Shown here in pieces: positions 1-64,000 of a stretch of 64,000 bases of DNA. The notes beneath the pieces were generated by a model. That model was not told where the DNA came from. It ran no database searches and was given only the letters and a program-made list of their open reading frames with translations. A program made the position numbers and the translations under genes. How positions within the stretch are numbered: position 1 is the first letter of the stretch; every line of letters starts with the position of its first letter. The stretch covers positions 1 through 64,000 of the forward strand of contig MQRK01196443.1 of assembly GCA_001938485.1 (NCBI GenBank), written 5' to 3'. Origin of the DNA: Girardia tigrina. Taxonomy: Eukaryota.

Positions 1-1
1 A

Positions 2-245
2 AATCGTCATCTCAAAACCCGGATTAGCGAGCACTCGCAAATGATTCGATCGAGTAAGGTTCTTGATCATTGGTTATGTTGTAAGGATAGAACCTCATCC
101 ATTTCAAAAGATGAGTTTTATGTTTAACAAAAGGGTTTTTATTCACATTACGAACGACAGTTTTGTGAATCTCTACTAATAAGACACTACAACCCATCAA
201 TTAACATTCAGAATGGGCAAAGTAAGGTTATTTCAATACTTAAAA
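2..245 (+). mobile_element. Penelope-like element remnant, GIY-YIG endonuclease C-terminal half (one in-frame stop)
   Basis: Frame 2 reads NRHLKTRISEH...SSKVLDHWLCC...YERQFCESLLIRHYNPSINIQ, matching the PLE GIY-YIG pattern R-x-L-x-x-R-I-x-E-H ... E-S-L-L-I ... P-S-I-N-x-Q; a hammerhead ribozyme follows after the gap. Confidence 0.8.
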
Positions 246-386
246 NNNNNNNNNNNNNNNNNNNNNNNNNNNNNNNNNNNNNNNNNNNNNNNNNNNNNNN
301 NNNNNNNNNNNNNNNNNNNNNNNNNNNNNNNNNNNNNNNNNNNNNNNNNNNNNNNNNNNNNNNNNNNNNNNNNNNNNNNNNNNNNA

Positions 387-428
387 ATTGCTGATGATGA
401 TGTATATAAACATCGAAACATGTCCAAT
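387..428 (+). ncRNA. Minimal type I hammerhead ribozyme in a PLE 3' repeat
   Basis: ATTG CTGATGA T GATGT-atataa-ACATC GAAAC AT GTC CAAT: stem I ATTG/CAAT, core CUGAUGA and GAAA, 5-bp stem II, GUC cleavage triplet, palindromic minimal stem III (ACATGT). Confidence 0.85.
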
Positions 429-504
429 AGTTGTATAAAAAAGCTTTAATCAAATTATATTTTCGAAATACTAAACTTGCGTTCACAAGACTCAATATTA
501 TATA

Positions 505-1069
505 CAGGGTGGGCCAAAAGTAGGGTTACAGTTGCTTCATTATCTGTTTCACCTTCACAATCACGTTTAGATATAAATTATAGAAAATATCACTGAACTC
601 TTATTCTATGTTACATACTCATGTCTTAAAAACGTAATACATTTTATAAATTTGTTTTTTATTTACAGGAACCCTGAACTGTGAACAATGGCAAATAATT
701 ACAATACAGAGCAAAGAAAGTGGATATTAAAGCAGTATTGGAAATTGGAAAATGCCGAGCATCTGCGCACAGCTTGGCAAAAAGCCTTTCAAACTCCTCC
801 ACCTTCACGCAAGACAATTTATCACATAAGGGATAAATTTGAAACTTTAGGTTCAGTGTGTAATGCTCCAAAATCTGGACGTCCTAAGACTTCCATGACT
901 GAAGAAAATGAGATGTTGGTGGCTATGACATTTGTGATCACTTGAGAGATTAAATGTTCAATGTAAAATGTTTATTATGTAAATATAATGTATGTAAATA
1001 AATGTCTAAATTTCTAATAAAGATAAAATGTTTAAGTGTTAACTGTAACCCTACTTTTGGCCCACCCTG
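505..1069 (+). mobile_element. Non-autonomous Tc1/mariner (rosa/DUF4817-type) element retaining the transposase N-terminus (688-945)
   Basis: Perfect ~29-bp TIRs CAGGGTGGGCCAAAAGTAGGGTTACAGTT, TA on both flanks; ORF with PPPSRKTIY...KFETLGSV...SGRPKT HTH motif and no DDE domain. Confidence 0.9.
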
Positions 1070-1122
1070 TATATGTATGTATATAAGTACTGTTTTTAAT
1101 GTAGTAATACATATATAGTAAT

Positions 1123-1285
1123 ACATAACAATCACGTTCTGTGGCGAACCCCTGCTCGGAAAACGGATGCACGAAACAATCGGAATAAAAAAAGAACAAA
1201 CCGAGACTGGAGGGTGGATGCGTTACTAAAACTAGGTGGCCATCACGCCTTAACGACCCACGAAAAGATTCTAGGTGGAACGTAA
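1123..1285 (+). repeat. Exact 163-bp duplicate of 2802-2964
   Basis: ACATAACAATCACGTTCTG...GGTGGAACGTAA is identical at both positions. Confidence 0.9.
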
Positions 1286-2639
1286 ATAATATACAGTACT
1301 ATATACATACTTTTTAGTTCATTTAATGTTAATTTATTGTTTTAATGTGTTAAAACATATTTGTTTTAATACATCACTTATAGTAAATAGACACAAGGCG
1401 GGAGTTTGAATCTACAATTCAAACTCATTTACTACAAGTGATGCATTAAAACAAATTAATAAAAAGCTATATAATTCTTTTAATATATTTAGACAGTGTT
1501 TATTAAACATTGTAATGTTATTACATATGACGTTCATTAGACATTGTAATGTTATATTTACAGACACACACACATATATATATGGATAAAAATAAGACGA
1601 CGCGTTTCGAGATAATAAAAATCCCATCATCAGGTCACAAAATGTACCAAGCAAGTACACTATATGGAAACTTGCCGAAAATAAATAAAATTTATCCAAT
1701 AAATTATTGGATGAAAATAACTTTATTTCACTTTTCCATAAAATTACGAAAAATACACTAAATGCAATCAATCCCATTCTCGCAAACCAACCATTGGCAG
1801 CTATCAATTGCCATTTGAGAAAACGATGTTTTCTCTATCGTTCCGTACTTTACAAGGTAACGGAGACATATGATAAAGATGACAACTAACAGCACAGCAA
1901 AAGCTAATCTTTGAGATGAAACTTCTCACACTCAATACAATCAACTCAATTTTAGCCTTCCCATCAAACTCAAAACAATCCGAAATCTCATCGATAAATT
2001 AACAAAAACTTTTTCCATATTTGTGTGTCATTTTCATTAATAAATTTTTGCGATAAATATGAATTTTGAAATTTCTGATAACGAAAATGGCGTAAACGCG
2101 ACTAACACTGTATATATTCTTATTTCATAACGAAAAGACTGTATGAAATCTGGATAACACATTAATCATTTAGAGTATCATAAATATACTAGAAAGAGGA
2201 TTTTTTGCGTGTCCAAAAACATATTTTAGTCTAAACCAAATGAATATAATTTACGTTTGACCGCTTTATAATTCAGTGAAACAACTTAGTATTGAACTTT
2301 GTTTACTGTAGAAAAGTTTAAGTGTCTAAAGCTGACTTATTATATAAGTGACTAGTATCTAAAAAATCAATTACGTATGATAGAACGTTACTGTAATTAT
2401 TATTTCTCGTCTTATCATAATTATCATTTGGTTTTAAAATGGTTTTCAATATTTTTTACAACACTGTTGGCTAATAAATAATTTGATAAGATATCAAATA
2501 CAACATAGAAAATATTCAGTTTGTTTTAAAAATAAAATAGCTTCAACACTGAAGATGAAAAGTTTAAAGATTGAAAATCAAGCTAATCTCTCACAAGGGT
2601 AGAAAGATAAGAATTTCTCATTCAAAATCGACTTAGACA

Positions 2640-3010
2640 TATAAAGGGGTCGGGTTCACGGCCGTGGTTGCCCACAGCGGCAATCCATGTCCGTATGCGG
2701 AGACAATATTCCAAGTGGAACGGCAGGACAGTAACACCCCCATCAAATGACAGTTCGACGCGAACGAATTGCCATAAGTACTGTCGACTGGCATTGATGA
2801 AACATAACAATCACGTTCTGTGGCGAACCCCTGCTCGGAAAACGGATGCACGAAACAATCGGAATAAAAAAAGAACAAACCGAGACTGGAGGGTGGATGC
2901 GTTACTAAAACTAGGTGGCCATCACGCCTTAACGACCCACGAAAAGATTCTAGGTGGAACGTAATTACGTTTGATAGACCTCGGCTGAAGAAGGTGCAGC
3001 GGGAATCCAT
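2640..3010 (+). mobile_element. Highly decayed RTE-like LINE 3' fragment
   Basis: Interrupted frame with K*QFDANELP*VLSTGIDET (cf. KxxFDxxxLPVLxYGxETW) and KTRWPSRLND..DSRW (cf. KLRWAGHVAR..D.RW). Confidence 0.35.
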
Positions 3011-3499
3011 GCACAAAATATGTTCGATTAATTCAAACGAATGAAAAGTCGAAATAGACGATAAAGTATATTTTTTATTGAAATCCGGATCCAGAAATAC
3101 GTGGACAATCATATCGCAGTTTATTGAATGTTTTCTTTTTTTATTGTGTGCTTTGCTTTTTTTAATACCTCCAAAATTTTGTGTAAATTTAAACAATTTT
3201 TTTATTTAAATTTAGTTTTTTTTATTTATTACGTTTAAAAATTTTTATTATCAATCACAGTACATCCACATTCTCGATCAGTAATTCACAATGGATTTTA
3301 TTAATATATATTTAATATGAAATGTTGAGATACGAAAAAAATGTCATTGTTAAAACTAAACCTTTTTTAAAAAAGAAATTACAATACATAGAAAAATTGG
3401 ATTATTTTTCTGTATATATTTTTGGAATCACTACAACATCCCTTTCAATTTAAGATCCAACAAAATCGCGATTAATAACTTCTCCAACAACAAACCTCA

Positions 3500-4130
3500 A
3501 GCCCCGCTCTTGACATTAAAATACGATCCCAAGTTCAGAAATTCATGCGCCTGCCGAAAACTACTTGTGACCACTTCTTCTACACTACAACAACAGAAGG
3601 TGGAGCAGGCTTTAGAAGGATGGTAGACGAGTATGCCGTACAGTCAATCATATACATATACCATCTCGCCAACTGCAAAGACCCCAGACTAAAAGAAGCC
3701 GCTTTCACAAATCTGACAAACTACTACAACTACTACCACCTACCATCAGACATCTCTAATATCTTCTTAAACTTGAACAGCAACCTCGCCAAACCACAAA
3801 GAGACGCCGCCTTCAATGGTACAAATTCGCCATTACCAGAAAACTCCTACAACGGGAACTAGAAGTCGACATCAAACTTGAATGGATAGCCGAAACAAAC
3901 AGAGTTAACCTCTCAATTGCATGCCAAAACAAGATTGCATTCACTAACACCACTAACGAAGCTGCCATATCATCCATCCTCTTTAACTACATCAATCAAG
4001 CACACAAAAACCTCCTATTACAAGGTAAAAGACTAACTGAAACCTTCGACGTGTGCACATCCAATGAATCCTTAAACAAAACAATCATGTGACAAAACAA
4101 GCAGTCCACTAGTTCACTCTCTTGGAGAGC
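3500..4130 (+). mobile_element. R2/NeSL-like non-LTR retrotransposon fragment (post-RT region)
   Basis: FMRLPKTTCDHFFYTTTTEGGAGF matches the LP...FY.P...GGLG thumb motif; C/A-rich coding strand; frameshifted. Confidence 0.6.
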
Positions 4131-4711
4131 GCAACTCTTTGCCGTCAGCGCGACAAAAGCAGATGCGAAAGCAAAATCGCTGAAAAATGGAGCCTTTTCC
4201 AACCGGGTTGGAAACGTGTCTTTCATTTGATTTGAATCCACCTAGGAGGTGCTTTTAAATTAAATTAAATTAAATTTTCTGGACATTGGTAATTTCTGAA
4301 CTGAAAAACTAAAAATAAATCTAATTTACTTCCTGCATTATTTAAGAATGAATGAATGACGATGTTCAAGTTTATTTGAAGGTTAACAATTCATGTTGAC
4401 CTAGAAAAGTAGACGAAACTAGAGTTAAAACCGATAAAACGTTTGGTAATGAGACATGGAACAAAGTGTGAAGAAGATCAAATGTTTTATATGTAATATA
4501 TAAGTATTATGTGTAAAGATGCGAAATATTTGATGTAAGTGATCCTCGTCTTGAAGAATATTTTAAATATGGAATAGCACCAAAACAATTAACGAAATGA
4601 TAATATATTCACAAAAATAACAAATCTTTTATGATAATTTTTACAATATTTAGTAAATAATAACGAAATATTATCTAATTTATAAAATAATTTTTCTGAA
4701 AATAGATCTTT

Positions 4712-7700
4712 TCAATAGGATATGTTTTCTATGAATTTATATTTTTCTAATTTATCCAAGGATAATCTTTCCACCGGATCGAATCTCATACAAGAATCGA
4801 GGAACAGTCTCAATTCCCCTGATGTATCTTTTGGTACTTCGAATTTAGGTTTTTTATTTATAATTTTTGCTGTAGTGGGATGTCTTCCTAAAGAAATACA
4901 TTATATTTCACTTTTTTATATAAAACTATACGAGTCAAGATATAAATCAGAACAGCTCCTAACGACCATACATCCGCTTTTTCATTTAACGAGCGTCTTT
5001 CTCTATCTTCCGGAGCAACGTACATCATCAAAGATTCACTCCATCTTTTATTTGTTGATGAATATTTATATAATGAAGGATTCAATAATTTTATATTTCG
5101 TTTTTCATCCAGAAAAATGTCATATGCTAAATTGATTTATATTTCATATAATCATAAAATTATTTCCTTACGGTTAAATTTGTGATAGTAAATATTGTAT
5201 TTATGAAGACATTTAAAACCCTCCATTATTTGTACTGTCCATTTAGGAATGTGTTCTTCAGTTTTATTTTTGATATTTTCTACAAACATAGGTAATGATT
5301 CCTGAATAATTGACTTAATTCGATAAATACTATATTTTTTTAATTTAAAAAAAATTTTAAAAATCAAATAATTAACTGAAACAAAAAATACATAAAGTTT
5401 ATAAAACTTAAAAAAGCTAAAAATGATTTTTTTAAACAAGAATGTGAGGAATATTTTAAATTGTGTGAATGTGTAACTGTATTGATGCGTATGTTGATTT
5501 AAGTATGTTGAATTTAGAATGGTGACTCTCCCACTCAGATGGAAATTGGTATTTTTTATTGAATGTATTATTTTTGAATGTATTATTTATTTTTGAATGT
5601 AATTTAAAATTTTAATATATTAATTTAATATGTTCTTTTTTTAAAAAATGTTTAGATTTAATTTTAACCAATTAGATACTTTATAATTAATAATTTTTAT
5701 TAACATATTTTCATTTATTGAAAATAATTAGTATGAACTCAGAAATATATTGATCAAGAGAGATATCAAATAGTGAATACGCTTTTGATATTAAACGCTG
5801 TAAAACTCATATTGATGTTGTTAATAAAGTTTAATATTTTTAGTAAAATTTAAATAAATGCATTTTTAATAATTGGATGACATTTTTATTATTTTGTGAT
5901 TTATTGAGAAATGGTAAAAATTATTATTTTTAATTAATATTTTTTAGAAGTTAAATATGTTAAAAATATGACTTAGAAAAATTGTTCGAATAATCATTAT
6001 TAAAAATAGAAATAAGAAAACCAATTAGAAGGATGACAAACGATGAAAGACTTTCTGAGAGTCATAATGACTTGAAATGTGGTTGTAATAAAAATTCAAA
6101 CGAGACTTGTCTAAACGTTCTCAATAAAGCAAAATTTAAATAAATATGTAAACAAAAAAATAAAAATCTAAACAGTTTAGATTAATTAAAATCCATATAT
6201 TTTAATAGGAAAATAATTAGTAAAAGTTTGAATATACGAATTTAAAAAATATTAAAAACAATAAATTGGGTAAAATTTATAATGTAGAACGAAATTATTT
6301 TAAAAGAACATAGAGTTCAAGTTAAGTATGTGAACAAAATTGTTTTGAAAATAAAACGATTTTGATAAATTAAATGTAAAATAATTTAAATATTTTTAAC
6401 AAAGGTAGAAAATGGCAGATGTTAATTTTAAAAAGTGAAATTTTAATAAATTTTAGCAATAGTAAAAAATTTAGTAAATAATTTTCGGCTGAATGATTAA
6501 ATTCACCAGAAGAAATTTGTTTACATTTATGTATTATTAATAACACCAATATGGGTTTTCACAACTTAATTTTCATTACAATTTCAATTGTCCTTTGAAC
6601 AATTCTCAGCAAAATTTTCATAATTTGACATCGTTCTAAATTGATAAATTTTTGTTAGTGTTTTTTAACAAACAATTATTCGAAGAAATTTTCATTATTT
6701 TCAGATTTTATTTTTAAAGTTCAAATTTTATAATTTTTGTGAGGAATATTTTGAATGGTTTTTATTGCGTGTTGTTTGGTATGTTGTTTTAGGATTGTGT
6801 TTCTCCCACCCAGATGGAAGATTGATATTTTAAATATTTTAAAACGTAGAGTTGTTTGATCAATTATTAAAAGTTAAATAATCACTTTAAAATTAAACTA
6901 ATATTTCATAAATGATATTTTAATAATAATTTCTTAAAATAAATAAAAATTATTTTAAATTTCAATTATAAATTATTTTTGTAATTATTAAATTATTAAA
7001 TTATTAATTATTAAATTGTATTTTAAATTTGTTTGAATAATAAGACGTTAAAGAATATTATTAAAGATTATCAATCAAGAACGATGACGAGCTACGCAAG
7101 TTTTACGGAGAATTGTTCTAATGGCGATTCAAATTGTGATAATAATAAATGCAAAGGAAACTCAATTAATGTTCTTAATAATTTTATTAATAATTTTATC
7201 TAAATGTTAATTTAATTTTAAAAATGATTTTATTTAAAAACAAAACATTTATTTAATTAATTTAAAACTTAGTTAAAAGTTATTTACTTTTATTTAAATT
7301 TTTAATATTAAAATATGAAACGATTTAACATTTTTAAAGTTTTTTAAATATCTTATGCTGTACTTTAAAATGCAAATTATGCTCGGATAATTCATCGTGA
7401 TCATCCAAAATATCAATTTTCCATTTGGGTGGGAGAAACACATTTCCAAATACTAAGCTCAACATACAAAATTCAACAAACCAATTTCAACATACCAAAT
7501 TTAAAATATTCCTCACATGTAAGGAATTTTTTTGTGTTAATTAATGAATTCTAATTCAAATCAAGCATTATCAAGATAATGTTAATTCTACTCACAAATA
7601 CATAATTTCATATCTAAAATATTTTCTTACTCCATCCATGTATTCCATTACTTCATAGAACAAGTTCTCATCTTTGTAAATGCCAAGTAAATGTATAAAC

Positions 7701-8926
7701 CGTTCACTTCTTCTCGTTATTTGTACAATCTTTAATTGATCAAGTAAAAATCGTTCTTTCAATAACTCTTCAATCGAAAATTTATATTTCAGTATTGAAA
7801 TAGTTTTCTTTGATGAATTAAATGTCCCTTTTTTCAAAAGAGCACCTGGACCTTCACTTATTTGAGAATTCTCAATTGCAATATCAATGAATCTATCATT
7901 TAAAGTCTTTAAAACCATAAATACGTTTTATTTAATAACCTCATCAAACAATAAAATGTTATTGAAGAACCTTCATCAAGATCGTATTCATAGATGCATT
8001 TATCATCTTCCAAAACTTTTTCATTCAGAAAAAAAATAAAACTCTCAGAATCCGCATTAAATTTGTTTGCGGCTTTTTGCTTCATCGACGAAATTTTATC
8101 AAAATTCGAATATTCGACGACCAAAGATTCATTCTCCTCGAATACCGATTTCAATACAAGTTTCCCGTGTTTCCTTTTATGTTATAGATTAAATATTTAA
8201 CATTTATTTATTTACCTTTGAACCACTTTGATCAAACTATTGTCAGAAAGGTTGTAACTTTTTATTGTTAAATCGTCCTGCAACTGCTTTTTATCATGAA
8301 AAATAATTAAATCCTTTATATCTGAAAATTTTAATATAATTGATTTAAGATCTTTAATTGTTTGATTCGTTTTCATTTGTATTAAATCGGGTAGCGAAGG
8401 TTCTCCATGTACGTTTATAACCACAATTTCGCTAAAAATAATGAAAAAATATAAAAAATTTATTGTAAAAAAAACTTTGGATTGATAGATTCAATTTTGC
8501 AATTAACAACCAAATTTTCTGATTGAACCAAGTCAAGTAAATATTTATTATCATCAAGAACCTCTCCGAGGTAAAAGAGCTTCATAACCTTGTAAGTGAA
8601 GGGTTTTGCTTGTGACCATCGATTACAAATTTGCCTTTTAATATTAACAATATTATCGTTATTTGCAACTCCAATCTCAATCAACTCATTTTCATCATCA
8701 ATTTGAAATTTTATTATTTTGCAATTTTTAACTTCTGCAAAGATATCAAAAATTAACACAAATAAAAATTCAAAATCTATTTCAAATATTTAATTTTACT
8801 TGGAATGAAATGTTCTTTGATCTTAAGATAAAGGTTAAAGATATGATTTAAAAAGAAGTTAGCGCCACTTAAAAACTTAAAAGATCTTAAGAAAGAACTA
8901 ACTGATTCAATAAGATGAATTATCAT
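4712..8926 (-). CDS. Triple ubiquitin-like-domain pseudokinase, 8 exons, 532 aa
   Basis: Exons 8926-8800, 8734-8476, 8431-8216, 8173-7940, 7892-7631, 5301-5172, 5126-4932, 4887-4712. All introns are GT-AG with compatible phases (1599 nt, no internal stop). Three UBL-like units (..KLFYLGEVLDDNKYL; LIIFHDKKQLQDDLTIKSYNL; FIFFLNEKVLEDDKCIYEYDL), then a kinase fold (EVMEYMDGESL, QIMEGFKCLH, YVAPE, KADVWSLG, CMRFDPVERLS) lacking the catalytic residues. Confidence 0.85.
5443..6126 (+). mobile_element. Solo LTR-like element, TGTGAGG family, copy E1 (inside intron 5 of the pseudokinase gene)
   Basis: Starts TGTGAGGAAT, has box CTCCCACTCAGATGG..TTGGTA, ends GTTCTCAATA; flanks AAGAA/AAGCA (5-bp TSD, 1 mismatch). 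Confidence 0.8.
6535..7517 (-). mobile_element. Solo LTR-like element, TGTGAGG family, copy E3, interrupted by E2
   Basis: Segments 7517-7181 and 6737-6535 are colinear with the uninterrupted copy at 37377-37908; flanks TGTAT/TGTAA. Confidence 0.8.
6738..7180 (+). mobile_element. Solo LTR-like element, TGTGAGG family, copy E2, nested in E3
   Basis: TGTGAGGAAT...CTCCCACCCAGATGGAAGATTGATA...GTTCTTAATA with a perfect ATTTT TSD (6733-6737, 7181-7185). Confidence 0.85.
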
Positions 8927-9296
8927 GTTGTCTGATTTTTAAAGGAAAACTGAAAGTGTTAGCGATAGCAAAGAATAATAAACAATTTTGCCCTGAACAT
9001 GACCGTTTTTCTTTTTCTCTTGTCCAGAGGTTGATTTCTGTCTCATGCAAGCCCATATGGGTGCACCCTTCTCAGAATAGTTGGGGTTAGAAAAAATTAA
9101 GTTCTTCTCGATTTACGAACACATCTTAATGTAATCTGTATCTACAGACATCTCAAATTTCGGATTGATATTCTGCAACCGATTGGATAAATCATACTGG
9201 GTATTGTTATTACCACTCGGTTTACGTGACATGTTATAAAAACTCGGAGATCCGACCTTTGAGAAGCTATCAAAGTCATGACTATGAGTATCGAAT

Positions 9297-9724
9297 AATA
9301 ATATTATTAATAAAATTAAATTTTTATAAAAACAACCACGTTTTTCAAGCATTACCAATGCACTAAAAAGAGGAAAATAATTTTTTTTCTAGACATGTGC
9401 GAAATTTTATACCTAACCAAAAACGTGGGGCGGATNNNNNNNNNNNNNNNNNNNNNNNNNNNNNNNNNNNNNNNNNNNNNNNNNNAAATTTTATACCTAA
9501 CCAAAAACGTGGGGCGGATTTCTGAATTACTGCTATTAGTAACTGCTATTTCCTTTTTACTGCTTTTTAGTAACAATCGATCATTTCTATGCCCCACGTT
9601 TTTGATTAGGTATAAAATTTCGCACATGTCTAGAAAAAAAATTATTCTCGTCTTTTTAGTGCATTGGTAATGCTTGAAAAACGTGGTTGTTTTTATAAAA
9701 AAATTTTTTTATTAATAATATTAT
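9297..9724. mobile_element. Foldback/MITE-like palindrome (~135-bp arms, ~70-bp spacer)
   Basis: AAAAACAACCACGTTTTTCAAGCATTACCAATGCACTAAAAAG...AAAACGTGGGGC is mirrored by its reverse complement; second copy at 24566-24978; contains an N-gap. Confidence 0.85.
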
Positions 9725-10092
9725 TTAACTATTTTTAGTTATCATTTAGGGATTCAAATCTTTCGATTGATTTCGATTAACAGAAATGATAATAAAACCA
9801 AAATAACAAAGTTTTATTTTAATAAAAGCAAGTTTTATTTCAAAATAATTTTTTTGTACGTATTAATTAATATTATTGATTTTTTTCATAAAGTTAAAAT
9901 TTTCATAAAGTTAAATTATAGCATATGCGGTTTATGTAGAGCCGTAAATGTTTTAAAATATTGTATTGTCATCGGAACCAAGCCTGTATAAAAAAATTCA
10001 GCTCAATTGAATGACTGAAAGTGGTCGAAAAATCAATCGCAAGATTTGTTCCAGACAGACAAGAAAGCAAGCTAATAAAAACGTGGTAAAAA
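9725..10092 (-). mobile_element. Non-autonomous repeat with CCACGTTTTT subterminal motif and (GTCT)n microsatellite (HINE/DINE-1-like), attached to the palindrome
   Basis: Inverted near-identical copy at 24028-24565; CAGACAGAC and AAAAACGTGGTAA at the outer end; family assignment is inference. Confidence 0.55.
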
Positions 10093-11064
10093 ATGAAGGT
10101 TTTAGTTAAATTTAATTAAGCTGAAGAAATTGACAAAAACTTATTTTTAATAAAATTGAATATTTTAATATTAAATTTTAAAACTTTAACTTTTTTAATT
10201 TCTGCACTTTAGTTTTTTATTAAATGACAAGCTTTGCAAAAGTCACTTTCTATGTCTTTTTTTAAAAGAAAAATAACACAAGGAGGTAGAATAATGTTTA
10301 TTAATTTAAAATATAAACATGATTTGATGAAATTTAAAAAAATATTTAGATCAAATATTGAACTGTGTTTATCGTGGTATTGCGGTTATATCAACTTGAT
10401 TGTTATTTTGTAATTCAACTCATGGTTGCAGCTTACTATCATAAGCTTTCTCTCAAGGAAAACGCAAACATAAAATCAAACTGTCGAATCCGGTGAAGCA
10501 CCAAAAATGTGATTTATTTTATACTGTTTCGAAATTTTAATAAATCCATATTTGTATTTTTTTACTTTTATCTATTATTTCTCTAATCCAAAACATACAC
10601 TCCACCTTAATTGATCAAAAGTAAGACAATTAAATCAGCGATATTGCCATTAAACAAACAAAAACGATTCAATTTCAAATTAAAGATTGCATTTAGGCAG
10701 GAGATTAAGGAAACGTTTGAATATAGTCCATTTGGTTACTCGATTGATTAACCAATCAGAGCGAGTTAAGTCTAAGGTGACTAGATTTTTAGATGGACAA
10801 AGCGGGACAATTCTGAAGGAGGGGAATATTTTATTCTTACATTTTTTTCTAAAATTTTTTTTAAGGTTAAGATCAGTGATATACTTTTTGTCATCAATAT
10901 AAAATATGAAGATGTTATGTTATCATTTATGATAATATATTTGAAAAAATTAAAAACACTAAACATATTTAAAAACAATTTATATTAGTTTAAATAATAT
11001 GTTATATAATAAAATTAATCTTGTTCGACTTATTGATTTTATCATTCTTCAGATATATACAACA

Positions 11065-11870
11065 TGGCGTTACGAGCAAATGTTACAGATTTGAAATATT
11101 TGGAAGAACTGATGTTTAAGAAGAAAGAAGAAAAGCTATTCATCTTCGAGATACATAATTGCAAGGAGAGACCAATAACCGACCACATAAACAACGTAAA
11201 AGAATTCATCAGTCTCTTTGATTAATTAGTGTTAGAAGATTCCCCATAGATGGATATTTTTATGTCCTATTTTGAAAACAGCTTAATTGCTGAGATCCAA
11301 TGTGAATCAGAAGCTGATGTTACATCGATGAATTTCGAAAAAATGTCATCAAAATTGATTTGAAATTTGATTTAAAGAAATAAAATGTTGGTCAGTTACT
11401 ACCCTTGATAAGAGTGAAACATGAAGAAGGAGAAACGTTATTAGACTTTGCAAATAGAATAAAAGTGAAAACTTTTCATTTACCAGTAAAGTTGGATAAT
11501 ATTCTTGTAAAGATATTTCAACATGGTAAAAAAGACAAAAATTTAGCAAAAGTATTGAAAATATTGAATCCATTCACAATAACAGATGCTTTAACAATGG
11601 TTAGAGAAGAAGACTGCGTAAAGGTTGATAATAATAATCATGAATTCTATAGAATGAACATAGATATAGAAGTATGAGAGGTATTGCAGGACATTAAAAA
11701 GTTAAAGCAATAAAATAAGGAACTAAGAGATGAGATACCAAAACTGAAAGATCGACTTTTTTATGAAAACTAACAATTTTCAAAGAAATTACGAATACGT
11801 CAAGGTTAAATGCTACAAATTCAATAAAACTTGGCATTTTAAAAGATTTCGCAGAACAATAATATGTTTA
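11065..11870 (+). mobile_element. Decayed LTR retrotransposon 5' internal region (PBS plus gag with a degenerate zinc knuckle)
   Basis: ...AACA|TGGCGTTACG PBS-like junction; gag-like frame (GETLLDFANRIK); VKCYKFNKTWHF as a degenerate CCHC knuckle. Confidence 0.55.
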
Positions 11871-11879
11871 TATGACAAT

Positions 11880-12300
11880 AATGTATGTATATAACAATAA
11901 TACAGAAAAGTACTGCCAACAAATTGACAAAATGTATCACGAGCTCCAACGTTTGTACCCGAGATTGGTCAATATGAAGGGGCCGATTCAATGTCAAATG
12001 ACAATTTTCGATGCAAATCTTATGATTGCAAAGGCCTGGAAAATGGTCAAGGAGACGATGATCTCTAACTGCTTCAAAAAAGCTGGTTTCGCTTTAAATG
12101 AGGTAGCCAACAAGAATCCCGATGAATAACCTCCTGAAAATGTAATTTTGTCTGAAGACGATGAATACACGGATTTCGAAATAGGTTTGCAATGCCATGA
12201 CGCACAGGTCGATAATGAGACTGCCATTGTTGAGGCTGTTGCTTCAAAGCGTCCCCAAGTTGATGCCGTAAATCATGAATGCTGTGAAGATAGTGCAAAA
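11880..12300 (+). mobile_element. Chimeric DNA-transposon debris: mariner fragment joined to a pogo/Tigger C-terminal fragment
   Basis: YCQQIDKMYHELQRLYPRLVNMKGPI (mariner) followed by TIFDANLMIAKAWKMVKETMISNCFKKAGF (Tigger/CENP-B). Confidence 0.7.
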
Positions 12301-12954
12301 TGAATCAATCCGTCAACAGGATATCCTCAACTGTTTCTTTCAAAACTTAATAAAAACTGGAATAACTTATGTTGACTTTTAAAAATGGTCAACTAAAATA
12401 TTGAATTTTGCTCTACAAAGATGAGCTAGTGAGACGGCTGTGTACCGATAAAAATATTAGATAAACACTAAATCGATGGTTGTGGTGAATTAAAATTTAT
12501 TAAGGTTGAAAATAACTGTCAATTACTCATCATATTCGGTCATAAACATAGCACTTCGCTTAGCGTGGCCGCTGGTTAACGTGACCAAAGCAGGTTGTAT
12601 TAACAACATCAATATGAGTTTTACAACATTTATTAATATCACAAGCGCATTCACTATTTGACATCTCTCTTGATCAATATATTTCTGAGTTCAAACTAAT
12701 TATTTTCAATAAATGAANNNNNNNNNNNNNNNNNNNNNNNNNNNNNNNNNNNNNNNNNNNNNNNNNNNNNNNNNNNNNNNNNNNNNNNNAAAAAGAACAT
12801 ATTAAATTAATATATTAAAATTTTAAATTACATTAAAAAATAAATAATACATTCAAAAATTATTTTAAATCTTTTTACTTTAAAATTAAATTAAATTATT
12901 TTTAATTAGTGGACAGGAAGCCGTGTCTCCACGATTTTTTAGGAAGAGAGGTGG

Positions 12955-13430
12955 ACAGAAAACAGTAATAATCGCCTTTCATTTTTAAGAAGAACACTTT
13001 AGCTTCACCGCCATTTGAAGGGTCCAACAAGAACTCCTCGAGTAAGGCTATTATATCAGCGCAGACTTCTTTCAATTCTGTTTTTAATTTGACTTCGGTA
13101 GGTTTTAATCAATGGAAGTCGAGAAGGATCTTTTTGTTCGATGCTACTCATTATCCTCCACGTTGCTCTCCGACTTCCGATTACGTTTTTGTATGCTACG
13201 GATAATAAGTTACGCTCTTCCATGTTCAATTCGCCGGTCATTTTAGCGATATCTTTCATCGCATCAACCATTTTATCATATCTTTCAGTTTTTTCAGCTA
13301 ATTTAGCTCTATAAACTTTTGTTTCTTTTTCGATTAATTTAAATTTGATTTCAAGTTCATTTTCAATTGAATTTAAAAATCGACATTGAAAAAATTGACA
13401 ATTATGAAAAACTTTATTTGAAATTGACAT
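12955..13430 (-). pseudogene. Intronless, frameshifted, 3'-truncated 14-3-3 pseudogene with a foreign ~32-codon N-terminal extension
   Basis: [17 protein letters not shown]...[30 protein letters not shown]; frameshift in an A-run near 13083, then [13 protein letters not shown]...EAKVFFLKMKGDYY; homology stops near 12955. Confidence 0.9.
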
Positions 13431-13889
13431 TGATTCACCGCTTTCAAAAATTGGAATTAAAAAAAATATTATGATTGAAATTCACAATTGCAAAAAAATA
13501 CGACACACACACTCCCTCAACCAATCATTCAACATATCATACACACAAACACGCAATCACATTCACAAAAAAAGAAACATACCCACATTGGCAGAGAAAA
13601 TTCATGACACAAAATAACAATGAGGCTCACCACTCAATTATACACCAAAAAAATCAATATTTGTGACCTGTTTCAATGCAATTATGCAATGCAAACAAAA
13701 CCACTGCCAATGCACAAATCTCGCCCTGTTTTCGAATNNNNNNNNNNNNNNNNNNNNNNNNNNNNNNNNNNNNNNNNNNNNNNNNNNNNNNNNNNNNNNN
13801 NNNNNNNNNNNNNNNNNNNNNNNNNNNNNNNNNNNNNNNNNNNNNNNNNNNNNNNNNNNNNNNNNNNNNNNNNNNNNNNNNNNNNNTAT

Positions 13890-14062
13890 TTTATTTATGA
13901 AGTCCTAAAAATGGCAAAAATGTTCGGTCAAATCAGCAATTCTCCGCTCCAATTAGTAAGAATCAAAGAAATTACCAATCATCCATCTGTGTAGGAGAGG
14001 CACAATCCGAATCAACATTCTACATGCACAATATCAACACACAATTCAAAACATTCCTCACA
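13890..14062 (-). mobile_element. TGTGAGG-family LTR copy (5' part; remainder beyond the N-gap)
   Basis: Plus strand reads TACCAATCATCCATCTGTGTAGGAGAGGCACAATCC...ATTCCTCACA. Confidence 0.7.
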
Positions 14063-14753
14063 GGTTGGATAGATATGGCTACTTTAACGGGCTTTGACTC
14101 TATAAAAATATTTGCATTACATGACCCCTGATCTTTTTTGAGATATTATAAAATATTCTATTAAATCAAATAAAGAAAAAAATTTTTTAATGATATATAT
14201 ATCTAAATATGTGAGCTAGAAAAAATAAATAGATTGACTCACTTGAATTACTTTCCATTTTTTCAACAATATAATTCAGTTTGTTATTAAATCTCCAATC
14301 TTAAAAAAATCAAAGATAAAATTATTAAATAAATGTAATAATTTTTATTTATTTTTGTTTTTATACCAAATTATAAACAAAGTTTTTTTAGAAAAAATCG
14401 TTTTATGATACCTAACGTAATTTATTTTTCCAAAAAACAGTTTCATCAGCAATTCACAAATTACAAATTTACAGCAAATATTTCACAATTCCCACTTTAC
14501 CATCACAATTCAACAAGCAAATTTTTACAGCGATGACGATAACAAACTCGTTCGAAAATTATCTCTCTTACACAAGAAATTCAAAATCGTCAATTATCAA
14601 AGCGAAAAAAACAATCACTGTCGAAATTTTGCCACATAAACATTTTTAGCATACAATGACGCGTTTCAACAAACGCATTTTTTATAATTTATTTTTATTT
14701 ATTTAATTTGTTTTTAATTTAATTATTTTTTTATTTTATATTATTATTTATTT

Positions 14754-14802
<49 letters not shown>

Positions 14803-15139
14803 NNNNNNNNNNNNNNNNNNNNNNNNNNNNNNNNNNNNNNNNNNNNNNNNNNATATATATATATATATATATAATTAGCTAACAACAAAAAAACGAATAA
14901 AAATATCACGGATTGTCATTCAAATTGAGGGTTAAGTGTTTATATTTGAGACTTCAAGGAAGGAGAGAGTGAGAGAAAGAGAGAATTTAATTCTTATAAT
15001 AATAATAACCAAACAATAATATAAATTATGATAACCATTTTGAACTCTAAACACTTATATTTAAATCAAAAACCGACAATTTATGAAAAATTAATCATGT
15101 TTACAGTTTAATTATCAAAGGTGTCACAATTTTTAAATT

Positions 15140-15560
15140 ATAGAAACCAATCGTAATCTCAAAACACGGATTAATGACCACTTAGAGTCAAGTAGATCGA
15201 GTAAGTTAGGAAATCGTTGCGAATGTTGTGAAGATAGAACCTAATCAATTTAAAAATACAAGTTTTGAATTCTTCACAGGATTTTTGATTCACATAGTAT
15301 TGTAAATCATTGGTAATCAGATACTATAAGCCATCAAATATCCAAAATGGAAAATTAAATTAGACTGTTAAATATTTTCAATTAATTTATAAATGTTTAA
15401 AGATATTAATTAAAATAATAACTCAATAAAATTAAATTTCAATCATGAATCTGTTTCTTTTTTATTCAATTAAGTTTTCCGAAAGCAAAATAATTAATTG
15501 CTAATGATGACCATTGAGGATTTAAATTTGTAAAACATTAGTTTTTATTTAAATAGGCTT
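15140..15560 (+). mobile_element. Penelope-like GIY-YIG remnant paralogous to 2-470, with a decayed hammerhead
   Basis: Colinear blocks AATCGT.ATCTCAAAAC.CGGATTA, GATCGAGTAAG, GATAGAACCT, CCATCAA; AATTGCTAATGATGA at ~15496 aligns with AATTGCTGATGATGA. Confidence 0.7.
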
Positions 15561-16869
15561 TATCAAATATTTATTCAAATAATATTCAATTAATGCTCAA
15601 ACTAAATGCATATAAATATATATACATTTTGTTAAAAATTTATATCATTTTCATCTTTATTCCGAAAACAATAAAAATAAGAATTGAATAAGAATATAAT
15701 TTGCATTTATGGTGATTTTAATGAAATTATGCATTAAAATAATTTTATTAATTTACTCAATGTTTCGTCAAAGTCGTCCAATTTATCTTTTAATCTTTTA
15801 TCCAAAAGAGAATCTAAAAAAATAAATATAATTACAAAATTTTCAAATCTTATTATAAAAATGGAACCTTATTTTTCTTATTATTAACTATTTAATAATT
15901 ACACAAGAGGGACAGTACTTTTTGCGTTGGTTTATTTATTCAATCAATATGTCCTGTTTCTCTTCGTTACAACTTCGAATTTGGCAAATTGATTTTTTTA
16001 CCAACAAAGAACCCGACAGAAAAACCGCAACGGTGCGACAAATCAAACTTTTGTATTTTGTTCGGTAACATTAAACATAATTTTTTAAATTTTTTAAACC
16101 TTAATTATTGTGTTTAAACTAAAGTGCACTTTTTCAATTATTTAATTATTTTATTTTTAACTTTTTTTAAAGTTTTTTAATTTATTCATTTACTTATTTA
16201 ATTTTCTTAAATTTATTTAATTATTTAAAATTATTTAATGTTTACTTTACTTAATTATTTGATTTTTTATGTTATCTTTCCCAAACTGGCAAAATGTTTG
16301 GTCAATTATTTAACTTTTCGCTCCATATACATTATACAACATTGTTTATTATCTGTAATATACATACCGAATGCCCTTACTTTCAGTAGACATGATGATA
16401 AATATGTTGCTTTAATGGAGCAGTGGATAGAGATTCATGAGATCTTTTAAATAATTGAATATTGTCTATTGAAGCATATAGAATCGACAATGACAAAAAT
16501 ATTTCAAAAATATCGGTGTTCCAACAATTTGACCATCACCGTATTTTTTGGGCGAAACATAAATATTGTCTCATTTTTAAATAATTTTAAAGATGACGTT
16601 TTCGGACTAAACTAAACAAATTTTGGAGGTGAGAGGCTTAACATTATCAACTTTTGTATTACATATTTACAGGTGACACCCTTATAAATATATAATATGA
16701 TTATATTAAAAGGGTTTTTCAATGTGTGGTCCTTACATACTTAAAAACAAGATAAACCATCTCAAAGTTAAATATAATCAATTATAATTTACGGCGTCAT
16801 CTAAAAGTCCATTCCATATTTACATGTTTGTTCGATCTTTATTATTATAAATAAGCCAAGCCTTTTTTA

Positions 16870-17330
16870 ACTAAAGAAGACTTATTAGATAACATTTTGA
16901 GTAATTGTTGTGTAATTTCCGGCATTTGCTTCTCGAATAGACTGTAGATGCTCGAGTAACAAAGGATAACAGAATTCCTGCACCCATTTTATGATGGTTT
17001 CATTATACTGAGCTTCCAAAATTCCGTACCTGTATCGTCAGTAAAGCCCATGACCATCAATTCTAATCAATCCAAATTAGGGAAATGTGTTGCGCAATAT
17101 ATTAAGATTTCTACAAGCACGATCAATATTAGAATGATAGGTTATCTGCATATGCCAATCTATTGAATTGCAGTTAAACATCACTATAGTCGATGAAGTT
17201 TACCGTGAACACGAAACCTTTCGATGTAGTCATGGTAATAACCATGATCAAACTCAAATTAAATAAACAAGATACCATCACTTTTCTCTGTCTGAATCCT
17301 ATTTCGTGAAGAAATTGCTACCCCAAATAA
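16870..17330 (-). mobile_element. Decayed RTE-like LINE RT fragment
   Basis: LFNL...KG...NRLAYADNL...RNLNILRNTF..FGL, colinear with the RT at 43270-43600. Confidence 0.6.
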
Positions 17331-17476
17331 AAGTAACAAAATTTGCATGAAATTCTTTCATCAGACAAAGACTTTAATCAGCAAGACTGAATTTTTTAAG
17401 TCTTGCGCTAAGGTGTTCCAAATGGATGTTATCAAAAGTAATTTTCCAATTAGATGAAGATCGCATATTATTTCTG

Positions 17477-17509
<33 letters not shown>

Positions 17510-17559
17510 NNNNNNNNNNNNNNNNNNNNNNNNNNNNNNNNNNNNNNNNNNNNNNNNNN

Positions 17560-17620
<61 letters not shown>

Positions 17621-19779
17621 TTATATATATATATATATCCATCTTGTATCTTTTACAGTATACAAATTATTTTGGATTACCTGTTGGGCCGGAAACAAAA
17701 TTATTAAAAATATAGTCTTTTGCTCATCACTGATTTCCTTCCAAAAGGAATTTAACCCTATAATTGTTCGCGATAGGTCTTATAACTTTTCCTATTTTTA
17801 TGTGTCTCCACTAGGCTGGGAAATGGTTATGATCTCTGTTCAATATCATAACATAATCCTGCTTCAGTTGTTTAATGAGTGGTTTCCCTTTACATTTCAA
17901 AACCTCTATCATCTATTTCATATAATGTCAGTGTTCTTTACTACTTAGTTTCTATTTATGGCGTGTATAAGAAAAAGTATAGGAAATATTAATAGTACAC
18001 ATTAAGGAAACGAAATTTAATGGAAGATGGTTTGTAAATAATACCATCACATAACATAAATTCAAAGAAATATGAACTGTAAATGACTTTTCAAGACATC
18101 ATCGATCAAGTAAAGAGAAAGAAGGTAAAGCAACAATTAAACTTACAATAACAAGTGATGATAATGTACAGATCAGTGTAATAAGATTAGTTTTAAAACC
18201 AAAGGCGAACAACAATGTTAAAGGCACAAATGGAAGTAAAGTAATCCAAAATAACATTAAGAATGCTTGAAGATGCTGAAAGACAAGAAAGTGTTTTGCT
18301 GAAAAGATAACATTTATGTATAATAAGTGTTCGTGTGTTAAAATGTGTTTTGTTTATTTTCAATAATTGTATAAAATTGTTCATTAAAGTAAAATACTTA
18401 CTCAAATTCATTTCAAGTGTTTCGAGTCTTTTTTCTATTTCACGGTCTGAAAATAAAATACAATCATCACAGTTTCTTTGTGAAAAGAAAGTGAAAAAAA
18501 ATAATTCAAAATATTTTTTTTCAGAGGAGGAAAACTTTGAACAAGAGGTATTTGTGTCAAGAAGTCTTTTAAAGAGCAATGCTTTGGTATGACACCATCT
18601 GGCACATGTACAAAGTTTCTTACAGTAATAACAATAAATATATCATATCAATTTATTTCTATAACAGAAAATGAGGACAATAGCAAATAAGTTCAATGTG
18701 AGTTATAATGCTACAGGAATTCAGATGTACCTCAGTAATTGTATGAACTATCTCCCAAAGGCCAAGTAAACGTACACCTTACCTCCCTTCATACTAAACA
18801 ATATATTATATGAATTCTCGTTTTTTTTTAATTTACAATTCCTCCGTGTGATCTGATAAAAGGAATTAACTTAAGGTATTAATTTTATGACAACCTTTAT
18901 CGGAAATCAGATACCAAAATGATGATGGGAGTAAACAGGACCGGAAGACAGAGATTGCCTCTGATAGTTGTTGGTGTTACTGCATTGTTCAGTTAGAAAT
19001 TACATAAAACAATTACATTAATATATTTAACAACCTTTTCTGCTCCGAACGAAGTATTCATCCATCCTTTTAAACTCTAAATTATAATAAACATTATCGA
19101 AATCATTATGTCAGAATAATTAAATTTAATCCATTGATAATAATAATATTTACTTAATATTAAATGTGACGTATATAAAAATTATAAAATTAAATCTTTT
19201 TAAAATTTCGCTATTTGTGTTATCGTTGAATGTTATTTGGAGAAAAATATATTTTATATGAAATACGTCCATCGATGTACCAATAACGATTCTATCGATA
19301 GTTGAAGTTTTATATATGTTAGGAATTAAAAATGCTATGAAAAATTTTGAAAGAAGGTTATATTAAATATGTACAAATCAAAACTTTTATACAATTAAAT
19401 ATGTAACGTTTGAAAAAATAAAATTACTAAAATTAAGAAGATCAATTAAATTGCTAATCATACAAATTTTTTTGAGAGTTTTTAATATAATATAAAAAGT
19501 AAAATGTATAATTTTTCTGTGGAACGATTTTAAAAAAATTAATAAAATTAAATGAAACGATTAAATATTTTAAAATGGTATCGTAATTTAAAATTGATTT
19601 ATAAAAGTAATGAAAAAATCAAATATGAATATTTATAAGTATTTTTATTTATATCGGTTTAAGATTTATAAAACAAATTGTTTCTCAAAAAAAATAATAA
19701 GTTTGTTTAAATATTAGATTTAAACATATGTTTTGGTGTGGTATAATAAAAGTTTTGATATCAGAAATATCTCATAGTA

Positions 19780-20545
19780 ATAATTCCGACAATGTCCCAA
19801 GAACATCTAATAATATATTTGGACTTTTGTTTATGAACTTAAAAGTATCAATTATAAGGTAAATTAAACCTCTAATCATGGATCGTTTATTACACTTCGT
19901 CTTCATCTTTTCTTCAAAAATTTATTAAGGAAACAGTGGATAAAATGCTTTTAAAAAATAATTCGAAAATCATAGTTTTACTTCTCCTGATGAATCTACG
20001 AAAGGAATTGAATTATCATTAGATAATAATTATATACCTAAATAATGCTTAATTGAACGTTATTCTGAAGAATTTATTAACTTAAAAAAATATATTATTA
20101 AAAACAACTAATAATGAAAAAAATTTGTATCATGATCATAAAATTCAAAATATGTTCAGTAATAAATCTATTACTCATTTGTCACTTTATTCTAATATTT
20201 TTTATGAATATAAATTTATGAGTAAATATAATGAGTAAATGTATTGGAGAGACTGGTCGTCAACTCTGTTAACAAATACAGGAAAATGGTCGAAAAGAGT
20301 AAATAAGATATTAATATTGATAAGTTCAAGATTATGTGTAAGCATTTTGATAGTAATTGGAAGAAAGTGTGACGCGAAGGATTGTTAATTAGGTCACGTT
20401 ACCCTTAAATCAATGTTCAATCGGCAGTCTCAACCAGAGTGATTTCATGCAATCATCATTTTTGTATTTATTCACAGATGAATTAATTATTAATCAGTGA
20501 CTTGAAGATGGAAATTGATACGTTGAAATATATTGTCTCTAAAGA
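19780..20545 (+). mobile_element. Decayed Penelope-like element (RT remnant, GIY-YIG, degenerate hammerhead)
   Basis: CIGETGRQL..QIQE at ~20240 (cf. YIGETxRxLxxRIxEH); GAC TTGAAGATG...GAAATATATTGTC at ~20499-20537. Confidence 0.5.
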
Positions 20546-22186
20546 TATTTTTAATTGGTAAATTTTCTTTTAAAAATTATTTAACAAATGGTGTTCAATT
20601 AAAATGGTTCTGAAAATATCAAGTATCTTTTTTGTATAATTGAAAAGAGAATAAAAAGTTTGTACATATTCTAAAGCTATTTCAGGACGAAGTTTTAATG
20701 TTATTCTTTCAATATACACACAACATAGAGAGTATAATATAATGTTTATATACATAGCTAAGTAAATTATTTTTTAAGCAATTTACTTCAACAATTTATT
20801 TATATATAAAAAAACTTTTTAATAACAAATCAAAGAGCATACCTCCTGCTCTAAACGTCTGAAACCGAAGAATGTCATAACCTAAAAACAAATTGCCATT
20901 TATTAAAAACTTTTAGATTTAAACTTTTGTAAAATAAATTAACGACGTATTAATGGTTGTTAGTTTTTTATTTTTTACGACTGTTATAAAACATTTACGT
21001 AACTTATATTTTTTATTCACTTTAATTCAAAAAAACTGTTCATATTTGATACAAATTCAAATATAAAATATAATAGTTATATTTTATAAGTATAAAGTAA
21101 AGGATGAGAGCATTAAGTAATTTCAGGGGGATATAACATATGGGAAAGACTGTAAAAAAACAGAATTTAAAAATATATAAAACTTTTTCGTAGATATAAT
21201 CAGATTCTATTAATTTTTTATATTTTTTATAAAAATAAATTTGATGTATTTATATTTAGCTTAAAATGTACATAGTCCTCTTAAAACCAGAGCTTTTGTC
21301 CCAATAAAACGTATTTTGTACAATTTATTATTAAAATCATTTTGAGTTGAAAATGCTTTTAAAAGTTAAGTTTAATTAAAGCAATGATGAAAGTCACAAA
21401 ATATTATTACAACAGATATAAAACCCAATTTATAACTAATATTTTCATCTATTTTCAAACAAATTACATCAGCAATTTAAAATAATAAATAAAATGAATA
21501 TAATAAAGTTATATTTATAAATAGTTTTTATAAAATGCAATTTTCATAATTAAGGATTATGTATTAACATAATGTAGTATAATAACTATTGGCAATATAA
21601 ATAATTTAAAATAAATTAATAAATTATTTTAAGAACCCCCATGGGGAGATGTTTTGGTACAATATTTATAAGTTGTTAGTTTCTGACTGCACAGAATGAT
21701 TTCGCGTTTAGAGGTCTTACTAGGTTGATATTATCCTAGTTGTTCATATTGTCCTCAGTTTTACTACCTTGTATAAAGGAAAGAACAAGATGTAGTGAGA
21801 AACGGATAAATATATTTTGATTAAATTTGTGATCTTTTCAAAAGAATAATCGTTATATGATTAACTAATATATCATATTTGAAAGGTGTATCATTATCTT
21901 TTTCCGGTCCATAGTTTAGGGACAAGTTTCATGTTCTGGCTTGATGAATGAATCTTCATTCCACAAATCTTAAACTTCCATCCGATAGAACTTAATTCGA
22001 GACTTTGTTCTTCCTCAATGAATCTGCTGATATTCTCGCACTTTTTTGATTTAACTAATTCACAAATTTTAGGTGGTGATAAGTCTGTGTAAGTAGAATG
22101 ATAATGATTTCTTTTCTACTGTTGATGTAGTGATGCTTTCTCCAGCTGCTTTGATTTGTAGGCGAATTCCTTTTCGGTGTTAATGA

Positions 22187-22364
22187 TGTGAAGAATAATT
22201 TTGAATGGGGTTTATTTTATGTTGTTTGGTATGTTGCTTCATGATTGTGTTATCCCACCCAGATAGAAGATTGATATTTTAATTGTTTGAAAACCTTGGG
22301 TTACTTAACCAATTAAAAATGTAAAAACAACTTTAAAATTAAATTAATATATCATAAATAATAT
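22187..22364 (+). mobile_element. TGTGAGG-family LTR copy, 3'-truncated at a PLE
   Basis: TGTGAAGAATAATTTTGAATGG...TATCCCACCCAGATAGAAGATTGATA, colinear with 6738-6920. Confidence 0.75.
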
Positions 22365-22734
22365 TAGAGAACATGTTTCGCCACTTTTGTGGCATCTTCA
22401 GTTCTGTATTTAATTAGAAAATTATTGTTTATATAGAAAGATGACCATTATATCACAGTGTGTTACGTCAAAATACTCTAATATTATTGGACGAATCACT
22501 TTGCACATTTAAACTAGGTTTACAAAACTTTATTAACATTGCATCATTAATTCTCTTTTCATAATTGTGATCAAAGTTACTAATCAAAACCCGAAAATCA
22601 TTATCAAATACCATCCTCTGAGTTCCATGACATTTCACTATGTGGTCAAAAATTGAGCTTTTTTCTACTTGATTGGGTATGTTCTGCAATTCTAGTACGG
22701 ATGTAACGATTTGTCTCTCCAATTTGCACCTCAC
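22365..22734 (-). mobile_element. Penelope-like element 3' fragment (GIY-YIG C-terminus plus 3' repeat)
   Basis: SSIFDHIVKCH...FRVLISNFDHNYEKRINDAMLIKFCKPSLNVQ; hammerhead downstream. Confidence 0.75.
22367..22406 (-). ncRNA. Minimal hammerhead ribozyme (stem I imperfect)
   Basis: Minus strand: CAGAA CTGAAGA T GCCAC-AAAA-GTGGC GAAAC ATGTTCTC, ~60 bp downstream of a GIY-YIG stop codon. Confidence 0.65.
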
Positions 22735-24027
22735 CTCATCCCTTTACAGTATTAAGCCTGAGGCTTTTTAGGAGGCCTGGTACGCTGATGGTTCTCAACG
22801 AGCACTCCCCCAATGTTGGGATCCATGCCTTTGTTCCGCCTGTCTGAAGATGCAACGACGTCATTACGACACCCTTCACCGGGATTGATTCATACCAGAT
22901 CATTAAGATACAATCCAACTATCGACAGCGGGGTCACTACTCCCCACAGCCTTCACACCCAGATTGTAAAGCTTAGCCTAGTGAATGGATTGCTGGCCCA
23001 TTCCTGAATACGATCTATTACCGGCTGTTCCGCAATAATCGGCTAGCTCTTGGACACTTTAGCCTAGAGACCGAGATCTCTAGTTACTCAGGGATACTAC
23101 GTAGAAGTATGCCCACTGGCCGCAAAGTTCATCCCTGCTCTCCAATGTAAAAGGTTTCACACTTTTGACATTTATATTGGTAAACCAAAAGGGTATGAAA
23201 GCAAATTTTGGACCACATAGTGAAATGTCATGGAACTCAGAAAATGGCAATTTATCTTCCAAAAAATATTTTGATTGTCCAATTAAACTGATTTTCGGTA
23301 GACTCACCTTTAATAGATTCACCGCTTTATAGTGTGGAAGGTCATTTCAAAACACTGATCAAATGCTCATATTTCTGTTAGGTACACTAATGGATTTGTG
23401 AACCACATTATATCTGAATGACCACATCCACTTTGGTTCGAGCATCAACAGTACCAGTATGGTAATGGCTAAAAATGCGGTGACCCTCATACTTGGTACA
23501 TAAACAATAATCAGAGAAAAACATGAAAGGATATTTGTGTTATCAACAACTGTAATGTGATGATATTCTAACTCAATAGAGGAATAAATGTATGAATTCT
23601 GACAATGATAAACAAAAAATACGGGGTGAAATCAGCCGCCAGTGACTGATGGATGGAGCTCAAATATATTTCCCAAAAATTTCTACCTAATAATATATTT
23701 CCAAAAATAAATTATGAATTAATAATCTTCCATGGAATAAATATGATTTTATTCAAATCTCACGAAATTCCTTTTTTATATGTTTTGTAAAATTAAAATA
23801 TTTATCTCAGAATTGATGAAAAACAAAATATTAATTTTTGTATTTACCTTTACGACATTTCCCAAAAACACATTTTGCTAAAATATGAAACAAAAAATAA
23901 ATATAAATTTAAAATGTCAAATATTAACTTAAATATTACAATTTTATAGGACAAATTGTTTAAATTAATTTAACTAATATATTTGATTTACATTAGAAAT
24001 CTTTACAATCTTCTTTAGATCCCTTTT

Positions 24028-24978
24028 TATTACCACGTTTTTCTCAACTTACTTTCTTGAATGTCTGTCTGTCTTTTGTTTGTAAATCTTGCGATCGATT
24101 TTTCGACCACTTTCTAACATCCAATTGAGCTGAAACTTTTTGTGCAAGCTTAGTTCCGATGACAATACAGAATTATAAAAAAATTTGAAATAAAATAATT
24201 TTTTCTAATTTTTTTTTGCAAAAAACCACTTACGATTATCTACAAATTTATACACTGTATTAAATAGCAATCTTTTCGTTTATTTTCATGAATGAAGTTT
24301 TATACAGGCTTGCTTCCGATGACAATACAATATTTTAAAACATTTACGGCTCTACATATACCGCATATGCTATAATTTAACTTTATGAAAATTTTAACTT
24401 TATGAAAAAATCAATAATATTAATTAATACGTACAAAAAAATTATTTTGAAATAAAACTTGCTTTTATTAAAATAAAACTTTGTTATTTTGGTTTTATTA
24501 TCATTTCTGTTATTCGAAATCAATCAAAAGATTTGAATTCCTAAATGAAAACTAAAAATAGTTAAATAATATTATTAATAAAAAAAGTTTTATAAAAACA
24601 ACCACGTTTTTCAAGCATTACCAATGCACTAAAAAGAGGAAAATAATTTTTTTTCTAGAAATGTGCGAAATTTTATACCTAACCCAAAAACGTGGGGCGG
24701 ATTTCTGAATTACTGCTATTAGTAACTGCTNNNNNNNNNNNNNNNNNNNNNNNNNNNNNNNNNNNNNNNNNNNNNNNNNNATTACTGCTATTAGTAACTG
24801 CTATTTCCTCTTTACTGCTTTTTAGTAACAATCGATCATTTCTATGCCCCACGTTTTTGGTTAGGTATAAAATTTCGCACATGTCTAGAAAAAAAATTTA
24901 TTTTTCTCTTTAGTGCATTGGTAATGCTTGAAAAACGTGGTTGTTTTTATAAAAATTTTTTTTATTAATAATATTATT
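24028..24978 (+). mobile_element. Second copy of the composite HINE-like repeat plus foldback palindrome
   Basis: Reverse-complement match to 9297-10092; carries an extra segment between two TTCCGATGACAATACA direct repeats. Confidence 0.8.
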
Positions 24979-24994
24979 TATCTTCTCATAACAT

Positions 24995-26108
24995 TTATAT
25001 GTCAAGTATGAAATTTGTAAGCACGATTTCAATAAATTGAAGCTATTATGAATTTCGATTTCAACGTGGAACCTAGGCTTCGAAAAAACCATGCGTCAAA
25101 TCAATACCTTATTAGAATATAGTGTTATTACGAAGCAAACATACTCAAATTGGTTCAGGAAATTCGTGAAAGGTAATTTTAACCTCAACAATGAATCTCT
25201 GTGCCGCCCAGGAACGCAGGTAAACAATGACGAACTGAAGGTAACCATAGACTTGGATAAATCACATACTGATCATGATTTACCGCCAAAGTGTGCTTTT
25301 GTCAAGCAAACAATATCGAATAACTTGGCTCAAATTGGTAATGTGCAAATGTTGGATAAGTTTATTTCACATGAATTGAATTAAAGGCAGAAACAAAAGC
25401 ATTTGGATGCTTGTTTGATAATGCTTTTCCTAATAAATTTGATCACTTTTTAAATCAAATTGTCATTTGTAATGAAAAGTGGATCAAATATGATAATCAA
25501 AAACGTTCGTTTAAATGGTTCGACACGAATGAATCACCAAAATACAGTCTAAAGCAAAACAATCATCAAAAGATGCTGATGGTAAGTGTTTGATTGTCTA
25601 CTGTAGATCTTATTTATTATGACTTCATGAAACCTGGTTCGTCAATCAAAGTTTATGTTAACTTCAATCCATTTTGATATACATGCGGAAACTTAAAGAA
25701 AGGCTTTTGGTAAACTGGTAGTCTTCCATTTTGGTCCACGACAATTCAAAACCGTATATTGTACTTAAGGCTGTGACTAAACTACAGGAACTTAAGTTGG
25801 AACTTCTACATCATCACATATACTTAACTTAGCTAGCCCTAACTGATTATGATTTCTACCTTAATTGGAACAACGTTTTCATAGGAAAAAAATAATGCAA
25901 AAAATACCATAAAAATACCCTTCTAGGAATTTTGAAATTCTGATCCACCAAAATTTTTATTCATAAAAACTCAACAAGTTTCCTCACAAATGATAAAAGT
26001 GTGTCGATTTTACAGGTTCATACTTTGATGAGTATTGTAAACGAGTAAATGAGTATTATCAATAAACTTTGACGTTAGTTCTACAAATTTCATTCTTGAT
26101 GATCTAAT
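24995..26108 (+). mobile_element. Full-length but decayed mariner element
   Basis: TIR remnants TCAAG(T/A)ATGAAATTTGTA at both ends; motifs FISHEL (WVPHEL), IVICNEKWIKYDN, HDN, LALTDY (YSPDLAPSDY); multiple stops. Confidence 0.85.
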
Positions 26109-27164
26109 ATAAATTGCTGGTCAAAATTTTAAGACCAAACAATCATTAAAAGACTCATCTGCTATCTGTTTTCCAAACCAAAGATTGTAAAGTCAACCAT
26201 TAACTATGTTAACATGATCCTCTGCTTCCTTCCTGTACCTTTTTTGTTCCCAGTTTTTTTAAATACATATGGCTTGATATTTTCGGTCCAGTATGGTACA
26301 TAGCCTCAAGTACAGTTCAATAATAAAAGATTAATTATAAAATAATTCAATGTCATATCCTGATTTTAAGAAATTAAAACTTACTTATCAATTTAAACCG
26401 TATTTCTATAATCAAAATCGAAGGAAGAGCGATAAGCAAAATGATTAAAATCGTTTTTATTTCAATCAAATTAGCTTCTAAAAGAAAACAAATTAATATA
26501 AAAATAAATTTAAAATAAAATACAAAAATCAAAAATAAATTTGTAAAATATTATTTGGAGAATGAAGATAATTTTGTGTCTTCACTGTGAAATACGTCAT
26601 AAAGTTGTGTAGAGTATTCAAGTATTTTTATATTCACGCAATATTACACTTTCAGTTGCGTCAATGCCCCCTGAATCTTCCAACATAGGATTATGAATAA
26701 TTTTGCTTTCGAACATTTTTTAAATAATAAATTACATGCTAAAATTGTAAATATCTAAACAAAACAATTTATTATTATGGGAGTACCGTATTTTCACTTA
26801 TAGACCCATAGTCTAATGTCCAATTTGATCAACCCTTGTGGGCTATTAAAGTTGGCTACATATTTTGAAAATATTTTACGCAACAGTGACTTGCAGATTA
26901 AGTGAAGGGTGACCCAGCAGTCTGGCTATAAAAAAACATAAATAAAATAACCATAGTTTTTCATTTCAGATGCTTGTCTTCGTTTTTAGAGCTGCGTTAT
27001 TATAAACTAGATTTGCATGAAAATTGAATAAAATACCAGTTTTAAAATAAGAAAACATTTATTTAGAAAACATGTTGATATCATAAACACATTCAAATCT
27101 GAATAACGGTTTTTGTTACCAAAATTAAGATACAATTAATTTTTCATTAAATTTCAAGTTCATG

Positions 27165-27213
<49 letters not shown>

Positions 27214-27602
27214 GACCTATGCAAACTAAACTTTAAAACAGATTTAACAAGAAATTTTGTAAAATACTTTAATTGTTCTCTTCTTTCATAGCTGAAAAGC
27301 ACTTCCTTAAGTTACTTCACCAGAATCATTATTTAACTACGCTAAAATGGCCTCGTGTAATTCGGCTTTCACATCGCCTTCTAGAAGGTCAACATCATCT
27401 CTATCGATCTGATGCTTAGGTCTGAAGCATCTTCGTTTTAGCCTTTTTAAATTCATTCATTTATAAAATATATGTCATATTTTGTTCAATGCATGAAACA
27501 TCCAATTACAAGCCTCTGCATTGGTTGTATGATGTAAATTAGCGGTTCCCAATCTTTTTTCCTCTATCTGATTGTTTACTTAGTGGGTACCCATAAAAAG
27601 AG

Positions 27603-27669
<67 letters not shown>

Positions 27670-27736
27670 NNNNNNNNNNNNNNNNNNNNNNNNNNNNNNN
27701 NNNNNNNNNNNNNNNNNNNTATATATATATATATAT

Positions 27737-28802
27737 AGTTGTCCCCTACTAATCCACATAGAAATGAAACGGGGTTTTTAAAAATTTTGCAGATTGAGCG
27801 GGGTAGGCGGACTGAAAAAAAACTGAAGAAATTTAATAACATTTATTGATTAAAAGACTTTCATAAAATAATTATCAAGTGTATTTGTCTGTTTTTCTGA
27901 TTTATATCTTTTTCGCACATATTCCAACAAAGAATAAGCAATTTTAAAAATGTTTTTATCAACAGACTCCTCATTCTCTAAAACTTTTATAATTTCATAA
28001 TTTGCTGTAAGTATTTTCTTGAAATCATCTGGAGTAGATCTTCTGATATGAATAAATTCTTTATTTTCTGTTTGATTTTCTTCATCTCGATTCTTTCCAT
28101 TTTTAATAAATTCTAAAATTTCTTCATGTGATTGCGGTGCAAATGTCAAATTTTCTTCTTGATTATTAACAATCTCGTCAACAGATTTGATACCTAGTAA
28201 ATTTAACTCACGTGATAATTCCTTTAGTTCTGACATGTTAATTTCAACAAGTTACGCCCCTTCTGGATAATAAATATTCATTGTTATCGGAGATTGTTTC
28301 TAACATTGAGTAATTGTCTTTTTCGTATTGGCCGCTGCAGCCAATATAGACTCTTCATTCTTCAAAATTTCACCAATTGTTCGAAGGCCTATATTCTTTT
28401 TAAACTTCTCATCAAAATAACACTTCAATTAAGCGTGTGTTGTCTTCTTAAATTTCTTCTTATATTGAATTATTTCTTCTTTTTGATCAAAACTTAAATG
28501 AATTCCCATTTTAACGGGTAATATTAAAACAAATTTATTAAAAACTTAGTAAACAACTTTAAAATAACGAAATTTATTACAAAAGTGATGAATTCATCGA
28601 AACTCTTTATGAACTTGATAAAAATAATAATAAAAAAATTTTAAAATTGTTTTTTAAACGCGGATTAGGCGGGGATTTGCAGATTGAGAAATTTTCAATA
28701 AAATATGAGTTCAATCCGCCAAAAATTCATAATTTGATGATTTGAACGCAAATTGGGCGGGGATTGCAGAATAAGCGGGGCGCGGATTAGGCGGGGACAA
28801 GT
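27737..28802 (-). mobile_element. Internally deleted pogo/Tigger element
   Basis: Imperfect TIRs (AGTTGTCCCTACTAATCC / CACTTGTCCCCGCCTAATCC) in TA context; N-terminal HTH (LSFDQKEEII...TIGEILKN) and C-terminal KQTNTLDNYF; no DDE core. Confidence 0.7.
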
Positions 28803-28909
28803 GTATATATATATATATATATACAAATAAGAAATCATTTAGTAATTTCAGATATACAAATATATTTACTTTCAAGACGAGTACTTTGTCCTTATAAATG
28901 TGCTTAGAA

Positions 28910-29109
28910 ATCAGCACGCGGTACTTTTTCCTATTATTTAATTATTTTAATATAAGAAAATAACCATTTACAATGTGTTTAAAGATTCTTCTGAGTTTTT
29001 AGGCTAGATTTGAATTGCACTTTCCGCCATAATACTTTTTTGAGTACCCCTAAACAACAACCTTTCACGTACTCCTAGGGGTACGCGTACAACTGGTTGG
29101 GAACATCTG
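28910..29109 (+). mobile_element. hAT (Charlie/Buster-like) terminal fragment
   Basis: GTACCCCT...TAGGGGTACGCGTAC...GGTTGGGAACATCTG, typical Buster-type end. Confidence 0.5.
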
Positions 29110-32100
29110 ATGTAAACAGCCATACGGTATAAATGGATGAATCCATATTAAATACAACGTTAATTGATTATAATGATGTGATCGGTTAGGATTAATGGCA
29201 AAATATACTCTGGCGTCGAAGGTTATATGCATGACCGGTTTATCATCGTGAAAATATGGAATTTCTACTATTTCAATTTCGACTGTTTAATATAAATATT
29301 GAAAGATATATTGAATCAAAGTAATTATAAAACAAGTTTTAAGAATTAAAAGATGAGATTATAGACACTACTTATAGATATTACGACTCCTTCTAGAGAA
29401 TTTCAATTTCCAAACGTTAGAAATAACAAATTTGAGGTCAGAATTACGTGGCATGTGGCTTCAATCAAGGATTTTCTGTATGAATCTTAGTACTTATTCT
29501 GATATCTATCTAGCATCTGTTTTTATTTCAACCATATCCCCTATTTGAAGATGTTTTCGCATTATTTCAATGTTCTTGGTTCGTTTCTCTCTATTTTTTT
29601 ACAAAAACGTATTACTTATCTTCAGAACTTTTATTTTATATTATTTTTTGTGCCAACATAACTTGATACATATTTTTTACTAACTTTACAAAGACAAAAT
29701 GTTAACAAAATTAAAATAAATCATTTGTCAGCATTTCAAAATTTGAACTTCAATGTCTTACAAAATGTTTTAGGTTTATTATTGTAATGAATTTTCGCAT
29801 GATATTTATGATAATTATAAAAATTATTACCAAATTTTTTTGAGAGTTCATCGAGTCTCTCTTGAAGTTTTTCTGAAAATTAAAGATTTATTAGTGTTTA
29901 TTCAAATTTTATTTCTTTTTAAATAAATAATCAGATGGTATATAAAATTATAAACGAAGAGTAATAAAATCCTAAGGATGTACCGAACCGAACCTTTAAA
30001 TTATATAACCGGCTTCTCAGTTTATTTTTAATATTATATCCTGTAGAATTTTATATTTTATGCAACAAAAATACAAAATCTGCTGTAATTTTTCGATAAT
30101 TATAACATTGAAGTAATGAGTAAAAAATCTAATTAAAACTTTTAAGAATTGTTTAATCAAAATATATATACATTAAACCATTTGGAAAAAGTACAATACG
30201 TCTTTATAAAACATTTTAAAAAATTATATAAACTAATAAAATATAAATAAAATACTTTTTCTAAAAAACAAAACATTTATATTGTCATTTATTCTGCTTT
30301 AGAAAACTATAGAGACAACAAAGATTAATTGAATTTTCCTGGACGGAATTACATAGCAGTCCCACGTGAAAAGAGATTCTGGATCCAAAACTGAGACGGC
30401 TTTCCGATTAAACGCGTTCAGGTAGACAAATGACCGAGAAGTTAAGAATAGCATTGCGTTGTATCTTAGTGCGATTCAAAAAGGTACTTTAAGGTATTCA
30501 TTCTCAAACTATTCATTTTGCACAACTTTCTTGTGAAAAACTGTATTTTGGTCGTTTGAGGTTCCAAAAGGACACGTTAAGACAGGGCTTTTCAAATAAG
30601 CAATCAGTAATGGTTTATTTAGTCACACATTTACCAGTCTATACCCCATGATCTGAAATACAATAATTCTGTTTAAAAAGTTCTTCATAACAAAGAAATA
30701 ACCAAACAATAACTACAATAAATAAGAAATATAATTCTTTTCATTATTATAATTATAATTATTAATCATAATTGTTGGGTATTTGAATTAAAACTCGGTT
30801 TTATCCTTGTTTATATTAAATTTCTAATCTGACTCCTAAACGACCAAAAAGTTTCTTCCAACAATAATATATGAAGAATGAGCACAAATCATTTTAATAT
30901 ACTTTATTTGTAAATGATAACTTGAGCACAATTTTAAATCGAAACTTTAACAATAAATCAATATTTTGAAGCACACTCAACCAGCACAATCCAATATCAA
31001 TTTAGAACGAGCAATATCTGAAATTTATGATTAAATTCTTCTCCTTTACAGGATACTAGATTTGTTAAGTAAACTAAAATTAAATAAAGAAAGATTACCG
31101 TAAATCATAATCAAGGTTAAAGATTTAATGGGATCCGTAAGTATAATTTTTGTCCGTAATTATTGTTGTGAATATGACTGAAATAATTATTGTTTATATA
31201 CTAGTTTTTAAATAACCTTGAAAATTAATTTACTAAAACAATTCTAAAAATATTTACAAATATTCTTCAAATTTTATTAAAATAACTATTATAATAATCA
31301 AAAAAATTATTAATTTTAATCATAGTATTAATTTTTATTTTCTATTAGATTTTAAAATTTTAATTTATATTTTTCGGAACCCTGACATAATTAAAAAGGA
31401 ATCCAACAATTTATTTATCATTTATCCGTTTCGCGGATGTGTGAAGTCCATATACACAGTCAAAGGGATAGCTACCCATGACTGGTCGTTTCTCACTGGA
31501 TTGCAAAGCGTGCGATGAAGCAAAATGCTGATATCCCTGTAAGAGGTCTAGCTGGGACTTATAGACTTATTTGGTTTGGTTGACCATCTAAAGATAATAT
31601 ATGCTCTTTCTGAAAAGAGATGGGAGGGTCATTATTATGTCTATAAATCAAAATAAATTTTTATATAAAACCTAAACATTGTTTTTATTAAAGATGATGA
31701 ATTTTACTTACATACTTCCTAAATAATCAATAAGGATGTAATAAAGCCGAATCTAAGACCCGGATCCATCAGGATTTATATTTTCTGTACAAAGCTTTAT
31801 CGGAATCCAACTGTATTTGTAAATCACTTGATAAAATATTATTCATTCTGAAATTTTAAGCATTTTTTAAAAACAAAAAAGTATTCGGTTTTTTTTGTGA
31901 GCCAGCTATCTATTATTTACGTTAAAGTGAAATGTTTACGAAATGATTTTGAAGTGAAAATGCTGAAATTATTTTGAAATTTGTGTCTTTTCTGAAAGTT
32001 TGCAAAAAATATACCATTCGTAAGTAGAACACTTAAAATAGTGATATGTAGATACTATCATATCAAAGTTTTTTTTTGAAAGAGAATCATTCTTTTATGG

Positions 32101-33719
32101 AAAGAGCCATACATTTCTTATTTTACGATTTATAAATAAAGGTATGTTAGAGCAGAAAATGATTGAGTTGGATTGACCGAACATTGACCGACAAAGAAAA
32201 ATTTAAAATAAATAAAAAAATAATTACAAATGAAAAATTAAATATATTAAAAATAAAGAATTGTTTAAATTAAAATTAAAAGTTAATATAATAAATGAAA
32301 TTAAAATTTTTTAATAAATTTTATAAATTAATTTATAACTAATAATCTAATTAAGATGTGACGTGCTAAGAAATAGTTAATGATCGATCATCATCATGTT
32401 CTCAGCCTTCTGTCTATTCCACCTGATCCCCAACCTGGGGACCCCATGTTGCCCCGAAGACCGGATGGTGGTTGCAGAGGTGTGCAGTCGAAATACTGTA
32501 CTGGGCTAATTTTATTTTAAGTTCATTTTTAGACTTCATCTTTGAAATCAGTAAACTGATTTTTGTCCCCAGAATTATTATCTCTCTCAATCAAATATTC
32601 AAAGAATAAATTCATTTTCAAATTCAAAATAAAGTATTCATCTTTATCACAAAAATTTTATAGTTATGTACAGAATGAAACTCTCTTTACCGTCATAAAA
32701 TCTCACTCTCAATTACAATCGACAAACTTCAGAATCGAATAAATCGTTTTCTATATTACAATCGGAAAAATAAGCTCAAATAAATTGGCAACTCAAAAAA
32801 AATTTTAAATCATAAATTTTCAGAACAGAAAATTGTAAATCTGGTAAATTCAAAAAAATCGGATTAATTGTGAGGAAAATAAAATTCACTTGAGCCAATA
32901 ACTTGCTCTAGTGTGAATATTGGTCTGATTGATTTACATGAAAATTCGTATCAAAATAAAAAATTAAAGAGAAAATTCAACTACTGATTATATGAGTTTT
33001 CGGCAAAAGAAAAAATACATCTGTTCAATTAAATGGAGAAATAAAGTATTAAAGTATTCTCTTAAAAGAGAAGCTATAATTTTAGAACGAAACACAAATT
33101 GGAAAAGAAAAATTATATTTTAAAAAGGAAATCGGAGTCCAAAAATGGAGAATCTAAAGTTTTGAACGAGATAGTACAATTTAAAAAATTTGAAAAAGCG
33201 ACCGAAAGAGATTCTGAGCAAAAAATAATAAAAAGGACAATGTCGGAATCTGAAAGCCGAAAAAATCGATGTTCCAATCCATTTATACCGAAAAATATAA
33301 TCATTATTTAATTTAATTTATTCGCACCTGTTGGGTGAAATTATAATTAAGTGATTCGCAGCGAAACCAAATGTCATTGAGGATTGAAATATGTGATTTT
33401 AATTAATAATAATTACCAAAGTTTACATTTTAAATAAATAAAGTTTGTTAATTCTTACTTGTAATATATGCATTTTCAGAACCTTGCATTTGTACAAGTG
33501 CTAAATTATAATAAATCTTTATAAAAACTATTCGAAAAAGCTAAATATAGAAAGTAAAACTAATTACAGCAAAAATATAAATGATAAATGAATACAACTT
33601 TGTAAATTTGTTTCATTTAAATATTTCTTTTGTCTATACTAAATTTAGTGTGCTAAATTCGATGGATAAATTATTTTTTTTCGAGGCTTTTGGTCCGTAA
33701 AACGACTACCATTTTTAAT

Positions 33720-34874
33720 TTATACCCAATGGGTCGTCTGTCGACAGATAAATAAAGCGCTATTTATAAATAATATCGTTAACGTGAAATCCAAATTCAA
33801 ATTGGTCTTCTGACGTCTGCGACTGAAAATGTCCACGAAAAATCTTGTTTCAGACATGATATAGAGAAATGTAAAAGTTTTTCTCCGTAAACTTTTATTT
33901 TTGGTTGTTGTTAGCAGAAATCCGTTTGCGTTGACGTGATGTGTCATCCGGCTGAAAGGATTGTTTCGGAAGGACACATATATCTGCCCCTGTATCAATA
34001 AGAAATTCAAGGTTACCATCTGGTGTTGATGCTGGAACGGAAAATATAGCATTTGTCTCTGATTGTATTGATGTGTCTTCTCTTTTTGATAGACATTTTC
34101 TATGTCGGTAGTATTTCTGAGAAGCGGTCTCCGACATTACTGCTTCTCAGATTCGTTTCACATCGGCTTTTCGTTTTTCCATTCGCATGGCTGTTGGCAT
34201 TTCCGCGCTTGATTTCCGAATTTCGCATGATAGAAGCAGATTTTTCGTCGGTTCGTAGAATTGCCGGTCGGATTAAATCTGATCCAGATGAGTTCGTCTC
34301 TTAATTCTTTTATTTCTTTGACGAGTTGTTGAGAATTGGGTTCTATTGATATTACTCACTCTTCTTCCAGCAGAAATTGTTGATAAGCCTTGCTACTAAG
34401 AACTTGGAGGCTCCACTGATCGTGATCTATTAAGTGTCTTCTGATAACGGTCGGCAGCAAGTCTAAAAACTGTTGTTTTAGCATTTCGCAATCCTCCAGT
34501 GATGCTGAAGGTCGAATTATCCAATTACATCTCCGTAATTCGTTAAGCAATGGAGACGGTCGTAAGTGGCGTTCCGATTTGAGTTGAGTGATGCGTTTGA
34601 ATGCTTGTTTGGTAGACATCGAATATTCTTTGATGATGGCTTGTTTGAGTTTGTCATAGGGTTTCGGGGAGTGTGGATCCAAAGTTGTAGAAAAGGATTC
34701 TAGGACGTCTGGTGGAAGGCTGGTGAGGACGTGGAAATTCTGAGTATGCTGATTACATTTGTTCACCAGTTTGAATGTTGCTTCGACTTGTGTGAGCCAG
34801 TTGATCCGGGTTCTTGAAGAAAGTCGGGATTCGTACCTGGATATGGCTGTTCTAAGGCACAGTTCGGACACCAT
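33720..34874 (-). mobile_element. Decayed Ty3/Gypsy gag plus aspartic protease
   Basis: WLTQVEATF...LPPDV...PYDKLKQAII (gag N-terminus); FLIDTGADICVLP protease active site; frameshifts. Confidence 0.8.
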
Positions 34875-35829
34875 TGTTGTGATTTCGAATAATTATAAAA
34901 AAACTCCAAAAGCGAGTTACTAAATTTTAATAAAATAGAAAATTTTCTATATTTGTTAATCTGCTTATATAAACAAACAATTGTTTAATTTTTGATAATT
35001 GTTTTTTATAATAATATATATATTTTGATAGGCATTTTCTAAAAATGCCTACAGTTTTTAACAGTAATTATTAAAAAATATTTTTAGATTTTTCAATAAC
35101 TCGTATTAATTCTGTAAGCAAATTCTTGATATAAGCAATAAAAAGCTTAATGAAAAATTTTAAATGTTTGGAAAATTATGAAAACAGTACAGTCTTCTAA
35201 AAAAATGTTATTTTTAGTTTTGGTGACGCCGATTGGAAACAAAAATACAGAGTCAAATAAACGCCAATTGGTGTATAATCGGATGGGCCTGTTATCTTTG
35301 ATATTATGTATAAATTTTTGATCATCATGACTTCGAATTCTGAATCAAATATTTGAAGACAACTGAAACACAACTAACAATATAAAATATATTTTATTGA
35401 AATTATGTTTTTCAGTTTCTTTTTTTAATCTTTTTATAATTTTTTTTATCTTTTAGACATTATTTGTCTTTATAAATAGATAATTAATTATTGATAATTA
35501 AAATAACTTTTCATTAATACTTAAGTAGAACGACGAAAATAACCTGACAACGTTTTGATGTTTGCATTCAAAAGTTTCATTTCATCTGAACATGTTTATT
35601 CAAATTAAAAACGAATATTTCGCGAAACTTAAATATAAATATTAGAAACTATTTTTGTCAATAATAAAAATATTTTAATATTATAAATAAATTATATTTA
35701 AATAAAAGTTTTAGCATATACCATCTGTCTCAATTAGTAAGAAAATAAAATCATTTTTAAATAAAATAATCAGTAATTCTTTATTATTTTTTTAATGAAA
35801 TTTGATAAATAATTTGATAAATATTTATT

Positions 35830-36110
35830 CTGAAAATGAATTGGACCATTATTGTAGATAATCATCACAAAGGTCATGTTCCGGCCTCTTCTGTTCTGAA
35901 TTATGCAGTGAATATGCTGTCCTGTTTCCGTTCTTTCTTAAGTAATCCGCAGTTAAATATTGAATCCCGCTTCATCGATGAAGATGCCCTCGGAATCTTG
36001 CCATCCTTTTTTCATGACTTTCGTGATGTAGTCCAATCTGCTGGCTTTCATTTTGAATGAGATTTTGTTTGATTGTGTCTCTTATCTACTAAATCGTGTA
36101 CAACTTGCAA
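35830..36110 (-). mobile_element. IS630/Tc1-like DDE transposase fragment
   Basis: Minus frame GIFIDEAGFNI...RGRNMTFVMII. Confidence 0.65.
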
Positions 36111-37376
36111 ACCCAGCATTTATTAATAAATTAATTATTTTTGTATTAAATGGAATTTATTTTATATATTTCAACATGAAGTCATATGTGATCCAATTAT
36201 TTTGGGTGTAAAGTTATGTATTCATTAGTGAAGTTCTCAAAAAAACAGACAATAAATAAAAAAAATTGAAAAAAACTTTCAAAACTGACTTTTGTTTGAT
36301 TACATTAATCACAAATTGTTCCGCCCGATCCTCTTGTTGCCCTGAGAATCGGACGGAAGCAGCAGGATTGCGCAGTGAAAATCTCTCGATCAAGTACTGC
36401 GCCCATTGTAAATTATAATTCGACAAATTTGTGACCAAAGAACGATTTGATGAAATTAAAACTCGAAATCCCGATTTAATAAAACGATATCTCCACGAGA
36501 TTTCTACGATATCTCTACAAATGATTTTGTTCAAGTACGAATTGACAGAAAGACAGAGACTGGAATTATCGATCTCAACAGAGGTGCGCAGAAACAGATC
36601 GCTCGAAAGATTGTGACAGTAGAAATATAGATTGCCCAACGTACCAAACAAACACTGGCTCGTTTTGTGACACCCAACACGAGTCCAGTATTCGGTTTAT
36701 GTCGGATACTTTAGTAGCAATTTTCGCAGATGTACCATCTAGCTGTATTAGGAGAATCGATTCTTCACTTTTTTATTGGACTCTTCAAGTTGGTAGCAGC
36801 AGTTCACACAGAACTCTCCATCAGGTGAAATATTAGTACTGTCAGAAAACTGCATGGTTTTTCATAGTTTTGAATAACTTTATGACAGAAAGACCTTCCT
36901 ACTTAGAAAATCATATACCCTTGAAATCATTTCTCTTTGTAGTGTGAATTCTCCCACCATATGATCTTTATTGGATGGATGTCTTTCACTTTATGTGTAG
37001 TGTAGTTTCTCACACTCTTCTACTTTTATCACTCTTTTATCATTTCTTTTACTACCCTTCCTTCATTAACTGTACGATGTCGGTTTGTTTGTCGGCATTT
37101 ATTCCCCCACGATATTGCTGGGGGAATGTTTATTATTCAATGATATTTTATTTTATTTTTTTATCGTGAATGATTATAATGTTTTTTTTTATTTTTACGT
37201 CAAGTTTTATTTTTGATGGATCTGATAAAATGAAATGATGAAATGAAAAGTATAAAATATGTAATAAAAATATCTCAATTCAAATAGCTCATAGAAATAT
37301 GGGAAATTTGAATTTGAGATTTGAAAAAGATCAATAATTCATTAATTTGTGATTCAGAAATTAATGAAATTAATTT

Positions 37377-37908
37377 TATTAAGAACACCAACATGGGTTT
37401 TCAAACTTTTATTTTCAATACAGTCAGAATTGTCTTTTGGACAACTCTCAGAAAAACTCTCATCATTCGACATCGTTCTAAATTGATAATTTTTTTGTTA
37501 ATGTTTGTCAACAAACAATTATTCGAACAAATTTTTCATTATTTTCAGATTTTATTTTTACAGTTCAAATTTTGTAATTTTAGTATTAATTTTTATTTAC
37601 ATATTAATTTTATTTAAAAAATATTTTATTGAAAGAAGAAACATTTATTTAATTCAAAACTTAGTTAAAACTATTTATTTTATTTAAATTTTAATATGAA
37701 GATTTGAAAAGATTTAATATTTTTAATGTTTTTAAATATCTTAGGCTGTACTTTAAAATGAAAATTATATTCTAATAATTATCTATCGTGAACATCCAAA
37801 ATATCGATTTTCCATCTGGGTGGGAGAAACACATTTCCAAATACTAAACTCAACATACAAAATTCAACAAACCAATTTCAACATACCAAATTTAAAATAT
37901 TCCTCACA
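37377..37908 (-). mobile_element. Solo LTR-like element, TGTGAGG family, complete copy E4
   Basis: TGTGAGGAAT...GTTCTTAATA on the minus strand; perfect AATTT TSD (37372-37376, 37909-37913). Confidence 0.9.
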
Positions 37909-38199
37909 AATTTAACGGCTGCTTTTTTTAACGAAATCGTGATATCTCATATTTTTTTTGAAACCAATTGAAGAAGTGATATTTCTTTTTCCGAATCTAA
38001 TAAACGAAACTACTAATTTTTGAGACCGATTAACGAACTGATATTTCATTTTTGAAACCAACTGATGAAACTCTGATTTATATTAAAAGACATTCCGAAT
38101 TTACAAGCCTTTTTACACATTTATTATTATTGCAAATATAATTTTCATTACAACAAATCTTCAAAGCACTTTCACTATACGACATTTTTTAGATTAATA

Positions 38200-38447
38200 T
38201 TTTTTCTGTCATCCTAGGTTTTTGAAAACAAATGAAAAATATTTAAAATATATTAATTATCAAAACTCTCATTGGTTAAAATCAAATCTTAAAGTTTTCA
38301 AAAAAGTTCTTAATGAAATTTATTTATTTTTGAATAATAGTATTCAAAGAAAATACCAATCAGTCATTTGGGTAGGAGAGACACAATCCGAATCAATATA
38401 CAACATGCAAATTATAAAATAACAAACAATGCAGAACATTCCTCACA
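38200..38447 (-). mobile_element. TGTGAGG-family LTR copy (5' part)
   Basis: TACCAATCAGTCATTTGGGTAGGAGAGACACAATCC...ATTCCTCACA; same subfamily as the 14062 copy. Confidence 0.7.
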
Positions 38448-38449
38448 AA

Positions 38450-39599
38450 CCAGGACAAATATGTTCCTAAGTACCTAGAAAACACGATATTTTTTGTTCC
38501 TTGTTAGATGAACCGATATTAAGTAAATCAAAATATTAAATAACAAAGGTTACATTTCAAATATCATTTTTATAAACTTGTAATAAATTATTTCAAGTGA
38601 CAGATACAATTTTTATTGCGTAAAATCTGCAATGTATTTATACTCATTTTATAAATTATTCTGCAAACAAGATTGAGCAATGCTTAAATAAAATCATCAC
38701 ATTAAATAATATTATCATTTTATCGTATGCTTCTATTTACACAATGAACTTCACTTACTTTCATACGATTGTTTTGGTTTTGCAAATGAGCACAGTCAAG
38801 TTTTAATACGCAAAATAACTTTCAGCACATATTTATATATACAAATTTTAATGCTTATATAATTTTCGATCAGAAGAATAATGTCAATGCGAATTTACCT
38901 TTCATTCTCGCAATGTCAATAAACACTGAATGAAGAAGTTAAAAAAATTTGCTTTTAATCAATTAAAATATACTCGAAACACTGTAATTAGATGGAGGAC
39001 ATTCTGCAAAGAAGATTGTACAAAGATGAACTTCATGTAAAGACCTTACGTTGGCAGGCACTTTTGAAATTGTCACATTCGAGATCTCCTGAATGAAGAA
39101 TCATAAAATATATTAAGGATAAACATTTATGATTATATTTATCGAATACAAATAACAATTTTAATTAATTATAACATTCGTCACCTGCAAGTGGCAAACG
39201 TCTTGTTATGTCCATTACCTTCTTATAACAATTTAGAAACCTCACTGTCTCAACATCTCTAACCTCTTTAAATTTGAAATATAAATTTATTTTCTTGATA
39301 AAAGGGTACAATTTTCGATACTGATTTAATGAAATTTAAAGAAAACTGTTTCAAAAAAGAAATTATTGATAACAATAACAAAATAAAAAATGAACAACGA
39401 AAGATTTTCTACACAAAATTATGATAGAAAACAACAAACCCTTTTTGACGCACATCTCATTGAAATTGGCGCAATAGTTTTCTTTTGTCTTGAACGGTCG
39501 CTCGTTTGGACAAATCGTCAAGGGCATCTCTCCACAGCATCGCTGTAGACACCAGTAACATATGACAATCACTATCATAAACATCTTAATGCATCTCAT
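38450..39599 (-). pseudogene. Secreted Cys-rich protein, TNF-receptor-like ectodomain; 3' part apparently disrupted
   Basis: Signal-peptide-like start. Exons 39599-39440, 39265-39185, 39088-39050, 39003-38974, 38925-38899 are joined by phase-1 GT-AG introns: ...ICPNERPFKTKENYCANFNEMCVKKE...NCY...GDLECDNFKSACQQCPPSNYS. Downstream Cys-rich bits contain stops and end at an LTR. Confidence 0.5.
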
Positions 39600-40255
39600 T
39601 AGACACTAAATTTGTAGAATGCTTCATTGTTTAGTGACCGTATCTATTACTACACAAATGGATGATACACATCATGCAGTTATAAACAGTATTTTTAAAA
39701 ATGCTTTTAATGTCAAGTGTATAAAGCGGTAGAAGATGAAAGACTCATTAGAGCAAGTTCGTAAAACACAAAGTGTTCTTCGTAACATGGTGTGACACTT
39801 CTGTAACAAACCGTTGTAACTCTTACAGGATCTCTAACTATTAACATATCACATTTTAAATCACTGTTGCTTATCTGTTACACACCGGCACATGCTCGGT
39901 TAGAAAAGATTAAGAATTTTAAATTTTCCTTAAATTCTAAATTTATAAATTATGTTTGGTTTGATTATTAAACTGAATTTAATGTTTGCAATAATTTTAA
40001 TCACCTTTTATTTAGTTTTACCTTTCATTGAAAATATAAATCTTAAAGAAATGGTCGTTGTTCCGTCCCATCCCTGAGTTGCCCTGAATACCGATGGGTG
40101 GTAGCAGAGGACCTAATCGGTTTAAATGGGAGCTCAAACACGATGTGAATGGACCGTTGTGATTTAATTTTATTCAGACAGATGAAAATTTTCGATGATA
40201 TTATCAGAGGAAAGTATAGTCAAATCGTTTTAAATAAAATCAAAGATTTATAATT

Positions 40256-41158
40256 ATTGGTGTGACGATTCCTAATATTAGGTGTTTTTGGATTTTCTAA
40301 GAGATGGTTTAACCTTTGTAATAAGCATTATTTTACAGTCGTACGTACAGATTTTTAAAGTGCTGAAATCGAGGCATTAAAATTAAGTAGGTCATTGACC
40401 TTANNNNNNNNNNNNNNNNNNNNNNNNNNNNNNNNNNNNNNNNNNNNNNNNNNNNNNNNNNNNNNNATTTGCGGGAAGCACTACTGTTTTGCTTTAATCA
40501 AAAGAAAAAAGCTGCAGACAGTTTTCGGCTTCTTGAAGAAACTTATGGTCAACATGCACCAACTCAACAGACTTGTGAGAACTGGCATAAACGTTTCAAA
40601 AGTGGAGATTTCGACGTAAGTGACAAAGAGCGTTTCGATCAACCAAAAGATTCGAAGATGAAGATTTGGAATCATTACTATAAGTAATGATTCTATTACT
40701 ATAAGGAATCAGCTATAAGTAAACGTCTACATGCTATGAAAATGATTCAAAAAGAAGGAAAATGGATACCACATTAATTGAATCAAGCCAACATTGAAAG
40801 TCGATTACTGATATTCAATTCATTGCTTACAAGNNNNNNNNNNNNNNNNNNNNNNNNNNNNNNNNNNNNNNNNNNNNNNNNNNNNNNNNNNNNNNNNNNN
40901 NNNNNNNNNNNNNNNNNNNNNNNNNNNNNNNNNNNNNNNNNNNNNNNNNNNNNNNNNNNNNNNNNNNNNNNNNNNNNNNNNATGTTGTGCATTTGGTGGG
41001 ATCAGAAAGGTGTACTGTACTATGAGCTGCTGAATTCGAATGAAACTGTTAATGCAGAACGTTACCAACAACAGTTAATGAAATTGAGCGATGCATTGAA
41101 AGAAAAACGTCATATTCCAGTCAACAAACAGCGCACAGTGATTTTGCTCCATGACTGA
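40256..41158 (+). mobile_element. Decayed mariner element (two N-gaps)
   Basis: REALLFCFNQKKKAADSFRLL, WHKRFKSGDFDV, WIPH*L, MLCIWWDQKGVLYYELL, VILLHD. Confidence 0.9.
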
Positions 41159-41339
41159 AATTTTTATCACAATTTTGGATTATTTTAGATCTTTTATTTA
41201 GTTATTCAGTTTTAGACTTAAATAAAGTTTAAAAGTTATTTATTTTAGATTTAACTCTAGTTTAAACATCTAAGGAAATTCTTGGGTTTAACAAATTATT
41301 ACAGGAAATTCATAAAAGATTATGCAAGATTTTTGAAAG

Positions 41340-41950
41340 TTTTATGAGGAATGAATGGTGGATGAGTATGATAGATGTATATATTATTACGAACTATCTA
41401 AAAAATCAATGTTGATAAAGGTGAAAAATTCGAATCAGTTATATTCAAAGAAACACTCTGGAAGTTTGATGTAGAAGTCTGTTATTCAACCCAATATCAC
41501 CACAATACCAATGGAATTATAGAATGACTATTTAGAATAATTAGAGATGCTCTTAATATTAGAGTAAAATATAAAATGCATAGATATTTGACGAAAGTAT
41601 ATCAATTTTCTTCAAAATATCTATTTTTTGTTCACTTTCTGCAGTTTTATAGTTCTTACATCTCTAGTTTATCATTGTCAATTAGATGTTTATTCCCAGC
41701 ATATTATAGGTTTTCTTACTTGTGTTCCTTTCCTGTGTATCCAAATATTATCAAAATCGTCTAAATTTCGCATAATACTTCTTCTAAGAAAAAGGTTGAA
41801 CAAAGTCTGTGACACAAGCTAACCTTGTCTTACTTCCATAACTGATTTAAACCCGTCATAAAATAACTCGCTTGGCAACACTTTGACCTTTGGGTCTTCA
41901 TAAAGTTTCATTATAATATTGTGATGTATTTTTAAACATTTTGCTTATTT
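41340..41950. mobile_element. Gypsy integrase fragment (+, 41340-41600) and LINE RT fragment (-, 41620-41950)
   Basis: YHHNTNGIIE on +; VRQG..SQTLFNLFLE on -. Confidence 0.55.
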
Positions 41951-41959
41951 ATAAAGTGT

Positions 41960-44380
41960 CATAGTGGGCCTCCCATCTCTGTAATGTATTGCGCCTAAGG
42001 CTCTTTAGAGGGTCCACCCAAACTAAAGTCCTTAAGGGCCCCCCGATAGGCCTCCTACGGGGTCAGTGGCCTGCCGCCTCTGAGCAGTCGGCTTGCTAGT
42101 AACGAACGACCAACCATGGAAATTTGTACCATGGCCGTACATGCTGTTGGCTGTTACGGTGGACGCGTAACAACCGCGAAATGGGCACTTGAATTGTCCT
42201 CTTGCAGTCTTGTAATCGGCTGGCAGTCGGTATTGTAGGTGCATCTCTTCGGCATCGTCGTTTGGCTGTATCCTCGGCATACTCACAGTTGCGTCTGGCA
42301 ACTGAGGATTGGATTGGTTTGATGTCGGCTCTTCCACGTTCTCTTCTTCCAAGTTTTCTTCTCTCTGGGCGTTGGATGTTGGCGTTTCTTGATGATTCTT
42401 CTGAATATGAATCCTTAGGAAACCAGCGGCCTTGCATTACCTCGGACAGTGTTTACATTGATATTTTCCTTTCTTCTGACGTGGCTGGACTTTCTTCTCT
42501 CTCTTCTTCCGCGGCATTGACTCTGCTCCTTCGTGATCTCTTCTGAGATGCCAGTTTAACTCCTTCACTTTCGCATGTTGTTTGTAACAGGCATCCATCG
42601 GGCAGTTGTGTTCTTTCAGACGAGGTAGCACCAGTCTTAGTGTTTACTCGTCCCCGCTTCTTTGGATTCTCTTCAGTCGGAATACTTTATCCATCTTTCC
42701 ATCCATTTTCAGTAAGTTTTCCTGCAGAACGTCTCTTTTAAATTCATCGAAACTGTACTCGGCTCCAAAGAGCCAGTAAGCATCCACTCTGAGACATTCT
42801 ACCAGATGTTGCTTTCTTTGACCGCTGATCTTCTTTCCTCCGATGAGTTTGCATCCACTGATCTGCTTGATGTTCTCCAGGCATTCTCCTAAATCGACCT
42901 TAGTATTGTTTACGATTCTTCTCCGCGTGATGATATCCATTGGGCTTTGCAGCCCAATTGATATCTCATCCATCCTGATCCTTTCGGCTTTCGAAATCCC
43001 CAAAGTTTGCCGAGTACATAGATTGTGAAATGCTATTAGCTTTTTCACGTGTACTTCATTTTTCCTCCAATTTCCACAGCTGTAGTAAACCACCGGGAAT
43101 ACACAGCTGCTAATTATGTTCTTATTCCGGAGAGACAATTTGTTGTTCTTCAATACTGGTCTGATCGTCCGTAATTTCGCTGCTCCTTTCTGAATTCTGG
43201 CTTTGATGTCCGTACCTGAGCTTCCTCCACTTTCAATTATTGATCTCAAGTAGCAGAATTCGTCCATCCATTCTATTCCGGCATGTACTCTCTTGCCGTA
43301 ATGTACTTTGCTCCATTGAGATTCAGGATCTTTGTTTTCCCAATGTTGATTTTGAGCCCCATATTCAAGAACACAGTGTTGAGACACGTGAGATTCCGTT
43401 CGATATTTCCATGACCTTCGTCCAGTAAGCATAGGTCATCTGCATAAGCAAGTCTGTTCACGATCAGCTCTTCCCCATGGTATTTTAGTTTCACACCACC
43501 TGGTAGCCCTTCTTGATCGCGGTCTTAATTGCATGATCAAAGACAAGGTTGAATAGTAGAGGACCCAATACGCAAACCTGACGGACTCCTTTGTCCATAT
43601 TGAATATATCCTTTCCAATGCTTCCCGTGAAACCTTCATGAAATTTCATGATGGTACTTAGCATCCGATCATGTATTCTAAGTCCTTGAAGGCAATCCCA
43701 GAGAACTTTCCTGGGTACGCTGTCAAATGCCTTTTCAAGGTCGATAAAAATAGCAAATACGTTTATGTTCTGGTATCTGGCCTCTTCTTGTATCTTTTGT
43801 AAGATACCAATTGCGTGTGCTGTGCTTCTGTTTGGTCTGAAACCAAATTGCCAGTCGTCCAGTATTTTTTCGAGATGTGGGAGTAATCTATTTGCAATGA
43901 TTCGGGCCATGATCTTTCCTCCTACGTCAAGTAGGAATATGCCTCTATAATTATTCAATTCCTTCTTGGAACCCTTTCCTTTGTATAGGATCACAACTTT
44001 CGCCGTTTTCCAAGCCTCCGGGAATTCTGCTCTTTCCTCCCACGAAACATTGCTGTATCCTCTCAGTCAACTGGAGACCACCCCATTTATATAGCTCTGG
44101 AATGATACCGTTGTTTCCAGCAGCTGTACCGTTCTTTAGTTGTCCAATAACGGTACCTACTTCTTCTACGTCCGGTGAGTGATCTATTTCGAGTGCGTGG
44201 CTCTGTTCGATTTCCACGAGATAGTTTCTTTCGCTTTTTTTGAATAGATGTGAGAAGTGCTCTGCTAACACTTCGTCCGTCACAATGCTTTGTACAGTAC
44301 AGAGAGAGGATTCCTTCGTTTCACTATTGCAGAGGACTCTGAGCTCCCCCCCGAAAACTTCGAAGCGGTACCTCGCGTTC
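41960..44380 (-). mobile_element. 5'-truncated RTE-like LINE: RT plus three C-terminal C2H2 zinc fingers; frameshifted
   Basis: YKGKG..NYRGIFLL, QFGFR, FIDLEKAFDSV, GVRQ.CVLGPLLFN, LAYADDL, GLKINIGKTK; then CPMDAC..HLRRDH, YQCKHC..HIQKNH, FKCPFRGC..HGTNFH. Confidence 0.9.
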
Positions 44381-44384
44381 CAAT

Positions 44385-45073
44385 TACAAGGTATCATGTC
44401 CGGTGATCGTGGAGGCCATTCAGTGGTTCCTCTCCTGCCGATCCGAATCTCAAAAGTGTTATCCAAAAAGTCGCGTTTATTACTACCATAATGAGGGGAG
44501 CACCGTCTTGCATCAAAACGTCTTTATCTGTGTCAAGCTGAGATACGGCTAAATCATGCAGCATGTCGAGATATAGCTGAGAATTGACCGTTCCATCAAA
44601 GAAGTATGGACCCAGCACACCAGTTGAACGTATTCCTCTCCACACATATGGCGCATTCTGATAAAAAGTTCTAACATTTTCTTTATTTTCATCGGTATTC
44701 ATATTGTTAGGGCGCCTACTTCATTTTTTGTCGGTACAGAGTCGGTCTCGTAAAACTTTTTGCCAAAACATGCATTGATTGTCGTGATGGAGGAGCGTTA
44801 TTAGGATATTCTTTTGCAAATACTGCAGTTACAGCTCTTGAATTTCTATCATGCTTTATCCACTGCTTTACTATAAAAATTCGTTGCAGAAGTTTTAATT
44901 GTCGTGCCATGCCAATATTGCCCACAACAATTAACAAAATGAAATAATTTAAAAAATTTTTAAATAAATAATTATTAAAACAAAAGATTTTATCTGGTTT
45001 TTGTTTATAAATCATTTATAATTTTGTGTTTAATATTATTAAAACTGGGTAAAGCGACTTATGGCCACCCCTG
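44385..45073 (-). mobile_element. Tc1/mariner (rosa/DUF4817-type) element, internally deleted and 3'-truncated
   Basis: TA-CAGGGGTGGCCATAAGTC TIR; PPSRQS HTH; VW...GPYFFDGTVN, QDGAP, WPPRSPD. Confidence 0.85.
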
Positions 45074-45148
45074 TATATATATATATATATATATATATNN
45101 NNNNNNNNNNNNNNNNNNNNNNNNNNNNNNNNNNNNNNNNNNNNNNNN

Positions 45149-45181
<33 letters not shown>

Positions 45182-45419
45182 GTACCGTAGCCTTATTGAC
45201 CTATTGCAACCCTCTCAAATGCCCAGTATATATGTTTTAAATATTAATTGGATTTTATTAATCGGTTAAAATTAAATACTAATCTACTCTATATCAAAGC
45301 TTTGATTATGGTAAAATGTTAAGGGATCGGTTGATGGAGTTAATGACCAATAAATTTACATTCGGGTGAAGTCTTGAAATGTGACATCATCGAAGTTTCG
45401 TGTTTTACATGATGATATA

Positions 45420-46936
45420 ACATTTTCCGGTCAATTTAGTCTACGCTAGCATAAATTTAGTCTTTTTACCAATCAATTTAGTCTTTTTGTCAATCAATTT
45501 AATCTTTTTGCAAATCAATTTAGTCTTTTTCTTAATCAATATAGTCTTTTAATAATAAAATAGTTTAATTTATTTAGTTATTAAAATAGTTTTAATTTGA
45601 AAATATTTTAAAANNNNNNNNNNNNNNNNNNNNNNNNNNNNNNNNNNNNNNNNNNNNNNNNNNNNNNNNNNNNNNNNNNNNNNNNNNNNNNNNNNNNNNN
45701 NNNNNNNNNNNNNNNNNNNNNNNNNNNNNNNNNNNNNNNNNNNNNNNNNNNNNNNNNNNNNNNNNNNNNNNNNNNNNNNNNNNNNNNNNNNATTAAAGAA
45801 GCATCAACATTATTAGAAGTTAACTATAGTACTGCGAAGACTATTTTGAAAGCATATGAATTAACTGGAAAAACTGAAGCAATGAGTAGAGGTGGTAGTA
45901 GTAAAACCATACTGACACCAGAAATCATAAATGCAATTGAGAATATTGTGACTTTCAACTCTCAAAATACTTTAAATGAAGTTAAAAGAGCTCTGCAGAT
46001 AGAATATGATAATAGGCATATCGTTTCTATTTCTACTATCAATAGATGCCTTCAAGAACTCAGAATTACGATGAAATTAACACATCGTGAACTTGATAAA
46101 GTAAATATGCCTGACAAAATCGAATTGAGAAAACAATATGCTATATGGTTTGGCAATTATTTTCAAAATGATTATTCTAGAGTGGTTTTTATTGATGAAA
46201 GCGGGTTTAATTTACATCTCAAGCGATCATATGGAAGATCTAGAATATGCACCAGAGCAATTGTAAGAATGCCTGTTGTCAGGGGGCGTTCGATATCCTT
46301 AATAGCAAGCCTTACAATTGATGGAATGGGATTTTGCAAAACAATTTCCAATTCTACAGTTAATTCTGATATTTTAAATGATTATGTCGATGAACTTTGT
46401 AGGTACCTTCGAGATGTTAAAAGAATGAATAATGCCTGTCTAATATTCGATAACGCACGTATTCATAGGAAGAATGATATTCAGAGAATAACCACCCAAT
46501 ATGGATTTACATTTAAATTTTTATCGCCATATTCTTATATGCTAAATCCCATTGAGAATTCATTTTCTAAAATAAAAAATTGTCTTAGATCTAAATTAAG
46601 GCAAGGCGCAACTGGAACATTATCCGAATTAATAATGGCAGAAACAACGACAGTAACTTACAATGATTGCTCTGGATACTTTCATTACATTCTTTGGAAT
46701 CTTGTCAATGCTGCTGCTGGTGTAGCATATGTTCACCAATAATAAATTAACTTTTGGTTTTTTCGTTAATTATTAAATTTTATATTAAAATATTTATTAC
46801 CTATTAAAGGACTAAATTGATTGGCAAAAAGATTAAATTGATTGGCAAAAAGACTAAATTGATTGGTAAAAAGACTAAATTTATGCTAGCATAGACTAAA
46901 TTGGTTATCAAAAAGACTAAATTGACCGGAAAATGG
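45420..46936 (+). mobile_element. Tc1/IS630-like DD34E element with long tandem-repeat TIRs; transposase open from ~45792 to 46742 (N-terminus in the gap)
   Basis: TA-flanked CATTTTCCGGTCAATTTAGTC ends with 21-bp repeats; VFIDESGF, IFDNARIH, PYS..LNPIE with 34 residues between D2 and E. Confidence 0.9.
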
Positions 46937-47810
46937 TATAATCTTAGAGTAATACTCCCCATTGTATCACTATAATCCAAAGACTAATCAAGTAGGATCT
47001 CGATACGTACGTTTACTGAAAGCGAGTTCACCTATAAAATCAGTATGATTTTTCACAGAAGGTTTAATAAGGTTTGTCATATATCACTCCATATTGATCC
47101 GCAGATTTTTTTCTCCTTACCAATGAACTAAATATTTACATACAAAAATTAATGTTCCCCCAATATTATTTAAACACTTTGGCCAATTGAGCAGCAGCTT
47201 GTTAAGGCCATTTGAAAAAAAATTGGTTAGCGAGAAATTATAATATCCTCTAAGATCATTTTGAAAGCATCTTCCTTATTGAAAATTTTACAAATCATAT
47301 TGTTGTTCGAATTTAAGAAGAAATGGTAGTCAGTCGAGTCTAGGTCTGACGAGTACAAATGAGGATGCAAATGTTCCTAATTTGTTAAACATATACTAAA
47401 AATATTAAGTAATAAGTAAAATACTGATAAAGTGAATAAAAAAATACTGAACATTTACTAAATTTACTGAGCAATAAATTACACACTTAAATGACATTCT
47501 ATGTGGTTTCATGCTCAAGATGAACCATGAAAACCAATTTTATTTTCATTTTTCGATTTGATCTGCAGATGACGGTAGGACTGTCGAAAATAATTATTTT
47601 TAATGAACATTGCCATTCGAATTTCTTTTTTATTTTTACAATTTGATTTAAAAATTTTTAGCTCTCCTTTTAATTAAATTTCTAACTAATCATAAAAATT
47701 ACAAAAAATGCAATCTAGAATTTATTAAGTTTTTAAATATTGAGAGAAATCACAGAACATTTTTGTTAGCTTAATAATTTTTAACGAAGGAAACATTTCA
47801 TGGATCGTTT

Positions 47811-49109
47811 TTACAGATTTCTTTTGACAACGCAGCGTAAAAACATTTTGTTGTTTTGTGAAAATGTCGGATGATTCGACAATTCCAACAAACTGATAAA
47901 GTTTGGATACCCGATTCCTTCATTTCTCTCCCTTTGGGGTCTATTCCAATTCCTATTGTTTGGTGAATTTACGAATTTCTTTGTTTTTGTAATACAGTTT
48001 CCATCTGGATTCTGATTTATGAGGGATAACGTTACATCCTGATTGAATGGCCAAGACAAAATATCATCATAAGGACCTTGCATCAAGCAAAAATAAAACG
48101 ACATATGCGTATCTTCGGCGAATTTGTTGCCACAAAGATACAATTGTAAACACATTTTATATCCGTTTTTGTGAGAATAAAAAGGTTCACTTAATAAAGC
48201 AATATCGTCTCCTAATTCAGCTTGTTGTTTTTTCTCGGAATAATTGTCGATACGCCAAACAAACTCTTCTTCGGATGCTTTTTCTAGCTTTAATTTCAAA
48301 TCTTCTATCATATTCTCTAAATTCACTATTACATCACTCTGAAATCATTTTAAAATGGGAAAAAAGTTAATTTAATGTTTACCTGGTCATCGGAAAATTC
48401 GCTGCTGTCATCTGTGTAATTTGATATTGAGATATTTTCGCTATTTGACTGTGACAATTGGACTACCTTAAAAGATTAATCAATTAATAGGTAAAGTTTA
48501 AGTAATTTGACTAACCTCATTTTCCTTTTCAACTGAAGCTTTATTTTTTAAAGTTTGATTTTCTATTTTCAGTTCAACAATTTCCAACTTTAACAACTCC
48601 ATTTCATTTGTCAAATTGTCCATTGATTGTAGCAACATTTTGGAATGGGAAACTATTTCGTCAAGTATATGACGTGGTACTGTATCATTTGGTATGTCAA
48701 CTTCCTTACAGCCCACTTGCACATATGGACAATTAACAGGCATAGAATCGCATATTTTTATATGGTTTTCAATGTTTTGTAACTGATCTCTGAATGTGCA
48801 ACTCGGATTAATACATTTAACAACAATTTTAGATATCTTTTTATTGATAGCTTGATCAATTTTTATATTTTGGCTAAAGCTTATTCTTTCTTCTTTACAG
48901 TCTTCCATGATTCCTGGACAAAACTTTTCTTCGTCATTTAAATATGTTGTGATACAATCAAAGCAATATCGACATCCACAAGCGCCACTGTGAGCATTGA
49001 TCAATAAATGATTGCAAATTACACAAATATAATCATGATTGATATCATCGACTTGAAACTGATAAATTTTCATCATTCTCCAAATGTCGTTTAACTTTTC
49101 ATTAGCCAT
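47811..49109 (-). CDS. TNF receptor-associated factor (TRAF)-like E3 ligase/adaptor, 3 exons, 401 aa
   Basis: Exons 49109-48516, 48466-48383, 48338-47811 (phase-0 GT-AG introns of 49 and 44 nt). RING (CVIC...CGCRYCFDC...CP), TRAF zinc fingers, coiled coil, MATH domain (FVWRI, SEPFYSHKNGYKMCL, GPYDDILSWPF, GYPNFI). Confidence 0.93.
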
Positions 49110-49299
49110 TTCAAAAACTAAATTTAAAGGTCATTGTATAATGAAATATTTGATTTGAAATTAAAATTTTAAATGACACAAACAACAATTTGTTTTTTGA
49201 CGAATAATGATGCTTAAAATAAAAATAGATTAACATTAAAATATTTTACCTTTTATATTAAAAAAATAATAAATTATTCTGGCGAGATGAAAATTTAAA

Positions 49300-50197
49300 T
49301 TAACCCCTCATATCCCCCTTCTTTAAGAATTTTCTCAATTTTTCCACGTTTCGATCTAAAATTCTTCCATCTTCATTTATTAGTTTATACCTTCTATCGT
49401 GTGTTTTCTCTACCACTTTATACGGTCCTTCATATTTATCTTTACTCTTTATCCCCGTTTCAACCTTGACTAGTACTTCATCTCCAATTTCGAAATTTCT
49501 TCTGGTTGTTGTATCTTCTTTTTCTTGCTGTAACTTTATGTCTCGACTATGACATCCATCTCTGTATATTTTCTTACCGAATATAATTTCCGCTGGGCTC
49601 TTCCCTATTGTTTTCTGAAAAGTTGTGTTTAATGTGAATTCTAGTTCCGGTAGTAGTTCCTCCCAGTCTGATCCTTTCTTTGTATGTACAGATGCGTTTA
49701 AATATTCTCTAATCGTCCGAAATTGTTTTTCTACTATTCCATTCGTGTTATGATGGTACGGACTCGAGTAACACATTTCTATATTCATTGATTCTGCCAT
49801 GTCTTTGATTACCTTCGATTCGAATGTCTTGCCACAATTTGTATTTATTTCCTTCGGTGCTAGAAATCTCAAGATCCATGTGGTCAATATGGTGTCTTTT
49901 ATGGTTATTTGATCCTGCTTGCTAATGACAGTCAAAGATATTTACCTACTAAACTGATCGATGATTGCAACAATATACTTTTTTCTTCTCAAAGTCTCCT
50001 TTAGTGGTCCGCATATGTCTATGTACACTTTCTCAAATGGTTCATTTGCGACCAATGTCACCCGTTTTTCCTTCGTAGCGGTCGTTAATGTTTTACTTAT
50101 TTGGCATGCTTCACATTGTCCAATTACTTCTTTTATTATTTCATTCCGATTGATCATGTCATAATTTTCTGAGATGTATTTCGTTACTTTCTCTGCG
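49300..50197 (-). mobile_element. Ty3/Gypsy integrase, polypurine tract and start of the 3' LTR
   Basis: CEACQ, VYIDICGP, IDQFSR, SSPYHHNTNGIVE, GPY; PPT AAGAAGGGGGA followed by TATGAGGGG. Confidence 0.9.
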
Positions 50198-50203
50198 GTG
50201 CAT

Positions 50204-51056
50204 TCATTTTTTTTTAATGAAGAATTTCTTCAAAATCGCTGAGTTTTTGTGCTGTGTAATCCCTGGTTGGATAAACTCCAGATCACCGATGACTCGTTGT
50301 AGAAACTGGTATGGCTTGGTGAGACAGATTTTCTGCGTCTTGAAATAATTTTCAAAGACGAAATCGCATATCGCTTCGTTAGCCATCATAATGTGTTTTC
50401 GAAGTTGATTGTAGGGCTCCGAATGTTGCCAAATCTCGGTAAGGTGAGGTACTATAGCTTGGAGCTGATCTGCCAGAATGGTTCCCAGCAGATGTTGAAA
50501 TAGGGCGTGTTGCACCTTGATCCCCATGCTCTTGAACCTAAAGTCCAGGAGCTCAAGCCAGACCTTCGGTGAACCGGTCTGATTGGTGAAAAAAGTCGGC
50601 GGTGCGATCGTTAGAGCGCTGGTGTTGGAAACCGGTTCGCTTTTAAAATCGGTCGGTTCATCACTAACCCCCCAATATTGTAGATTGGCAATTAACCGCA
50701 GTATCGCTAATGATGTCATACTGGCTCCTGGTGAGGTGCGGACGAAGGGGCTTAAACCCATGTAATAATTATAATGGGTATCCAATCACGGTCTCAAGGA
50801 TGGTAATGGGATCAGCCACTGGGGACTTCATATTGACCGTGAAAATCTTATGAGAGAGATCTGCAAAATCCCTTATGATGATAAAATTGTTCGTGTTTAA
50901 TTTCATGGAGCAGTTTTTATCGATTGATTGATCAATTTGATCGCAATGATGGATATTATGAGTGAAATTATAGCTCATGTCGTCCTCGTACCACTTAAGA
51001 ACATTATTTTTTGTCGGTAAGTGAGCATAAATAATTATTTTCGCACTGGGGTCGCT
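50204..51056 (-). mobile_element. Ty3/Gypsy gag N-terminal fragment with PBS-like remnant
   Basis: PPTFF...PKVWLELLDFRF...PYNQLRKHI; AGCGACCCCAG near 51050. Confidence 0.65.
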
Positions 51057-51115
51057 ATCTCTTAATGGGAATAATTCAGTGATATATAACCCAAATGATT
51101 TAATTATATAGTAAT

Positions 51116-51300
51116 TGTGAGGGATAATTTGGAATGTTATAAGTTTGTTGTTTGTATGCTGTTTAGATTTGTGACTCTCCTACTCAGATGGGATTGATAT
51201 GTTATTTGATTGATTATTTGAATCTAATGAAATTAATTTAATGATATTAATTTTAAGTACTAATTAATTAAAGTTTGATAATTATGAATTCAGATAGGAT
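51116..51300 (+). mobile_element. TGTGAGG-family LTR copy (5' part)
   Basis: TGTGAGGGATAAT...GTGACTCTCCTACTCAGATGGGATTGATA. Confidence 0.7.
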
Positions 51301-52309
51301 TAAACACGTATAAAACTTTCGAATGACATTTTTTAAAATGGTATTCTTATAAAATCAGAGGTTAAACTTTATGCCCTATTTTTATACTTCAATACACTGT
51401 AAATATGTAATTGATTCTCTATGTTTTGGTTGATTTTCTAATCTTAACGACGTACAGTCATATTGGACAAGCTTATTTTACTGTTTGATTTACCCCGTTG
51501 GGTGGAATAAAATAGATCCGTAAACAAAATTGACACCATATCTCATTTGATTAATAACTCTTGTAACCCAAACATGTCTAGCAGATATATTTGTATTAAT
51601 AATTTTGATATCAGAGTGTCGAGAATTTCGTTTTCCAAACCATGGACATTCGAGCAGACAAAGATAACGATGATTCTCTTACATGGCTAGTATATCTGAT
51701 ACAGGAAGTTTCAGTCTAACGTTTCCCATATTGGAAAAACCTCAAAATCTTCAATCAACGCTAGAAATAAACACGATGCTGGTTAGGAAGGTGCATGTTT
51801 TGCTAATTCTATTCAGTTTATTGATAGTGTAAGTTTCCCTTTAATTTGAATTTGGCAAAATAATAATTTCTGACGTTTGTGCTGATGAGACTGTTTGCTG
51901 GACATATTTTATCTTTTTCCATTAGTAGTAAAGATACTTCGGCTTTTAGTTTTGTATGCTATATTTTTCTGTAGGTCAAATACGCAATTTTATGGTTTAG
52001 GAGTTATAAATGATAAAAATAGTTGACGTAAACACGCTTTAAACTGTGTTTGGATGGATTGTGACGATCGCGTCGTTTCATTGTTCGATTTTCATTGTAC
52101 ATTTAAATGAAGTGTATATTTATTGTGAAATAAAAAAAGATCAAAAAATAAAACGATATAGGGTTAAAAATTACTATATAGTTATACAATATCAACAATT
52201 TTATTTTTAATTCTTGTAAAATAATTTTTGAGTAATAAAAAACAGAAAAATGTTCTAGAAATATAATTATTTGTGGATTTTCGTTATTGTGTGTGAATTA
52301 ATTTACTTA

Positions 52310-53010
52310 AATGGATCAAGTCGGTTCGAGACGATGAAACACTTTTTGGCAACCTGTAGCTTCGGACAAGTTTGTTGCCCGATTCACTTCGAATCTCAAG
52401 ACAAACCGCATGTAGTCAAGTTGCTAATCGAGTCCGGTTACGTTATCGATTCTGTTGACTTTAAAAAGAAAACGGCTCTCCATTACGCAGCGATGTCCGG
52501 GAACAGGGAGATCTACGAGCTATTGATCAAGAACAACTCGCATTTGAATTTCGTAAATCAATCGAGATGGACAGCGCTGATCAAAGTGGTCTATTGGAGC
52601 AATTGTTTGTCTCGAGTGTCTGCTGAATCACAATTACGTTCTGTCTATGCAGAATAATGACGGCCGGACGGCCATTCATTAATTGTGTCGATAAAAGTTT
52701 TTGGATGATGAGTTACTGTTGAAATAGTTTTTATTACTGATTGACTGTGTGGCTCGAGCATCTACGACAAGAGCCACGATAAAAATCATTGGGATTCAGA
52801 GGCCGATTTTATTCCGCTGATGTTCGCCACGTATCATGGTTATTCGAAACTTGTTGAATGTCTGATAGATTCCGATTGTACATCGCTATCAGATTGGACG
52901 AACTTTTCGAATTCGACGATTTCAATGAGTAGATTACTGGTGATAAAGTATTAACCCCATGAGATACTAGCTCTGGAGCGCCACATCTGTTCTTCGCCAG
53001 CTCATGTACG
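52310..53010 (+). pseudogene. Ankyrin-repeat pseudogene (apparently intronless, frameshifted)
   Basis: VVKLLIESG, TALHYAAMSGNREIYELLI, WTALIKVV, then in shifted frames NNDGRTAIH and IPLMFATYHGYSKLVECLID. Confidence 0.75.
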
Positions 53011-53800
53011 ACCAACACTCACCAAATGTTAATATATTCTTCACACTCTATCAATGTAACATGTTGGTAAAGATATTTTGTTTAAAGATTTTCTTACACC
53101 TTGTTAAGTAATTTTTTTCATGAATTTAAATTTTCAACCTTTACTTTACCTAGGGATAATGATAAAAAAATGTGTTGAATGTTTTAATACTTTTTGTAAA
53201 GAAGATTTATACGCTAACACTTCTAATAATCCACATTTATCACCGTGTCTTTATTTTATATTTTTAAAAATAAATGAATAATCTGTCATAAAGTATTTAT
53301 AACCAGCAATTGTTATTTCTTTTTAATTTAGTTTATATATAATTCTGTTTTAGTGTTATTTATCATAATTATTTAAACAGAGAAAATGCTTAATATTTAA
53401 TATAAAAGGCAGCATGAATATGTTATGATCAGCTTTTACTTTACTTACCATGATAGATAATATGAACCTTTTTGAGTACCACGGTAGAATTACTTAACAT
53501 ATCGTTATCACATAGTTTTCACTTGACTCAAAAATCTACATATCTGTTGAACCATGAAAGGATTCATTTGCCCCTATATTAATAATTAAAATTGAAAGGC
53601 TATTTAGTTACTTAAGAATTCTTCTTTAATTACAAGGTGCGAATAAGTATGAAGTTCTATGTTTCCCAAGATTTCTCTAAAAAGGAAAGTAGTAGTAAAT
53701 CAAATAACATGGAACGGGGTGCGCCCAATAAATAGTGAGCCTAAAACAATAATCAGTGCACAATTCCAAAACAATCTTTTATTTCTTTGCCAGCGCTTGG

Positions 53801-55800
53801 CTGCTTGCTAATGGCTGTCAAAGATATGTACCTACTAAACTGATCTATGATTGCAACAATATACTTTTTTCTTCTCAAAGTCTCCTTTAGTGGTCCGCAT
53901 ATGTCTATGTATACTTTCTCAAATGGTTCATTTGCGACCAGAGTAACCCGTTTTTCCTTCATAGCGGTCGTTAATGTTTTACTTTTTTGGCATGCTTCAC
54001 ATTGTCCAATTACTTCTTTTATTATTTCATTCCGATTGATCATGTCATAATTTTCTGAGATGTATTTCGTTACTTTCTCTGCGCACGCGTGCGACAATAA
54101 CGTATGTATTTGTATGATCATTTCTTCTCTTTTTGACTTTGGTATCCAAATCTTCCCCTTGTTTGTTCTTATTATGCTGTCTTCAATCGTAAGCTTTCTG
54201 TCTTTACCTGAACTTGGGTCTCTTTTAATTTCTTCTATTTCTTCTTGTTGATATTTGAATGTCTGCGATGTGTCCAGCACGTTGATTTATCGAGTCTTAA
54301 TCTTCATCGTTTTAGCATCTTCATGAGCCATCAAGCATTGTGTTCATGTATCACATGTATTCCGAGGCAATATATCCGCGTTGGAATGATCTGTTCCTTT
54401 TCTGTATTCTACGTGTATGTCAAGACTTGATAAAAAATTAATCCATGTCTAAAATTGCGCCGTTATCGGTTTTTTTTGTTTTAACCATAAACGTAATTGC
54501 CTTATGATCTGTTCTCAAAGTGAATCGCTTCCCGTATAAATAATGATTAAAATGTTGACAGAAGTAATACATTGCCAACAGCTCCTTCCTCGTAATGCAG
54601 TATCCTTTTTCATGATTATTCATAGAGTGTGAACCATATGCAATAACTCTCTCACGTCCGTNCTTGTCTCTTTGGGATAATACTGCTCCAATCGTGTCGA
54701 AACTGGCATCAGTGTCCAGTATAAATTCTTTCTGGAAGTCTGGGAATCCTAGAATCGGTGGTGTTGTTAAAGCCTCTTTCATCTCTGCAAATGCTACATC
54801 ACATGCGTCTGTCTATAACAATTCATTCTTGTTCAATCCACACATTTGTTCCACTGTCTTGGCCTTTGTTGCGTAGTCCTTAATAAATCGTCTGTAATAA
54901 TTGCAACTTCCAAGGAAACTTCTTAGATTCTTAACACATTTTGGTTTTTCAAATGTCTTTATGGCTTCTAATTTAGATGGGTCCGTCTGTATACCTTTAT
55001 CATTAATTACATGTCCCAAAAATTTAACTTCCGTTTTTAAAATATGGCACTTTTCCGGATTAATTCTTAAACCTGCTTTCCCGATTATTCCAATACTTTA
55101 TCCAAAGTTTCGTAATGTTGTTTCAACGATTTTTAAAATATAAGAATGTCATCTAAATATACCACTGTCTGTTCTATGCCTCCGAGCACTTTTGTCATGA
55201 GTTCCTGAAACGTTCCCGGTGCCGCTGCTATACCAAACGGCATTCTATTGAAACAAAATAGTCCTAGCTTTGTGGAAAATGCTGTTTTCAGCTTTGAATC
55301 TTCCTCTAGTTCGACCTGGTAGTATACATTGCCTAAATCAATTGATGTGAAATATCTGGTTCCATACAGTCTGTCCATCATTTCTATCATATTTAGTATA
55401 GGAAATGCCTGTCTCTCCGTGACTAGGTTTAGCTGTCTAAAATCCAAGCAAATTCTAACATCATTCTTTTCTTTCTTCCATACATAAATCATCGGTGTAT
55501 TCCATGGTGAATTACATTTTTTAATAATGTTGTTTTCCCACAAATTTTTAATTTTCTCATCTATCTTTTCTTCCAGATTAACTGGTTGCCTATGTGGTCT
55601 AAGGTTCATTGGGGGTCCTTTAGTATCTATTCTATGTTTAATCATCGTCGTACATCCGATATCCAATTTATCCGCAATAAAAACTCCTTGATGTTTTTTA
55701 ACAATATTCACAATCTTTAGTTTATCTGCAATTTTCATAATTTCCATGGCTCTTTTGAATCTTTCCTCGTTTGTAACCTTACGTCCAAATTTGGCTTCTA
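53801..55800 (-). mobile_element. Ty3/Gypsy pol (RT, RNase H, integrase N-terminus), frameshifted
   Basis: SPWNTP, RICLDFRQLN, MPFGI, YLDDIL, LRSFLG, LDTDAS, KELLA, LRTDH, then H-H-C-C integrase zinc finger. Confidence 0.92.
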
Positions 55801-57979
55801 AGTTACATACTTGATAAAATTGTTCGTTCACATCTTTTTCTTTCTTTTTCCAATGTAACTCAATTCCAAATGCCATCTAAAAAATCTATTCCTTCTATTA
55901 TATCTGGTTTTACGTCATTTAAAAGTACATTTAATTTAAAAGTTCATTTAATTAAAGTACACACAAAAGTTCTTTATTAAAATAAAATAATGAAACTTAA
56001 TTTTTTAAAACCGTACAAATTATTTTTAATTATTTACAAAAATTATCATTGAGAAAAATTCACTTACAAAAAATCACAAATGTGAAAATTTTCAAATTAT
56101 TAAAATTACCAAAATAATTCATTCTAAGCTAAAATAATTTTACATAAAATTGAATTTCATCTAGAAACCAAAAAACCGAGAATGTGGTGGCACACAACAC
56201 TCATTATAAAATATTCCATTCACCAATATTTACCATTTTTATAAGTTATTTAAGCATTATGTACAAAACGGTCAACATTCATTAATCGACAAATCTATTA
56301 TCGGCTTATCATTCACATAAATTGTCATTATAAGACGATCAACATTTCAAAGGACTTATTAACACTCGTCCTATCTTATGTGATCTTTCCGAATTCATTT
56401 GAATTTTCGAACCCTTCATGGGTTCACTCGAATCCACTCCATCTCTAATCAGGACCTTAAGCAGTTTATTACTATTCAACATCCCCATTATAATTATTTC
56501 TTCTCTGGATACTTCATTTGGGCATACGAGGGAGACAACCGCAACAACGACGATTGCTAAAGTTTGCTAATAAAAATTAAAACAAAATTCAAAACCGATT
56601 ATTAATAATAATATATATTTATTATCAGACTCAGGTTAAAATAGATTTTAAGCAATTAAGCAATCAAACATATAAAACGGCATTCTGCATTACTCAGTCA
56701 ATTACCTAGTAGTAAATGTTGCGGCTGGTTACTGGCAAATTTGAGATATGATCGTTTAATTTCTCGTAGTTTTCTCTCCGGCAGTTTTTGCCCAAATCGA
56801 TTCTAATTTTGCTAGATGAACTCTTATTTAGATGCAATCGTTTACATCCGAATTGAGTCGTTTGAATTCCTTCTGTGATTATCCTCTCAAGTTTATTGTT
56901 TGCGCTTTCGTTCTCGTATTTCGTTCGTAACTTCGTTCTAAGCTGATTCTCAAATTTGTCTGTCTTCAAGATTGTGCAAATTGCTATTGCGCTCTGTTCC
57001 AAATAACTGTTGTATTTATAACAGTATTTTTCTGTTTGTCTGGGTGTATTATCATCGTGGCCGCTTCTGATTGGCTCTCATCGATGATTTCGTGTTTCAA
57101 TTCGCCCGTGCGGTTGTCACCATGCGGTATGTTTCTAAATATAGAACAATGACTGCTTTGTCTCTGAATGATATCCCCGATTATTCACGATGAATAATCG
57201 CGTGATGTTATTTTCAACAACAAGGAATAATTCACTGGTAAGTTTAATTAATTTTCTTTATATTTTAATTAATTATTTCCAATCGTTCAGGTTGAATATC
57301 TTCGACCTCACACATTCAGGGACTCTGCTCGTGGAGAGCTTTTAGGAGTTGGTCGGATGACTCTCTATACTCAATGGAAGGTTCGGTAACGGTCTTTGTC
57401 GTATTATTAATTAACTTTTAATTCTTCAGGGGTCAACAACTTCTCTCAGGATGATACAATTTTCAAATGGATTACCACCATAGATGCTTCCTATGAAACT
57501 CTATCTGGAGAGGGTCTGATGTTCAATCTTCTTCATTGGGTAAGTACCAGAGTGTCTTTTACGGATTTCATTTTATATGTACATTTTTAGTGTGTTTCAA
57601 TGATGGCAACGGGGTACAAGGGCGTACGGGACATTTGCTGATGCTGGGGATTCTGGGATATTACTATTAAGTAGGTGTATTGTGATATTACTATTAAATA
57701 TATGTATTTAAATGTCATTATCTCTTTTTCTTCTTTTTCTGTGAATTATGTTTTATAGTATATTCCTGCGTTAATGTTTGATAATGTATAAATGGATTTC
57801 CAACCGCAACATATCTGTTAAAATGAGTGTAAAAGAATTAAGCAATAAGAAAAAAATGAAAAACATACAAGTTTTATTCATATTTTATTGACAACACAGA
57901 ATTAAAATACATATTTGAATTTGGAACGATACAAAGTAAAAAATAATCACTTAAATAAATTAATATACATATAATACAG

Positions 57980-60830
57980 TTAATGGGAGGTATGAACCTG
58001 ATGTTCCGATGCCAATTGTTCAATTCGTAACTTTAAATTTGTCAAGTGGAATCTTAAATCTCCACGTTCAACGATTTCTAATTTATTACTATTTTTCGTA
58101 AGCATATTGGTAACCACGCTAAAACCTCTTTCCGCCTGGAATGAAGATGGAAAAGCTATCAAAAACTTTCTAACGACAGCCCATAACGCAGGATAAGCAG
58201 CAGTTATACTTTTCTGTAACCAGAATTGTTGATACCCCTTTTTGAACTCAACCTTCAGTTTTTCATTAGTACTAATTAAGATTAGTTCTTCTTGCAATAT
58301 GACTTTCGTTTCTTCAAAGTTACAATATGGGTTGATAATCCACTGTAGTATTTTCATAGTCAAAACATCTTCAAACCTGGTTGTAAAGTCTGTGCGAAGG
58401 GCATTTAAATGTTGAAAGTAGACTAAAACATCATTATCCTGGACGTTTATCAACGATAAGGCAAGAATTGCCAAAATTCACGCCTTCCAATATTTTGCCT
58501 CATTAGTTTAAGCCTGCCAAGAAAAGCTGCAATGATACATTTTGCTCTTATTAAATTCAGATTGTCACCTTGTAACTGCAAGTTAACTTCATTAAATTTG
58601 GTAAACAAATCTATTAAATAAGCAATGTCAGGTTTACATCTGATTAAGTTCTCTTTCAAATTGGGATCTTTAGTATCCAAAAATTGTAAAACAATTTCAA
58701 AAAGTGAATAAAATCTTGTCAAGTATAATCCTTTTGAAAGCCAGAGCACTTCAGTGTTGAAGAGTAATCTTTTAAATTCCTCGTCATTTTCATGACACAA
58801 TTGCTCAAATAATCTACAATTTAATGCGATGCCACGAATTTTGTTCACTACGTTTATGATGAATTGAAGAGATTCATATAATCGGGCATTCAGATTTTTA
58901 GCTACTAAATGTTGTCGATGAATGACGCAGTGAATTTCAAACACCCCAGGTACATTTTGTTTTAAATAACTTATAAAACCGCGATAGCATCCAAACATGG
59001 TTGGTGCTCCTTCAACTGCTACCGATATTATATTTGATAAAGCGATCGATTTTGTCATCAAATAATCTTTCAAAAAATTGAATATTGCTTAGCCTTTAGT
59101 GTCTGTCGTCAGAGTCCTTGCAAAAAGAAGTTCTTCTTGAAATTCTTTTTTCATATGCCAATAATAGTGCTTCATTACCAGGCAACGTTGACTCATCTAA
59201 CTGAATTGAGAAATGATTCGTTTGTAGGTAAATACATAAGAAATCTTCAACATCATGACTCATTTCATCAATACGTCTTTGAACTGTGTTGTTGCTCAAA
59301 GGAATTTTTTTGAGTATATCATGCGCAGACTGGTGTAGAACAATTTTTAAAACCTCTTCAACAACTGGCAGAATCAGCTGTTCCCCGATAGTATGAGGTT
59401 TTCCTGATTTTTCTATGAGTAGTGAGATATTATAAGATGCTAGCAAACAGTCAATGTTTCTTTTTGAAGTTAAAACGAGCATTTTGTACACCGTACTTCT
59501 CTTCTGAAATTTTTCTTTCAGATTTGTAAAGTATAATAAATCTTTACATGTTTTATCAGGGTGGCATCTTATCAGATGATCCTCCAGTTTGGATGGTTTC
59601 ATAACACCATTGCTTAAGATTTTGTTACACAAAAGGCACATGGGCAGGTGTTTGTTTGATGAGGAAGGAATGAAGCCAAATTTTAAATAATCAACGCAAT
59701 ACTGTCTACATTTCTTCTTATTTGCGGACATGTTGAGTTTTCTGTCGATATACGAATATATTTTAACGGCAATTAATTAAATCAATATATATTATATATT
59801 ATATATTCATATTAATGTTGTTTTAGGAAGTTCTAAGTGACACTATTTAAATACAATAGGGCAGAACAATTCATTTCTGCCTAGACAGCATAAAAATATT
59901 TACAATTAGTTTTAAAATGTCGAAAGATCCGAAAAAATAGTTTATAGAAATATGTTTGCAAGATAATTTTTCCGAATTAAAAAAAATAACATTTCCTAAA
60001 GTCGTAATCAGAAGCTACAAATCTACGCAAGCGGAACGATTGCAAACATTTTGTATAAAAATTTGTACTTATTTTTTGGCACTCCTAAAACACTATTACT
60101 TTTATTACATATTTTTACACAACTGCTCTTTGTAACTTCCAGAAAACTAATGAAGAGTATTTGTCTCCAACAACAGTATTTATACTTAATATAACAAAAA
60201 TTTGTGCAAACGTTTTTGCAAGTATAGACAGGCTTTATTCACTGTGCTTGCGCGTATTATGCGTTGCTACTGTTATAAAAACCTTTCAAAACTTGCACAT
60301 GAACATAGCATACCATGTAGTAGATATGTATAATTCTGAAATAATTTGACAAAGTAGAATATATTGTTTTATTATACAGAAACTGTACTGCTGAGATTTA
60401 CGCAAACCATAGATAAAACGCAAGCAGTTTACTCATTTGTACTGAAGCACTTCGCTGATACGCAGTCAAACGAATACCACAAATGTATAATTAAAAGAAA
60501 CTGATATATTTCTTTACCTATGCAAGGTTGAATGGATTGTCAAATTATGGTAGTTCACATGTATTCAAATTATAAAAATGTTAATTTTATGAAAGGTAAA
60601 TAATTAACTTTTTCAAAATTGTAACATAATTTTATCTAACATTAAAACTTATAAAAATTATTTGTGAAAGATGTAATCAATAAATGACACCTATTGAATA
60701 GAAAGTGTACTTTCCCGTAGACCCCCATTTACAACTCTTAGACTCCCATTTTATCTTCTTGCTGTCGTAGACCCACTGCGAGTCGAAATCGACCCCAAGG
60801 GGTCTATATAGACCACTTTGAGAATCGTTG
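57980..60830 (-). mobile_element. hAT Buster/Charlie-type transposon; frameshifted transposase at 57980-59731, 5' end at ~60830
   Basis: YLKFGF..PMCLLC..MKPSKL..H (BED), KPHTIGE, IQLDEST, IHCVIH, FPSSFQAERGFS, RGDLR; terminus CAACGATTCTCAAAGTGGTCTATATAGACCCC. Confidence 0.9.
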
Positions 60831-62192
60831 ATATAGACGAAGAACTAATAAAATTTTTCTTCTTTCGATCTGCCCTGTCTGATATAAAAAGCATACTATT
60901 AGAATACAATAATTCCGATCTGAATGCTATAGGAATTTTAACCGATAAAATAATCTCACAAAACCATAAACAAGTCAACAACATTAACTATAATAACAAA
61001 AGCATCAATGAAAAGATTTTAAATTCCTTAAAAATACTTTCATCTCAAGCACATGCTTTAGAATTAGAAAACAAATTTATGAAATCAAATTTAAAATACC
61101 CGGAGAATTTAAATAAACAGAATACTTACCAAAAAAATTAAAAACCTGAGCCTACATCCTATAATAAGAATAATATTAATAACAAAACTCATAATAATTT
61201 TACACCTAACGTAAACAAGACGGAATCAACGTAGTGCTTTTATCACCAAAAGTTCCATTATAACGCTTTCAAATGCATCAAACAATATTCTTTTGATAAA
61301 AATTCAAACTAAAAAAAATATCTAGATATGCACCGCGTCCTTTAAATTGCACGTTTAGTTTTCTAATTGATTCCGGTTCAGTTGTCTCAGTTCTCCCTTT
61401 AGCATTTGCTAAAAATAAAAGCACCATAATTTGAATTTATACACCGGTAACGGCACTGAAATTAGAACTTTCGTTTATCAACTGTTAAATATTCAGATCA
61501 ATAACAAGAGTTTTAACTGGAATTTCATAGTAGCGTATGTTCTTTGCGCTATTATCGGTGCTGATTTCCTTGCAAATTTTGGTTTACTTGTTGATTGTAA
61601 AATTAAAGTTTTGATCCACAACGTTAGTTCTTTGGGAGGAGTAAAAAGACTCGCTATCTGTCATTTAAACTCAATAAAATTAAATTAAAAACCTCAAAGA
61701 CCAAAATTACAACATATTACCATTCCTATTCTAAAAAAATACACTACAATTAAAAACCAATGTTAAAAACTGTTACAAATGACACAGAACATTTCTAACA
61801 AAGGAATAAATTACTACAGATAATACTAATTTAAAGGTCGTACACTGTATCGATAAGCAAAGTAAATCATCAACCGATATAGATTATTATCGAAAACATT
61901 AAAACAAATCACTTTGATATTACATATATAAATCAGAATTTAGTCGAACATCAAATATATATACGAATGGACTTCCTGTAGATGTCAAAGTTCGCCAATT
62001 CGCTCCAGCCAAGCTATCAGCCGTAAAATTAGAATTTAACGAATTACTAGATAGATGGATTATTAGATCATCATCTTCTAATTAGTCATCCTCACTACTC
62101 ATGAAATTGAAGAAAGATAACACATGGAGATTTTACGGTGATTACCGACAGATAAACACTATAACCGTGAAAGATGAATACCCCTTACCACT
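60831..62192 (+). mobile_element. Decayed Ty3/Gypsy gag-protease-RT fragment
   Basis: FLIDSGSVVSVLP, IIGADFLANFGLLVD, WRFYGDYRQIN..TVKDEYPLP. Confidence 0.8.
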
Positions 62193-64000
62193 TGTGACAA
62201 GTATTTGTCACGTCAATATCAGAATTCATTTTACTCAAATTATATCTTTATTATAAAACAACTTTCAAACAAATTTTCCAACTATTTTCCTAATTAATAA
62301 TTAATCCGCTGATCTTTTTTTTCAAATAATTTTTCATCAATTTATAATTTTAATCAAATGAAGAACAACATTCAACTTTTTTAAATTTTTAAAAAAAATA
62401 TTTATTTAAAATGATTTTACATACAGTAAAACTTTTTTTATAAAAAATATTTAATGTAAGTATGTTTTTTTTCTTTAATGTTTTTATACCGTTTTTTTAA
62501 TTTTGTTTGTCAACTAAAATCTGATATGCTGTATTTTGACTTTGCTTTTTTTAAAAAAAACCATTTTTAATATTTTATTTTAGAAATTTTGAAAATACGT
62601 TGTATTTAATATTCAAATTTTTATTTTTTAAATATTAGATTGTTTAATCATATCAAAAAAATTAGAAAATACATTTTAACAAACATTAATAAATTTTTTT
62701 AATAATGTTTTTTTAATCAAGAATGTTTTTAAATTCTTTTTTAAATTTTTGTGGTGTTAAATTATGACTTCAGAATGTGATAATAATCAAAGTGACATAA
62801 ACGCTACTTACATGGCGAACAACGCTGCTTTGGACAACTTCACGAACCAATTACTACTAATTAATACTTAGAAGGGTAAAGTTAAAACAAGAATCCTAGC
62901 GTTAGACGATGAATCCAAAGGATTTAAATGGCAGAAAGATAATGATGAGATAAAACAGATTAGATCAGATATCAAAACTGGGAAAACAAAGAAATGGTTA
63001 CTGAAAGATGATATCGTAACGACAATGGATAACAAATACTGGATTCCGAAAGGTAAAAGGACTGAATTCGTGGAAGAAATACAGAAGATGCTGTGTCACG
63101 CTGGTAGCAAGAAAGTTTATATTTATTTGAAAGATGATTTCGATATGGAAAATATGAGAAAAACGGTAAAGGAAATTGTGCAAAGTTGTATGAATTGTCA
63201 GAAAAGTAAGACCTTAACAACAAAAACAAAAGAGAAACATATTAAACAATCTGCTGATGAACCATTCCAAAAAATATATATGGATTTCTGCTGACCTTTT
63301 AAAAGAAATATTAATGGATCTCAATACATACTAGCGATAATCGATCAATTTAGCAGATACATTAGTTTGAACGCAGTAGCTCATCAAGACGAGAAAACCG
63401 TGCAAAAGGTATTACTAGACAAATGGATTTTGAAATAAGGACCACCAAAAGAAATCCATGTCAATAGAGGAAAAACATTCGAATCAGCTCTTTTTAAAGA
63501 AACAGCAAATAAATTTAAAGCTGAGATAGTATATTCCAGTCCTTACCACCACAATACCAATGGGATTGTTGAGAGACAATTCAGAACAATTAGAGATGCC
63601 ATGAATATACGGATGAAAGACGAGGTCCACAAAGATTGGACGGAAACCCTGTCAGAAATAGAGTTTATGCTAAATAGCACAATTCAGGCAATCACAGGGA
63701 TATCTCCAGCAGAAATAATTTTTGGTAGAAAACTAAGACATTGGTGGAAAAACACCGACGGAAAAAGACATGTCGAGAAGGAAATGAATTAAACCACGAC
63801 ACAGACGAAACGAGTATTCCAAATCGGAGATAAAGTGCTCATAAAGAAAGAAAACGTAACGTAGGATGAGGATCGATATATGGGCCCAGACACAATATAG
63901 AACCGACGACATGAAAAAAGTTACGAGATACAATTAGATGATGGTAGAATATTGATCAGAAATGTGGAATGGCTAAAGCCATTTAAATCGAGGGGTATGT
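62193..64000 (+). mobile_element. Internally deleted Ty3/Gypsy element: 5' LTR (62193-62812), PBS, integrase, PPT and first bases of the 3' LTR
   Basis: TGTGACAAG...CTTACA|TGGCGAAC; integrase (HAGSKK, CMNCQ, IDQFSR, PYHHNTNGIVE) begins within ~100 bp of the PBS; GAGGGGTA-TGT at the window end. Confidence 0.75.

Follow-up and report, generated by a model that had tools for sequence, protein, structure and literature searches.

Ubiquitin-like domains joined to a pseudokinase of probable STE11 descent in Girardia tigrina: a gene family and a proposed receptor model

The window analysed here, 64,000 nucleotides of Girardia tigrina DNA (assembly GCA_001938485.1, contig MQRK01196443.1, positions 1 to 64,000), carries on its minus strand a gene encoding three ubiquitin-like domains (UBLs) followed by a degenerate kinase domain. 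The model of the initial annotation, with eight exons and 532 codons, was rebuilt exactly, with GT-AG introns in phases 1, 2, 2, 2, 0, 1, and 1. Seven of these exons stand, and the first does not:

8800..8926, minus strand: exon 1 of the initial annotation, most likely intron (spliced and unspliced contigs)
8476..8734, minus strand: UBL1 exon (exon model, Pfam, spliced contig, predicted fold, Foldseek)
8216..8431, minus strand: UBL2 exon (exon model, Pfam, spliced contig)
7940..8173, minus strand: UBL3 exon (exon model, Pfam, spliced contig)
7631..7892, minus strand: pseudokinase N-lobe exon (exon model, column alignment, spliced contig)
5172..5301, minus strand: pseudokinase alphaD-alphaE and degenerate catalytic loop (exon model, Pfam, loose contig end)
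4932..5126, minus strand: pseudokinase activation segment (NPS for DFG), APE, and alphaF (Pfam; junctions from conserved intron positions)
4712..4887, minus strand: last exon, alphaG to the stop (exon model, Pfam, conserved intron positions)

Splice evidence comes from contigs of four public runs, guessed to be RNA from their spliced joins, none being recorded as such. The UBL1-UBL2 junction (8476/8431, intron 2) is seen directly in contigs of runs X1 and X5, and an X5 contig (397 nt, 0 mismatches) skips intron 4 at 7940/7892, so that the join between UBL3 and the kinase is also seen directly. Junction 8216/8173 (intron 3) is seen partly in a run X8 contig, and the join from exon 5 to exon 6 is supported by a loose contig end running into exon 6, with the last two junctions (before 4932..5126 and 4712..4887) recurring across paralogues in both position and phase. 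The UBL-pseudokinase gene is real, expressed, and a member of a large lineage-specific family that numbers dozens of genes. An alternative split of exon 1 and a longer UBL3 exon were both dropped on the spliced-contig evidence.

The annotated exon 1 (8926-8800) is joined by no contig among those of the public runs. An X5 contig departs at 8734, with its next 22 letters matching only 14243 upward and ending at a GT donor, and an X1 contig continues for 796 nt past 8734, not on 8735-8960. In addition, a 1-nt insertion at 8829, inside the supposed exon, is present in unspliced contigs from two other organisms. Together these observations make 8926-8800 most likely an intron and the gene longer than annotated, with UBL1 spliced instead to 14243-14299, 5.5 kb upstream.

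UBL2 and UBL3 score above the Pfam cut-off for ubiquitin and UBL1 above that for Rad60-SLD_2, with the predicted fold of UBL1 (pLDDT 88) a beta-grasp matching ubiquitin in Foldseek at a TM of about 0.8, in agreement with the three UBLs first proposed. None ends in a C-terminal di-Gly, as had also been noted, which makes them type 2, non-conjugated UBLs. The exons match ubiquitin and not PB1 in Pfam, and none of the six PB1 matches in the genome lies on a family contig. The accompanying idea of N-terminal UBLs on a soluble protein is not supported, with UBL1 an internal exon of the focal gene and a phase-1 acceptor also preceding UBL1 in those paralogues with readable sequence upstream of it.

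Pfam kinase matches fall on exons 6-8 of the annotated model. Column alignment of the focal kinase shows the beta3 Lys replaced by Leu, with a Lys one place later, the alphaC Glu by Gln, the catalytic Asp by Lys, and DFG by NPS, confirming the claim that all catalytic motifs are replaced and ruling out a retained beta3 Lys. Judged by its residues, the domain is a pseudokinase by loss of the beta3 Lys, the catalytic Asp, and the DFG Asp. The DFG Asp is missing in all 45 family rows, of which 11 retain the beta3 Lys and 25 the catalytic Asp; L065 and L076 still have the Lys, the Glu, and the catalytic Asp. In the C-lobe, the P-E and W-S-x-G columns and a single Cys show no variation (43/43).

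Catalytically intact kinases in the same genome share four intron positions, in phases 2, 0, 1, and 1, with the pseudokinases (in a search with one relative), and their exons find their best matches in MAP3K2 and MAP3K5, with weakly matched beta-grasp-like exons ahead of some of them. A quick tree of 59 kinase domains places 43 pseudokinases on one side (SH-aLRT 94, midpoint root), and members linked to the Cys domain described below are dispersed through that side; because of the midpoint root, the tree alone does not name the parent kinase. Nonetheless, with STE11 kinases nearest and gene structure shared, the pseudokinase family is likely to belong to the STE11 MAP3K lineage. Amongst 1.84 billion protein representatives searched, 20 scored, with the family-like ones unnamed and the remainder polyubiquitin-like or Rad23-like. 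Two of the family-like ones are spliced UBL-kinase proteins from other sources, and these also lack the DFG Asp. The spliced relative P0002 matches Pkinase at E 6e-45, with STE kinases as its best PDB matches and generic kinases in the ESM Atlas; its predicted fold is poor (pLDDT 52), and we therefore make no claim about its pocket or domain packing. Word-indexed protein searches with the N-lobe, the UBL1 profile, and the Cys exon found no family member. The lineage-specific, non-catalytic scaffold originally suggested is supported both by the uniform loss of the DFG Asp and by near relatives occurring only among unnamed proteins.

Upstream of UBL1, exons were predicted with models of splice sites and codon use, for which 222 introns of the family served as training set, giving the following chain:

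39440..39584, minus strand: exon 1, with ATG, signal-peptide-like stretch, and Cys 1-3 (predicted; family conservation)
39050..39088, minus strand: exon 2, 39 nt, phase 1-1, Cys 4-5 (predicted; conserved in paralogues)
38974..39003, minus strand: exon 3, 30 nt, Cys 6 (predicted; conserved in paralogues)
38899..38925, minus strand: exon 4, 27 nt, start of the stalk (predicted; conserved in paralogues)
35544..35585, minus strand: stalk micro-exon, 42 nt (predicted from splice and codon score only)
29831..29872, minus strand: stalk micro-exon, 42 nt, like the cytoplasmic helical exons (predicted; similarity against controls)
26385..26477, minus strand: transmembrane (TM) exon, 93 nt, with an EIRFKL motif at its end (predicted; hydropathy peak 2.6, paralogue profile)
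23848..23877, minus strand: juxtamembrane Cys-bearing exon, 30 nt, the weakest of the chain (predicted; like the post-TM exon of contig C233167)
19870..19911, minus strand: basic juxtamembrane exon, 42 nt (predicted; basic exons likewise placed in linked paralogues)
18402..18446, minus strand: cytoplasmic helical exon, 45 nt (predicted; splice and codon score, exon similarity)
15757..15813, minus strand: cytoplasmic helical exon, 57 nt (predicted; splice and codon score, exon similarity)
14243..14299, minus strand: exon spliced to UBL1, 57 nt (donor in the RNA-like X5 contig, 22-nt loose end)

Joined by coordinates, the predicted exons form one open frame encoding 706 aa, which starts with a hydrophobic stretch and carries six cysteines, in a spliced Cys domain of 62 aa, and one membrane-length hydrophobic peak (residues 112-136). 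The 12 upstream exons contribute 649 coding nt ahead of UBL1, with all 12 introns in phase 1 and with good splice scores, and strong phase-1 micro-exons number 10 on the gene strand compared with 4, 0, and 1 on three control strands. The stalk exon at 29831..29872 resembles two helical exons predicted on the cytoplasmic side of the membrane, with 0 of 97 control exons scoring as high. A candidate exon at 33500-33459 was left out of the model, and a coiled-coil reading of two helical regions failed a shuffle test, the hydrophobic moment not being significant (277 and 61 of 1000 shuffles).

Cys exon 1 has 81 matches in the genome at E<=10 and 53 at E<=0.01, with exons 2-4 conserved alongside, and the end motif of the TM exon is conserved in paralogues. 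A strict TM pattern gave 1 match, a genome search with the TM exon returned only itself, and when all six frames were searched for conserved exons upstream, nearly everything recovered was transposon sequence. Cys exon 1 and two-exon read-throughs gave 0 matches in Pfam, PDB sequences, and the ESM Atlas, and these part queries of the domain did not match the TNFR cysteine-rich domain; scanning metagenomes with the Cys exon gave no member of the family either.

The main rival to a receptor is that two neighbouring genes are present, one for a small Cys-TM receptor and one for a soluble UBL-pseudokinase whose N-terminus is short and helical, co-inherited in clusters and perhaps acting as a pair of receptor and cytoplasmic kinase. 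One of the 12 upstream junctions is seen in RNA-like contigs (14243 to 8734). The exon at 14299-14243 holds an in-frame ATG at 14258, at which a separate UBL-kinase could begin, but it also has a good acceptor and an open frame, and the 796 nt that the X1 contig extends upstream of 8734, which match the 649 predicted coding nt in size only, would need to be mostly untranslated if there were two genes. The stretch from the TM exon to UBL1 needs no stop exon, and contigs C239698, C250932, and C218689 repeat the succession of a TM exon, a 30-nt exon, basic or helical exons, and UBL1.

The two halves also keep company elsewhere in the genome. In 6 of 41 contigs scanned, a UBL-kinase has a Cys domain 14-45 kb upstream of it and on its own strand, with a TM exon between the two found by scan in the focal gene, C239698, and C218689, and by eye in C241051, along with a divergent one in C232408 and a weak one in C191147. 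Of 21 intervals upstream of UBL1, 2 score 27-28 with a held-out TM profile, compared with an antisense best of 9.7, and all eight strong TM matches are located either 3' of a Cys domain or 5' of a UBL-kinase, four of these being training sequences and the next score being 21. Eight other UBL1 contigs hold nine Cys-exon matches, against about 0.07 expected from a hand sum of contig sizes.

Against one gene, Cys and TM exons are absent at nine UBL-kinase loci with 15-57 kb of upstream sequence searched, C226870 carries a second Cys gene about 45 kb on with no UBL-kinase between, and Cys exons outnumber UBL1 exons (81 versus 53 genome matches, at different thresholds). The Cys-domain and UBL identities also rank the six linked genes differently. 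On 17 contigs no UBL-kinase was found downstream of the Cys exon, most of these contigs ending within the 14-45 kb spans of the linked genes, and in searches that were weak no database protein joining the two halves was matched. Certain paralogues could be incomplete copies or have only one of the halves. Weighing both sides, we consider it highly likely that the focal upstream exons and the UBL-kinase form a single transcript, and rather unlikely that they are two genes.

The exons of the initial annotation probably encode the cytoplasmic half of a ~706-aa single-pass receptor that would signal by clustering and docking, and not by phosphorylation. Its predicted layout runs from a signal peptide through a six-Cys domain, a helical stalk, a membrane helix, and a cytoplasmic helix to the three UBLs and the catalytically dead kinase. 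A conserved, probably endogenous ligand may bind the Cys domain, with the helices setting the oligomer state, the UBL triplet recruiting partners much as PB1 does in MEKK2/3, and the dead C-lobe either dimerising with active MEKK-like paralogues or presenting a MAP2K to them. The outcome would be the tuning of a MAPK pathway in stress or tissue turnover, in which TRAF adaptors may also take part. It is from the invariant C-lobe residues, retained with the ATP site lost, and from the MEKK2 precedent that we infer a docking receptor; human MEKK2 is reported to dimerise and to recruit MKK6 via its alphaG surface and MEK5 via PB1 (PMC12780230). Identity between the six linked genes is 37-63% in the Cys domain and 27-35% in the kinase, with a Cys-domain dN/dS of 0.19 over 10 pairs at saturated dS, and such a conserved ectodomain would fit a shared endogenous ligand better than recognition of diverse pathogens.

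A decoy role, in which the UBLs mimic polyubiquitin or ISG15, are cut or bound by pathogen proteases or deubiquitinases, and the pseudokinase reports the attack, whether membrane-bound or not, appears decidedly unlikely. The tandem UBLs do resemble linear di-ubiquitin and ISG15 in Foldseek, in a low-confidence predicted model, and turnover in the family is rapid, some pairs having a dN/dS close to 1 (5 of 21 YN00 values are >=1). However, the linkers lack di-Gly, the column equivalent to Ile44 is Lys in the UBL1 family profile, NG86 stays below 1 in all 25 values (UBL 0.10-0.97 in 13 independent pairs, kinase 0.24-0.85 in 12 pairs), and a conserved ectodomain is not suggestive of an arms race there.

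Among the 60 loci fetched and the focal gene, 32 reach from UBL1 to the kinase end, and six introns recur across the family at equal place and phase; UBL3 and the N-lobe share one exon in L010 and L051, one locus is intronless, the model of L029 cannot be relied on, and several loci probably represent haplotype copies. That these are decaying MAP3K duplicates without a function of their own is very improbable and, on frame retention, seems already largely refuted: stops or frameshifts occur in 3 of the 32 complete models, and in L056, L061, and L072 among the partial ones, but 29 of the 32 remain intact with kinases that share about 30% identity, spliced contigs are found, dN/dS is mostly 0.1-0.6, and the spliced relatives from other sources lack the same Asp.

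Of known systems, MEKK2 and MEKK3 (MAP3K2/3) share with the focal protein a beta-grasp domain N-terminal to a C-terminal STE11-type kinase, but have one PB1 in place of three ubiquitin-type domains, whereas the focal kinase lacks catalytic residues and likely belongs to a membrane-spanning protein with an ectodomain. PTK7, RYK, ROR, HER3, and EphA10/B6 are single-pass receptors with a catalytically dead kinase domain that act by docking; they belong to the TK group, have Ig, WIF, Frizzled, L-domain, or ephrin-binding ectodomains, and carry no UBLs. The focal family falls outside that group, the best PDB matches of P0002 being STE kinases. IKK and TBK1 are active, soluble kinases of another group, with the kinase followed by one ULD. 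They resemble the focal protein in combining a kinase, a UBL, and a long helical region in one chain, but the focal kinase points to STE11 MAP3Ks and not to IKK/TBK1, with which the initial annotation compared it; its motifs are lost, and the domain order is reversed, with three UBLs rather than one.

The single-CRD TNF receptors BCMA, Fn14, and Grindelwald have a short six-Cys ectodomain and a single pass but no kinase domain; the ectodomain and single pass predicted for the focal protein are similar, and a TRAF gene adjoins the focal gene, although the Cys spacing differs. This TRAF gene lies 8 kb upstream, and a near-identical TRAF exon is found between family copies in C129606, an adjacency that is a lead only. 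Schistosome micro-exon genes (e.g. meg-8.3) encode a signal peptide and then symmetric micro-exons, yielding short secreted products; their micro-exons resemble the predicted 5' half of the focal gene, but they lack the UBL-kinase tail. To our knowledge, animal receptor kinases belong to the tyrosine-kinase, TGF-beta-receptor, guanylyl-cyclase, and IRE1/PERK groups; if the receptor model is true, STE11-derived receptor pseudokinases would be an invention separate from these. Trypanosoma brucei RDK1 is a STE11-like kinase with two or three predicted N-terminal membrane helices (PMC3894213, as far as the available portion goes), but is of an unrelated lineage, and that portion does not describe it as a pseudokinase or report a UBL or Cys ectodomain. 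No published account of a UBL-pseudokinase receptor architecture was found, supplements and subscription journals being outside the scope of the search, and planarian transcriptome tables may list such genes automatically named.

In the accessible parts of the sources concerned, planarians possess TBK1 (PMC13563047), well over a hundred TRAF/MATH transcripts (PMC7586133), and TAK1/MKK/p38 signalling that serves infection and regeneration (PMC4993586), with no TNF-type receptor named in those parts upstream of TRAF or TAK1/p38 signalling (PMC7586133, PMC4993586). A broader proposal, possible rather than probable in our view, is that planarians separately made a receptor-kinase class by fusing a new six-Cys ectodomain and membrane helix to a UBL-bearing MAP3K, the kinase then being killed and the gene multiplied to dozens of copies, and that these may be the receptors so far missing upstream of the expanded TRAF and MEKK-like families of planarians, working as pairs of dead receptor and live kinase. 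The family offers concrete candidates for RNAi in planarians, and with a 5' half of micro-exons spread over 14-45 kb such genes would be readily mis-annotated.

The long kinase intron, intron 5 of the annotated model, holds dispersed repeats:

5439..7515, unstranded: at about 5439-6130, 6531-7180, and 7179-7515 (repeat comparison)

Three LTR insertions had been described here. At least three related copies in mixed orientation are confirmed, with the LTR label remaining a candidate: one copy follows an integrase frame (L064), two around pol in L093 face opposite ways, and the ends are not clear-cut. Matches to the repeat occur in 49 of 240 loci.

A second UBL-pseudokinase paralogue (L064) lies on the focal contig, and groups in the clade of the focal gene in the kinase-domain tree. 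A TRAF gene in the window is flanked by the focal gene and a second member of the UBL-pseudokinase family.

G000:C196443:63346-65960, minus strand: L064, just beyond the window end
Window 47814-49130, minus strand: TRAF gene (RING, zinc finger and MATH)

A TRAF exon near-identical to that of the window is sited between copies of the family on contig C129606, and the UBL-pseudokinase locus L065 contains a MATH remnant.

Elsewhere in the genome, one locus holds an intronless copy, which probably arose by retroposition from a divergent family member, and another holds paired 5' halves that would encode the six-cysteine ectodomain and membrane helix (Cys-TM).

L191:1015-2450: intronless copy, three UBL-like units and a kinase, with one stop
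G000:C239698:1486-22828: head-to-head pair of Cys-TM 5' halves, almost identical to each other

On G000:C218527, 10-13 kb past the Cys exon, stalk exons of 48-54 nt are repeated in tandem, so the length of the stalk differs between paralogues.

Among related kinases, L196, L200, L205, L209, and L220 appear from sequence to be an expanded set of active STE11-type kinases, with L205 reading as a tandem of kinase, linker, beta-grasp-like exon, and second kinase. In L202, L206-L208, L218, and L219, HRN replaces HRD and EFG replaces DFG, with two beta-grasp-like exons preceding the kinase of L206.

Three further elements lie in the window.

12950-13330, minus strand: 14-3-3 fragment (Pfam E 5e-25)
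52259-52654, plus strand: ankyrin-repeat exon
9297-9725: 135-nt inverted repeat pair, a short way upstream of UBL1

The 14-3-3 fragment, frameshifted and inside the focal-gene intron between 14243 and 8734, is likely a retro-fragment. The arms of the inverted repeat pair are 95% complementary, and paralogue L022 contains similar sequence.
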